Source of the DNA: Ramazzottius varieornatus
Lineage: Eukaryota > Animalia > Tardigrada
Direction: 5' to 3'
Length of the DNA stretch: 64,000 nucleotides
Assembly: GCA_001949185.1 (NCBI GenBank)
Contig: BDGG01000019.1
Span: 411,770 to 475,769 of the forward strand
In this document: one piece after another, positions 1-64,000 of the stretch
Layout: every line of letters starts with the position of its first letter
How positions within the stretch are numbered: the stretch's first letter is position 1
Program-made: the position numbers and the translations under genes
The notes under the pieces: model-generated
Database searches by the model: none
Seen by the model: only the letters and a program-made list of their open reading frames with translations
What the model was told of the DNA's origin: nothing

Positions 1-1202
1 ATGCAACTCTCTCTCTTTCATGGCTTTGTACCAAGGCCACTGTAGACTGTAGAGATTGTAGGGTGTAGGTGTAGCCAGGAAGGCTCAACGACAAGGTTCA
101 GGCGAGTTCAAACGTTGGCATGGCAACTGCAGCTACGACTGTGCTTGCTCAACTAATGGCCACTGCTGTTTCCGCATAGATTTCCGCTGACAAGCCCACC
201 GTTGCATGATTTGCCTCGTAGCGGCAGAAAACAAAACCTGTCCCACCTGCACACTCTCTCCTTTCTATCCTACTCGAAAATGGCCAAAAATATTTTCCGT
301 GTGATCCTTGTGGTTAATTATCACAGCCAAGCTGTCATCAGCCGAGGCTTGTTGATATACGCGAGGTACGTCTTGGCAGTCTTCGCTGACGCAATCACGA
401 GTGAAAGGTGCATGAACTAATCACAATCATCATGAATTATGACTATAGCTGCGCATCTACCTGCCTTTCTCCTATAATCGTCCCTCCGACTTTTTCCCGC
501 CTTTGGCCATGCTAAATCAGATATAGTGAGGGAACCCTATATGTCTGTGTTTTGGCGGGCAAATTATGACCTTCAGGCACCCTACCAAGCTTTGACATTG
601 AAACAACCTCTATTGTCCTATTCTCCATATCGGACTATTTGCCCAACTGCTAGGTGGATATGTTCCCCTTATTGCGGCTGAGGGAGGATGGTACACAATG
701 GTTGGCCCATTTTTGAGCACGCAATAATAATCAAGGCATGTTGGGCAGCTGAGTAATCTGCCATTTAGAAAAGGGACTCGTGAAAGAGGCAGCTTCCGTA
801 GCGCCCTAATTTCTCCTGTTGCCCTGTCATTTGCCGAGTGGAGAATGTCAGGATAGGTTGCGGCAAACGTAGAAATGGGTCAACGTTGTGGGAGCGGGAT
901 TCAGCTATGCAATGTGTCGTCACCTGGCCGGTTCGGAACAGATAAACACCCGATAACCACCCCCGCTATTGCGTCATTAAAAGCCGGATGCGCTACATAC
1001 AGTACATCCAGCCGTAATCTTGGACCACTCCATCGCACCAAAATATGCGAATGTACCAAAACGGTAATCAGCCTGTGGATCTGCGCGAAAAAATATGAAG
1101 CCATCGTAGACTCTTCCTGGCTTAGCCAGATACTTTTCGCCTAAGTTAGCTGTTCGCCTCTCGGCAAAGCGGATCGTTCTTGGAAACTATACTGATGAAG
1201 TA

Positions 1203-1341
1203 CGGCGCAGAAAATGCATCCCTACTAGTGCAGATTTTTGATGGCTTCATTGAAGTTGTAAGTTACAGGCATGCTTTGTAGTCTTGTGGACACAACTGCT
1301 AGTGGAGAATTTGCACTAGTAGGGATGCATTATCTACACTG
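1203..1341. mobile_element. Tc1/mariner-type MITE
   Basis: Imperfect ~34-bp terminal inverted repeats (core ATGCATCCCTACTAGTGCA / TGCACTAGTAGGGATGCAT), TA on both flanks, no ORF. Confidence 0.7.
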
Positions 1342-4300
1342 TAGGCCCAAAGTCTCTTGACCATTGCATTTTGAGGCATACGCAATTTCCGTCTCGGTGA
1401 CTTTCGGAGAGCGTTTCGTTGTTTGAGGATTACTGTACGTTCATAGTGTACGCAGACTATAGATCCTATATTCTATAAGATTTGACCATGGTGGGATTTC
1501 TTACCGTGTTTCGAGCATCAGAAGCGTAAGAGGTAAAAGGAGTATCCTCAGTCGAGCGAACAGGAAAGTATGGGACAGTCGGGCTCCGATGAGTGTACAC
1601 GTCTACGGACAAAAGGGGAACAAGTAAAAGAGCCGGCAGCAGTTCCTGACGGTTGATAAAAAGTGAACGTTGAACTGATGGCGTTGTCGCAATATCTTCT
1701 TCCGTGACAGCAGAGAAAGAACTAGACATAAAATGCAAATAAAAATTCTGGGCATATGCTAAGTTGCGTTCACATATGCCAGGGACCTTCGCGCCTGCGA
1801 TATCCGAGCTGACAACAGAAGACTAAATTATAAAGGCGCCCAACCGGCAATATCTATACCCGTGCTTCTTCTCTGTAAATGCATGGACATACATACAACT
1901 TTTTCAATATACAGCCTGTCGGCAAAAGTTGTGTAACGATTGCGAAGGTTAATGCCCGCGCAGTTCTTCAACGCAGTATGTCTCTGGAAGAGACCTTCAC
2001 AGTGTACCAACTTAGGCAGTTAATCTGCAGAAAAGGCCTATCTACCGCTGCCAACTGTACGCAACACCAAAGCCTGTCTATGATGTACAGAAACGCTGAT
2101 GGCTGGGAATCACGTGCCCAAGCATTGCACGGCCTGTCGCAGGTTCAAACGTTGCTATGGGGATCTCGATGAGCTCCGCAAACACCGCCGCGCAACCATT
2201 GTGGAACCCGACGACAGTACGACACTTTGCTACTTCCGCGCCGCCATACCAGTGGGCCGAAACCTGCGCAAAAATTCCCAGGCCCAGGGGACACTACGGC
2301 TAGTGGACATCCAACTGTTCAGAAGAAGTATGAATCCGCCCTCTCCGTGATCTGATATTTTCTTTCAAGTGATTTTGACTTTAAGACTACTGAGGACTGG
2401 TAACTGCAATGGTAATCCTGATCAGCACGAGAGGAACCGTAAGTTTGGGAAAGCGAAGAACCGTTGTGCCACAGTAGCGGGTTCAATCAAGCGTTCAAAG
2501 CGTACTTGTGTACAGTACAGAGGTTATCTTGTCAGGATGGCTTCTTTTGGGTTTCCATGGAGCTCATAGGACAACGGTTGCATTTGCGGACATTCGACTC
2601 GTGCTTGTTGCATAAACCAAGGACGTACTTGCTCAGAACTTGCTTCCACTGTGCGCAACCTTGATGTCAGATTGGATTGCCAACAGGGAAAGGACCTCTA
2701 GACTGCTGAAAACCGTGCAACGTTCACTTCGTCGTACAGTGGCGCTCGTAGTATACACTGTGTAAATTTGTGACAGGCTCAGTACGTCAGACGCGATGAC
2801 AGTCAATTTTCAGAGTTTTGAGAAGTACCCTACGCTATTTTTGATACTAGAAAGAACCCTGGTTGCGGGTTATCTGCGGGTGAAAATAAACCAGCGGGCC
2901 TTGCCAGACCTAAAGGTGAGACATTTTATGGTCCGATCAGATGTCAAGTGTATTTTGGACGTTGAGTATAACATCAGTAGCAGGTGCATAAGGTGACCGA
3001 TAAGAAGAGACCGCGGGAAACCGTCAAGCGTAGCGCCAAAGTTGTACCGCCCTTTCCTTTGTTTTCAAATCTATGCGGAAGCACGACTGCTCTGTGCCGA
3101 AAGACAAAACAAGAAATAACCGGGATGTAATCGTGTTCTAGTGCAATCGGTCATGTACATTACAGCTAAAGAACAGGGTACAATGGCTCTTTTCCGACAA
3201 TTCTCCTTGTCTGTTCCCCAAAGTCCGCCGTTTTTCTGCGAATGTTCTACCGGTATTTTGCGGGCTTCTCGGCCAGTGGCGCACTGGCGCCCAAAAAAAG
3301 CTGTAAAAAAGCACTGGTATTGACAGTCCGAGCATTCCGCTTTTCAGCATTCCACTCGTAAGTGGCTTTACGCCACGAACCTCATGCTACAGTACGTCAA
3401 GTAGATGGCTACGAGGTAGAGTTCAGTCAACCACGCTGGACAAAGTCCGAATGCAGTAGCAGATGTCTGATGATGTCTGGTCGCTTATGGCTTCCAACGA
3501 TAGTTCATCATTCCCCGTGGTCGTTGAAGTATGAAAGTGAACATTTTTATGTAATCTATGCGTCGCTTTCGATAACGTTGCATGGTCCAACGCATACCTT
3601 GTGTGAGCTATCTTGAGCCTTGCATTTTCACCTCGTAAAGTGACGTGAATGTACCAGGAAATGATGAGCACCCGAGGTCGTTTCTGTGATGTTATCATCG
3701 GCAAACTACATCGAAGAAACTGAGATTTTGGCGCTGAAGGTCGACGGCATTCCTTTTGGGCACATACTCAGATTAATGACCGCGCTGAAGGAAGAACCAT
3801 ACAGGTTTCAGTACACTGTGTACTGAAAGTTTCTCCATCTGCTGGCTAAACATTCAGTATTTGCAAGTTCGGCAAATGGATTTGAGCTGATCGTTTTCCC
3901 AAGAGGCGCAAAACCCCAGCAAATACCAGCGGAAACATGCGCCATTCGCGCACACAAGTGCGAGCAGATCGTCTTCCAAGTGGCGCAAGCCTCGGTACAT
4001 TGGTTAGAAGTAAAGGCTTGCGCCACCTGGGAAACGCTTTGTTCGAGTTTGTTTGGCGCTTCCGTTTTCAGCTAATTCGATGTTAATTATTTCGTGCTGA
4101 ATTTACAATAGGAGCCATTGAAGATCGAAGGTTGCAGTTCGAGCTCTTGAGATACAGCGCGAAAGAGTAAAACTTTTTCGGTGAGGTGAATCACGATATT
4201 AAAATCCATCTTAATGATTTCACCCAGAGTAAGCCGGCTATTGAGACAAGTGTCAAATGAGTGGGGAACTTTTCTAGCCGAATATGACCTGCATATGTTT

Positions 4301-5649
4301 CAGGTGCTGACAGGGCTTCCGGCATGGGGGACCTGCGCATGCGCGGTTTCCGGGAATAATGCACTACATAATAGACGTCGAAGATTAAAGATGAGTTCAA
4401 CAGCTGAGGAAAAAAACGTCTGTGACGGAAATGTCAGTGGGATTATCGCGTCAGCGGGACCAGGTTCCCTCTTTTGAGCGTGACAGACCTTGACGCCGGT
4501 GCTTAACAGCTGGTCTTCAAGTCTCGCTCGGTACGAGTAAACCTCCGGCCAGAATGGCGTCAATTAATATTGCCGCCTCTCACAGCCCATCAGCTTCTAG
4601 CTCTTCTTCACAAATGGTCGTGACCAAACTCAGAAGATGATGAAATCCCGGCAGACAAGCTCGACTGGATCGTTTTTGTTTGGGGCGCACGCTGGCCGCT
4701 GATAAACCTGCGCCACTTCACAAAAACCGACCAACTTGACAAGATCGTTTATTCGAAGTGGCGTTTTACTCCATAAAGCAAGTCTTCTTGCCGAGAATAT
4801 ACTCGAATGATGATAAAGAACACTCTGCGCAACCAGGTAACATCGATCGTTTATCAACGATGTTGTTTCAAATAGGATTTTTTTTGTGATGCTGGAAAAC
4901 TGTTCTTCGCTGGATTTTCTTGCGCTATTTTGATGGCGTGTGGAGAATGCATGCTTGGCATTACCTCATTTGTTCCACAGTAATTACGGTCATGGTTGCG
5001 GCAGGCGCACAAACTGGTGAAAAACGTGTGAGAGCAGTGATGTGGAAGAGCAGCACTGCGTAGGAAGGAGTGTACGGGCGAGCGTTGACGCGGCATCCAT
5101 GGCAACGATCAACGCACTCTGTGCAGTCATGGTCAGTTACGTAAACGACGTTGAGAGAACAAGAGCGAAAGCAGGCAAGTACCCTAGCTAGCGACCTTGG
5201 CTGACTACCAGGAAGTACTTGGAGGCAGTACTGCAACGGTTATTGCATCGTTCTCGGTGTCAGAGCAGTTTTTGACGGCTTTGCAGCTTCCGTCATGGCA
5301 TGTCATACTGCATCAATCTCGCCGGCTGGGACGTTTTACCAGCGAAAGTAAATGCGGATTAGCGTACGACAACTTGACAAACAGCAACATCTGTAGTGCT
5401 GGAAATCACTCTCCTGAATCCAAGTGTAACCAAAACGCTTAGGAAATTTTGGAGGCATCCTTCCTGCTTCACGCTTTTAGATGAACGAAAATATTTCATA
5501 TTGCACACAGAGAAAATTCGACATTTAGAGCCAGTAAATCATTTTGAGAGGAACGTTTAAGCGGCTGTAGTTTTTCTCTTGAAAATATGTTTTTTTATGC
5601 CGCGTAATGTTGATAGTGTCTGGGTATGGAATGAATGTTAAAGAACCTA

Positions 5650-8600
5650 CTATAGACGATGTTCTTTTTCTCGGAAATGATTCTGCCCTTCGGAGCGGAC
5701 TTCTTCCTCTTCAGGGGACTCGATCACATCTTCCAAGCCAGGGCGTGGCACCGGCGACTGTGGCGCCAGTCCGTTGGTGTAAGCGTGGAGAATGCCGTTG
5801 CTGTTACCGTCCACAATGCTCTGCAAAAACACAGTATGAGATATGCCATCAGCGACATCAAATGCCGATTTCGCTCCAGCCAATTACCAATTAAAATTTA
5901 CTGAATGCAGTAAAAACAGAATTTCGCTCGTGCATGCATAGGACACGAAATTTTAGGCCTCTTGGGCATAATTTCAATTCCTCCTGATGTACCAACGTAG
6001 CTCACCTAATAACTGCAATTACTCACTCCCCCACTTGCAACGGCCAGATTTTCTACGTTATTCTCAATATAATCCTGCTCGCTTGCACTGCTTACGGTAA
6101 TATCTTGATAGCGTCGTTTTCAAATCTGTCAGGTGTTCCAAATGCCCCTAGTCTAGTCAACTTACCAGTTTGGTATGAGTGGAAGGCTTTTGAAACTTAT
6201 GCGAGTTGACAGCGTACAGCACGGCATCGTGGACCGTCACGAACACCTGGAACTCCTTGATGAAGTCATTCGCTCCACACTGATACAACGCATCCCGAAC
6301 CGGTTCTACAAAGCGCAAAGCCACATTGTGACGAGGTGGAATTTCAAAGCAATAATTTAGCCACAAAATGAAATAAAACACAAGTCTTACTGTTGGTGCA
6401 GGCCAGAAGTAACTCTACGCCAATACTCTCACATTCACTCTGAATACGCTTGAAGAAACCAACCGCCGTCACATCGACGAAACAAATCTCTGAGCAGTCG
6501 ACAATGATGTGTTTAATCGGCTGGTCCTGTCCTTCTCCCAGGATGCCTTCCTGTTCGAAGACCCGTCGTTGGGTGTTGTGCAGTTCCTCCATACTAATGG
6601 TGGGGGCGCCACGGTAGCGAGAGGAACCCTTGGTGCCGTCTTCGTCGTCGCTGTCGCCCAGTTCCAAGTTCAGGGCGTAAGCATACTTGTTCTGGTCGTC
6701 CGGGGCAACGTCGAAGGAGGCCGGGGTGATGAGTTCCTTGACGGGGTGTTCTTCGCGCCATTTAGCGATGAGGTTGTTGAGGTCGGCTAGTTGGTAGATC
6801 CGACCTTGGATGTAGGCGACGTTGGCAAAGTAGATGGGAGAATCAATTCGGACAATCTTCACACCAGGAACTTCAATTGCCTAAATGCAAAAAGGGGGAA
6901 GTTAAAACTTGAACGAGAAACAAGGTTAACTCACATATCAGCAAAAGAAGCGCGTTTATCATCGCTGTGCCACTTAGTGGCGCACGTATTCATTATTACT
7001 AGCTGTAAAAGTTCGTCACCCAACTTAGCGATCCGATTTTGTGTACCGATACAGGTGAAGCTATGGCAATCCTGCTGCGCTTACCGTTTTGTATACGTCG
7101 GTTCGGCGGTAAATATCCGTACCGGGAAGTCTGCCCAGTGCGCCAATCTTCGGCTTCTGTAGGCGCAACATGATGGTGATGATGGCCCAGCCAACGCCCA
7201 AACCCAGACCGATATCCACATCCAGGATTAGCACGCCCAAGAACACCACCAGGAAAATGGACTGCGCAACACACGGGGAAACATGATCTAGCTGCATTCC
7301 GTTCAATTCACATGTCGAGACAGTGAGGAAAGACATACCCAGTCGTATAAGGACAGCTTCCACAGCCTTCCCAACTGCAGCACCTGCGCCAGCAAGTGAA
7401 AGACAGAAACCATAACGATGGCTCCCAGCACGGGTTTCGGCAATGGCTCTAAGAACTTCCCCAGCGCAAGTAGGACTACCAAATACCAATTTGGAAATTA
7501 GTTCCTGTGATATTACCGTTTTGGTTTACCAAGATGTTGAAATGACGGACTAACCGATGAGGACGATACAACACTGGACGACACTGACGATCTGAGTCTT
7601 TCCACCAACGTCGTTCTGTAGGGAAAAGAAACCATTCCAGTGACGATCCACAATGCCGGCTGCCCGTTTCCGAAATCGTTGCGAGTGAAGGAGAAACCCA
7701 CCTGGACAGCACTACGAGCCAGCGAAGCACCCGATGGAAAGCACTGGAAGAACGAGCCAAAGATATTGCCGATGCCTTGAGCTTTGAACTCTTGGTTGGG
7801 ATCGATCCTGTAACCGTGCTTGGACGCGAACAACATACCTGAAACATATGCATTCATTAAACAATCGACTTTCGTTCAATGTTCTATTTTACAATGACAG
7901 TATGGAAAATTTCCCCATTTGGGACATCGACAAAAGAATCCACTCAGACTGCTTCCCCCAGCGGCGCAAGCTCTCAGCCAATACCACTGAAAACGCGCGC
8001 CGCTTGGGAAAGCAAACTCGGTAAAATCATTTTGTACGTGGCGCGCGATCTCAGTCAGTAGTACTGGTATAGTGCGTCACTTGAAACGACGATCTAGGCT
8101 GCTTCATTTTTCTTTTTTGTCAAAGTGTGCTGCTGAAAATTTTTCAGTTAAAACCTAGAAACCCCACCAAGAGTGACAGTAATAGCCAGTCCGACGATGG
8201 CGTTTGAGAACGTATCCCCGATGATGTCAGGCAAGACCCCGAAGTCCGGCAACGTCGCTGGTGGAAGACCCATGGGAATCTTTTTAAGGATGCTGACATG
8301 GTAGTTATTCTCCAGGTCCATCTCGTAGGACGCGAGAGTACCGAAAATCACCACCACCAGTTCGGCGGGCAGCGGCACACGCAACTTGCGCATAATGCGT
8401 TTATTATCGTTGATGCCGATTTTGACGATAAGGAGGAAGACCAGACAGATGATACCGACTACGAGGGTGGGAATGTGGGTCTGCTTGATTAGCGAGAAGA
8501 ACTGTATCCATGTCTTGATCAACTTGAAGGAGCCGTAAAACTCCGTCATGGGCAGCTTGAAAACGGACTTCAGTTGGGAAGAGAAGACGTGGAAAGCGGC

Positions 8601-11167
8601 ACCACAGGTAAATCTGCAAGCAAAGTAGGAAGATAACAACCATTATAAGTTCATAACCAACTACCCGCATAGCATCTCGTTCCACGCTCAATCAGCATGC
8701 TTTGACCATTACTTCCTTTACCAGGACCAAAATTTAGAGAAGGAAGCTTTTGCAGTTCTCGTCGATAGTTTTAGGAATCCATTTCGATCAGAATACGAAA
8801 ACAGTTCCGAGTAGGATATATGAATAGTTGTAGTGTGTAGGTGCTTGGAAAACAAACGCGACAGGACAGTTTTCCCGAGTGACGCACCTTTTAGCGTGTT
8901 TTCTCCGAGGTCACACTTTAGGACACGACCTCGGGAAACAAAAGAAAATTTTTTTGCAGTTTCATGCCAAAAATATATCTAACGAATCCGTTAGATATGT
9001 TTTTGGCTCATAAGTTTCGCAAGTTTCGTGAGACGGGCTTCTGCGACTTTCACACGAACTTGCACACATGAATACGCAAGACTCATTGTCTGAACATACC
9101 CTTGGACAAGTTGATCGGAAAAGTAGACGGACATGCCACCAGCACCGATGAGACCGAGGATCAGCTGCCAAATCCCCACGAAGAGAGCCGCCGTCGACCC
9201 AACTTGTATTGCACCCCATTCGCCCCTCGTGAAGGCGCTGCCGTTGATGATCTCATGAAACTCAGGGTTGGTGTACTTGGTTCCGTTGGGGAACGTCAGT
9301 TTCTCAGGGTAGGGGTTAGCGTTGAGGACCATGCGGCTCGTCATCATACTAGTGATGGAGAAGGTACCTGTATGCAGGACATTTTTCCATCATATTTTGC
9401 TGTTTTGCCAACTTCAAGAAACTGTGGCTATTCGGTTTTTCTTACCGATAGAACACTGCCGACTGGTTCCCATCAGGAAGTAAACGATAATTGGAAAAAA
9501 CTGTAAAAAGTACAACGTTGTCGTCAGTATTGGTTATGGGGCTCCGCTATTTTTTTCAGATCTCGCCTCTTTTGTATGAAATGGATATTTTTATCGTCGT
9601 GACTCGTTGTACGACCTGCGACTACCTTCTATCCTTGTAGTGCCCACCACATTCCCTTTTACTGGGTACACTGCTTTTCACAGTGCGCTTTGGCTAGATG
9701 CACCGCCTGGACACGGTCTTCAGAACGCAGTGTTTCTAAAGGTTGTCGGCGCACGGAAGCAGGCATTTTTTACGGAGTATAAGGACGTGTCGTATAATAG
9801 ACGACAAACTTTCCAGGACCCGGGAGTGAAGTGCCGAGCTAATCTTATTGTCCTTTGGACTTACTTCGTGTTCGCCATCTTTCATACGAAGAAGACCACC
9901 ACACGAAATCGAAGTCGTAGTGGCTCTCTGCTTCAACACTATCACGGTATAATCTCACTCTTTAGCTACCACTTTGAATATGAAATATTCTAGTCCGTAA
10001 AAAAATGACGGCTTCCGAAATCACTACGCTCTGAAAGTCGTATCCAAACCTTGCCCCTAGCCAAAAAGCAGTGCACTTGGCATTAACTGTAAGGGAACGT
10101 GACGGGCAGTGCACAGAGAAAAGACAGTGCCTCGAACCATTTCTCATTTAATTCAAAACTGGCAAGAAACAATTACCGAAGTGTACAAGCCGGTGACTGG
10201 AGGGCTACAGAAAACAATCAGGTTACTACCGAATTATGTTATCTGATTCTATGTACCACGCCGCAAAGCAATGTTCAAGGAACATACCATGCGGCCAAGA
10301 GAGCGTAAGCCATCCCTGAAACAGCAAACTTAGATTATGCTTCCTGTGCGATAGAATCTTCCTCTAGTTCGAACGTTTAAGAAGTGACGCACGCTTCCAG
10401 TCAATATTACCGAATACGTGCGCCACATGGGAAAACAATCTGGTCGAGTTTATTTGCCCCGCTCCCAGTCACACATTTAGCGTACCTTGAGGAACGTTGA
10501 GAACTCCGACGGTAATCCCTAAGAGGGTGACCTCAGTTAGTTTCAGTGGCACATAATGAGTTTCGGACTATGGCACCCTGAGACGGGAAATTTGATGAGA
10601 AAGGCTCACCGGCAATGAAGTCGGTGATGAGGTACCCGCGAATATTGTAGGTCCGAATCCAACCGATGAAGGGGATCCATCGGACCAGACCGCGGTAAAA
10701 GGAGCTTGCGTTACATCGCTTGCTTCTGGCCTTGTTGACTGTCCGACGTCCGTAGCTCTTGATGGATTCCCAAGGCGTCAATGGGGGACCCGGATCACAC
10801 AGCCCGTACGTCGCGTCGAAACTGGAACCATCAGAAATATCGTGGGAAAAACCGATTTTGGAATGTCACGGCTCAGTAAATCTTCGGTTTCTACTCGCAT
10901 TAAAAACTCAATGGAGATTCTGCTTTGAACGACGAAATGATCATAAAATATTTTTTCCAAATTGCTATATTTGACTTTTCCACGAAACACTGCGCTGATT
11001 CTTTTGACGTAATTGGTTCGAAAAATTCCTAAAGTGAACTACGTAATGTACCTGGTTTGATCGTAGACAGCTCGTGAAACGCGAAGCCTGGCCGGCCCAT
11101 TCTGCTTTCCCTCCACATGAAAGTCGCCCACAGAGTAAGTTACAGTAGGGTCACTTGCGAAAGGCAT
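5650..11167 (-). CDS. SLC26/SulP anion transporter paralog 1 (multi-exon, STAS domain)
   Basis: Spliced translation MPFASDPT...DFIAG|[10 protein letters not shown]|[19 protein letters not shown]|FFP...GTSRQCSIG...[10 protein letters not shown]...PIYFAN...[13 protein letters not shown]...[11 protein letters not shown]. Probable last exon 5820-5650 ends EHRL*. Canonical splice sites with matching phases. Confidence 0.93.
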
Positions 11168-12055
11168 CTTGTCCAGTTGAAAAGCAGATACCACAGCGAA
11201 ACCACAGCGTTATGCTGGGTCCAATAAGAATTCTCGTAACGAAGCCTTACCACATTGGGAGGTTTCTGAGTTTCTGTTATCCGTCGTATAGAAAACAAAC
11301 AACAAGAATACTTCCTACTGACGAGAATTCCGCTGGCTCGACGCCCAAAATATGAAAATCCATCACATGCTACTTGGTTTGTTGCAACAATAACCATATC
11401 ACGCTAAGGTGAGTTTTCCAAAAATTGGTGATAATTCTCGGGAGAATATCAAAAGAAAAGTATGTTTATGAGCACAATCGAACGATCGAAGCCTCCGAGC
11501 CAAATTGTTTTCGTCGCCGCATACTAGTTTTACCACTTTATCACAGAAGGTGGCTGTGATGAAGCGATGAAGTGCCTCGTTATTGTCGCTCGAAAAGTGA
11601 GAAAAGAGCAAAGCGGATCTTTGCTCATGGCGCTACCTCAGGTACGGATGTATTCATACCACTTTGGTTGTTCAGACAGATTTCTTTCGCTATGTAATAG
11701 CAAGAGCCCAGACTTCTTTTGTCTTTTCTTAGACAATGCGGATTTAGCGTCACCCTTATTACGAGGAATACGAGTGAACAGGCAGGCCGATACATTCAGT
11801 CCGACAATCAACTTAACTGCGAACCTTCAGTATCCGAAGAACTTCAAGCTCGATTGTTTTACGGGAAGGCATAAAAACATCGAGACCCTGAATATATGAA
11901 ACAGTGAGTTTTGTGACCGTAGCTGTAAAGTGTGGAGCTAATTGAACAATAAAAAGGTATAACTTCGAAGAAATAAAAGTAACTGACGATGAGACACCGA
12001 GCTTGCTGATTGTTGAAGACCTCAACGTGGAATTTACAGTAGAAAACTGCCGGTC

Positions 12056-15000
12056 TCAGAATTTCTTGTCCGCATCCAGTTTCTCGATCATTTCTTGGCA
12101 AGATGGATTCACCTATCAATACATAAGATAAGGTCCTTGCGACTAGGTACTGTTCTTTCGGAGAAGACAGACGCTGAAGCACGCATACCTCGATAGAAGG
12201 TCTTCTACGCTTCCCAGCCCTGGCCTGCATGTTGAAAGCATACAGTACCGCATCATGAACCGTCACGAACATCTGATGCGGCTGAACGTACTCCAACGCT
12301 CGACAAATTTCCAGCATATTCCGAACCGCATCTAAAACCACGAAAACACATCAGCAAGTCAACTTGAAACGAGGGCAAATGAATCAGACCAGATCCTATC
12401 CCCCAGTGGCGCACACTTCCAACTGATGACAACAGGAAGGTGCGCCACTTGTGACGTGATCTGGCTCAATTCATCTGCCCACGTCTCATTTCAGAACTGG
12501 AATCGGAAGTCTGATTTCTTCATACTGTTTGTATTGGCCAGCAATAGTTCCACGCCAATCTCTTTACATTCCGAGCAGGTCTTCTTGATGAAAGACACGC
12601 CCGTCACATCGACAAAGCACACTTCAGAGCAGTCTAGCACGACGTGGTACTCGGGTATTCCACTGCCTTCTTCCTTCGTTCCCAGCTCCAGCTCGTCCTG
12701 ATCCTTCAAGCTCATGCGATCCACCCTCCGACCTACCGACTGTCGGTCTAACGTGCCGTGTTCCTTCTCCGGCTTGTATTGGGCCACGTCGGTCTGGGGC
12801 TCTTCATCGTCCTCGATGGCCAGGGTGTTGGTGAAGGCATACTTCTGGGCACTGGAGGCCTCCTCAACGTCGTCGGTGTGCTCTTGGAGCTTCTTGATGG
12901 CATCGTTGAGCCCGGCCAGGTTGTACAGACGGGTCTTGATGTAGGCGGCGTTGGCGAAGTAGATAGGCGCGTCGACACGAACAATGCGGACATTGGGGAC
13001 TTGGCAAGCCTAAGCGAAAACACAACTTATCAACGGCGGAAAAAATGCTGTGCGATGCACTTCAGGAACATCGGACTGAAAACATTAGGGACATAGTCGA
13101 ATGAATCCGCCCAGATCGTTCTTTCAAGTGGCGCGCTCTTTAAGCCAGTAACTGCAGAAACGTGCGCCAATTGGAAAGCAAGCCTGACGTGAGAAGATTG
13201 GTTTCCCAAGTGGCGCACGCTCTCAGTCACTAACGAAGAGACCGTGCGCCACCAGAGATAACGATCTGGATACATTCGTCTGGTGACGCTCCACTTGGAG
13301 AATCGGATGACAAACACTCGAAACTGTCATGCACAAAACATCATCCGTGTTTTGAAAATGGTATCAAGTGGGCAGGACAATCTGAAGGCTTTTTACCGTT
13401 GTGTAGACATCGACAGGTTTGTAGAGGTCGGTCCCCGGCATGCGACCCATCCCACGGACTTTAGGCTTCTGCAGCCGGAACATGACGGTCATGATGGCGT
13501 AAGCCACACCAATGCCGACACCGATGTCCACATCAAGAATCAATACTGCCAGGAACACCACCAAAAAGATCGTCTGAAACAATGCAATCCCACTAAGTCA
13601 GCGTTTACTCATTACGTACGGCAATACAGTATCTGTTCTGATCAGTTTCCTATAGGAAATCTGGGGAAGACACTTCATCATTTTTCCATGGTATTTCCTT
13701 GGTGCTATGCTCTGGTTCGTTCAAAGTCTGCTTACCCAGTCAACGAAAGAAATTTTCCACAAGTGGTAAAGCTCAGCCACTTGTTCCAGCAAGTGGAACA
13801 GCGAGACCATAACAATGGCTCCCAACACCGGACGCGGAAGTGGTTCCAACAGAGGACCCAGCGCCAGTATGACGATCAGGACGATCGTACACTGGACCAA
13901 GCTCACAATCTACAGTACAACCCACACTTCCCATCACCTTCAGTTTTTGTGCAGTACCGGTCGAGAAGGGAGGAGAGTACCTGTGTGCGGCCTCCACTGT
14001 CATCTTGGACAGCACTACGGGCCAACGAAGCTCCCGAAGGAAAGCACTGGAAGAAGCCACCGACAATGTTGCCGACGGCAAGAGCTTTGAACTCTTGGTT
14101 GGGCGAAACGCTGTAGTTGTGCTTGGAGGCGAAGAGCATGCCGAGAGTGACCGTGATGGCGAAGGTGACTGAAAAGGAAAAAGTCCGAAGTGATAAGTGA
14201 GGACAGAGGAAAGAAGGAAGGACGGGGACGGACTTACCGATGGCCAAAGCGAAGGTGTCGCCGATGATGTTGGGCATGACGGACCAGTCCGGCATGGTGG
14301 CCGGTGGCATTCCGCGAGGGACGTGCTTGACAATGGTAACGTTAAACGTTTTTTCAAAGTTGAAGGAGTAAGAAACAGCTGCTCCGATGATAACCTACGA
14401 AGAAGAAAAAAGACACTTGAAAACAAACTGTGAAAAAATGTCATGTGTAGTCCACGTAGTATCCCTTTGCTAATGACACATGAACGATTCAAATTGAGAC
14501 GAGCACGGTAAAGGGAACAGTATAGGGTGGTACATCGGGAGTACAAGACTTTTTCCGGCTCTCATTGTTTTTAATTCGGGAGATGTCAACCTGGTCAAAT
14601 CTTTGATATTTGAAACGTCGACAAATGAACTGAACACGATTGTCATCTAAAGTGGCGCAATTTTCTATTGTCAACGACCAGAAGAGTGCGCCATTTGCGG
14701 AAACGATCATGTTTAAGTCTTTTGCGGCCGCCGCCCATTCACCAGACTTTCGGTATTAGAGCGAACACAGTTCCTTCTATACTGAAGCATCTGCGTCATA
14801 CGGCTGAGACTTACAACGACGAGTTCAGCTGGGATGGGAACACGAAGAAACCTCTTGATCTTTGCATTGGTGTTCAGGAAGTATTTGATGATGATCAGGA
14901 TGACTGCAGTTACGAAAGCGATGACGATGGCAGCTGGGCGTGCTTGGTCGATCACTTTGAAGAACGTCACATACGACTATAAACACAAAACGATACTTCA

Positions 15001-17053
15001 GGCAAGAAAGAACCCACAACGCAGAGAGGAAAATTGGCACTACCCGAATGATTTTGAAGAGGCCGTAATATTCTGGCAACTGACGAACCGATAACCCAAA
15101 CACGTTCCCCACTGCCATAAGAACGCAGGTGAATTTTCAATGTGATGTTTCTTGAATAGTGTCTCGTGTAAGGCACTTACACTGGCTTGTGAACACGTGA
15201 AAAGCGGCGGCACAGGTGAATCTAAAAAACGACAACAAAACAGATGAACGAAGTGAACAACGGACGTGTTAAGAGGGTGAGAATCTCTCGTTGTCAGACA
15301 AGCATCGAGTTCGCTGACGTCTTCACGGATCGTCTTTCAATGTTTGAGTACGTACCCTTGGACAAGTTGATCCGACAAGTAGACAGTCAGGGCACCGAAA
15401 CCGAGAACGCCGAACAGCAACTACAAAAATTCACAGGATAATCAGCAATAGGGAAGTGACAGACGAGAGGTACAAGATTTTTATTTAGAGTGGCGCACGT
15501 TTCCGTTATAATGGGCTGAGCGTGCGCCACTCGAAATACATAACGATCGTGCCGTGTTTGACTGTCTTCCCAAGAGGCGCACGTTCTCGGTGTCGTTAGC
15601 TGGGAACGTGCGTCACTCGAAATCACGATCTTTGTACGTTTCGTTTGTCAGCCTCGCTGTTGCATTTCACCGTATTTTCACTGTTAAGTTTTTACATTCA
15701 AAAAATTCGAATGGAAATCTGAAGAGGTTTTCAAATTACTGAGACTGAAATAGAATTACCTGCCATAAGCCAGTGAGGAATGCGGCGGCCATTCCCACTT
15801 GCATTTGTTTCATTTCCAGAGGCGTGAAGCCACCCGGCAATTTCGGGACTTCCATAGTACCGTTGAAAGTCCCGTTCCCCATGAAATCCGTAATGTGTGG
15901 GTTGGCTTCCGAGTGACCAGCGTACGTCCCGATGATCTTGCTGGTCATCATGCTGATGACGGCGAATGTTCCCAGCGAACACTGCCGACTCGTACCTATA
16001 CCGAAAAACCCCTCTGGTTACAGCCAGGTTGAGCCAACCGATGACAGGTTGAGACTGGCTTCGAGTAGCACTCACCCATCAGAAAATAAAACAGCGTTGG
16101 AATAAAAGAAGTATAGAGTCCACAGACCTAAACATTGGACCACAAGGACTAGAAAGAGCGATCAATTCCTGTTCGTGAAATGGAAACTCTCCAAACAAAA
16201 CACGACCATAGCGGTTTTTCCGTGTAAGTGGCGGGTGCATCCAGCCAGTAGCATCGAACTGATGCGCCTCTTGGAAAAAAACGATCGGGTCGAGTTTGTT
16301 TGTTTGCCGAGTTCCAAAGTCAATGTTTCCGCTCTTAGGGTAAAACTTACGGGAGGAAGTCCGGCTAAAATTGAGTAGGCCATTCCTTGCGGAACGTTCA
16401 TGACACCAACCGTGATGCCTAGATTGAGAACACATCTTGTTCTGTTTTGCAGCACCAAGAAAAAGTGTCGATTAGGAAAGCTGAGTTATACCCGCGATGA
16501 CGTCAGCAGCGATGAGACGTCGGAAGTCGTATTTAGGGATCCAATCGAGGGCGGGAAACCATGTCTTGGTCCAGTCCCAGGCACAGCGAGGTCCACACTT
16601 GTTCTTGGCCAGCTTCCGTGTCCATTTCTTTCTGACAATACGCTGGATTTCCTGTGATGGAGTCAGAGCCGGACCTGGCTCACGCAGTCCATACGTTTCG
16701 TTAAACCTGGAAAAATTCGTAGCACGTTCAAATGGTAGGAAAAATCAACCCCTAGGGCAACTTAACCTTCCCAACCACGATTAATATCATGCTCAAGATT
16801 TAAGGTATTCTGTTCAATGTTCCATTTGCATTTGATAGTCTACGTTGGTACGACTGCTATGTACAAACATTTTACTATGTTGTGGTCGCCGTGGTAAAAG
16901 CACTTCCACATACTAAGGCAAATTGCAGGTGAGATACCTAGGTTGGTTCAAGATGGGTCGATTCACGCGAAGTTGACTGTCCGGACGTAAACTGCACGTC
17001 CTACCATGAGGACGATCCAGGTGGTCGCGGGGCTTTAAATTATCATCCGTCAT
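12056..17053 (-). CDS. SLC26/SulP anion transporter paralog 2
   Basis: MTDDNLKP...DVIAG|ITVGVMNVPQGMAYSILAGLPP|VCGLYTSF...GTSRQCSLGTFAV...[10 protein letters not shown]...PIYFAN...DCSEVCFVDVTGV...[11 protein letters not shown]. Probable last exon ends DKKF* at 12056. Confidence 0.93.
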
Positions 17054-18297
17054 GGTAAATTCCGACTACAACACGGCCAAGTGAAAACTGAAAATCCGAC
17101 AGGACTGAGGCAACGAGGGCCAAGAGTTAGGCGAGAAAGCAGCCAGTCAAACCACCGAACCAAAGATGGATCGGTCAGAAAATTCCCGCCATGCTGGATC
17201 ATAGAAAAGGACTTGACGAAAACCACATCCTGGTTGGTTCGGACGCACAGTGGCGAGTGGTCACCCAGTCCACTCGATGCAATGCTTTAGCTTTGCTCGA
17301 CTGTCTAGACCATCGGGAGTGAGACGTTCTGGGCGAGAGAGCTCACAGCCACGTCTTGAGCATACAATCCGAAAGAAAAGTGAAAGATCTGTCCGAGTCA
17401 GGTGGGCCTCTTTAAACCGAACACAAGACTGTTGCGGTGAACACTAAACAAACCCATCTGACACATACAAGCCGGAAAGGCCTAATACTCACAAGTCAGT
17501 CGTACTGGTCTACAATGCTTTGAGCGCGAGGTCGACAAATGGGTCGTAAGCAACCACACCGACAAGAGAGAATTGTTTTGACGACAAGATGGATTTGGAG
17601 ACTCAAATTCCAAGGCACCTTTCCAGAAATCAGTCAGCTATGGAAAACATAAGTGCTCTACAACAACAAGCCTATACCCCCGAAATATGTACCTTTTGTT
17701 CTCAACAAGGAGCGTGACAGCGGGGCCTTGAGAAACTGTTGACTTCAGGACAAAAAGAGCGGCGTATCGTCAATTTTACGCCTTGTGACTTTTCAATCTT
17801 TCCAGTTATGACTTCTCCCCAAAAACGTCACTTTGTGTCCAATTTTATGCTTCTTCATGAACATCTATCGTCACTAGTTATTCGATATTCGTCCATTCAA
17901 TTTTGCCAGAAGTTTACTGATATTTAACTGGGAATTACTGTAACTCGGCAAACAGCCCGACCCGATCACTCACCCCAGTGGCGCACGCTTCCAGCCAGTT
18001 CCGTTAGATACAGTAACTGGCGCCACTTGAGAAAAGATCTGGTTGACTTTGCTTGCCAAGCTCCAAATCTTTTATTTTTCAGTTCTTGTTTTGCCAAAAT
18101 CATCAGCTAGTTTCGCTCAGCAACAAAACACCGAGCACACGAACAAAAATCCTGCAGGAAAACTAAATCTTGTTCAAGATATTTCCACCAGAAACTGTAA
18201 TAAATCAATTCAGGATTACCTCTTTATTCTCCATTATTGCCATACCGTAATTTACGGACAAGTTCGGGAAAGGAGTCCACTGTGAATTTGTGGTAAG

Positions 18298-18642
18298 ATG
18301 GGTAGCGGGTTTTTGGGAACGGTCAAGACGCTGCTCGTTTCGATCGCCCTAATTTGGACCCTGTTTGTCTTGTACGAGCTACGCGAGGCCTTTACGGACC
18401 CTGCTGCCAAGGAGAAGGCTCGACAGCGTTTGATCAACGACTTGCAACATTTCTCGCAGACCAGCAAGACCTTCTTCGAGCAAGGGAAGAATGCACTGTA
18501 TATTCTAACGACCAGCTACAAACTGCAGCTCCACGTTTTCGCTGATAACGCCATCGCCTTCGTGCAAGACATGACTCAAGGCTCGTTCCTTGAGGAACTG
18601 GTGGGGATGCCGGCTGCCAAAGTCGAACATTACGACCTCTAG
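18298..18642 (+). CDS. Small uncharacterised protein with N-terminal signal/TM segment (114 aa)
   Basis: Single ORF with coding-like codon use, hydrophobic LLVSIALIWTLFVLY and an AT-rich 3' UTR-like region. Ends EHYDL. Confidence 0.7.
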   Translation: MGSGFLGTVKTLLVSIALIWTLFVLYELREAFTDPAAKEKARQRLINDLQHFSQTSKTFFEQGKNALYILTTSYKLQLHVFADNAIAFVQDMTQGSFLEELVGMPAAKVEHYDL

Positions 18643-19057
18643 AAACGCTGTTTCCTTCTAATGTTTTACAAAACTTGGATATTATTTCATACTTTAGATT
18701 ATCGTTATTATGTTTGGGATAGCTTTCTCTGTGAGAAAACTAAATCAAACGGCAAGATTCTGAAAGTTGAAAAATACGGGTACGACAAGATTGAGGAAAA
18801 AGTAACGAATCACGAGCATTTCACAATGAAAACATTAAGGTGAAAAACATGAGGGAAGTTTTCAGGTTAAAAAAATCGAACGACAGGTTAAAAATAATTT
18901 GGTTAAAATTTAGAAAAAACGCGCTTGAGAGCTAGGAAGTTAGCTTCAAGGCACGGTTGCGAACTAAGATATAAATTACGAAACGTTTTTCTCTAGTAAA
19001 ATCTGTTAGTACGTGAGTACTTCCTAAACACAGAGTTTTCTCGACGATGTGTCTTCC

Positions 19058-22000
19058 TCAGACGTCCACACTGGCCACTCCTCCCGACACTGTCAGCGAC
19101 TACAAAACAACTTTCGTAAAACAACACTGTAAAGCTGTTGTGCGAAAGTACAGTAAGTGACTTTAAATACCGGCTTCCGCGGACCATCGTGCTTCACCGC
19201 GAACAAGACCGCATCATGGACAGTCAGATACAGCTGATCGGGTCCAACGCGCTTGGTGAAACCGCTCAAGAAAAGGGTTTCCCGTAAATTCGCTAAAACA
19301 AAATACCACACACATGGGAAAACGCCAAATGAAACATCCAAGATCGTTATCTCAAGTGGCACAAACTGCCAGCCTGTAGCAACGAGGAGGTGCGCCATTG
19401 GGGAAAACAAGCAAACTCGACGAGATCTTTTCCCAAGTAACGCACGCTTTCTCTGTTATTGGCTGGCAGGGTGCCCCACTTTTGAAAACCATCTGGTCGA
19501 CATTATTCGAGGTTTTTCGCTGGTTTCGTGAGAAACAACAACAACATACCTTTGCAAGAAGCCATCAAGAACTCGATACCAGCCTTCCTACATTCCAGCG
19601 CCATCTTCTCGACCATCTCCACGCCCGTCACGTCCATGTAGCACACGGACGAGCAGTCGAATATCACATGGTGCGGTAGACTACCCGACAGCTTCCGACT
19701 ACGAAGTGACTCGCTTCTGTCTCTGGGAGGCGTCAAGACCAGTGTACCAGAGTCGACTGAGACTTCTGCCAGCTGACCCAAACGCAGTTGACCCACGTTT
19801 GGGTCGACTTCTTCGTCGTGCCATGTAGTGGGTGCGAAGCTCTGATACTTGGATCCCCGTCGGTGTCTCCGGCGTTCGGGGCTGGTTGGTCTAGACTGGG
19901 CAGGCTCGATGACAGTGTCGAGTTCGCAGAGCTCGAAGGTAACGCGGCGGAAGTATTCGGCGTTGGCGAAGTACAAGGGAGCATCTAAGCGGATGATCTT
20001 GATACCAGGAACTTCCATTGCCTGTAAAATACCGTAGAAGAATGGCCAAAGAATTGACTCTAATTATTTATTAACACTTAAAAGACCACGCAATTCCGAG
20101 CTCTGGGAGTACAAGGGGGGTAGATCACCTTCCCCAATTTTCAACTGGCTGAAATCATGGGGTGGGTCAAATCGGGCCAATCACCACATGTACGCTTCGC
20201 ATTTTTCGAGTAAAATGCACCACTAAGTGAACCAAAGTGCCAGACCTTTTTAATCTGCTCTGACCACTGGTCACACAGCATGGAACATACTGGAGCGCCT
20301 AAGACGGTACCAATGTACTAGCTCTGTGTCCAATTTTTAAGGAGGCTTTCCGTCAGCCAGCTCTTGAGTAAAAATTTGGTCTGTCAACTCAAGACACAAT
20401 CTGGTCAAAAACGAAATATTCTCTCGAAATTTTCAGAAAGCTGCTAGCCAGTTCACGTCTTTCTTAACTGGATGCGACAAAGTTTCCGAAAGCAAACGTG
20501 AAAATTTGAGACGAAAAGGTTCAACAGTAGCCATTCCGCAGGGCTTTTGGGGTGCGCCAGGCAACCGGGGTACCCCCTTGGTCTTTTAAGTGATAAGAAA
20601 ACGAGTATAAACTTGTCAGCGTTAAAATATGCGCAAGCTCGATTCTGGTCAAATTTTTCTCTTCTCAACCGAGCCTTCAAATAACTACCACGAAGGTTTT
20701 AAATCTAGTTGCACTTACCGATTTGTAGGAGTCGAGTCGTTTGTAAATGTCCGTTTGCGGTACGCGCCCCAGAAGTCCCACTTCGGGTCGCTGAGTTCGC
20801 AGAATCACAGTCAGCAAGCTGTAAGACAGTCCAACAAGAAGGCCGGAATCGACGTCAAGTAAGAGAACGGCAAGAAGAGCCACCACGAACACCGACGTGT
20901 CTATCAGCGAGACCTTCCACAGCCTGCCAATCTCGGTGACTTGCTTCAGCATGTTGATTAGTGCCACCATGATGATGGCACCTAAGCAGGCTTCTGGAAG
21001 AGGCTCTAACAGGTGACCTAGAGCCAGGAGAACTACTAACACGAAGCATGCGGCCACAACACTGACAATCTACAAAGCAAAGATAGCTAATTAACAGTCT
21101 TATCATGATATACAGAACCGAGGCGAACAAACTCAGCAAAGATCGATCGCCAAGTGGCGCACGTTTCCAGCCATCCACACTAAAAAAGTGCGTTCACTTT
21201 GAGAACACCCGATCTCGACAAAAATTGTTTTTCCAAGTGACGCACGCAGTCAGCCGAAAACACCAAAAATGTGTGCCACTCGAAATACGGATCTTATCGA
21301 GTTTGTTTGCTCTTTGCCGAGCTCCTAAAATCCACATTCGCGCACCTGGGTCATGCCGCCAACGGCGACCTGCACAGCACTTCTCGCTAAGGATCCCGTA
21401 GCCGGGATACATTGGAAGAATGAGCCGAAAATGTTCATGGTTCCTAGGGCTTTCAGCTCCTGCTTGGGGTCGATCTCATACTGGAAGCGTTGAGCGAAAA
21501 GCTTCCCCAGTGAGACCGTTATGGTAAATCCAACCTGCGTGAAAGAATTCGACTGGGTGATGAACTGCAGTTAGAAATATCAGATGGAAGGTTCCTCACC
21601 ACAGCGATCGCGAAGGTATCCATTAGAATCTCAGGAACTAAGGTCATGTCAGGTATCTGCGGTTGCGGGAACCCGACAGGAACCTTGTGTACCGTGGTCA
21701 CATTGTACTTCTCTCGGAGTTTCATGGTGTAGGAAGCGACAGCTCCGAAGACTATCACGAGAAGTTCGGAAGGCAGTGGAAACTTGATCCATGCCATCAC
21801 CCTCCTATTCTCGTTGACGAAATACCTGAAGGAGGGGAACGCGTCTTCCTCACTACTGGCATTTCCTTCATGAGTTTGGTAATGTGGAACTCTGCGGTGG
21901 TTACTTGAAAAACAGAAGAACCCCGATGCACGTCAGCGATATTGCCAGCGTGGGCGGATGTGTGTCTTTGATGCGTGAGAAAAAGTTCCCGTACGACTGA

Positions 22001-23626
22001 AATCACAAAAAATCGCTTTTTTCCGGCCCCACGGTTATGCCACGGGGAGAACCCCAGAAAACATGTGTATAGTGCAGTACCTTGATCAGCTTGAAGGCAC
22101 CAGAATGCGAAGTCATATTCCTCAAGCCGAACACCGGCTTCAGCTGGCTGGTGAAGACATGGAAGGAAGCCCCACAGGTAAACCTAAAGATATTTTGCGC
22201 AAATCTGAATAACGGAAAACAGTCTTTGGCCATCTGTCATGAACCTGCATACAGCGACTCCATGACATCGGATGCCAAAATGGAATGTGATGCACATGCT
22301 TGACGAACGTCTCACAGTTGTCTATTTGGCCCTTGTGTACCTCCATCCGTGTACCCAATGTAATCTGCATGTTGTGAGTATGCAGGTGCGTCAAACTAAG
22401 TAGAGTCGCTACTTCGACCACCCGTGTTTTCCGCCACACCAAGGTCGGAGTATCTCGCATAAACAGCTTCATGAGCCATAACATACCCTTTGATGAGCTG
22501 GTCGGACAAGTACACCGTCAACGATCCTAAACCAAATAACCCAAGTCCCATCTAAAAACAAAAAAACAACCTTATGACCGTTGTAAACTTCGTAAGAACG
22601 GAACTGTTCGGTGTTTATTGACCGTGAAGGGCTGTAGAAATCACCTGCCAAATGCCGACGCAGAAAGCAACGGTAATCAAGGCATAAACCCTAGCTGCCA
22701 CATTTTCCTCATGTCCTTCGTTATCCTGTGTCCAGTTGGAAGCCAGACCGGCATCGGTTAGAACCTTAGCTTCTCTGTGTTCGTAATCCCGGACGATCTT
22801 GCTGGTCATCAGGCTGACCACCGCGAAGGTCCCCACCGACACATGCCGCGAAGTACCCATCAATGTGTACATCAGCAAGGGGAAAAAGCTCGTGTAGAGG
22901 CCGTACACGTGAGGAACACCGGCCAGCTTCCCATAGGCCATCCCTAAAGCCAGATAGATATCAAAAGGGTAAAGAGTAATACTACGGAATGAATTTCAAC
23001 AAAACCTGACAACTGAAATGAACTCGCGCATGAGGTAAGAAACAACAACGAGAAGCAGCGAATCCGCAGTGACGACATGCGCTACTTGACATTACCTTGT
23101 GGGATGTTCATGATTCCAACGGTTATACCTGCAAGAAAATCAGAGTTGACCCACTCGATCTTGTGAAACGAGAAAAAACTGTCTTACCAGCGATTAAGTC
23201 TTTGAGCAAATTCTGGCGAATATCGTAGCGTGGAAGCCATGTCAAAAGAGGGAAAGCCCGGAAGACTTTCTTCTTGATGATACGGCGACAGTCCGTTCTT
23301 GAATGAAAGGTGCTGTGCAATTTTCTGCCAACTTCTCTCTTTAGCTTGACCCATGGAGTGGCTGGTACATTGTGCTCAAGTGATTCGTTGTTGTCATCAA
23401 ACCTTGAACGACATAGACCGGAAGTGAATACAGGAAATGGAATACACGTACAGTATATTCAGGCTGTCACCGAGGCTTACTTTGCTTGACTGAAGATGGG
23501 TCGATGGATGCTAAAGCGGCTGGTGCTGCAGCTCTGCCGGAGCTTCTCGGCAATCCCAGGGCTCTTGGCGGATGATGTGTTGGGTTCCGTCAGGATCACT
23601 TCTTCGCTGTGATTATCGTACGTCAT
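19058..23626 (-). CDS. SLC26/SulP anion transporter paralog 3
   Basis: MTYDNHSE...DLIAG|ITVGIMNIPQ|GMAYGKLAGVPHVYGLYTSFFP...GTSRHVSVGTFAV...[10 protein letters not shown]...PLYFAN...DCSSVCYMDVTGV...YLTVHDAVLFA. Probable last exon SLTVSGGVASVDV*. Confidence 0.93.
20075..20592. mobile_element. piggyBac-like non-autonomous element in SLC26 paralog 3 intron
   Basis: Perfect 14-bp TIR CACTTAAAAGACCA (20075-20088) / TGGTCTTTTAAGTG (20579-20592). Flanks are TTAA and ATAA (TTAA TSD with one change). Confidence 0.6.
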
Positions 23627-24400
23627 TCTCTCCTGTCCATATGGAGGCAAAGTGTTTCCGTCCGCGGGATCAGCTGATTACTGCCCATCTGCGACGAGAC
23701 AAGCAGCGTTAAGCACAGGGATAAGATTGATACGACAAATGTATCGCTGTCTTCAAAGGCAGGTAAACAAACGATATCGCTTTCCACCGAATTTCACGCA
23801 GCGGAGAAAACTGGTTTTCTTCTTCAGAGAAATTTAGTGCGCAGTGCGCAGGACGTACACTGGTCACTGGTACTAAGGTGGTTAACTCTGCCGCGGTTAA
23901 CCAGGTACCACTTTGCCGCTCAGCTGGGTAATCTAGGCGAAGCGGAATATCGCTGTGTGGACCGCTTCGCTTGTCCCAGCTGATATGTCCAGATCGTAAA
24001 TATTTCCGAGAAAAGTCAACTGTTTCATTCGCTCGAACTAGACAGGCCGCCCCCCCCTTTTCATCAATCGGCAACTACCCTGGTTGCACTTTGATAAGGA
24101 GAGGACGGAATGCCATCACGTGAAATCGTCAATAGAAACGTTTAGCACTCCAGCACTGAAGCCGGAGGAGCAAGGCCTGTTTGTTGACGAAGCCAGCAAC
24201 GAGTTTCATAGATCGCTGACGGCATTCACGGTTGCCACCACAAGTGTGTATCACATATCGGCATTCCGTGCCATTACCCACCTACATGTCTTCTTGTTTA
24301 ATATTTGTAGGAAACAATCCAAGCGATTAAGCGGACTTTGGAGTCGGCGGAAGGATTACCCCGTTTGTTGGAGCAGATTTTACGATTTCGGTTTCCTACC

Positions 24401-27400
24401 ATGTCCGTCTCGGTGATGTCGACTGAACCAGCAGAGGAAGCCATGTTCTCCATGGCCGGTATCATGTTAGATTTTGACAGCGTCAGCTTGGCCTCTCGAA
24501 CACCTTCTCCTCCGACGAGCGCTTCACCGACGGGTCGACGAAGCAATTCTCCACTGACTAAGCAGCGTATGGAGGTACTGTAATTATTTAATTTTCCGAA
24601 CCGTTTTCGAGTTAATCCGGGTCGAGTGTGGTGCGCGACTTGATCGAGGTCGAATTTGGTGCGCGATTTGATCTGAGGTCTTTTGTGTTTTCAGAGCATC
24701 AGCGAAGAAGCTCCACCGGTGGAAGTGACCGTCGTCCAGCTTCTGCCCGATTTCGACGGGAGTCTCGAAGACATGGTTTTTGCTGATCCAGTCAGTTACA
24801 CGGAAGAAGAGTTGTCGAACCTACAGACGGAATTTACGATAGACGATTCCCTCGGTGCTGAAATGGCCCAGTTCGAGACCGGTGGCGGTGGCTTCATTCC
24901 ACCGTGTCTGCTGCAGAAAATTGTGGATAGTACCGACGATGTCGAAAGTTTGGACCCCGAGAAGGCCAAAAAATGCTTTCAGCCGGTTCTGCTGAGCGAA
25001 ATGTCGTCCAGGTAATTAATGATGCCTTCCAGCTTGCACATACTGTCTTGAGATAATTGCCTATTCATCAAGATGTTTGTTTACAATTTAATGGATTCAC
25101 GAGACTTTTGCTCACTAGAGTAGTGCCAAATGCCGTGAAATCTTTGCGCATTTTGCAAAGTTATTCCAAAGCTTTTTTTGGTACACTTTGAACCGGTGCG
25201 CGAGTTGATTTGGGTGCTGTGGTCGTTAACTTGGATCCACTCGCGCAGTGGGTGGGTTGTTTTGCTGGCATGGTGCGCGGCTTTTGTGGACTGGACGAGG
25301 TCTCGTGTTGTTTCTGTACAGTTAGGCACTCTGGAATGTTTTCGTCGTGCTCAAATTTTGCTTTTTGTTTGTTTTTACAGTCTGTCGATGACAAAGGAAG
25401 GGTTCATCCGGATGAACGATTACAAAATTTCCTTCGACTCTATGGGCGGCGGAAGGCTGAGCGAAGTTCGCGTGGCATTCAACGAACGTGACCAGCAGCA
25501 GTACGCCGTCAAGATCTTATCGAAGAAAAAACTGCAAACATACAATCTGCTGTTAAGGTAATCCCTTTTGAATACTCTGGAATTCTTGATGAAGACTCTG
25601 ACACGACTGAACGACGATTCTCACGCTGTGGGAATATTTTAGGGCATTTTAAGTTAAACGAGCTTGAGCACCCTCATTACCTGGTGCACTCGATGATGTG
25701 TTGTGCACAGCGAGTACCCCACTTTATGGAGGTCAATTATGTTTGGGTTCGATCTCCCCTAGAGTGTGATCTTCTTTTACGCCAAAATTTACGGGGAACC
25801 AAATTGCGTAATGTGCTTTGCAGGACATCACGAAATCCTCTGGAGGAAGCTTACCGGGAAATCGGTATCTTGCAAAAGCTAAATCACCCGAACATTATCC
25901 AGCTGGTGGAGGTCGTGGACAAGCCCGACGACGACAACATTTACATAGTCTTTGAGCTTTTGGATCAGGCTCTGATGGATCTTCCCACGGGTATGTCGCT
26001 TTCATTTTGCTAAGTACCAACAAATGCTTGCTTTCTGTCCGCTTCTTGTTTAAATACCCTGGATGCATATTGAAGATCAGTGTCACGCAATCTGACACGT
26101 GCATGTGTTGTGCCTTATACCCTTTATCACTTTTGCCAAATGTGGAGCGTGAATTAGGTCTTGAATAATCACGAGCTCCTTTTTGTGCTGTCACAGAATC
26201 TCCCTTCTCCGAAGACGAAGCCAGGAAGTTCTTCGTGGAAATCCTCCGAGGAGTCGAACATCTTCACTCGAACAAGATCGTTCATCGTGATCTGTGAGTT
26301 TGATTTCCGTGAAACATGAAGTAATAGAAACTGGAGCTCGGAAAACATACTCAACGAGATCGTTTTTCTAAGTGACGCACGCTTTCAACGTTGTTGGCTG
26401 AACGGATGCGCCACTTGGTAAAATGATCCTGTCAAGTTCCTGTTTAGCTCCAAAATATTTTAGTGACGGAAAAGGGCGATTGGTTTGCTATTTTGAAACT
26501 GCCAGAGAATTTTCCCATATTTTCAGAACGTGATATTTGAGTGAAACTTTTGTTTGCGTTGAAACCTTGGGCTGTTTACCATGTCCGTAAAATTTATTTC
26601 TATCTGCAGCAAACCCGACAACATGCTATTGAGCAAAAAAGGTGTCGTAAAGATTGCAGACTTCGGCTTTGCGGATAATCTTCCAGATAACGAAGCAGAC
26701 GACTCAGAGTCCGACAACGATGTCAACTGCGAGTTCGTCAGTGCAGTTCACGGAACACCGGCCTTCACGGTAAATTTCTGCTCTGGTTAGAAATCTCTAC
26801 CGCTGGTTTCCGTTAGCGTTACGAGTACGGTAGTTCGTGGTCTGATCAATATTTTTGGGAGCTCGGCAAATGGAAATCACAGGACTGGTTTCCCAAGGGG
26901 CGCACATGTTCGGTCTCATTGGCTGAAAGCGTACGCCACTTCAAATAACGATCTTATCGAGCTTATCTTCCCAGGTGACGCACTTTTCCAGTATTGTTAC
27001 CTGGAAGCGTGCGCTTGTCTTGTCGAGTCTGTCAACTTAGGTCTTATTTCTATGATGTTTTTGTTTCATCATAGCCTCCGGAATGCCTTCGGCAACGCAA
27101 GCATCCCGTTTGCGCTTTTCCCCTGGATCTCTGGTCTCTCGGCATCACCCTCTACGCGTTGGTGGTCGGTGACGTGCCCTACAAAGGCGACACGATGCCG
27201 GCACTGTTCCAGGCCATCCGTACAGCCAGCGTCGAGTACCCACCACAGATTGAGCTGTCAACAGCACTCAAAGAGCTCATTTCGCGCCTGTTGGACAAGA
27301 ACCCGTCCACACGCATCCGCATGGAGGACGTTCAGGCTCATCCGTGGCTGCAAATGGGACGGGATGCGGATGTTGACGGGCAGACTGGTGAGAGCCTAGT

Positions 27401-27464
27401 CACGAAGAACGAAGGCCTCCACACGGTCATTCCACGCCCGGAAAACGATCATGTGCGCTCGTGA
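24401..27464 (+). CDS. Divergent CaMKK-like Ser/Thr kinase (7 exons)
   Basis: YAVKILSKKKL, PLEEAYREIGILQKLNHPNIIQLVEVVDKPDDDNIYIVFELL, HRDL|KPDNMLL, KIADFG, GTPAFT|PPE, DLWSLGITLY, LLDKNPSTRI...HPW. These match the CaMKK/Ssp1/Sak1 kinase pattern. Confidence 0.88.
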
Positions 27465-28902
27465 AGAAAAAAAGACTTCATGCGCGTTGCGTGACTCTTT
27501 TGTACAACAGTTCAATTTGAGGCATTGTACAGAGTTTGCTGAAAAGCCTTCGCGCGGTTGAATTTTGATCAGAGAAGGTGACACATTTGAGCACAAGAAG
27601 AGAAGACGGTTTTACGGTTCATGAATCATGATTAAATTTTCCAAAATGTTCTGGATCCATTTTAGTTGTACATTGCATAGCCGTTTTTTCTTGTTTTTTT
27701 CATTCTGCCAAAACCAAAGGTTTTCACAGCGTATCCCTTCTGCTAGCTTTTGTTTCTCCTTCCTGTACACTTTCCCTCATTTTTAGCTTTGAATAATGAA
27801 ATTTCCCTGAAATTTTCATGCAGGTTCCATCTTCACTTTACTCATCCTGCATAACAGTTACTGCAAAAAACAACAACAGAATTTTTGACCTTGGACAAAT
27901 AGTCAGCGACAAGAGATCACAGGAATTGGGAGTCCGGCAAACGAAACGTACAAGACCGTTGCAGAAAGTGGCGCACGCTGACAGCCAATAACAATGTAAG
28001 CATGCGCCAACTGACGTAGCGATCTTGGACGTTTTGTTTACCATCCTCCTTCAACCGGCGCACGTCTCCAGCCAGTAACAATAAAAGCGTGCGCCACTTG
28101 AGATCTCGTGCGGCACTTCAGATCTCTCGATTGCCGCCTCCCAGTTGTTGAATGAAGGGCTCTGTCGCTTCGGTTCTGACAGGAACCTTCGTGGTTAGAC
28201 ATAGATAGTCTTTCGCGGTTTGAAGTTCCTCACGTGAGATGCCTGGAGGCAGCATGAGGTGGTGTTGTAGCCAGCAAGCTGTGTAGTGTACTGTGGTACG
28301 TGATGCTACAGATTGACGGTCCGTGGCACAGGCAGTAGGTTCTCGGCGATCTTTGAGAATACACTCTCTGAATCAGCTAACTAAGTGAGGTGAATGTAAA
28401 CTTGGCAATGACAGCTCAGAGACTCGGAAGAAAAAAATCAGCTGTCAGCTTGACAATATTTACTCTGTGTAGCACGCCATCAGCTGGCTCCACTGTACAC
28501 CACCACAGTACTAATTCGCTGTTAGCTCATTCGTACACATCCGGAACACTTTATATTTTACCCATACATGTACGGATCAACTCTGGGACCTTCCGTTCGA
28601 TTTATAGATATTGAAGGAAACAGAATTATTTACAAGGAACCTAAGCACAGGTACCAATGCAGAAAGAAACGGAACATTATTTACAATAAAACGAATATTC
28701 TTCCACGCAACTTTACGTATACGCAAGAAAAGAAATAATTCGACTCTATCTATTTTTAGGAATTTTTTTCAAATGCACTCTACATTGAGATACGCGAAGA
28801 TATCATCCATTACGTGCAGTAAGGCAGTACTCTATAACTAGGAACAGATAATGTGACATGTACGGCACGCGACCTTGAACTGTCCGGATGCTCCTTCCAG
28901 GT

Positions 28903-29340
28903 TCAAACGACTTCCCACTTGGCCTCGCCATCATCATTATCGTCATCGCACAGATCATAGCTTCCCACATCCACCGCGTTGTGGTCCCCCATGGGGAACA
29001 GCTCAAAGAAGGCGTCCTCGTCCATATTCAACAGCGCTTCAAGAGGATACTCTTCAGTGGTCCCGTGACCGTCAGTTCGCTTCTTTCCTTTGGTATGCTT
29101 GGTGGCTTTCTGGGCCTTGAGTTGCTCGTACTTGGTCAAGAGGTCCTCCATGTTCAGCTTGGTGGTACGAGTAGCGGTGGAACGACTAGTGCTGGACTGA
29201 CGGGACTTGGTCACGTTCTCCTTGCAGTCCGCCAGGAAGTCCCGCAAGGTGGCAGCGCAAGCTTCTTCGGAGGTCGCTTTGTAGTTTTCCCGAATTTCGT
29301 CGCGAAACTTATTTCCTGCAGCCTTCGAATCACCAACCTT
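28903..29340 (-). CDS. Terminal exon of orphan protein, divergent paralog of 30651-31697 (upstream exons unresolved)
   Basis: Acceptor at 29341, then KVGDSKAAGNKFRDEIRENY...LNMEDLL...EEYPLE...DDDNDDGEAKWEVV*. Shares G-x-K-[FY]-x-[DE]-E, NMEDLL and [YF]PL blocks with the neighbour. Confidence 0.65.
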   Translation of the reverse strand, partial: KVGDSKAAGNKFRDEIRENYKATSEEACAATLRDFLADCKENVTKSRQSSTSRSTATRTTKLNMEDLLTKYEQLKAQKATKHTKGKKRTDGHGTTEEYPLEALLNMDEDAFFELFPMGDHNAVDVGSYDLCDDDNDDGEAKWEVV

Positions 29341-30650
29341 CTGTCAACACCAAAATCCACGTAGGTAAATTCCACCATCGCCCATACATGTCACATGGAA
29401 GAACGTGAAAATTACTTCGAAAAACTGCTCGCCCCTTTACCCACGTTTACTATAGCCCAGAAATCAGAATACTGCTTTTTAATTTATTAGCGACTCCACT
29501 TTTCTACGATTAGTCGTACATACACGAACTTACTCGAAAGGCAGTTTTCGCGGTCATGACTTCCTTATTTGGGTCCTTTGTCGAAACTCGGGAGGCACAA
29601 CGGTTCGGTGGGGAGATCAAACTTCTTCAGGGCGCAATATCGCTCCCTAAATGTTAGATCACTGCATACTCAGGTCGCTTTCTTCCGACTGGCACTTTCC
29701 GCAGTGTCGATCACAACTGATGAGAAAATGTAAAGGCTAAATATAGTACAATTTCCAGAGCTAAAAATACGACAAAAACACTAGTGAATGCTGAAACTTT
29801 TCGTTTATTACTGGATAAAGTATATAGTGATATAAATGTACAACTGACACTGCTGATTTCAAGTGACGTGGTTTCGAATGTGTATCGGGGACAAAGAAAA
29901 TCAATGTTGCCTGGTGGATTTTACCAGTCAGCTGTGCGTTTGGCTGCATATCTGCCATGTGATGTCATTCACCCATACAGTCGATGGTGTTCTCTCGGTA
30001 CTTTGTACCGTTGCAACCAAGACAGGGCAGCCATGTTTACATCTCCAAAAGTACAGTAGAGATTAGGAGATGGAGAGAAACGTGACCATGCCAAGAGGTG
30101 ACTCATCTGTCGCTATATTTATGTGGGGCATTCACCATAGAGAAATGGAATACAGTCCTACCTCCGAGATGTGACAATTGCTCCTACTGCGCCCGAATAT
30201 CAATTCTGCAGAGAGTGCTTGCCAGCACAACACTATCAGCAGATTGACGCCTTGTTCGAGGTTGACGTGATCAAGGAATCAAGAAGTGTGTTCGATCAGC
30301 TGATCGATCTTCTGCAAACAGTGTGGCGAGCAGCCTGGTGAATATATGCGCCGTCCAGAATTGAAATCGGGTCTTTGAACTGTCACATCTCGCAGGTAGG
30401 ACTGTACCCTATGGACCTTGACATCAATGGAAATGACATCATTGCTGAATATCAAGGGGAATGATGTCACATGCCACAGTACATAACCCTGAGCCCATGA
30501 AAATTTCACGGAAAAGTCTGCACAGTTTTCTATTAAGCAGTGAAATTTATTGCATCCGACCCGGATTGTGCTCCAGCTAATTTTAATCGAGTCTTACTTT
30601 TCTCCTGTAACAGAAAAGCCCATATTGGTGTGAACGAGCGAGAGTCGACC

Positions 30651-31697
30651 ATGTCGAAGCGCAAGCTTTATGGCTGCTGCAGGCACCGTCCGTCGAAGTA
30701 TTCCTACATTGGCAAGTTTTACAAGGCTCCCGAGGATCAAACAGCGTTGGTGAAAATAGTGGAGGATTTTATCCGGGCTGAATATTTTGACGATGGTATG
30801 GATGTGGTTCGGCGCCGTAGAGAACCCTGGGACCACGAACTCGCAAACAGCGCTAGTGTATCTTACTCGTTGAACAAGAGGAACCGCTGGAGGCTCGTCG
30901 AAGAGCTACCTTCTATAGTTCCCCAAGTTTTGTTCGACGAACCTCCCCTTCGAACCGCGCGGTCCAAGAAAGGCGGAACCACCGAATATTCGGTGACGGT
31001 CAGAGGAACAATCGGGACCTGTCCTCTTTATCAATACTTCTCGGGCATTCCTTACCTGAAACGATACCACCCGGTAACATTCTCCAACTGTGTGACATCT
31101 GAAACATCAAACACCAAGTTACTTCCGGGAAAGAAGAATTGGTCCAAGAAGGGAAGAAGGAAAGAAGAACGAACTGACAAGAGCAACCAGGAAGTCGCGG
31201 ATGACCGATGTGTGATCGGATACTGCATTGGGGTTCCTCCGGAAAAGACCTCGTATGTCTTCCGGAAAGATCGACATACCTCAGATCGCGACTACAGTCA
31301 GCTTGAGTACCATCTACGGAAAAACTCCCCGTCTTCAGGGTACAAGTACAAGGAAGAGGTAGACGAATATCACATGATGGGTCTTGAGCAGCTGTGGGAA
31401 CTGCCGATCGAGGGCTCCGACGAAGTGGAAGAAGACACCGCTCGCCTTAACGAGGTTTCTGTCTACAACATGGAGGACCTGCTGTTAGCCGGAAGAGCAC
31501 GTCAAGAGCAGCTTACAAAGCGAAAAGCAGGGAAGTTCCCCCTGGACTATGAAGTTATACAGGATATGGCAGAGTCTTCCGCTTGGGAGGAAGTTGGGGA
31601 CCTGGGTGGTGAAGGGATCGATACGGGCAGTGTGACCAGCGGTGATAGTTCGTGGGAATTGATCAGCTCAGGATGTGACGGCTTTGAGGATGTGTAA
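30651..31697 (+). CDS. Uncharacterised intronless protein (~348 aa) with acidic W-x-x-[VI] tail
   Basis: Long uninterrupted ORF from ATG 30651 (MSKRKLYG...FIRAEYFDDG...SYSLNKRNRW...GYKYKEEVDEY...NMEDLL...FPLDYEVI...AWEEV...SSWELI). The adjacent paralog confirms it is coding. Confidence 0.85.
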   Translation: MSKRKLYGCCRHRPSKYSYIGKFYKAPEDQTALVKIVEDFIRAEYFDDGMDVVRRRREPWDHELANSASVSYSLNKRNRWRLVEELPSIVPQVLFDEPPLRTARSKKGGTTEYSVTVRGTIGTCPLYQYFSGIPYLKRYHPVTFSNCVTSETSNTKLLPGKKNWSKKGRRKEERTDKSNQEVADDRCVIGYCIGVPPEKTSYVFRKDRHTSDRDYSQLEYHLRKNSPSSGYKYKEEVDEYHMMGLEQLWELPIEGSDEVEEDTARLNEVSVYNMEDLLLAGRARQEQLTKRKAGKFPLDYEVIQDMAESSAWEEVGDLGGEGIDTGSVTSGDSSWELISSGCDGFEDV

Positions 31698-32369
31698 TAT
31701 GACTTTTCGTGCAGAGAACGGGTTTTTTTATCGGCTACAAGGAATGTTTTTCAATGGCCCCGTGGAGGACTAATTCTTTCTTGTTTCTCGGACGGTACTA
31801 TAACCACTGACTTTACGTGTCTTGTGCGTACCGGTACTTTGATACTGCAAGTCAAGACTCAAAAGTCAGTTTCACAATGAAGACAAAAGAAACCTACCAA
31901 ATGGCGTCGTATCCGATCCTCTCGTCAAGTGGACCACTTCCGCATAGTCAACTGAATTAGTGTCCCACCTAGAACCCTATCTACTGTATCACAAGATCTC
32001 TCTGCCTGAAACGCCGGAAGTAACCGATCAGAACATTCTGTCTGAGTTACAAACGTAGGAGAACTGTCCGTCTGACGCGGAAATTACCCTCGATAACAGA
32101 TATTCCAGACAGCTTATCCGAGTCATTCCTGTTCGATAGCTACCATGAGGCGATAGGCACTTTATTTAAATTTTGCACGTGCCGTGGAATGACATTGTCG
32201 CTGCGTTACTCGTCGAAATCAAGTCATACATAACACTTTACTTTAAACGTGTGCGCACTTGGTTCTGAACTCAATCAGCTGTGGCTACAAGTTCGATTTA
32301 TTCTACCTTCGATCAAAACTGTTACCTTTGTGGAGAACTGCGTATCGATCGACCCTGGAAGCATAAACC

Positions 32370-33250
32370 ATGCGGTGGCGAAGGGTTCATGGATGCTACA
32401 TGCATAACCCCACGAAATCTTCCTGCATTGAAAAGATCTACAAGGTTCAAGAGGATATGACAGCTTTCGTGAAAGAGGTAGAAAATTTTATTCAAGCTGA
32501 ATATTTCGACGATGGAATTGAGGTAATTCAAAGACCTGCACTTCACTGCACTGGCATATCCTACTCCTTGAACAAACGGAATCGGTGGAAACTGGTCGAG
32601 AAACTGCCTGCCGTTGTTCCTAAACTTCGATTCGGCGATCCTTCTGATGGGCAACCTGAAGCCGGAAACAAGAAACGTAAAGGAAGACTTCCAGCTGAGA
32701 CTCAGAAATTATACGGTCAGTATTTCCGGGTCGCTTACGACATGCCATTTTTATCATTATTCCAACATCGCTCATCTCCGACGACCTTCAGTATTCTTTT
32801 CTAGCTTCGTGGATAGTAAAGCCGAACAGCGTTATCAAACGCGAGGACGACACAAACGAAACCGGCGTCCAGCAGGGTACCAAGAAGATGGCTATCAAGT
32901 ATCACATTGGGCTTCCTCTGGCAAAGATCTCGTCCATATTCCGTAAAGATCGTCATAGACGACGGTCAAGGCTGGAAAGACAAGATGCCTACGAGCTGAG
33001 AAAGTGCTCGCCATCCACTGGCTACAAGTACGAGGAGGAAGTAGATGAGTATTATTAGCGGATGTCTTACGACGGTCGGGAAGACTTGTGGTACCATGGG
33101 GAAGATGAGCCAGAACAAAAACCGAAGCTAGAAATACGAGAAGTTCTCGCTATGTTCTGAATGAAATAATGCTGGCCTGTCGGGCTGGCCACCACCGGCG
33201 GACTGCAAGGAGGTACCCGCTCGATTACGATGTGGTCCAAACAGTGGACT
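32370..33250 (+). pseudogene. Decayed tandem paralog of 30651-31697
   Basis: Colinear similarity (FIQAEYFDDG, SYSLNKRNRWKLVEKLP, IFRKDRH, LRKCSPSTGYKYEEEVDEYY*, RYPLDYDVVQ) broken by frameshifts and stops. Confidence 0.85.
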
Positions 33251-33706
33251 GTGGAACTTTCACAGTCCACTGTTTGGAAGGAACTTGGAAACACTGCCGG
33301 CGTCACAGAGCATGCAGTATGACGAAGTTATGTATACTGCACTGTGCCGGCGTCAAACTGGTCTTGATTCCTCCAGTTGGTCTTGATTCAAATTAGCGGA
33401 AATTCTGCCCGGTTGCTATCAGTCAAAATGGGCATAATGCTTCCACGTCGTGCTAACGAAGGGCTGTCCAGTACTGCATTGATTCTCCCTGTATCTCGCT
33501 CTTGCCGACTCAACACAAAGCAGCAGTTGACCACTCCCCGCTCGCCTGTGACTCCTTCAGCTTTTGCCTTTCAGCCCAGAAATTTTCCCAGACACACACT
33601 GTATAAAATGTTCCAACTGTCGTGCTTGGAACCATCAGTTTGCAATTTGCATTTTCCGCAAAGCGCTTGGCAGACCATTTCTTCTGACTTCTGATATTGC
33701 GCAAAG

Positions 33707-35238
33707 ATGGCGTCCATCTTGAAAGTTCTCGCCCTACTCGGTAAGCATGTAACTCCACAGCGAGAAATTACAGAACACAAAACCATGAACATCCCAACGG
33801 TGTATTTTGAGTATCACGCTAATTTCTTCCCTTGCTTTCTTTTTAGGAGTGGCATATTGCGTGTCAGCTGCCGTACCTGTCATAAAGTTCACCGATACCA
33901 TTGCCACGACGTTGACTCCAGTCGCCATCAATGCCACCACTCTCGTGCCGGAGGTGGTCGTCCATCGGGAAGCCGAACACGTCCTGCTTGAAACCACCAC
34001 GGTCGCCTTCGTGAGCACCACCGAGCGTCGTACCACTGTCATCGAGTACTTCACTCAGATCCTCCGTGGAGACTTCGTCGGTGCCCGCAAGTGCAAGAAA
34101 ACCAAGGACTGTGGAACCGGCCTGAAGTGTGACATGCTCCTCCATTGGTGTGTCCCGCTTGATTCTCCCGCTGCTCGGGAAACCGGTAAGAACTCAAACA
34201 CAAAAGTTCGTTTAAAACTTCGGACAATCTCAAATTTACCAGTGCGAGAAACTATAGGAAAAAACCAACAAGAACCTGTATCAAAATTTCTTGCAATCCA
34301 GTGTGGATTTTGAGAATATGACTGCGAAAAGCCGACGTGATGATGTCTAGTTGCTCTTTCCATGTGAAACTCGAACGGTATCTGCGTTCCCGATTTCCGT
34401 AAATTCTAAAAATCGTCGTTGTCGTTGGTCAGAAATGGGACCTCTGCAAATGAATTCCCTTAGATCGTTTTTCAAAGTGGCGCACGCTTCTGACCAGTAA
34501 AAATCGAGAGCAGCGCCACTTCGGAAAACAATCTTTGGGAGTTTGTTTGCCGACGCCCCGAATATTCCTGAATATTCCCGAATATTCGCAATTGGAATTC
34601 TTATTCCCGATGTTTTCTCAGAGAATGCCTGTACGAAACACGAAGACTGCTCCGAGTGGTACCATTGCTGGAACGGCGCTTGCCACTTCTCGGGACCTCG
34701 CCACTGCAAGACTAACGCCGACTGCATGCCAGGCTTCCCCGGCCTGAGCTGGGACTGTGTGGACACCAAGGATCTGGAGAAGGCATGGATCAAGCAGCAG
34801 CTGCTGAACCGCACCACGGTCGTCGCTGAACTCAAGCCCGAACGAAACCGAGACCCTCGCAAGAACAAGGACAAACATCACGATGACCACAGCGGCGAAT
34901 TGGGATCCACCGAATGGAACGCCATGGGACTTCCCGAAGGAGACTTCCTCACTCACGGACACCGATGCTGGGCCCGTAAGTTTCGTTGTCCTACTCTTCA
35001 ACTTCCATAGGAAATTGAATTTGTCTTACGATAGTTCGCTGGTGAAATACTTCTCGTTGTAGGTTGCACTGACGATAAGGGCTGCATGAGCATCCGATAC
35101 CCCAGCGGGCTCTTCACCAACGATACCGACACCTTCGGTTGCTTCTTCAACTACTGCATCCGTCGTAACTCGTTCATTAGCCTCCCCGTCAACTTCAATT
35201 CAACCATCGTCTTCAACGTTACCCGAAATTTCAGTTAG
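33707..35238 (+). CDS. Secreted cysteine-rich protein with Thr-rich N-terminus and four C-x4-[DG]-C modules
   Basis: Signal peptide MASILKVLALLG|VAYCVSA. Exons ~33707-33740, 33847-34184, 34622-34975 and 35063-onward. Modules CKKTKDC, CTKHEDC, CKTNADC and CTDDKGC. 3' end uncertain. Confidence 0.8.
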
Positions 35239-35533
35239 ATTCGCTTGTTCTTATAGCTCAGAAGCCATGTCGGTACCAAAAATACTCTTCTACCTTAAGC
35301 CGTGCTGATCTTTACTGGCTCTGTACGGATGGAAATATAATGATTTGCAAAATAAATATAAAATTGAAACCACCGTAGATTCGTTCTCCACTTCAAGCTT
35401 TGAATCAAAGAACCAAAGCAAGAAATAACAGGGCCGAACGAAAATCTTCTGGTCGTTGGCTCAGACCGAAGCTCAGAATATACAGAAAAATATTGCCTTG
35501 TACCGAAAAGTTTTGATGGCACCGGTGAGCACT

Positions 35534-37845
35534 TCAGGACTTCTTGCCACTATGTTGGTGATAGAAGTTTTGAACTGGATCTCCGCCTGCGAACAATTTA
35601 TCCATGTGAATTAACACTGCCAGTTCACACCAGGAAAACTGACCTTTACTTTGGGCATTTGCAATGGAATTGATGACCAGCGCCAGCTCTTTAGCGTCAA
35701 GCGATCCATTTCTATCCACATCGCAGGCTTTCAAGATAACCTCTTCAAAGTCCCTAACCATGTCGGCACTGTAGTCATTATTGGATGTCGCCAGCAAGTC
35801 GCGGACAAAGGCAGACAATTCATTGCCTTCCAGGGTTCCATTAACATTCTGCTGCAGTAAACAAGCTTCTAATCTCATTTCGTCAGACTAACGAGCCATT
35901 GTTAATTATTCATCTTCTCTTACTCTATCGTATTTATCCAACAATTGTTGGACGTCGCTCGCTGACAATGCGTCCAGCTTGATCGCCTGTTGACATTGAG
36001 GCAAATTACACAATGCTATATTACATAGGCAAAGAAGGCGCCAGCCATTTGCACTACCTTGTCGACGGCGAGCTGAACAAAATTCTCCTTTGATGGTAAC
36101 AACCTATCGTGGGAATTACATCGTTAATTTCCTGTTATCTTTGATACCACACGGTGGTAATGATGCAACTCTTCACTCTGAAATGTGACACTGGATAAAG
36201 GGTGCGTACCGTGCGAGCTCATTAAGGCCGAGTTTCCCGTCATGATTAATGTCGAAAAAGGGCAACTGTGAAACAGGAAGAACAATACAGTGCTTGAAAC
36301 CCACAGGAACCCACCCACAAACTTAAAGCGATTGTTTTCCCAAGTGCGTTATTATTTGGCCACTAACACCGGAAGTGTACGCCACCTAGGCAAATAAACC
36401 AAACACGTATGTTTTCCCAAGCAGCGCACTTTTTGAGTGTTACTGGCTGAAAGTGTGTATCACTTGGAGAATGATCCCGAAGTGGCGCACGTTCTCATTG
36501 CCGTTGGTCAGAAGCCTGCGCCACCCGAGAAATCGATCGTTCGAAGTGTGTCTGTCGAGCTTCCACTTTTCGCATATCAATCTTTTTCTCTTGGACAGGT
36601 TTCGAAAGGTCCCGTAAAAAGAATGATGGTTCGTTCAGCGATTAGGGTGAAAGGGACAAGGTAATAAAGTTGGATGAGTTGGGACTTACGAAGGCTTCGG
36701 CGTAATCTCTAGCTTTACTGAGGTCGACAGGCTCCACAGGAGATGAACCGGTTCGTAGGAGGTCCTTCAACAATAGCTGGAGAGAAGATCGATCTTATTA
36801 GCGAAAATTCAATTTGACGTATTCGCGAGTAGGCGGCGAGGTCCCTGATGCGGAAACACTCCATTATGCCTTCTGCCAAACAAAAGTGATTCGAGTGAAT
36901 AAACAGAATATTTTTGCATACCGCGAACTCAGAAGCATCGATGAATCCACTCAGATCTTTGTCGTATCTCTTCCAGATCTACAACACAAGAAAAGCCTAA
37001 TGTTCCGCATCGAAGGCTTGTGCTTTTTCGTGGTGACGTTAGCTCGAGAACTTTTGGTCATCTTGATGAATGAGTAACGATAACCATTGGCGCAATTTCA
37101 GTTGCCTGCATACAAGCTAACGGTGCTTCCCTAACGAGTCCTTGTATGCAGGTGCATGAAATAGTCTCGAATTACTGCGTGTTCATAACAAACGTACGTC
37201 CATAAACTCCACGGCTGTCTTGGCTCGGCTCTCCGCACGAAAAAGGACAAAGATACCAAGTTCCACCGGAAGGAGTTTGGCCATCTACAAGAAGCGAAAA
37301 GCGGAAGGGGTTAATCCAAGCAAGACCTCGAGTTACAATCACGCGCGGTATTCGACATGCCCTGCAGCCCGCACTTACGTATTCCAAGGAGATCCGCCCT
37401 CCTTCTTCCACATTCAAACCCTGGATATACGCCTTCTTTATGCGAGCAATTTCCGCATCCGACAATGCTTCCTGAAAATTGACTTGTGTACCTTTATGAA
37501 AGTCCCTTTTCAAAGGCATGTTTACTCACAATAAACTTGGCGTGGGCGGAAGTCAGGTATTCATTCAAAAAGTCGTCAACTTCCTGTTCCTCGATAGTCA
37601 AATTACCTAAAATTTAACAACAGCCAGTGTATGAACCAAATAGCCCTGTTTTCGAAATCAACTAACAGACTGCATGAAAAGCAATAAACACAAAGATAAT
37701 TACCATCTTTATCGTAATGGGACCATATTTCCAGAAAGCCGTCGGCCGACAGCGGCTTCTTCTCCACACCTTTCTCTCGAAGCTTCTCATCGATAAAATT
37801 CCGCCGCTCCACGAAGTTCATAAAATTCAAACCAGCGAAAGCCAT
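35534..37845 (-). CDS. Hexa-EF-hand calcium-binding protein (calbindin-32/calretinin/secretagogin family)
   Basis: Spliced: FLEIWSHYDKDG|N..IEEQE, IWKRYDKDLSGFIDASE, FDINHDGKLGLNELAR|LLPSKENF, YDR|NVNGTLEGNEL, CDVDRNGSLDAKEL. Confidence 0.9.
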
Positions 37846-38212
37846 CTTTCCGAGCACGATCCCGGTATTCCAAATATCAAATCACAGTGTGAACGGAAAA
37901 TGCTGACAGGCGTGTTTTTACGCGATGCTGACCCCGGGTTTTATGCGCAACAAAATGACTCTTGGGGTGCGCTGAATCATGAGTGTGTAAGAGCGAACTC
38001 TAGGGATAGGGAACTGGAAATGAGGAGAGCTATAGCTTAGGACGAAATTACGAACCGTTGTTGACATAACGGTCGTACGAGGAATGTATTGATTTCTGAG
38101 CTTTGGGGATCGATTCCTGTTATAAACGTACATAGCGGGCTGTACGTGATGAGCGGCCCCCGTCATTTTTTTATCTGACGGGAGAGATCCTCATATCCTG
38201 TTTGCACTGTAT

Positions 38213-38260
38213 GTGAACTGAGCACAGAGCTGAGCACCGAGCTGAGCACAGCTGAGCACC
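38213..38260. repeat. Short tandem repeat (GAGCTGAGCAC-type, ~4 units)
   Basis: gaactgagcacagagctgagcaccgagctgagcacagctgagcacc. Confidence 0.7.
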
Positions 38261-41200
38261 GGAACCATAAAGGGTCCCACAGCCGAACAGATGGCGCGGA
38301 TCCATTAGAGCGGATTTAGTATGTTCAGGCCTGTAAGACGTAAATCTACAAACTAAACATTCATATTGTAAGGTGAGTTCAAAGGTGAGGTCTTGCCACG
38401 TCGACAAGGTACTTCTCACCTCAATCACCATGTCGTCACGATTCCTATAAGAAACTCATGGCTTTTTACGATATTTGAACCATATCATTTTGCCCTACCC
38501 GAACTGGAAGTAAGGTGAAACTCTTAATTCCTTCATGTTACCCACCTTTGGGGTCAGACTGGAATCACGACTTGGGTTTCCAGCTCTAACGATCAAGCCA
38601 GCCAGGCGTCCAGCTGCAAGAGCCAGGTTCTCCTACACATCGTCGTAACACACCTTCCAACCTAGGTTGTTCGCTGCAGTTAACCCCGTGCACAATGCGG
38701 AAGTGCGAAGGTACTGATTACGTAATGTAAAGCTTAAAAGTTCAATATTACTAGCTAGTGGTTCTGACCACTGGGAAGGCCGAGCAAAGGAGGCAAAAGA
38801 CTAGGCCATACATTTCTACTGCGTTACGTTGCAGTTGCGAGTAAAACATTTCTGTTGCCCGGATCAAGGTACGCATTTGTTTTCAGTACAGAGTTTGCGA
38901 TATGTGAGAGGTCGAACAATCTGATCGTCCATTGATATCTCGACAGACTTGAAAGGGCCTGCTTCGCTCGGCCTGATAATGACCGACAGGTGTCCTTGCT
39001 CTGTATGACACTTTACGTATACGAACAACGATGGACGATCGTCAAATTCAACTAGTCGAAGTTAGGGTTAGGTCCGTGAGCTGACTTCCTTGTGAAATGC
39101 AAAACGCAAACCAGCATGAATACTGATGTACTGTACTTGTCGCTACTTGAAAATGAGGATTGCATTAACCCAGAGGAAAGACTGTTCTATGTACAAACAC
39201 TAGCCATTACAAGATGTACCAGGAGGAAAGGATGAACGCCAAATCCGGATTCTGCAACATCAGTGAGACAGCGTCCACGTCTGACAAGGACTCGAAGAAC
39301 ATTGATATTTGCGACCGTAGAGTACTTTTTTCTTCCAGAGCAAGCTCAATGTTCCTTTCTCAAAACTTAGCAAATTTTTACATGGTTTCTACTTGGAGCT
39401 GAAGTTGCCTTTCTCTTCGTTTTCGCCAAGTATCAGGTAACTGATGCGGTCAAGACCCGGAAACATGCACCAATGACGTACACCGAGGGTAGCCGAGTAT
39501 ACGTACATTCGGTGAGCGGAAGTAAATGGATAAATCTCTCCAAATCCATATTTAAAAGTCCCAGAAGGATTTTCTGGGGAACGGATGGTTAAAAAGGCGG
39601 CCCAAGGCGATGCAGTACTATCTCACTCACAAACCTAGCGCAGTCGTTGACCATTTGTGTTCTTGAAGCTCGGTTCTACAGTAGTATCCCTCCTGGTACA
39701 GGTACCTCCGTCGTGTTCCAATCAAGGATCCTCAGACAGAATGCGCTTGCGAGCACCAAAGACTTCCGGAACGAAGGGTCTTCCGCTCCAACTCTTCCCC
39801 TTTACCGCAAGAGACAAATGTTGCGACGAATGTGTCGATCGACAAGAAGGACTTTGATGTCGGAATGGGCAACGGACCCTCGAGGTCAAGTGCGAACCTC
39901 ACATGTACAGGTACTACAATGGCAGTGCAGGACCGTAGTTTCATTGATGAAAAAATGTAAGCCCAGCGTCTGCACATCCTAAATCAAAAAATCCTTGGTA
40001 CCCGGAAAACTATCCTGATTTAAGTTAAACAAACATCCACGCTGGGGAGTGATACCATAGGTTAGCTAATAAGGTTAGTCCGTCAACGGGACCATGTACC
40101 AGGTGCGACCGTGCGAAAGTATACCTTGTTACACCCGCGACGAAGATTTCCAGAAAATTTTCCTGACTTCGAACCTCGGTATTTTTCATCAGGTTATCCA
40201 CCCACAGTAGCGTGGTACTTTAATCATTCTTCTAGCAGCGAGTACATGCCCTTAACTTACTGTGGGAGCATGGGGGGAAAGAAAGGATAAACTCTCTGCA
40301 GTTTCTTTTTGCAGCCTCTATGTATGAGGGAAATTGTTCTTCCGCGCTGCAGGCGCTCTAATTTTTCGAAATGGTGATAATACTTTGGTGTCAAGTCCTT
40401 TCCTGCTGGTGTGTGAAGGAGAGTTTTCAGTTCCAGCTCCTGCAGTTTTGCGGAAGCGTTATGTTCATTGTGCACCCTAGCGCTAACTTGCAACATTAGT
40501 GCTTCAAGTCGACTGGATAATTGCGTTCAGTGAACGGCAAGTCTTTTCATCATTCTTCCCCGTACCAGAGAGGTCCAGTCTTCGGCTGCCGTTATGCCGG
40601 GCATAAGAATGTGAGATAGCAACCAGACAGTAACTATAATTTTCCTTTGGTACCAATCGTGAGCGGTACCGGTGCCGCTCACGATTCGAAATTTCTGCGG
40701 TACTTCCGCTCTTTCGAAACATTTCGTTATTTTATCCAAGACGTCCTTTGCAGTCCACTTCTTATGGCGGGCAACAATGCAATCTCAAATCGGTTCGTTC
40801 ACAACTCACAACCGAGACGGCGAGGAAAAGCGAAACTCATCGTTATTTGCAAGGTGCGCGAGGTATACGGAGTATCCGATTCCCTTCTGTCTTCCCGTTT
40901 TGTCTAGATGTCCAGCGAGGATTTAGCGAGACACCTTGAAGTCTCGTACGGATTTCACAAGGGATCGGGGAGAATCGGATTCAGCAAACTCTCCCAGCAT
41001 GTTGTTGTACACTTCCAATTTCAGTCTTCAGAGGGTGAAGTCCGAGTAAAAAAACTCCGGAGCGGAAAAGATGTACCCAGTCTCTTATGGTACGCTTGTT
41101 AGCTGCTCTGTTCCCAGAAATCTAGCATATCTTCTTGCCCCTGTGGGATCTATTGGCGCCTCGAAAAAATTCATAGTCTTGAATAACCTAAAATTTTGTT

Positions 41201-42299
41201 ATCCACGATTGAGACAAAATTATTCCTGCTTTACCGCGAAGCTGAAAAACTCAGCACAGTAGAAAGCCAAACGATAGTTAGGAGTTGGTAAAGTGATAGA
41301 AAAAAAACTTCATGGCAAAAGAACGAGGGGGATCCGCGTGTAACTACTATGAATGAGTTGTTGAAGAGTAAGTGTTTCCAGGAGTAACAAGGTATACTTT
41401 CTCACCTATTAATAATAGATATATCGAATACCAGTCCGCCGGAGTTACTCCTGTGGTTCGAGCAAGCACTTTCCTCTAACTTGACTACTTGGTGCAACAG
41501 TATGGTGGTCGGCCAGGATGTGAGGATTGGCTGTTACAGCTGCGCTTGCAAAGCCGATACGATGCTCTTGTAGGAGTTGACGTTGTTCCTGAAGTATCCA
41601 CAGAGTATCCCAAAGGACCATTGCGTTTAGGGACCACCACATCCGCTCAAGTGTTTTTCTTCATTGTTCATAAGAAAAACCTGCCCTCGTCGGAAAGCTC
41701 TCGTTACATCGAGCTCTTTAGCCGGAATCTGACCCACCCCACACACAAAGAACAGTGCGGGACCGAGTTCAGTCTTGCGGTACCCCATGCGCATATGTTC
41801 CTACACGATCAAACCTCGGTCTGACACCTCAAACAGACGTGCGCTCATCTCCGAAGAGGCCGAGAGCTTGGTATTTGAGCTACCGGCCACCAGGAAAGGC
41901 GATCACGGAAAGCTGACCACGAGCTATTAGCCATTTACACGAAATGTTCAAGAAATAGACCGCCAACAATGCTCAAGTCGGCTTATCAAAATTCCCCATG
42001 CCGTTCGCCTTCGTCAGTCAATGTCTTTAATAAACCGCCAGGTAGTTTCCGAAATTTGGACGCCGAGGGTTCCTGGTTCCGAATTGGCGGGCAATATCTG
42101 CAGAAAGAAAACGCACGTATCATTAGCTTCTCGTGCAACAGAACGCAGCCGCGTGCGTACGGCCGACCAATGGTCATTGAATTGGGACAAAGGCTCACTA
42201 AAGATTGATTAAACAATCACAGCTGTTTCATGCGTGTCCCTGATTCTGGTTTGCTCCATTTTCCTCTTGGTCTCATTACATTGATGCTTTATCTCGTAG

Positions 42300-44618
42300 G
42301 TCCCTCTTTGAAGCGCTGGACTTGGAAACAATGGCGGCCAAACTTTATAGGTCTGGATAAGCACCTTCTCCTTCCTCGCGATCGCTTTGAAACAGTAGCG
42401 CACGGGTACCCGGAAACGATTTACAGCAAAGAATAATATTATTTGAAGATCATCGTCAACCTCCAGCGTTCTCGATCGAATGGAAATCACTTCCGCCAGG
42501 CGACAGCCCGTTACGTTGAAGAAGACTTGCCGGAAGAGTACTTCGATAATTTCAAAGATCTCATCACCAAACCACAGCTGATCGATGGCATCGCGGAAGC
42601 TAACATCCTGCATCTCTACACTCCACAGATGCTCTTCGTCTAGGCAAGTAATTTCCATCAACAAAAAGTTTGTTCGGAACGTCAGCAAACGAACAAAACA
42701 TGATCCTCACCCCAAGTGGTGCATCTCATTGTAGTGGAAAGAGTACGCCACTCGGGATGACGGTCATGTTCAAGCCTTTTGCCGATGTCTCAATTTATTT
42801 GTGAAAAACCTCTGCTAATTAACCGACTTGCTTTTTCATGGTTTTAGGAATGTTTGAAGGGTGGGGACATCTTTTGTAAACTGCCCGCCAAGTCCGGCAA
42901 GACGGCTATCTTTATTCTGGCTACTTTGCAGACGTTAGAAATGAACCCATCACGTCGCAGTTACCGAGCTCCTGAAATTGTTGTCATCGCGCCAACTCGC
43001 GAGCTGGCCGGTAAGAGAAATTCACCGACTGGCTCGGTAGTTTTTCAAGCATGAAACGGAGGGCCGAAGCTCAACCGGAAGTTAATTGATATGAAAAGTC
43101 ACAAAGCCGTTCGACCAGTTTTTTCCCCAAGTAGCGCGCGTTTTCATAAGATATGTTGGCAGCTGTGCGCCACTCAGAAGAACGATCTAGTCGAGTTTCG
43201 TTTCCGAAGGGGCGCACGTCGTCGGTGATTTTGGCTTGAAGCCTGCATCACACGAAGACACGATCTGGTAGAGTCTATACTCCGAGCTCCCATATATGAT
43301 TTCTGTCTTTTCCAGAACAAACCACCAAATCTACCAGCTCTTTGGCAAACGAATGCCGGGCCTCAACGTTCGCTTGTTCATCGGTAGACTGAGCACGTAC
43401 CGCGATGACGTTCGAGGAATGCTGATTTCGAAGCAGCATCTTCACGTGGTGGTGGCCACTCCGGGCCGACTGCGTAAGCTGGTCCTCGACGGATCGCTGC
43501 ATATGACGGGCGTCAAGCACTTCCTCTTTGACGAAGCTGACAGGATCCTGGCCGACGAACGAATGAGGGAAGACACGCACGAGGTCTTCGTGAAGACTGA
43601 CCGTCGGAAGCAAACCCTGGTCTTCAGTTCTACCTACTCGGGCATATTCAAGGATGTTTGTAAGCGATATCTCCGACGCGTAAGTCAAAATCTAACCTTC
43701 CAACATGGAATCCCCATGGTGCGCCGGCAATCCAATCGTACCGCATCATTACGTCAAGTGGTGCACTTTACCATTGGTTTTTGCTGAAAGCGTGCGTCAC
43801 TTGACGTAATATTCGTGGAAATTTCGTCTGCCGGACTGTCACATCTTATACTGTAACTCTGCCACTTTAGTGGTGTTTTAATTTTTTTTCAGCCTTTTGT
43901 ATGGAAAGAAACTGTAGCTCGAGATAGTGTATCCCGTCGTGATACTGAAGTTCTTCACCGTTATTTCTATGTTCATGAGCGAGACAAGATGGGGTACCTC
44001 GGGAGGTTCCTGCGGCTCACTGGTGATGCCGAGCCCGAACGACAGATGTGAGCGCTCAACTTCGACAGCCGCCTCTGTTTTACTGTAACAGCGATAGCCT
44101 TTTGACATGAGTTACCTGGGGTTTTTAGTTTGGTATTCGTCGATACGCGAGAACGGTGCGAGCCCCTGCTGGGATACCTGGTGGACCAAAACTTTGATGC
44201 CATTCAGATCCAGGGCGGTTTGATGCAAGCCTGTCGATTCTACTGTTACGCCTTGGCCAAACACAGCAAGAAGAAAGTCCTGGTGACGACTAACCTCTGC
44301 GCACGAGGTATTTCGTGCTTATTTCGTTACGGATCCTGAAGTGAATCAGTGAAGTTTTTCAGTCTCTGCTCTGTAGGTTTGGACATTCCGGAGGTTAGTA
44401 TAATCATCAACTTCGGCTGTCCCAAAGGTCGCTCTGATGGCGGTCAGCTAGACGCCGTCGCCGCTCGTGACACGTATCATCATCGCGGGAACAGATGCGG
44501 GCGTGAAATGAGACGTTGTCTGGTTTTAACATTTGCTAGGGATCACACCGATGTTTGCTTCCTTCGCACGGAGGTCGCGCGAGGCTTGAGTGTCGACATA
44601 CTCGACTTGACCGACTGA
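42300..44618 (+). pseudogene. Divergent DEAD-box RNA helicase (DDX39/UAP56-eIF4A-like), apparently disabled
   Basis: Q-motif region FKDLITKPQL..TPQ, AKSGKTAIFILATLQ, PTRELA, TPGRL, DEAD, SST, LVFVDT, ARG|LD and HRGNRCGR. In-frame TAA at 42434-42436 and TAG at 42641-42643. 5' limit uncertain. Confidence 0.8.
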
Positions 44619-44801
44619 GAACAGAGTCCGGACAACTTTAGTAACTCCCGTTCAAACACTTCTTTTTTAGTCTTGAGTTCCGATCACGCCACAGGTAGTT
44701 TTATCACAGCGATTTCTTGTGAGTGAGCACGGTTTGTAATTTAGTCCTGTAACGACGCATTTTCTTCGGTTGCTCATTCTTTTCCAGTTTTTCGTTGAAG
44801 T

Positions 44802-45381
44802 AGTACACGCGGCTGGCTTTATTATTGGCCCGGACAAGATTTCTGGCCGGACGGGCTGGCGGCAGTTTAACGCAGAGTTTGTTGTGTAGTAGCAGAAACT
44901 AGCCCTGTGACGTCAGCAAGTAAAATTTCGCAGTGCCATTCCAGATTTCGTTTCTTATTTCGTACTTCTTTTCCCATCTTGAGGAAGGTTAGCGTGGAAT
45001 ATGTCGGAAGGTCTTAAGAGCAAGAGACAGCGGAAGTATACGGAGGATAGCCTGAAAACGGCAGTTCGTGCGGTTGCCTTCATAAGGTGGTGGATTGCCT
45101 AAGTAAAGGCCTTTCCGGCCAAAAAAGTCAAGTTTCAACGTTGATTTACCATCAGAGCTGCATTTGCCTAGCAAAATAACCATGCATATAGAAGGAACCA
45201 GATCTACGATGATTGAGAAGATCTTTGCAAACGTTTGGTTGTTCGTGTAGGTAAAGCGGTAATGTGTGGTAAAACCAGTTCAGTTTCGGCCGCAAGAGAA
45301 TACAGATGGTGGAGCCGCTGATCCGGAAATCAGTGGCCAGAAATTTTGTCCAGGCCAATAATTAGGCCAGCCGCGTGTACT
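44802..45381. mobile_element. MITE with ~47-bp TIRs (AGTACACGCGGCTGGC...)
   Basis: 44802-44848 is an imperfect reverse complement of 45333-45381. Same terminus as the 57174 element. Confidence 0.75.
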
Positions 45382-46000
45382 TTACCTTTTGTTTACCCTG
45401 GTTATACTAGAAGACAACCGAGAGCGATGAAAACGGTACTTATTCCTTTTACATCGTTGTACTCTACTCAAATAAGTTTATACTTCGGGGGCGAAGATGC
45501 TCAAGACCGGGTCGGTCTGGGTTTACGCAAAGATACAAAATAAAGCCGTAATAACCAACCCTGAAATCTACAGCGAAGCGTCTCCCTTCTAGAATGGTCG
45601 ATGCGTCACTTTTAGTCTTACGTGTCTATAGAAGAGGAGAGCAAACGCCATTTTGAGTTTCGCTCAAGGAAAAAGAGCAAAATGATAACCATGCATGCAT
45701 ATTACGAAACTGCAGCAGATACGGTAGTCAGATTTTGTCATTTCGAACAAATATCACGAGCTTTGATACTGTATCGATCATGATATCCAATAATTTTTCT
45801 CAGTAAAGAATGTGACAGTCGTTGAAGAGGAACAGAAAAAAGCTTCGGGTGGACGAACCTGTGTTGGACATCGGCAAAAGAAGCCCCACAGATCGTTCTC
45901 TCGAGTGGCGCACGTTCCATTGTTTTTGATCGAGCGCGTGCGCCACTTGGGATAGCGATCAGTGTGGATGCATTTGCAGACGCCCCATCTGGTATACAGT

Positions 46001-46522
46001 TTAACAATTGGCATGTAGATGTTCAATTACGTCGGCTTTGGCTTCTTGGCGAATTTCCCTGTGATTATTGATGGCTCTGATGAGCTGGACCTTATCTTTT
46101 CCGGCGCGGCACAAGGCCACCACGTAGCCACGATAGGGTACCTCGAAAGCAGTGTTGTCTTTCCGTTTCAGGCAATCTGCACTGTCCCAGTTTCCCAGAC
46201 CTTTGCACTCCAGTTGACCGATAAAGCGATACTTGAGCAGGTAACAGAAGCGTCCAGTCAGGCGGTACTGACACTTGTGGCCGAAGACGTCCGTCCAGTC
46301 CGACTTCTTGTTGAAGGCAATACCCAAAAAGTCCTTTCCCAGTTTGACCATCTGCTTAGCGATGCCAATGTACAATGGAATATCGACCACGGCCAGCTTT
46401 CGGTTTCGTTCTATGGTGGATGTGGCCGTCAGAGGCTCTCCTAGAGCAGGCGGCTTGGACCGAACGCCGACCGAGACCGCCACCAGCAACAGCGCAACTT
46501 GAACGGGAAGCCGAACAGCCAT
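46001..46522 (-). CDS. Secreted anti-lipopolysaccharide-factor (ALF)-like protein
   Basis: Signal peptide, an amphipathic helix, then TDVFGHKCQYRLTGRFCYLLKYRFIGQLECKG. This resembles the ALF G-H-x-C...Y-x-G-x-x-x-C LPS-binding loop. Intronless 173-aa ORF. Confidence 0.7.
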   Translation of the reverse strand: MAVRLPVQVALLLVAVSVGVRSKPPALGEPLTATSTIERNRKLAVVDIPLYIGIAKQMVKLGKDFLGIAFNKKSDWTDVFGHKCQYRLTGRFCYLLKYRFIGQLECKGLGNWDSADCLKRKDNTAFEVPYRGYVVALCRAGKDKVQLIRAINNHREIRQEAKADVIEHLHANC

Positions 46523-47394
46523 CTTGACCTACGATACAAACAAGTACTCGTAGTAAGCAAAGACAGATCCGTGTCAAAGGGATGGAATGACGAAGTTACC
46601 GCAACAAGACAGAAAAAATACCGGCAGCCTCGGAGAGTTTCGGTTCTAGACTTTGGGGCAGACAGATACAGCGTTGTATGCTTAAGCTTTGCAGCCAGAT
46701 GTTTAATAAGGCAATTAAGAGTTGTATACGAATTTTGGATGATTTAGACGAGGAACCAAATCGTTTTTATACAATTCCGTAATTGACAGGTCACGGTAAG
46801 CCAAGTCAAACCCTGCCACCATCCCCATCTCCATATCAGGGCGACAAACCCAATAGAACTGTAACGAACGAACTTGACTCATGGGAGTCCTGCGCTGGAC
46901 ATTCAATAGTCGTATTTTGAAATGCAATCAGTTGTGTAACTTCGACGTTATTTAATTTGAGTGAGGTTTGTAATTCGTTCGTAGATAGCGCGGTATTCTG
47001 GTCGAAACACTCGTCACCAACCATGAGCACGGCACACCTAGGCTGCTCCCTGCAACAGTCAGGCTACCGTCGAACCAATCTGGGATGGTTCACTGTCAAA
47101 GTGGACTTTGCCGCGCAACGAAATACCGCGAGAGGCTCATTACAGATTTGGAGGAAGTTTTAGAGAACTCGGACTGTTCGACGCGGCGGAATTTCCCGAC
47201 TTTATTGGCGTCGCGCCTAACAAAATCGCAGGCAAATTGCAGAGCTGAAGCTGGAAGTAGTGTACTCAGGATAGAGTTGAAATTCAGGTCCGCCATTCTC
47301 GCATTAATATATTAAACCGGGTGGATGACAATACATAAACTGCGCATAAATCTATACTGAGCATTTGCATTATATGAGCAGAGGGGAATACAGT

Positions 47395-48080
47395 TTACGC
47401 AGCGCCCATCTTGGCGTGTTCTTTCAACGGGTAATGTTCAGGGTTGGAGCGGACAAAATCCATCATTTCCTTCCGTTGCTTCTGTAGGTGCCACGGAAGC
47501 TCGTCATAGACATCATTGAAAAGCTCCTCCGGCGAAGGTTTCTTCTTGTGCTCGGCACGCTGGAATGCCTGCATGACTTGCTTCTTAGCTTGGTCTTTCC
47601 ACTGCGTCTCCTTCTCGTCGTTCCAGTAACCCTTCTGCGTGATGTATCGGCGGAAGCGAGCGATGGGATTATCCTCCTTGTCCCAGTATTTCACCTACGC
47701 AAGTCAAGCCCAAAATGCCATATTTATCATTAAGATTGCTCCAGATTTCGGACCTCGGCAAACAGACCCGACCAGATCGTTTTCCTAAGTGGCGCACCCT
47801 TCCAGACGATATCACTGAGCACATGCGCCACAGTCTTGTCGACGTTTTGTGTTGTTTTCCTAAGTAGCGCACGTTCTCGGTGGTAATGGCCGGTAAGGTG
47901 CACCACTTGGGACAAACGATCTGGTCGTGTTGGTTGGCGAAGCTTCCCATTATATTTTGGGAGAACTTCGAAAAGTTTACTAAGCGTTAGTTTTTGCTGA
48001 ATGAGCAGTCGGTGCATACTTCGTCGACAGAGCGGTAAGCCGAACTATCGTCGGAAGTCGAGTGATGTTCAATGCGGTAT
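47395..48080 (-). pseudogene. BCKDHA: 3' fragment (last two exons) of branched-chain 2-oxoacid dehydrogenase E1 alpha
   Basis: YRIEHHSTSDDSSAYRSVDE|VKYWDKEDNPIARFRRY...FNDVYDELPWHLQKQ...EHYPL. Similarity stops mid-exon at ~48080 and no upstream BCKDHA exons were seen in the window. Confidence 0.8.
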
Positions 48081-49927
48081 GGTGGTTCCTCCGGCATCAA
48101 AGATCTCATAATCCTCCGATCGTACTTACCTGTAGTGCGATGCTTTCAAAGCGAGCCGTTACAGAGCTTTCCTCACTGGTCAAAAAAATTTTCTGGCCGT
48201 ATCCACCAAAGTAGCTGGTGTAAGTACACCACGAAGCCAGTTTAGTCTTTGTAAGCCTTTATTAAGTGATGAAAAATATGAAATACTTCGAAAATCACGT
48301 ACAGTGGGGCGAGGGGCCAGCGTGAGTCACAGAACTGAACTTTCAGCGCTGGCTTTTCGCCCAAGGAATCCGCTCATCACAGAACAGTCCAGCAAAAAAC
48401 AACCGTTCTCATGTAGCATCATCCACAACCTCGCATTCTATCGCGCTGCATTTCCATTGTGGTAAAGAATGGCCTACCTTCAGTGTGATTTTTGGCGCTC
48501 ACTGAATCTCATTTATGTGATCGACAGTTCGATTGTTTTCCGAGTTTTTTTGTCTCCTGTTTCGATACGCACTGGATTTTAACGAGGTGTCCCTTTCGTG
48601 GACAGTAAGTCACCTAGTCAGAAACGTACTGCGATGTAAGCAAACTGAGCGAAAACATTAATCTGTGCAAAATTGTTTATAGCTAATCTTCCTTACTTCG
48701 AACACAGACCTTCCCAGCTAACCGTGCATAATTCTGAAAGCGAATCCAGTTTGCCCAATAGTCCCATCAGAAACGCCGGCGGAAGTACACAGGTAAAGTT
48801 TTTCTACCTGTCTTTTGACAGTTTCCGTACACGCACGGCGAGATATTACGAACCAGTAAAAATTACGGGCCAGGCCTTTCTCTACGGCGGCACGGGCAGG
48901 TGATTCTTGCTACAAGTAAAAACCAGCATCGAAGGCTGCACTGCTGTACGTACGTGCTGGACATTGGGCTGAGGACCTAAAACATGTCATATCAATATTT
49001 ATTGTGTGGTATCTTCGACATAACGTAGGAAGGTGCTGCGTGAAAGTTTGAAGACTGGAGCTGCTTCGCGTAGTGCCATTCCATTCCCGACAGCAGATAG
49101 AGCATCCTTCGGGGCTTCTTCTGTGTATCGTCGATACCCTTTGGTCTTGAAGGGCTGGGACATTTTCAAAAACGCTCACGGAAAGGATATCGGGACAAGG
49201 AGTCCAGAGCTTCTTCGGGAGAAAGTTGAATGGCTATACACAGTGAAACAGCTGATCAGCTGATGGCCACTGTCCATGACAATTTTCTATGGTTGAATTT
49301 TAAACGTTACGTCATTTGTCCGATTTCTGTTTCTGACTTATCTTTGTCTTTATCTTTGTCTGGAAGACGATTACTAAGATCTATATCCTATGCAAACATA
49401 GACATGGCTGGTCGTCGTTTTCGTCGCTTCTTGTCACTTTTAGGCGTTGCAAACCGCTCGGTCTGTAAAATTTAAACTAGTGTAAATGCAATTACAGTTT
49501 TACAATTACACTATTTTACATTATACTTTACATTACACGGACCATTTGCGTGTAATGCTCATCATTACACTGGCCCGTCATATCTCGTCGTGCGTGTACA
49601 CTTTTATCCGCCAGAAATTGCTGAAATAACTGCCGCTTTGATATTAGAAATACCTGCATTTCAGAACACGTACGATCCTGACTCCACTTCCCTTTCGGAG
49701 CTCAGATACACATACCTCGGATACGGTACCTGTATTCTTTGTGTGCCATTGATATCTGTTCCTTCCACTGCCATCTTGAGAATTATGTTTAAACTAGTCT
49801 ACCATCTTCGACACTGTCTGCCACAATTACTGAGTGCAAAATTACCGCTTCGAAATTCCCTGATTTCATATTGGGCAACAAAAAGTTTTCGAATTTCTGT
49901 TGAGTTCCTCCGCATCTTCCGAAACTT

Positions 49928-50031
49928 TTTGTCCAGTGATTTTGTCCAGTACAATTGTCCAGTACAGCTGTCCAGCCGGACATTATCCAATGTCCATGTC
50001 CGCTGTATTGTCCAGCTTTTACAACATGCCC
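49928..50031. repeat. Transposon end with TGTCCA subterminal repeats (second copy 60572-60694)
   Basis: Both copies end CTTTT(A/G)CAACATGCCC and are preceded by clustered TGTCCA motifs. Confidence 0.55.
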
Positions 50032-50179
50032 GTAAGGCTCGGAACACCACGCCTAAACACCCTTGATCAAGCACAAAATTTCATCGGCTTGATGTTCTAT
50101 CTACTGTAATCGAAAACTTCGGCTGGTAACACTACGAATTGACAAATTGACTTATGTAGAAAAATTGGACTAAGCAATT

Positions 50180-50482
50180 AGCATTGATTTCGATTCTCGC
50201 CATGATGCATGATGCCCAAGTATACAACCTCTCGGTGAATTACAAAAAAAAGGTTGGAGAAAAATTCGAATTGCTTTCACGACAGTCTCGGACCGGATAC
50301 GTGTTGGTCAGATCGTGGAGGCAGAGTCCTTTCAGCAGGTGGCGGTTGGCTTAACCGCTGTGATTGATTTTGCCTAGTTCGCCCTTCCATAGTACCCCTG
50401 TGGAACTGTGGAAATTGTCGGGTTCCTCAACGGTCTCTATACAGTCTTCGACGATATCATCGAGCACTTGGACATTTACAGG
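50180..50482 (+). pseudogene. Receptor guanylyl cyclase catalytic-domain relic
   Basis: TVSDRIRVGQIVEAESFQQVAV...STPVEIVGFLNGLYTVFDDIIEHLDIY matches the GC consensus (VxAExFxxVT...STPxxVVxxLNxLYTxFDxIIxxxDVYK). Contains stops and frameshifts. Confidence 0.85.
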
Positions 50483-51621
50483 ACTTGTACATAGTAGCCA
50501 GTGGGCTGCCGACCGGGGACCATGCGGAGCCACCCAAGAAAAAAAAATCGTGGGTTCGGCGTCCACTCCTGCACGAGAGCGTCTGTGTACCTAAGCGTAT
50601 GTACGGAGTCCACTAAATTGCATATTTGTGCGCATCACTTGTGCAACCGAACAATCAACCAATCAAACGAGCCGTTGATTGATTGATTAAGCCTTTTCAT
50701 CTTTTTGGAGTGTCATCGCTTGATTGTGTTGATTTCTCCGTTGAATATCGTTCGAATAATTACTTGATTGACCTTCATTACTTTTTTGATCGGATCCAAC
50801 CGGATTGATGAACCGGTCCAATCGGACTGATGATAGGGATGGCCGACTCGGTTCGGTCTTTCCTTGGATCGAGAAGCTGCAAAAGTCCGGCCCGGACTTA
50901 CCGGACGGCTCGACCCAACGAAAAATCGGGCCGAATCGATGGCCGACTGGCAGGCTTTCATGTCAGATGGGGGTCCGACATAGCAGTCTGACGCCTAGCC
51001 GCGTCATGTAAAAAACACTTTCTGTGATGTCTTATGTCCACCTTCGTGGCTGTCCAATTATCCCGTTTATCCGAGACTTCCGGCCAACTTTCTCAGGGCC
51101 ACAATCTTTCCCGCTGTCCACTCCCGATCCCGTCTCGTCCAACTTGGTGGTGCAATCGTTCTAGTGTCAGCAGGCCACCTGAAAACAGAAGCACTCGTTT
51201 ACAAGAAACCAGGGGCGCGTGGAGGTCCCGCGGATGGGTAAGGCTGATCAGCCTGTGAGGCTGGGAAAACCGTGGTCTTGAGCCTTGAGGCTGCCGAAAA
51301 CTGTGAAGGAGCCTCACGAGGCTGAAAAAACGAAAAAGCAGTATGGTACGCACAAAGAAGAAATCAGGCTAATTCTATATGGAGCGTCCTATAAAAGTAC
51401 CTTGGTTTCTATTTGTCAATGTCACAGGTGGTGGTTACGCAGTTTCACTGTAAGCTGAGCCTAATGAAGAGTTAGATGATCTTAGAAACGTAGAAAAGTA
51501 TAAAACATTAAGAGATAAGACAGAAAAATAGGTAAGACTGGAAACTAACAAAAGAAAGAAGAAAGAAGGAGACAGCAGAAGGAAAAGAAAAAGCAGGAGG
51601 GTCTCTGGCCCGCTGGACGCC

Positions 51622-51954
51622 TTACTTGTGGTTTTTAGCCACATTTCGGAGCTCCTCCATGCGAAGGATGTCCATATCGGACGCGTCCGAGCAGTGGGAC
51701 TTGCGTCGCTCCCGCCCAGACTTGCCACGACGGACACCGAACAACCAAACGAGTCCGCCCAAACCGAAAATCAACAAGGCCCCGATTACAATCAGAGCAA
51801 TCTGACCTGGCGTGAGTCCTCCGGGATCCTGTTGGGATGGGGTGGTGGCAGGAACCTCGGGGACAGGTGTGCTGTTGGTCGGCAGAGTGGTGGACGACCC
51901 GCTCGTGGTCATTGCGACCGTCGTCGTGGTGGCCAGGTCGACAAGTAAAAACAA
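51622..51954 (-). CDS. Small single-pass membrane protein with Thr/Ser/Pro-rich ectodomain (possible upstream signal exon ~52020-52170)
   Basis: TTTT..STTLPTNSTPVPEVPATTP, TM IALIVIGALLIFGLGGLVWLFGV, basic stop-transfer RRGK. Confidence 0.7.
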   Translation of the reverse strand: MFLLVDLATTTTVAMTTSGSSTTLPTNSTPVPEVPATTPSQQDPGGLTPGQIALIVIGALLIFGLGGLVWLFGVRRGKSGRERRKSHCSDASDMDILRMEELRNVAKNHK

Positions 51955-52591
51955 ATCGTTTAAGTTGTCGCGGTGTCAGGCATTATGATAACAAGCGGCG
52001 AAATACTTTCATTGCGTACTTTAACGCATGCAATGAAGGTACTTCGCCGCGTATTTGTAAGGGAAAGCTATGTGACACCCATCCAACTTCTTGGGTACTT
52101 TTGCTGCATCCAGCGAACCCAAGTACAAGCCCGCCCAGGCCAACTTGCCACCACCCATAAAGTTGAAGTGTTCTCGACCCGATCATCGTCCAGCTTCCAA
52201 CCTAGTTTTCCTTGATTCAACATACTGTTTGCCATCTCACCAGAAATTACTCGCTGGATAATCTGTCGGAATCGACATAGTACTAAAAAAAGGAGCGAGG
52301 CGAAGAATGCATCAACATTGACAGTTATTGCAACCGTTTCTGAAAATTATTTTTTCGGTTTCTTACAGACCTCCTGCGGTTTTGTTGTCGAGAAAAATTA
52401 GAACTAGGTCTGAGCTACAGAAAAGTGTGTCGAAAACATGAATCCGTCGTTCGGAACCGGAGCTACAAATTTGCCCGCAAAACGGTTTATCCGGCAAAGT
52501 GACGGAGTTCCCTAGTTTCAATTCATTTGCCGAGCTAGTTCGATGTCCCTACGGCCGTTCCTGATTTTTACTGACAACTCAGATACTCATA

Positions 52592-52916
52592 GGAGTGAAC
52601 ATCACAATTTATGCTGAATATGACTGAATATCCATCTCCGATTGGCCTGACCATCTATGAAGTTACCGAGAAAGTATTCCGGCTGCGAGAAAATACTCGG
52701 ATGGCGGGTTTTTCAAAAGTCATAGATGAGTTCAGCACCATTCACGCCACGAACTATCCGGTGAACTGTGCGCAGCTGCCAATCCGTCCATAACTTCTTG
52801 AAGTCCCGCCATCCGTGTATCTTCCCGCAGCCAGAGTACTTTCTCGATAACTGGATGGTCAGGCCCAGCGGAGATGGATATTCGGCCACATTCAGTGCGA
52901 TTGTGCTGATCACTCC
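52592..52916. repeat. Diverged inverted duplication of a coding-like fragment
   Basis: + arm LNMTEYPSPIGLTI..VTEKVFRLRENTRMAG and - arm LNVAEYPSPLGLTI..VIEKVLWLREDTRMAG, joined tail-to-tail near 52757. Confidence 0.85.
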
Positions 52917-53093
52917 ATCGAGCTGCAAAGAGATCTGCTCGTACTGAATGTGGCCAATTATCCATCGGCGCCGGGACTGACGACCATCGGGACCACCGCA
53001 AAACATTGAAAGCAGAATAGTTGACATATCTATACATCTCTAACGAGAGTGTATAGATCTGGCAAGTATTCTGGGTAAGAGATACAGGTAAGG

Positions 53094-53272
53094 CATCCAA
53101 AGGTGAGGACGAATACATAAGTACTTGAAGAGCACCTACCTTGCTGAAAGTATCCTTTGGGTCGAAGGATGGGAGGCATAGTGCCGCTGCTGTTTCCTAC
53201 GAAGAAACGAACATCTTTCCAGCAAGGTAGGTGCTTTTCAAGTACTTATGTATTCGTCCTTACCTGTGGATG
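53094..53272. mobile_element. Small MITE/foldback with ~55-bp TIRs
   Basis: AGGTGAGGACGAATACATAAGTACTTGAAGAGCACCTACCTTGCTG is a near-perfect reverse complement of 53220-53265. Confidence 0.75.
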
Positions 53273-54008
53273 GAAGTTTCGGGGGAAGACAAGTCGGAGC
53301 CGGCGATCTGCAGTAGGGACGGCGCACCGAAATATGCAAATTCAAAATGTAATTTTCGAAAACAACAACAAACCGAATAGCGAAGTGGGTGTCTACTGGA
53401 CTTCCGCTTCGCGTTATTGTTGCGGACTACTTTTTTGTTTCCCGCTTTTCCGCGACCACTGTGCACGTACTTTACCTAATTATGGGTCGGGACCAAATTA
53501 TGGGCCACCAGTTTTTGAGCCAGCTAGAAGGCTGATTGTTTTGGGTCTCACCTAGGACCTTACAGCTCCATAAGCTATGTGACTAAACTTCAGTGGAGTC
53601 AAGCATTGCACTGATTTCCGACATAAACAGGTTGCCATTAATTGCGTCCATGCCCGTGATTAGACAAAGTACGTGTACAGACTCACTGGTTCTTCATTGA
53701 TGGTGCATTTGATTCTCGTTAGCTCTCGGGAGTGGTTCGCGGCATATCCCTATGGTAGTTTGCACTTAACCCAGAGTCTTAGCCATCACGTAAAACTGTT
53801 TAAGCTAAGATTCGCGTACGATGGTCTGGAAGGTACCCCCGTAAGCTCTTATCTGCGTTTGCAATGCATCGATCTCATACTGGACTGCACAATAGTGTTG
53901 TTTATTGGTGTTATTACGGAGGTGAAAGTAGTAATGAAGATAATTCAACAACAGATCGAACTAAACAAGAGCATCCATCGTGAGAAGTATTAAGCACCAA
54001 AAGTCTAA

Positions 54009-56820
54009 TTAAACGATGTTATTGTTTAGCAAGCCAAGAGGCTCTTTCGACTCCATCGGAATGTTGTTCCGGCCAACGTTGCGAACTTCCCGTGCACTGC
54101 GGCGTCGTCGTTTGATGAGGAAAACCGTAACCAGGAAAAGGAGCCAAGTAGGAACTCTCGCTGATAGCGGTGTCAACGCCTAAAATGAATTAGTAACGCA
54201 GATGTGTCAAAGAACGATGAGTCGTGCTAGTTTCTCACTTTTAATCGAAAGTTCCTTGATGGCGCGTCGCGGATCTTTTATAACGCCAAGGTTTGGACCA
54301 TAGGTGACTGCAACCACGTACCAATGCCGGCCGTTGCCAATGCTGTCGGTGTTCAGAGCGTAGTACCTGTAGACAATAACACAAGCTTAGAAACGCTAGA
54401 GATAAAAACGTAGAACTTTGGATGACCTAGTTCCTCCGGTCTCTCGTAACAGCAGTGAGTACATTGGAAACATGTGATCAACGAAATGCCGCGTCCTTCC
54501 AACATTGACCAAGTTTTGAATAGCATAGGACATATTGATGTTCATCCGGTTGGCCGCAAGCCGGATGACCTCTGTGCTAGACAACCAGCGGGTACTGCGA
54601 GCCCCAAGTCCCATAAAGCTTCGCCCGTTAATAGCCACACTTCGCGTATTGACACCAGCCATCTCATCGTCAGAAACTTCCGCAAAAGGCAGTTCGGCAT
54701 TGTGTAGCAAGGCTACAGCCTCCGCGGCTACGAAGCCGCAAGCCGCTCCGTCCAACTGACCAGTGCGTATGGAATCCTGCACCGTAACCCCTGAAGCTCT
54801 CAACCAGTCACGTAGCTGACCAGGAACTGGATTATTTCCCCAAAAGTCAATGATTCTGGTTGTATGCGTTAGCTGAGGTAACTGGGCATCACCAAAGTTG
54901 GGAAAAAAAGGGAGTGTCGATGCAAGTTCTTGAATATCGGCTTGGGGAACAGGTCCTTCACCCACCTCCAAGGGGAGCTCATCTGCAGTTATTGGGTCGT
55001 CCCCATCTTCTGCGTTATCAAGCTGAGCACCGCTAGCGCCTGTTTGTTGCTCGTTGTCTAGCTCATCCAGAAATCTCTCACACTGTTGCTGCAGTTCTTT
55101 CCATTCTGGGTCCTGATCCATGGTTTCTTTGATGACAGTTTTTTTGACGAACCCGAAAGCCCGTTTGTCGTCAACAAAAATCTCATCTGCAGTTATTGGG
55201 TTACTGGTTAGCCATTCTCTTTGAAAAATTCTCCGCTGGCCCCCATTGCTCGTGCTGGGAAATGTGAAGCTTGTGGGTGGTACCCATGGACTCGATTATT
55301 TGCCGAACAACGGACCCTGGAATCGAAGCTAGTGGTACGGTTATCCATTCCCCAATGTCGGCTTCGGAAGGGCTCTCGGGCGCTGCCGACGTTGTGGTGG
55401 TCACGGTTGGGGGACGGTCACTTTGATCCATAACGTCACAAGAGGGATTCCTGTTAGTTGGCTGCGGTGGAAAGTGCGCGGGCAACAGCGGGCACGAGTT
55501 TTCCAAAGTATTCATTTCAACATCGTTGCAAGTGGTGGAAAAGCCTAACAAGAATCCGCATATTGAGTAATGAGAACATGTGTGATGCTTTAAATACCCT
55601 GTACGGTCATTGTGCGCATCTCCGTACCGGTGGTTGCTTCCGTTGTTGAAGAAGATGGCAGACCTTGAGGGGTAGATTTGTCCTCCAAGGCTTTTGATGT
55701 TGAAGACTCTGTTGTCTGGATGAAAAACTGCGACATTTTTTGTGGATGGTTCGGCGTTTGGTGGGAGGACCAACAGGCAGGGCTTGACTGTTGCGCTTCG
55801 CCGACGAGACGGATGAAAGAGCCATGTCGTAGCAGGACTCCGGCAAGGGTTGCCTATTCAGCCATGACCGTGCCTCGTTCAGTGGGGCCTCGGCAGAATA
55901 CGCAAGATTAGGAGAGCCTGGTGTTGGCACCCCATACTCAAACATGGTTTCTGAACCCTTGTCAAAGCGTGACATGGAAGAGTCGTACATCTTCCACGTT
56001 ACCTTGAAATGAACGCAGGCACCAATAATCCTTCGAGTCTTTAGTGCATCTGATCCAACTTTTAGTTACCTCGCCGAAGGTGCATACATCAGTGGCATTC
56101 TCGCATGGTCCACAAAAAAAAGGAACAAACTCGACGAGCTTTTCGTTGTGCAGGTCTGCTTCAGCGTCAAATGGGCGGTGTACAGTGCGATCACCCACAG
56201 GAAAAAAACTTAGCTCCTTTATACAGAGCCACAGTGCCCATAAAGTTTCGGGAAGGTAGAAGCTCTCGACAAGAGCCCACACTGTAGTTGAGCCCACCAG
56301 GACATTGCAAAATATCAGTCTTGTCGTATATACCGTGAAGTAGAAACGCATCTTGGTCATACGGGACCTGACTTGTTAGACCGTCTCCGGATGACAAAGG
56401 CAGCACGACCCCGGACTTGAGTGACTGACGATCCCAAATAACAATGTGGTGAGAGTCGAGATTATGGTGGATGGGTCCTGACAACTCCCGCTTGGTCCGT
56501 CCATCACATATCTGCTCTATCTCCACGTATCCTCCTATTGCATAAACTTTGCCGGAGTGAACAACTGCACTATTGCAATTTATTTCTGCAATCCGGTACG
56601 TACAACATTGTCTGTGAAAAACACTATCAAAAATTACAACAAAGGAAAAACCGGCACATGTTTAGGCAGCTAATGTACCTTGACAGAACTACGCCACAGA
56701 ATACTGCAAAATATTTTGTCCTCCCTTTATGTATACCAGAAGCTCATTTGATACGCACATAATTAACAACCGTAATAAGTTATGAATCCGTGAGGCACAG
56801 TTTAATCGCACTGAAGCATC
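54009..56820 (-). pseudogene. Frameshifted gene: Kelch-like repeats + Thr/Pro/acidic linker + papain-fold cysteine peptidase (+ possible TM tail)
   Basis: SAVVHSGKVYAIGGY (~56572-56527) and LPSRNFMGTVAL are Kelch-like. The open 55121-54427 segment has QLDGAACG and STRWLSSTEV. It splices (54426-54367) to NTDSIGNGRHWYVVAVTYGPNLGVIKDP. Confidence 0.6.
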
Positions 56821-57173
56821 CGGTCCTTCTTTTAATTTCGCCCGTCGGAGATTTGTAATCGACGAATTATTCTTAATCGTGAGCATTATGCGAATTTTAA
56901 AAGTCCCAGGTTCGTTATACATGTCAAACTGTCGAACTGGAGGTTGTCGACGTGACTAATAACGCTGACTTTCGATCTAAAGCATAGTAATGATAGTCAT
57001 TTGTTCAGAGTGTGATTTTTTTGCCCATATTTCATCCAGATACACCACAGTTGAGCAAAGCCGCATTTTCCGCGCATTATTTGCAGACTTCACTGCGTGC
57101 CTGTCTTAACATCTCAGCGAAGTTTTTGTATAGTTATCCTTCACGAGATTAAAGTTAACAGCCCACCTCATAC

Positions 57174-57341
57174 TGTACACGCGCATGGCCCAAATGTGAG
57201 CATGGACAAAACTGTGGGCCACGGAACGAAGACGGCACGGGCCAACCGGGGTTGACCAATCCATTAAATCAATCAAAGCAGCGCCGCTTTCGCTCCGTGG
57301 CCCACAGTTGTGTTCATGCCCAGAAGTAGGCGCGTGTACTG
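57174..57341. mobile_element. MITE (CAGTACACGCG terminus) nested in the hAT element
   Basis: Imperfect ~60-bp inverted arms including ACTGTGGGCCACGGA / TCCGTGGCCCACAGT. Confidence 0.7.
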
Positions 57342-58456
57342 GTAGTTACGTTCAAAAACCGGTTAGAATGGCTAACAGGTAAAAAAAATTTTCGGCCAGC
57401 CAGAGGCTGCTACTTTTGCTTCCATTTTCCCGGCCTGTCGAGGCTGAGAATTTGGACTTTGGGACAGGCTGAGCCTCATCAGCCTTATGGGTCAACGCGC
57501 CCCTGCAAGAAACTATGGCTTTTCACATCCGTCAACTAGCGAAGAGATTTTTCAAGTGAAAATTTACGAGTCCAAGATCTTGCGCGTGCATCGATCACCT
57601 ACATACAGGCGCACAGTATGCGCTCGATCACGTATGCGCCGGTTGAGAAAATGTACTCTGGCTACAGCGCGCGGCCCCAAACCAAGTACGAAATAGACTT
57701 CCGTCAGTACTGACGTCGGGACTTTTTTCTTGGGCATTGGCGCTAGCGGCTGCCCTCGAGAAGGAAAAGATGCCCGGCGGGGGCGCCACCAACATGAAAA
57801 TTGGCCCGCATACCGGCGGCTGTGCTGCTGAGTTATCGGCGTCAAAGCATCTCGATCTTGTCTGTAAGCCATTCCCTTTCGACCATCCTACCTTGATAAA
57901 GTCCAACAAATTATGGACCTGTAGGTTTGGAGACACAATCAATACAGCTTCCAAAATGTGCATGCACAATTCGAGAAGGTCCCATTCGTCGGTCAGTCGA
58001 TGCCCAGCTCTCGTCGAATAAATCTCAGTGAAAAAGCACTGTTTCGTAGGACGCGAAATTATGATCAGTGAAGGGTTGAAAATTTACCTTGACCTTCATT
58101 TTCCTGATGAGTTTCTCGTGCAATTCAGGAACGACACGGAAGTTAAGGTAATTTTCTTGGAAACGTTGCAAAGTCGCATTTTTCCTCATCTACCGTATAG
58201 AGTAAGGAGAAACGAAAAATTAAAACGTACTACTGCGAGCACAACCCGACCATACGCACGTGCTCGAAACATTCTACTACAAAACTCAAACACCTTGTTT
58301 CTTTCCCTCGAAGATCAACGGCTCTTACAGTATGTCCTTTCGTCGTCTTGTTTATGATAAGTAGTTTGAGCACACTTTCGAAGCAGAATTATGCCCAAAA
58401 AAGAGAAACAATTGGAAGCGGAGATACTAGCGCAGCTGCGAAGAGCAGTCAGGGAG

Positions 58457-60282
58457 CTAAAGGTGGAGAACCTGTGGAGCGGGAGGACTAGTTTGGGGGA
58501 GCCGTACCCATCTGAGTTGACCCTCGGGCAGAACACGGACAAGCGGCTGGATGCATTGCCCCATTGTATTCCACCACTCTTCCAGATCCCACTTAATGAT
58601 TGGCTTTCTGGTCCGTGATCGGGTCCGTTGATTATTTGGCAAAGTTTGCACCAGGATATCTGCGTTTGATGGAGGGCTGATGGCGGTGTGGCGTAGACTG
58701 GATTCAGTTTCCATTCGAAGTACTTCTAGTAGGCCGCGGAACTGGCTGATAAAAACAATAAATGTTCGGCCAGCGCTTTGGCGCTGGGGAAATCCCAGAT
58801 GTTGATGAAGGAATTGGGTGGAAATAATGCTGTGTAGTTTGCTCCGCCAAGTATTACTGGAACGGTGTCTTGCGCGTAGGCCCGGTGAACTTTTTCCGTC
58901 ACGTAATCCCGACATACACTGCAAAGAAGGAAAATCTGTCTTTGGATACGGTGATGATGATGATAATTATGATGATATTATCCAATGCTGAAGATACGAG
59001 GTAAACTTCACAATTCCGGCGGGGCCATTTTCCCATCATAATTCGGGCGGCGTGAAATGCTGATACGTTATCCACTCTGCTGTATTGATTGATCATCGTA
59101 CATCGGTTGATACAACTCTAGGCTTCTCAACATTGAGCAGACTCCTCTTCCTTCCGCCGCTGGCTCTTCAATTCTGTGACATCTTCCTATCTCTAGGCCT
59201 ATCACGAGATATACAAGAGTGTCTGTTCTGGCCCGGGGAACAAAACATAGGCGATTTGAAGCAGAAGGAGCTGAGATACAGACCGCCCGAATTATGATGG
59301 GAAAATTGGCCTGCCCGAATTGTGAAGTTTTCCTCGGAGCTACATCGTTTAAGGCTTACCTATTCTCAAAGGCAAGATAGAACTTGTACGTCGAAACGAG
59401 TCTGTCGCAGGCCGCTTCTTTTCTAAGAGAAGTTGGCTTACATTTTAGAGGTCCGCATCTTCCGTAGACGTCTATTGCTATGTATTCTCTTAGCTCCTCT
59501 AGGACAAGGTTCCTCCGACTAGGCGTAATGCAGTTTGACACAAAGGCCACCGCCAACTTTGTTTTCACTCTCAATGTTTCTTCGAAGGATGACCAGTCGG
59601 CCCACATGGGTGGTTTGTAGTTCTGGAAGTACGTATCGGCAACGATATCCGAGTCCAGACGGTATGTGAAAGTCAAGTTGAAGAAGCCGGGCGCCAACGA
59701 GGCCAGCGACATCTCCGTGTGACGAGGAGATTCCAAAAGATGAAACACGTAATACTGTTGCGGATCACGATATGCGGGAAGTTTTTCCCACTGCATATCC
59801 CGTACATGAAATATTACAGCCGAGCTTTGGTTAAGCATGGAGCGGTTACTGGTTATGACACAATTATTCACCGGGCAGCTCCTTAAACCGTGAACCGCTT
59901 CCTGATATATCTGCTGACGGCTGTTGAAATCGTGGTTGTAGTATTTCGTCCAGTACAAGATCAATGGCTGTCGCGGTAGGCTATTTGATTCAAACATGAG
60001 GTCGTCTGGCAGGACGTAGAAAGAACACAGGAAGATCCACATCAAAGGTAGTGCAACTATCCAGGGCCATAGCCCGCGCTTTGTCCTTTTACAAAGCCAA
60101 CGCATGGCTGTGAATGCAGCGGAGTTGCCACTGAAACCTGCCTGAGAAACTCCAGGAAAAACTCCAGCAACATGCCGTAAAATCCGAGGTGTGCCAGAGA
60201 ACGATGCGGCGATGTTCGAACAGAAAGAAATACTTCTCGGTTTAGTGCGGATTGGAAGACCATCTACCGTATCAGAGTCCAT
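58457..60282 (-). pseudogene. Alpha-1,3-fucosyltransferase (GT10), two exons, apparently disabled
   Basis: Type II TM, ILYWT, AVIFH, LESP, FNLTFTYRLDSD, FVSNC, IDVYGRCG, YKFYLAFEN|SVCRDYVTEK, PPNSFI and WCKLC. In-frame TAG at 58728-58726 and a frameshift before DLEEWW. Confidence 0.85.
58997..59336. mobile_element. Mariner-type MITE in fucosyltransferase intron
   Basis: ~54-bp imperfect TIRs starting CGAGG(T/A)AAACTTCACAATTC. TA on the left flank. Confidence 0.75.
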
Positions 60283-60757
60283 TTTACGGTAAATGAACTC
60301 TGACCGTATTTTTCATCGTATGCGTGTAGCTGAACTGCGGTATGGCGAGCAGGCTTTTAATGTTCCTGATCTTTCAGTTTTGAAACCGTCAAATTAGGTA
60401 ACAGATCCCGAGCGAGTGGACTGTACATAGCAAAAGTTTGCTGTGTACAGTACTCGTCTCGCTTCACTTCTCGTTTTGCTTCATTACTCGTTTTGCTACA
60501 TTTCGCAGAGTACGAGCACAAGAAAGAATGTTTTCGTGTTTCCGTCGCGTTCATACGCAGTTTTCGACTCAGTTTGTCCAGTCGAGTTGTCGAGTGCGGC
60601 CAGGGCCAGTTGAGACTGGCCCTGGTACAGCCGTCCAAACGAGAATTGTCTGTTGTCCATGTTTAGCGTCTTGTCTGGCTTTTGCAACATGCCCAAAATT
60701 GGAAGCTGCCTCGGGAGCGCAGACAATGTCTTCTGTTAGGATTTCATTTAATCACTA

Positions 60758-61505
60758 CGAGGTAGCCGGCATGGAAATATCCAGTGACCACTGATGTGCC
60801 GCTGAAGCGCGCGTTGCTGGAAGGAAGGACACCGTAAAGTATCGTTGACGTCATGCGTCAAAGCATAATGCGGGGCAGATTTTAGTCATGACGTGACCAT
60901 TCTATGACGTACCAGATTGTTAATTTGACCGAAAAGTAATATCATTCAATCAACCTCCACCGCAGCTTGGGTATGAAAATGAAACAAAACCACACTTTGG
61001 TTGATTGACTGCACCTGTTAGCTCAATATCTGAAAAATCACTTCTACCGGGATTCGATTCCAAGGTTGCCTATATACGACACCTGGCTCCGGTAAATTTA
61101 TGGCCTACCATTTTAATTTTGCGCGTTTTAGCTTGCCATGCTTCGACAGACGCGCGCTTCAGCAGCACATCAGTGCCAGTGACGATTTTCCGGCATGGAA
61201 ATGTCCAGTGACGATTTTCCGGCATGGAAATATCCAGGCTGACTTCACCACTTACTGCTTCTAGCTACCTTTTCTTGGTTTCTAGATTAAGCTAAACTTG
61301 TCTACATTCTTTTGAGACAAACCAGAAGCTCGTCAGTAGCAAGGCTGATAAGTTATGTTCCTTGGAAGGGAGGAAGGTAGGTCGGACGCAGTGTAAAGGG
61401 TCTATTTGAAGTACTATGATCAAGCAATCAGCCGCACGAAATAATGCTCCATAGATATTTCCATGCCGGAATTTTTCACTGGATATTTCTATGCCGGCTA
61501 CCTCG
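60758..61505. mobile_element. Tc1/mariner-type non-autonomous element
   Basis: 30-bp TIR CGAGGTAGCCGGCAT(G/A)GAAATATCCAGTGA, TA on both flanks, and internal copies of the CCGGCATGGAAAT motif (61190-61235, 61455-61476). Confidence 0.85.
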
Positions 61506-61965
61506 TACAAAAGCTTTAATAGAGACCTTGCAAAATTCACGAGACGGGTCAAACAAACGAAGCTTCAAACGAAACGATTGCTATTAAAAATGTTTAAACA
61601 TTTTGAATTTGTAATTCATGTCGCTATTCACGAAACGAATGGGGGTTTCGTTCGTGAATCACGAAGGAAATTCTCCGTCGATTTGTAATGAGCACTAATA
61701 CCCGTGAATAATTGCTTTTGCTGGCAGCAGCTGTAGACAACCGTGAATTGTGCCCGGTTAGCGTCGGACCGTCAGAACGATCAAGCAAGCAATCAAAAGT
61801 GCTTGCTTGCCTACACTTTTTCAACTTGGTGGCCTTATTACTGCCTGCAAACTCTTTGCCAGTACCACTATTTTTTATGCTCAATTTCATTTCAGTCTCT
61901 TCTGAAGATAACTAGTTTTGAATCTTGTTGTTCCGTGTCTTCTCACTCACACATCTAGGTGGAGC

Positions 61966-63003
61966 ATGGCGGAGTCGACAAAGAAGAAGCGTGGTCGACC
62001 ACCGAAGAAATCTGCTGCCGACAAAGAAGCCGAGAGGATGGAGAAAGAAACTTCCGCGAAGACTGCAGTGGATTATCAGTCGCGTATGGATACGCAGCTC
62101 TTGCGTGTTACCAGTAAAGAAAATCCATTCCGTCACAGCCTAAACAAGCGTAAGGAAAGCTGGTGCTTGATAGCCGGGGAGATGACTGACCACTTCAAAG
62201 GTGAAACCTTCGACGATCGCCGTTGCAGGGAAAGAGTCAAGGTGTTGATGAAAGCTCGTCGTATCGATTCGGAAAAGAAAGTTACAGGAGTCGGATCGCT
62301 TGTCCTGTCTGAAGTAGACACCTTACTGAACAGCCTTATCGAACAAGAAGACTTTACTACGAACAATGCCAGCGCTGAGAAGGAGAAGGAAGAGCAAAGC
62401 AAAGTGCTGGTACAGACCATTCAGAAAGATGCCTTGGCCACCATCAAAAAGCGCACTGTCTTGATTAACGGTATGTGTTGATTGATTGGTTTGAGCTTTG
62501 ATTCATCATGTGTTATACAATATAGTAATCACCCCAGTTCACAGTATGCTCAGCATATGAGTCCCTCGATTTCTACTCACAAAGTACCATACTTTTCAAA
62601 TTTTGTTTCTGCGTTTAGAGTCGGACACAGCGGATGAACAGGACGGTGGCTCACCAGTGAGAAAGAAACCAAGCCCAAAGAAGTTACATCTAGTTGCGCC
62701 GTACAAGAAACGTAAAACGGAACCTGTCGACGAATACTTGGAACTTAAGAAAGCGCAGCAAGTGAAGGAACTAGAAATCAAGCTGGAGATGCATCGCGAA
62801 ACGATGCTGGACAACGCTGCTGAACGGAGTGTCCGAAGAGAACTGCTGGAATTTGACAGGGACAAGCTGCGGATGGAAGACGCTGAAAAGGCACGATGAT
62901 TTGAACTGGAAAAGCAGGAACGAGAAAGGCGATTTGAGCTGGAGAAAGAAGATCGCAACAGGCAATTTGAATTCATGCGTGAAGTTATGATGAGCAAGAA
63001 GTA
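61966..63003 (+). CDS. Harbinger Myb/SANT-like DNA-binding protein with AT-hook and coiled-coil tail (premature TGA)
   Basis: KRGRPPK, ENPF..KESWCLIA..DRRCRERVKVL. Intron ~62471-62619. TGA at 62897-62899 interrupts the E/K/R-rich tail, which continues in frame to 63003. Confidence 0.8.
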
Positions 63004-63029
63004 GTGCTTTATTTTTGCATACCGAATTT

Positions 63030-64000
63030 TCAGTTGTCATCCGTGGGGTAGTTCTCTAAGTACTGTAGTAATGTTGGCGGTTCGACGGAGAAGTGGTTAG
63101 ATGTTTGAGATCCATTCAGGCAAGTGTGGCAATTTGTTAGCAAAGTAGAAACCTTGAAGTACATTCCGAGAGGTTGTACGCCTAGCTTCAAGTCTTCCGG
63201 ATAATTATTAAACGCGAACAATGTTCCTATCTTTCCGAAGCCCCACTCAACTGAAACCCTCAGCGTCTTCATTGCTGCATTGCATGCTAGTTCCAACGGA
63301 GAAGCGTTGAACCTGATGGGACCGATGACTTGAGGTGTGGATTTGTAAGCTTGATCACCGTACAGGTAAAATCCACTTTCAAGTGTAGGAGTCCATATTG
63401 GACTTTCTCGCATTTGAGTAAGAATTTGACTTCGGTACAACAGTTTTGCATCATGAAAGCTTCCTGGTTCTGGTCCGCACATGATGAACATGATTCCACA
63501 AGGCGCCATTACCCCGGTGTACTTCAGGTCGTGCTCCTTCTTGTATCCAGTGTAGCAGATCTTTTGGGTGGCGTAGTCTGACGGACTGCAAAACATTTTT
63601 TTTTTGCCAATGTACAACCAGGAATAGTAATAACTAATAAGAAGGAGAGACCTTACCGACAAATTTCGATATTCGTTCCATCGATAAAGCCCACACATCG
63701 ATCGTACGGTGAACCCTTCCGCGATACCGCCTGTGCCCATAACTCCAGAGTATCGGCGTCAATCCATGGTTGTACAGGAGTTTCCAGTCGCCCGCAGAAC
63801 TTGTCGTGAACGTATTTCAGAGTATGATTGAAACAGCGCGATAAAACGGTACGATTCCTGCCGAAAATCTTTTCCAGGTCACAGAGGCGATTAGGGAACG
63901 CGAGCCTCTTCAACAACAGACAAAGTGCTTCCATCCCCGGTATGATGTGATGGCTATCGGTGTACATGATGTCCGGAATCTCTAAGGCATGTGCAGCAGG
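63030..64000 (-). CDS. Harbinger DDE transposase (DDE_Tnp_4/HARBI1-like), 5' end outside window
   Basis: LLLKRLAFPNRLCDLEKIFGR, GFIDGT, YTGYKKEH, GSFHDA, YGDQAY, RVSVEWGFG, LTNCH. Intron 63656-63587. Confidence 0.93.

Follow-up and report, generated by a model that had tools for sequence, protein, structure and literature searches.

The 6,296-bp element at 51210-57505 of the window (the whole 64,000-nucleotide stretch of the Ramazzottius varieornatus genome analysed here) is very probably a non-autonomous hAT copy with internal deletions, belonging to a family of this tardigrade and standing to its full-length relatives as Ds-del stands to Ac. The first-pass annotation had described it as a gene-carrying vehicle, a hAT element that had captured host genes; its interior is instead the family's own, minus two deletions. 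Our result is therefore corrective, in that an apparent animal Pack-hAT with host genes becomes a routine deletion derivative. It also provides a clean, bounded example (empty site, target-site duplications and templated filler) of how a non-autonomous hAT element originates in a DNA-transposon-rich tardigrade genome. The sole unusual feature of this otherwise ordinary element is an OTU-like tail on the hAT transposase.

The structural hallmarks recorded at first pass (11-bp terminal inverted repeats, an 8-bp target-site duplication, AGGCTG subterminal repeats and a length of 6,296 bp) are all present (Table 1). Specifically, the terminal inverted repeats (TIRs; CAGGGGCGCGT), which extend to 14 nt with one mismatch, are identical across all complete copies of the family and fall within the range typical of hAT elements (about 10-25 bp, starting with CAG or TAG). 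Outside them lies a perfect 8-bp target-site duplication (TSD), the direct repeat CAAGAAAC. Nine of the 34 AGGCTG sites of the window are concentrated in the two subterminal regions, where about 0.1 would be expected, and by analogy with the subterminal hexamers of Ac (PMC3260210), these are presumed to be transposase-binding repeats. Together with the hAT transposase present in related copies, the 8-bp TSD and short TIRs uphold the original hAT assignment.

Both flanks of the element belong to one dispersed repeat, a copy of which on C3 (L051) joins the left and right flanks over a single CAAGAAAT. Because this empty site carries the target 8-mer only once, it fixes the boundaries of the element. 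The empty site foreseen at first pass was thus recovered as a paralogous rather than an allelic site. The putative intron acceptor noted earlier in the left flank lies within the dispersed repeat. An intact TSD beside a decayed interior had been taken to suggest that the cargo was already old when the element last moved; no special history is needed, because about 1.5% change per copy leaves 16 bases unchanged approximately 80% of the time.

Table 1 Features of the hAT element, in window coordinates
Feature	Position	Strand	Remark
Left TSD, CAAGAAAC	51202-51209		Target 8-mer single in empty-site paralog
Left TIR, CAGGGGCGCGT, 11 bp	51210-51220	+	14-mer recurs in genome
Left subterminal region, 5 AGGCTG/CAGCCT hexamers	51241-51324		Hexamer count
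107-aa ORF, initially read as a membrane-protein gene	51837-52160	+	Open by chance in this copy
Old dispersed repeat fragment (repeat about 700 bp), cut by deletion 1	52134-52593		Ancestral family interior
Deletion junction 1, about 0.9 kb lost (C10 copy 1411-2311), AGG microhomology	52591-52596
Internal inverted duplications	about 52592-52981		Common to long copies
Nested MITE-like inverted repeat	53459-53680		In family before spread
RvY_18592 (P0003, 338 aa), exons 54423-55121 and 54012-54368	54012-55121	-	Tail domain, now detached from transposase
Deletion junction 2, 2.55 kb lost (C10 copy 4906-7457, transposase core)	55186-55196
5' transposase remnant: N-terminal low-complexity region and first half of a TTF-type zinc-finger-like motif	55197-55773	-	Frameshifted here
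Counterpart of the 133-aa ATG-started ORF preceding the transposase in the C1 copy	55607-55990	-	Conserved in sister families
Decayed upstream ORF, initially read as the Kelch part	56061-56661	-	TGA and frameshift here
Right subterminal region, 4 AGGCTG/CAGCCT hexamers	57404-57485		Hexamer count
Right TIR, 11 bp	57495-57505	-	Pairs with left TIR
Right TSD, CAAGAAAC	57506-57513		Matches left 8-mer

The element is a member of a small hAT family of about a dozen elements in R. varieornatus. Its left and right termini both recur in the genome, the exact terminal 14-mer occurring 22 times against once for the reversed control. Paired ends with perfect but differing 8-bp TSDs delimit the copies on C10, C1, C7, C2 and C21, and the C8 copy has paired ends with a TSD matching at seven of eight bases, as anticipated for a family that shares these TIRs. 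Its longest members, C10 (9,791 bp) and C1 (9,496 bp), also supply the transposase-bearing hAT elements with the same TIRs that had been predicted. Other members of the family are likewise internally deleted, with intact ends and perfect TSDs.

Comparison with the two long copies accounts for the whole interior. Element positions 1-1387, 1382-3976 and 3988-6296 correspond to positions 1-1410, 2312-4905 and 7458-9791 of the C10 copy (94.6-96.0% BLAST identity), and the two internal deletions (0.9 kb and 2.55 kb) are the sole structural difference between the window copy and the C10 and C1 copies. The 0.9-kb segment is non-coding interior. Reading junction 1 the other way, as a 0.9-kb insertion in the other copies, was rejected, since in the long copies an old dispersed repeat is continuous through this point. 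The 2.55-kb segment contains the hAT dimerisation domain (PF05699) and, apart from its last 387 bp, which the C7 copy also retains, is confined to the C10 and C1 copies. At the second junction lies an 11-nt templated filler, as in Ds-type derivatives of Ac; together with its flanks it forms a 20-mer copied from 54978-54997, 204 bp away, which indicates repair synthesis that was interrupted and switched template.

Under the favoured scenario, a full-length hAT element would have shed 0.9 kb of non-coding sequence from its interior, together with the 2.55-kb segment holding the transposase core, while retaining its ends and AGGCTG repeats, the second deletion arising when repair synthesis was interrupted and switched template to a site 204 bp away. 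The intact ends and TSD suggest that the transposase of a full-length relative may have acted, or could act, on the shortened copy in trans. This parallels the Ds-del derivatives of maize Ac, which share the 11-bp TIRs, 8-bp TSD, subterminal hexamers, internal transposase deletion and retention of both ends (PMC3260210). The tardigrade system differs from Ac/Ds in its host, in a parent element about twice the length of Ac with extra ORFs and domains, and in that mobility in trans is here a presumed property.

A competing sequence of events, to which we assign a substantial though minor share of the probability, is that a full-length 9.8-kb copy landed at this site and suffered both deletions later, in place, through unrelated double-strand-break repair, so that the 6.3-kb form never transposed. 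Neither junction is shared with any other copy, both templated filler and microhomology accompany break repair in general, and single-copy rearranged TIR elements of animals mostly arise without transposition (PMC8277862). However, these data fit either route, and the similarly deleted members with intact ends and perfect TSDs show the pattern usual for derivatives that still move.

The coding content lost from and left in the window copy is best understood from the long copies, which encode on one strand, in order, an upstream ORF, a short ATG-started ORF, the transposase and a C-terminal tail domain, an order conserved in sister families. Besides DUF4371 and the hAT dimerisation domain, their transposase has a TTF-type-like zinc finger and a putative RNase-H-like core. 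The gene model of the C1 copy, RvY_01267, combines DUF4371 (PF14291) with PF05699, a domain found in the C10 and C1 copies and removed from the window copy by the larger deletion. Alignments to full-length relatives of 739-863 aa extend along both long copies, C1 and C10, which show several reading frames, a pattern compatible with short introns. In this alignment and in the domain pair the family resembles DUF4371-type hATs (annotated as ZMYM1-like), but it has in addition the upstream ORF and an extension of about 260 aa at the C terminus. The first reading had reported no recognisable transposase in the window copy, and we agree: no ORF of this copy matched a Pfam transposase family, its larger ORFs had no Pfam match of any kind, and none of the full-length hAT transposases aligns to it. 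The half motif left in its 5' remnant is tentatively read, from the motif itself, as TTF-type. Searching the PDB by sequence with the hAT ORF gave nothing useful. The protein analyses covered single ORFs and two gene models taken from the database, P0001 and P0003.

What had been described as an intron-containing Kelch/peptidase gene resolves into the 5' and 3' coding remains of the family itself, of which the intron-containing gene, RvY_18592, stands and the Kelch identity does not. The decayed upstream ORF is a distant paralog of RvY_08511, a single-copy host gene with a signal peptide, aligning with its residues 114-323 at 30% identity (E 2e-14). Kelch_1 scored 16.3 bits on the upstream ORF, below the Pfam cut-off of 20.1 and over only about 20 residues, and RvY_08511 lacks the Kelch GG motif, so the Kelch identity was rejected; Kelch feature matches in the ESM Atlas reached 0.90-0.91, with low recognition.

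RvY_18592, annotated with two exons around a clean intron (GT-AG, about 54 bp), is the C-terminal OTU-like Cys/His domain of the transposase followed by a hydrophobic tail, and this 'hypothetical protein' should be annotated as a transposon fragment. The domain is assigned to the transposase because a 340-aa ORF in the C1 copy links the hAT domain to the first 75 residues of RvY_18592, because the hAT C terminus and tail domain form one uninterrupted 612-aa ORF in metagenome contig L050 and share one frame in L049, and because a 27%-identical paralog of the tail (C10, at 85 kb) lies directly downstream of DUF4371 remnants. The family TIR was not found in the related contig L050. Homologue searches with the tail domain returned four relatives only and no cellular homologue.

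Structure prediction and residue conservation make the tail domain a candidate deubiquitinase-like peptidase. The AlphaFold model of the tail reached a pLDDT of 76 and a pTM of 0.74 (an earlier model from three sequences, pLDDT 41, was unusable). Among PDB structures it most resembles the OTU deubiquitinase 7bu0_B (Z 7.1, rmsd 3.5 over 122 residues), although models that lack a clear Foldseek match often reach a best Z of 7-8, and a Z of about 7 may arise by chance. At least 12 of the top 50 structural matches are OTU or OTU-like entries, many at Z 3.9-4.8. Cys128 (in a DGAACGF motif) and His246 (HW-VVAV motif) are retained, the Cys before the His, wherever a sequence covers their positions, paralogs at 21-23% identity included; the truncated L048 ORF lacks the Cys and the truncated L037 ORF lacks the His. 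Foldseek with the better model found no meaningful match in the PDB, a PDB profile search with the domain returned nothing relevant, and Pfam OTU (PF02338) gave no match at E<=10 from P0003, P0154 or the paralog. The ESM Atlas model was poor, its feature matches to C39, C58 and IpaJ peptidases staying below 0.9 and serving as leads only.

If the model is right, hAT would join those superfamilies in which the transposase bears a cysteine-peptidase domain of papain fold (OTU-like), in support of the long-standing view that ubiquitin-like pathways are important in cut-and-paste transposition. The predicted arrangement, a Cys/His papain-fold domain fused to or just after the transposase, resembles that of Ginger1 (OTU/Ulp1), MULE and CACTA (Ulp1) and animal Helitrons (OTU). 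It differs from these in that the domain sits on a DUF4371-type hAT transposase, in that it has no Pfam match, to OTU or otherwise, and in that a hydrophobic, membrane-anchor-like tail follows it in R. varieornatus. A limited literature search found no report of such a papain-fold domain on a hAT transposase.

Such fusions raise the question of whether the upstream ORF, the OTU-type peptidase or both were captured long ago at the level of the lineage and have since been carried by autonomous copies too, a proposal we regard as rather doubtful. The alignment of the upstream ORF with RvY_08511 would be expected from capture, as would the repeated joining of OTU or Ulp1 domains to Ginger1, MULE, CACTA and Helitron proteins (PMC2836005, PMC2528002). 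Yet the transfer could have run the other way, with RvY_08511 derived from the transposon, the searches detected no cellular source of the tail domain, and the ORF order in sister families and the fusion across samples point to integral transposon proteins. Such an ancient capture is compatible with the window copy being a deletion derivative. Still more speculatively, and in our estimation unlikely, the hAT lineage would have permanently incorporated into its transposase a divergent deubiquitinase domain of OTU-like type, followed in R. varieornatus by a membrane-anchor-like tail, and would also carry an upstream ORF akin to a secreted host protein; the tail would serve transposition itself or the handling of ubiquitin-dependent DNA-damage or silencing responses of the host, and would have been freed by the deletion in the window copy as the stand-alone gene RvY_18592.

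That the host kept the OTU-like protein once the deletion had freed it is improbable. The window copy does have the only uninterrupted tail exon 1 among four copies, and the clean intron of RvY_18592 is what a domesticated gene would show, but comparison with the other copies gave a pN/pS of 0.5-1.7 from 12-25 differences (tiny counts), with no sign of constraint, the window copy has diverged by only about 2-3%, and its hydrophobic tail is shortened.

Capture of host genes or gene fragments as cargo by a transposase-less hAT shell is the least credible reading: animal Pack-hATs have been described (208 of 370 Pack-TIRs are hAT-associated; PMC8277862) and the window copy, like Pack-TIRs and Pack-MULEs, is a TIR element with ORFs inside, no transposase match and an annotated non-transposase gene, RvY_18592, but its entire interior is colinear with transposase-bearing copies and, unlike theirs, is the family's own, with no parental host sequence, and its only filler is the 11 nt copied from the element itself. 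The parental cargo genes predicted elsewhere did not emerge: genome searches with the interior, RvY_18592 and the 107-aa ORF turned up nothing beyond family copies, old dispersed repeats and distant paralogs (26-29% identity), the paralogs also being linked to hAT remnants, and yielded no identifiable parental host locus.

The remaining supposed cargo is likewise ancestral or spurious. The 107-aa ORF described as a small membrane-protein gene occurs only in family copies, all seven others of which interrupt it with one or two stop codons, and it was rejected as a chance ORF. An inverted internal duplication does exist where an inverted gene-fragment duplication had been reported, but as part of the family's own interior rather than a captured gene. 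The old dispersed repeat cut by the first deletion is found at more than 20 loci at about 70% identity and is contiguous across junction 1 in the long copies. Of the two MITEs proposed, the one at 53094-53272 is a hairpin of which the search turned up no dispersed copies, whereas the MITE-like repeat at 53459-53680 recurs in dispersed form on C13, C1, C6 and C8 and also lies inside the C10, C1 and C7 copies of the family.

The element at window positions 51210-57505, which the first-pass annotation had read as a Pack-hAT carrying host-gene cargo, belongs to a hAT family of which it is an ordinary, Ds-like deletion derivative. Its interior aligns colinearly, in three blocks at 94.6-96.0% identity, with a longer, transposase-bearing copy on contig C10 (Table), so that the window copy equals the long element less segments of 0.9 kb and 2.55 kb. 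The interior is not captured cargo. The hAT dimerisation domain lies within the 2.55-kb segment. Only the C10 and C1 copies have this segment in full, and the C7 copy keeps its last 387 bp. The gene model of the C1 copy, RvY_01267 (protein P0001, 888 aa), carries DUF4371 and the dimerisation domain PF05699, and both the C1 and the C10 copy can be aligned along their length with full-length relatives of 739-863 aa; the window copy gave no such alignment. The window copy has no recognisable transposase, as originally reported, and the C10 and C1 copies represent the expected elements with the same terminal inverted repeats (TIRs) and a transposase.

The 0.9-kb difference is a deletion in the window copy and not an insertion in the long copies, because the latter contain, at this point, an old dispersed repeat that continues across it without a break. 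Junction 1, at the 0.9-kb deletion, has an AGG microhomology; junction 2, at the 2.55-kb deletion, has an 11-nt filler that, together with the flanking microhomologies, reproduces exactly the 20-mer at 54978-54997, at a distance of 204 bp. The other members of the family derive from one parent element by internal deletions of their own, a pattern shared with the Ac/Ds-del system (PMC3260210). From what is established about such events, this pattern would fit repair synthesis that was interrupted and switched template. Pack-hATs are already known in animals (PMC8277862); the window element falls outside the Pack-TIR definition. Its family belongs to the hAT group by target-site duplication (TSD), TIR and dimerisation domain, the last within the long copies.

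Features of the window element, its alignment to the C10 copy and complete family members (window positions unless a copy or contig is named)
Feature	Location	Strand	Length or identity	Remarks
Left TIR CAGGGGCGCGT	51210-51220			sequence read
Right TIR, reverse complement of CAGGGGCGCGT	57495-57505			sequence read
TSD copies CAAGAAAC	51202-51209, 57506-57513			flank both TIRs
RvY_18592 (P0003), exons	54423-55121, 54012-54368	minus		annotated gene, GT-AG intron
Transposase N-terminal remnant	55197-55773			kept up to first half of TTF-type-like zinc-finger motif
Decayed counterpart of 213-aa upstream ORF	56061-56661	minus		TGA and frameshift in window copy
Window element 1-1387	C10 copy 1-1410		94.6%
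Window element 1382-3976	C10 copy 2312-4905		95.1%
Window element 3988-6296	C10 copy 7458-9791		96.0%
C10 element	C10		9,791 bp	perfect 8-bp TSD, unlike window's
C1 element	C1		9,496 bp	perfect 8-bp TSD, unlike window's
C7 element	C7		7,285 bp	perfect 8-bp TSD, unlike window's
Window element	C19		6,296 bp	TSD CAAGAAAC
C8 element	C8		5,544 bp	TSD matching at 7/8 bases
C21 element	C21		1,921 bp	perfect 8-bp TSD, unlike window's
C16 element	C16		1,842 bp	flanking 8-mers shifted one base, no clean repeat
C2 element	C2		942 bp	perfect 8-bp TSD, unlike window's

The claimed TIRs, 8-bp direct repeat and AGGCTG clustering beneath the ends are all present in the sequence: the window, the terminal 64 kb of contig C19, holds 34 AGGCTG sites versus ~25 expected, 9 of the 34 lying within ~85 bp under one or the other end. 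A genome search identified the flanks on both sides as another dispersed repeat, a C3 copy of which (locus L051) runs from left flank to right flank across one CAAGAAAT. The anticipated empty site, with its single CAAGAAAT, therefore exists, but it is paralogous; because CAAGAAAT occurs there once, the boundaries and the 8-bp duplication are proven. As the flank is a dispersed repeat, the 'acceptor' once taken to mark the left flank as the 3' end of a minus-strand intron falls inside repeat DNA, and that reading is not confirmed. The flanking repeat (50690-51209 and 57506-57735) occurs in at least 14 copies, 68-90% identical; those on C4 and C13 are longer by 510-550 bp close to the point where the element sits. 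The nearest recognisable gene, on the minus strand at 58729-60282, encodes a GT10 alpha-1,3-fucosyltransferase (Pfam Glyco_tran_10_N and Glyco_transf_10); ~1.2 kb separates the right side of the transposon from the last exon of this gene that can be recognised.

None of the supposed cargo genes stands as such. The 'small membrane-protein gene', an ORF at 51837-52160, is present only in family copies and is interrupted by stop codons in all others, and it is open in the window copy by chance. The 'Kelch' gene is the decayed counterpart of an ORF that precedes the transposase in the long copies; Pfam Kelch_1 scored below threshold over half a repeat only, and Atlas matches to Kelch and RAG2 are weak. 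Divergent sister hAT remnants (L047, C10:85300-88700; L048, C13:1294846-1295762; L055; L056) share the order upstream ORF, short ATG-started ORF, zinc finger, DUF4371 and putative OTU-like tail, and the recurrence of the two ORFs in this order makes the upstream ORF part of the lineage's coding set. In L048, an internal deletion brings the upstream ORF almost directly against the tail. The upstream ORF matches residues 114-323 of RvY_08511 at ~30% identity (shared domain ~190 aa), a relation that could reflect ancient capture or reverse transfer. RvY_08511 (L054, C4:483486-485733; UniRef name 'CUB domain-containing') is single-copy, with a signal peptide and a Q-rich region.

RvY_18592, the intron-containing 'peptidase' gene, is the stretch of the family's coding region that comes after the hAT dimerisation domain. 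A single 340-aa ORF of the C1 copy starts in this domain and continues through the first 75 residues of P0003, and two metagenome contigs from other organisms have the hAT C-terminus and the tail domain in a shared frame, one of them (L050:645-2480) as a single uninterrupted 612-aa ORF. On C10 at 85 kb, a divergent tail paralogue (27% identity) likewise follows immediately after remnants of DUF4371 and a zinc finger. The 5' remnant in the window copy forms no intact fusion with the tail because of a frameshift. The tail domain is strongly conserved (40-50% identity across samples); the Cys in DGAACGF and the His in HW-VVAV are kept in every sequence spanning them, and closer relatives have a Gln six residues ahead of this Cys. 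No Pfam family matched at E<=10, and Foldseek returned no match for an AlphaFold model of the tail-domain relative P0155 (seven sequences; pLDDT 76, pTM 0.74). Exhaustive structural alignment of this model placed the OTU deubiquitinase 7bu0_B best (Z 7.1, rmsd 3.5, 122 residues), followed by at least 12 more proteases of OTU or OTU-like type; staphopain and C39 peptidases also ranked in the top 50. On this predicted structure, we lean towards a divergent OTU-like papain-fold domain, which leaves a peptidase fold plausible, though as part of the transposase and not of any cargo. OTU or Ulp1 domains at the C-terminus have been described for transposases of Ginger1, MULE, CACTA and Helitrons (PMC2836005, PMC2528002); a limited literature search turned up none for hAT, and the OTU-like tail would be a modestly new variant.

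Both termini of the window element recur elsewhere in the R. varieornatus genome, the exact 14-mer terminus occurring 22 times versus once for its reversed control. Complete elements, defined by paired ends, include the expected copies with the same termini and different 8-bp TSDs, on C10, C1, C7, C21 and C2. Copies are separated by substitution distances of 1.7-3.4%, and MITE-like relatives of 450 bp are ~80% identical. On two short contigs, C73:1281-1664 and C56:2285-2668 have the same family left end and flank in opposite orientation, probably one locus assembled twice. The C8 copy (L040, C8:1311230-1316773, 5.5 kb) includes ~3.2 kb without alignment to the C10 copy; this could be genuinely foreign filler or an insertion nested in the element, and the C8 copy would be a better place than the window copy to seek Pack-type capture. 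R. varieornatus is rich in DNA transposons, including hAT, with complex non-autonomous forms (PMC11071193); at least 143 PF05699 matches are scattered across the 55.8-Mb genome, and the hAT load is heavy and diverse for so small a genome.
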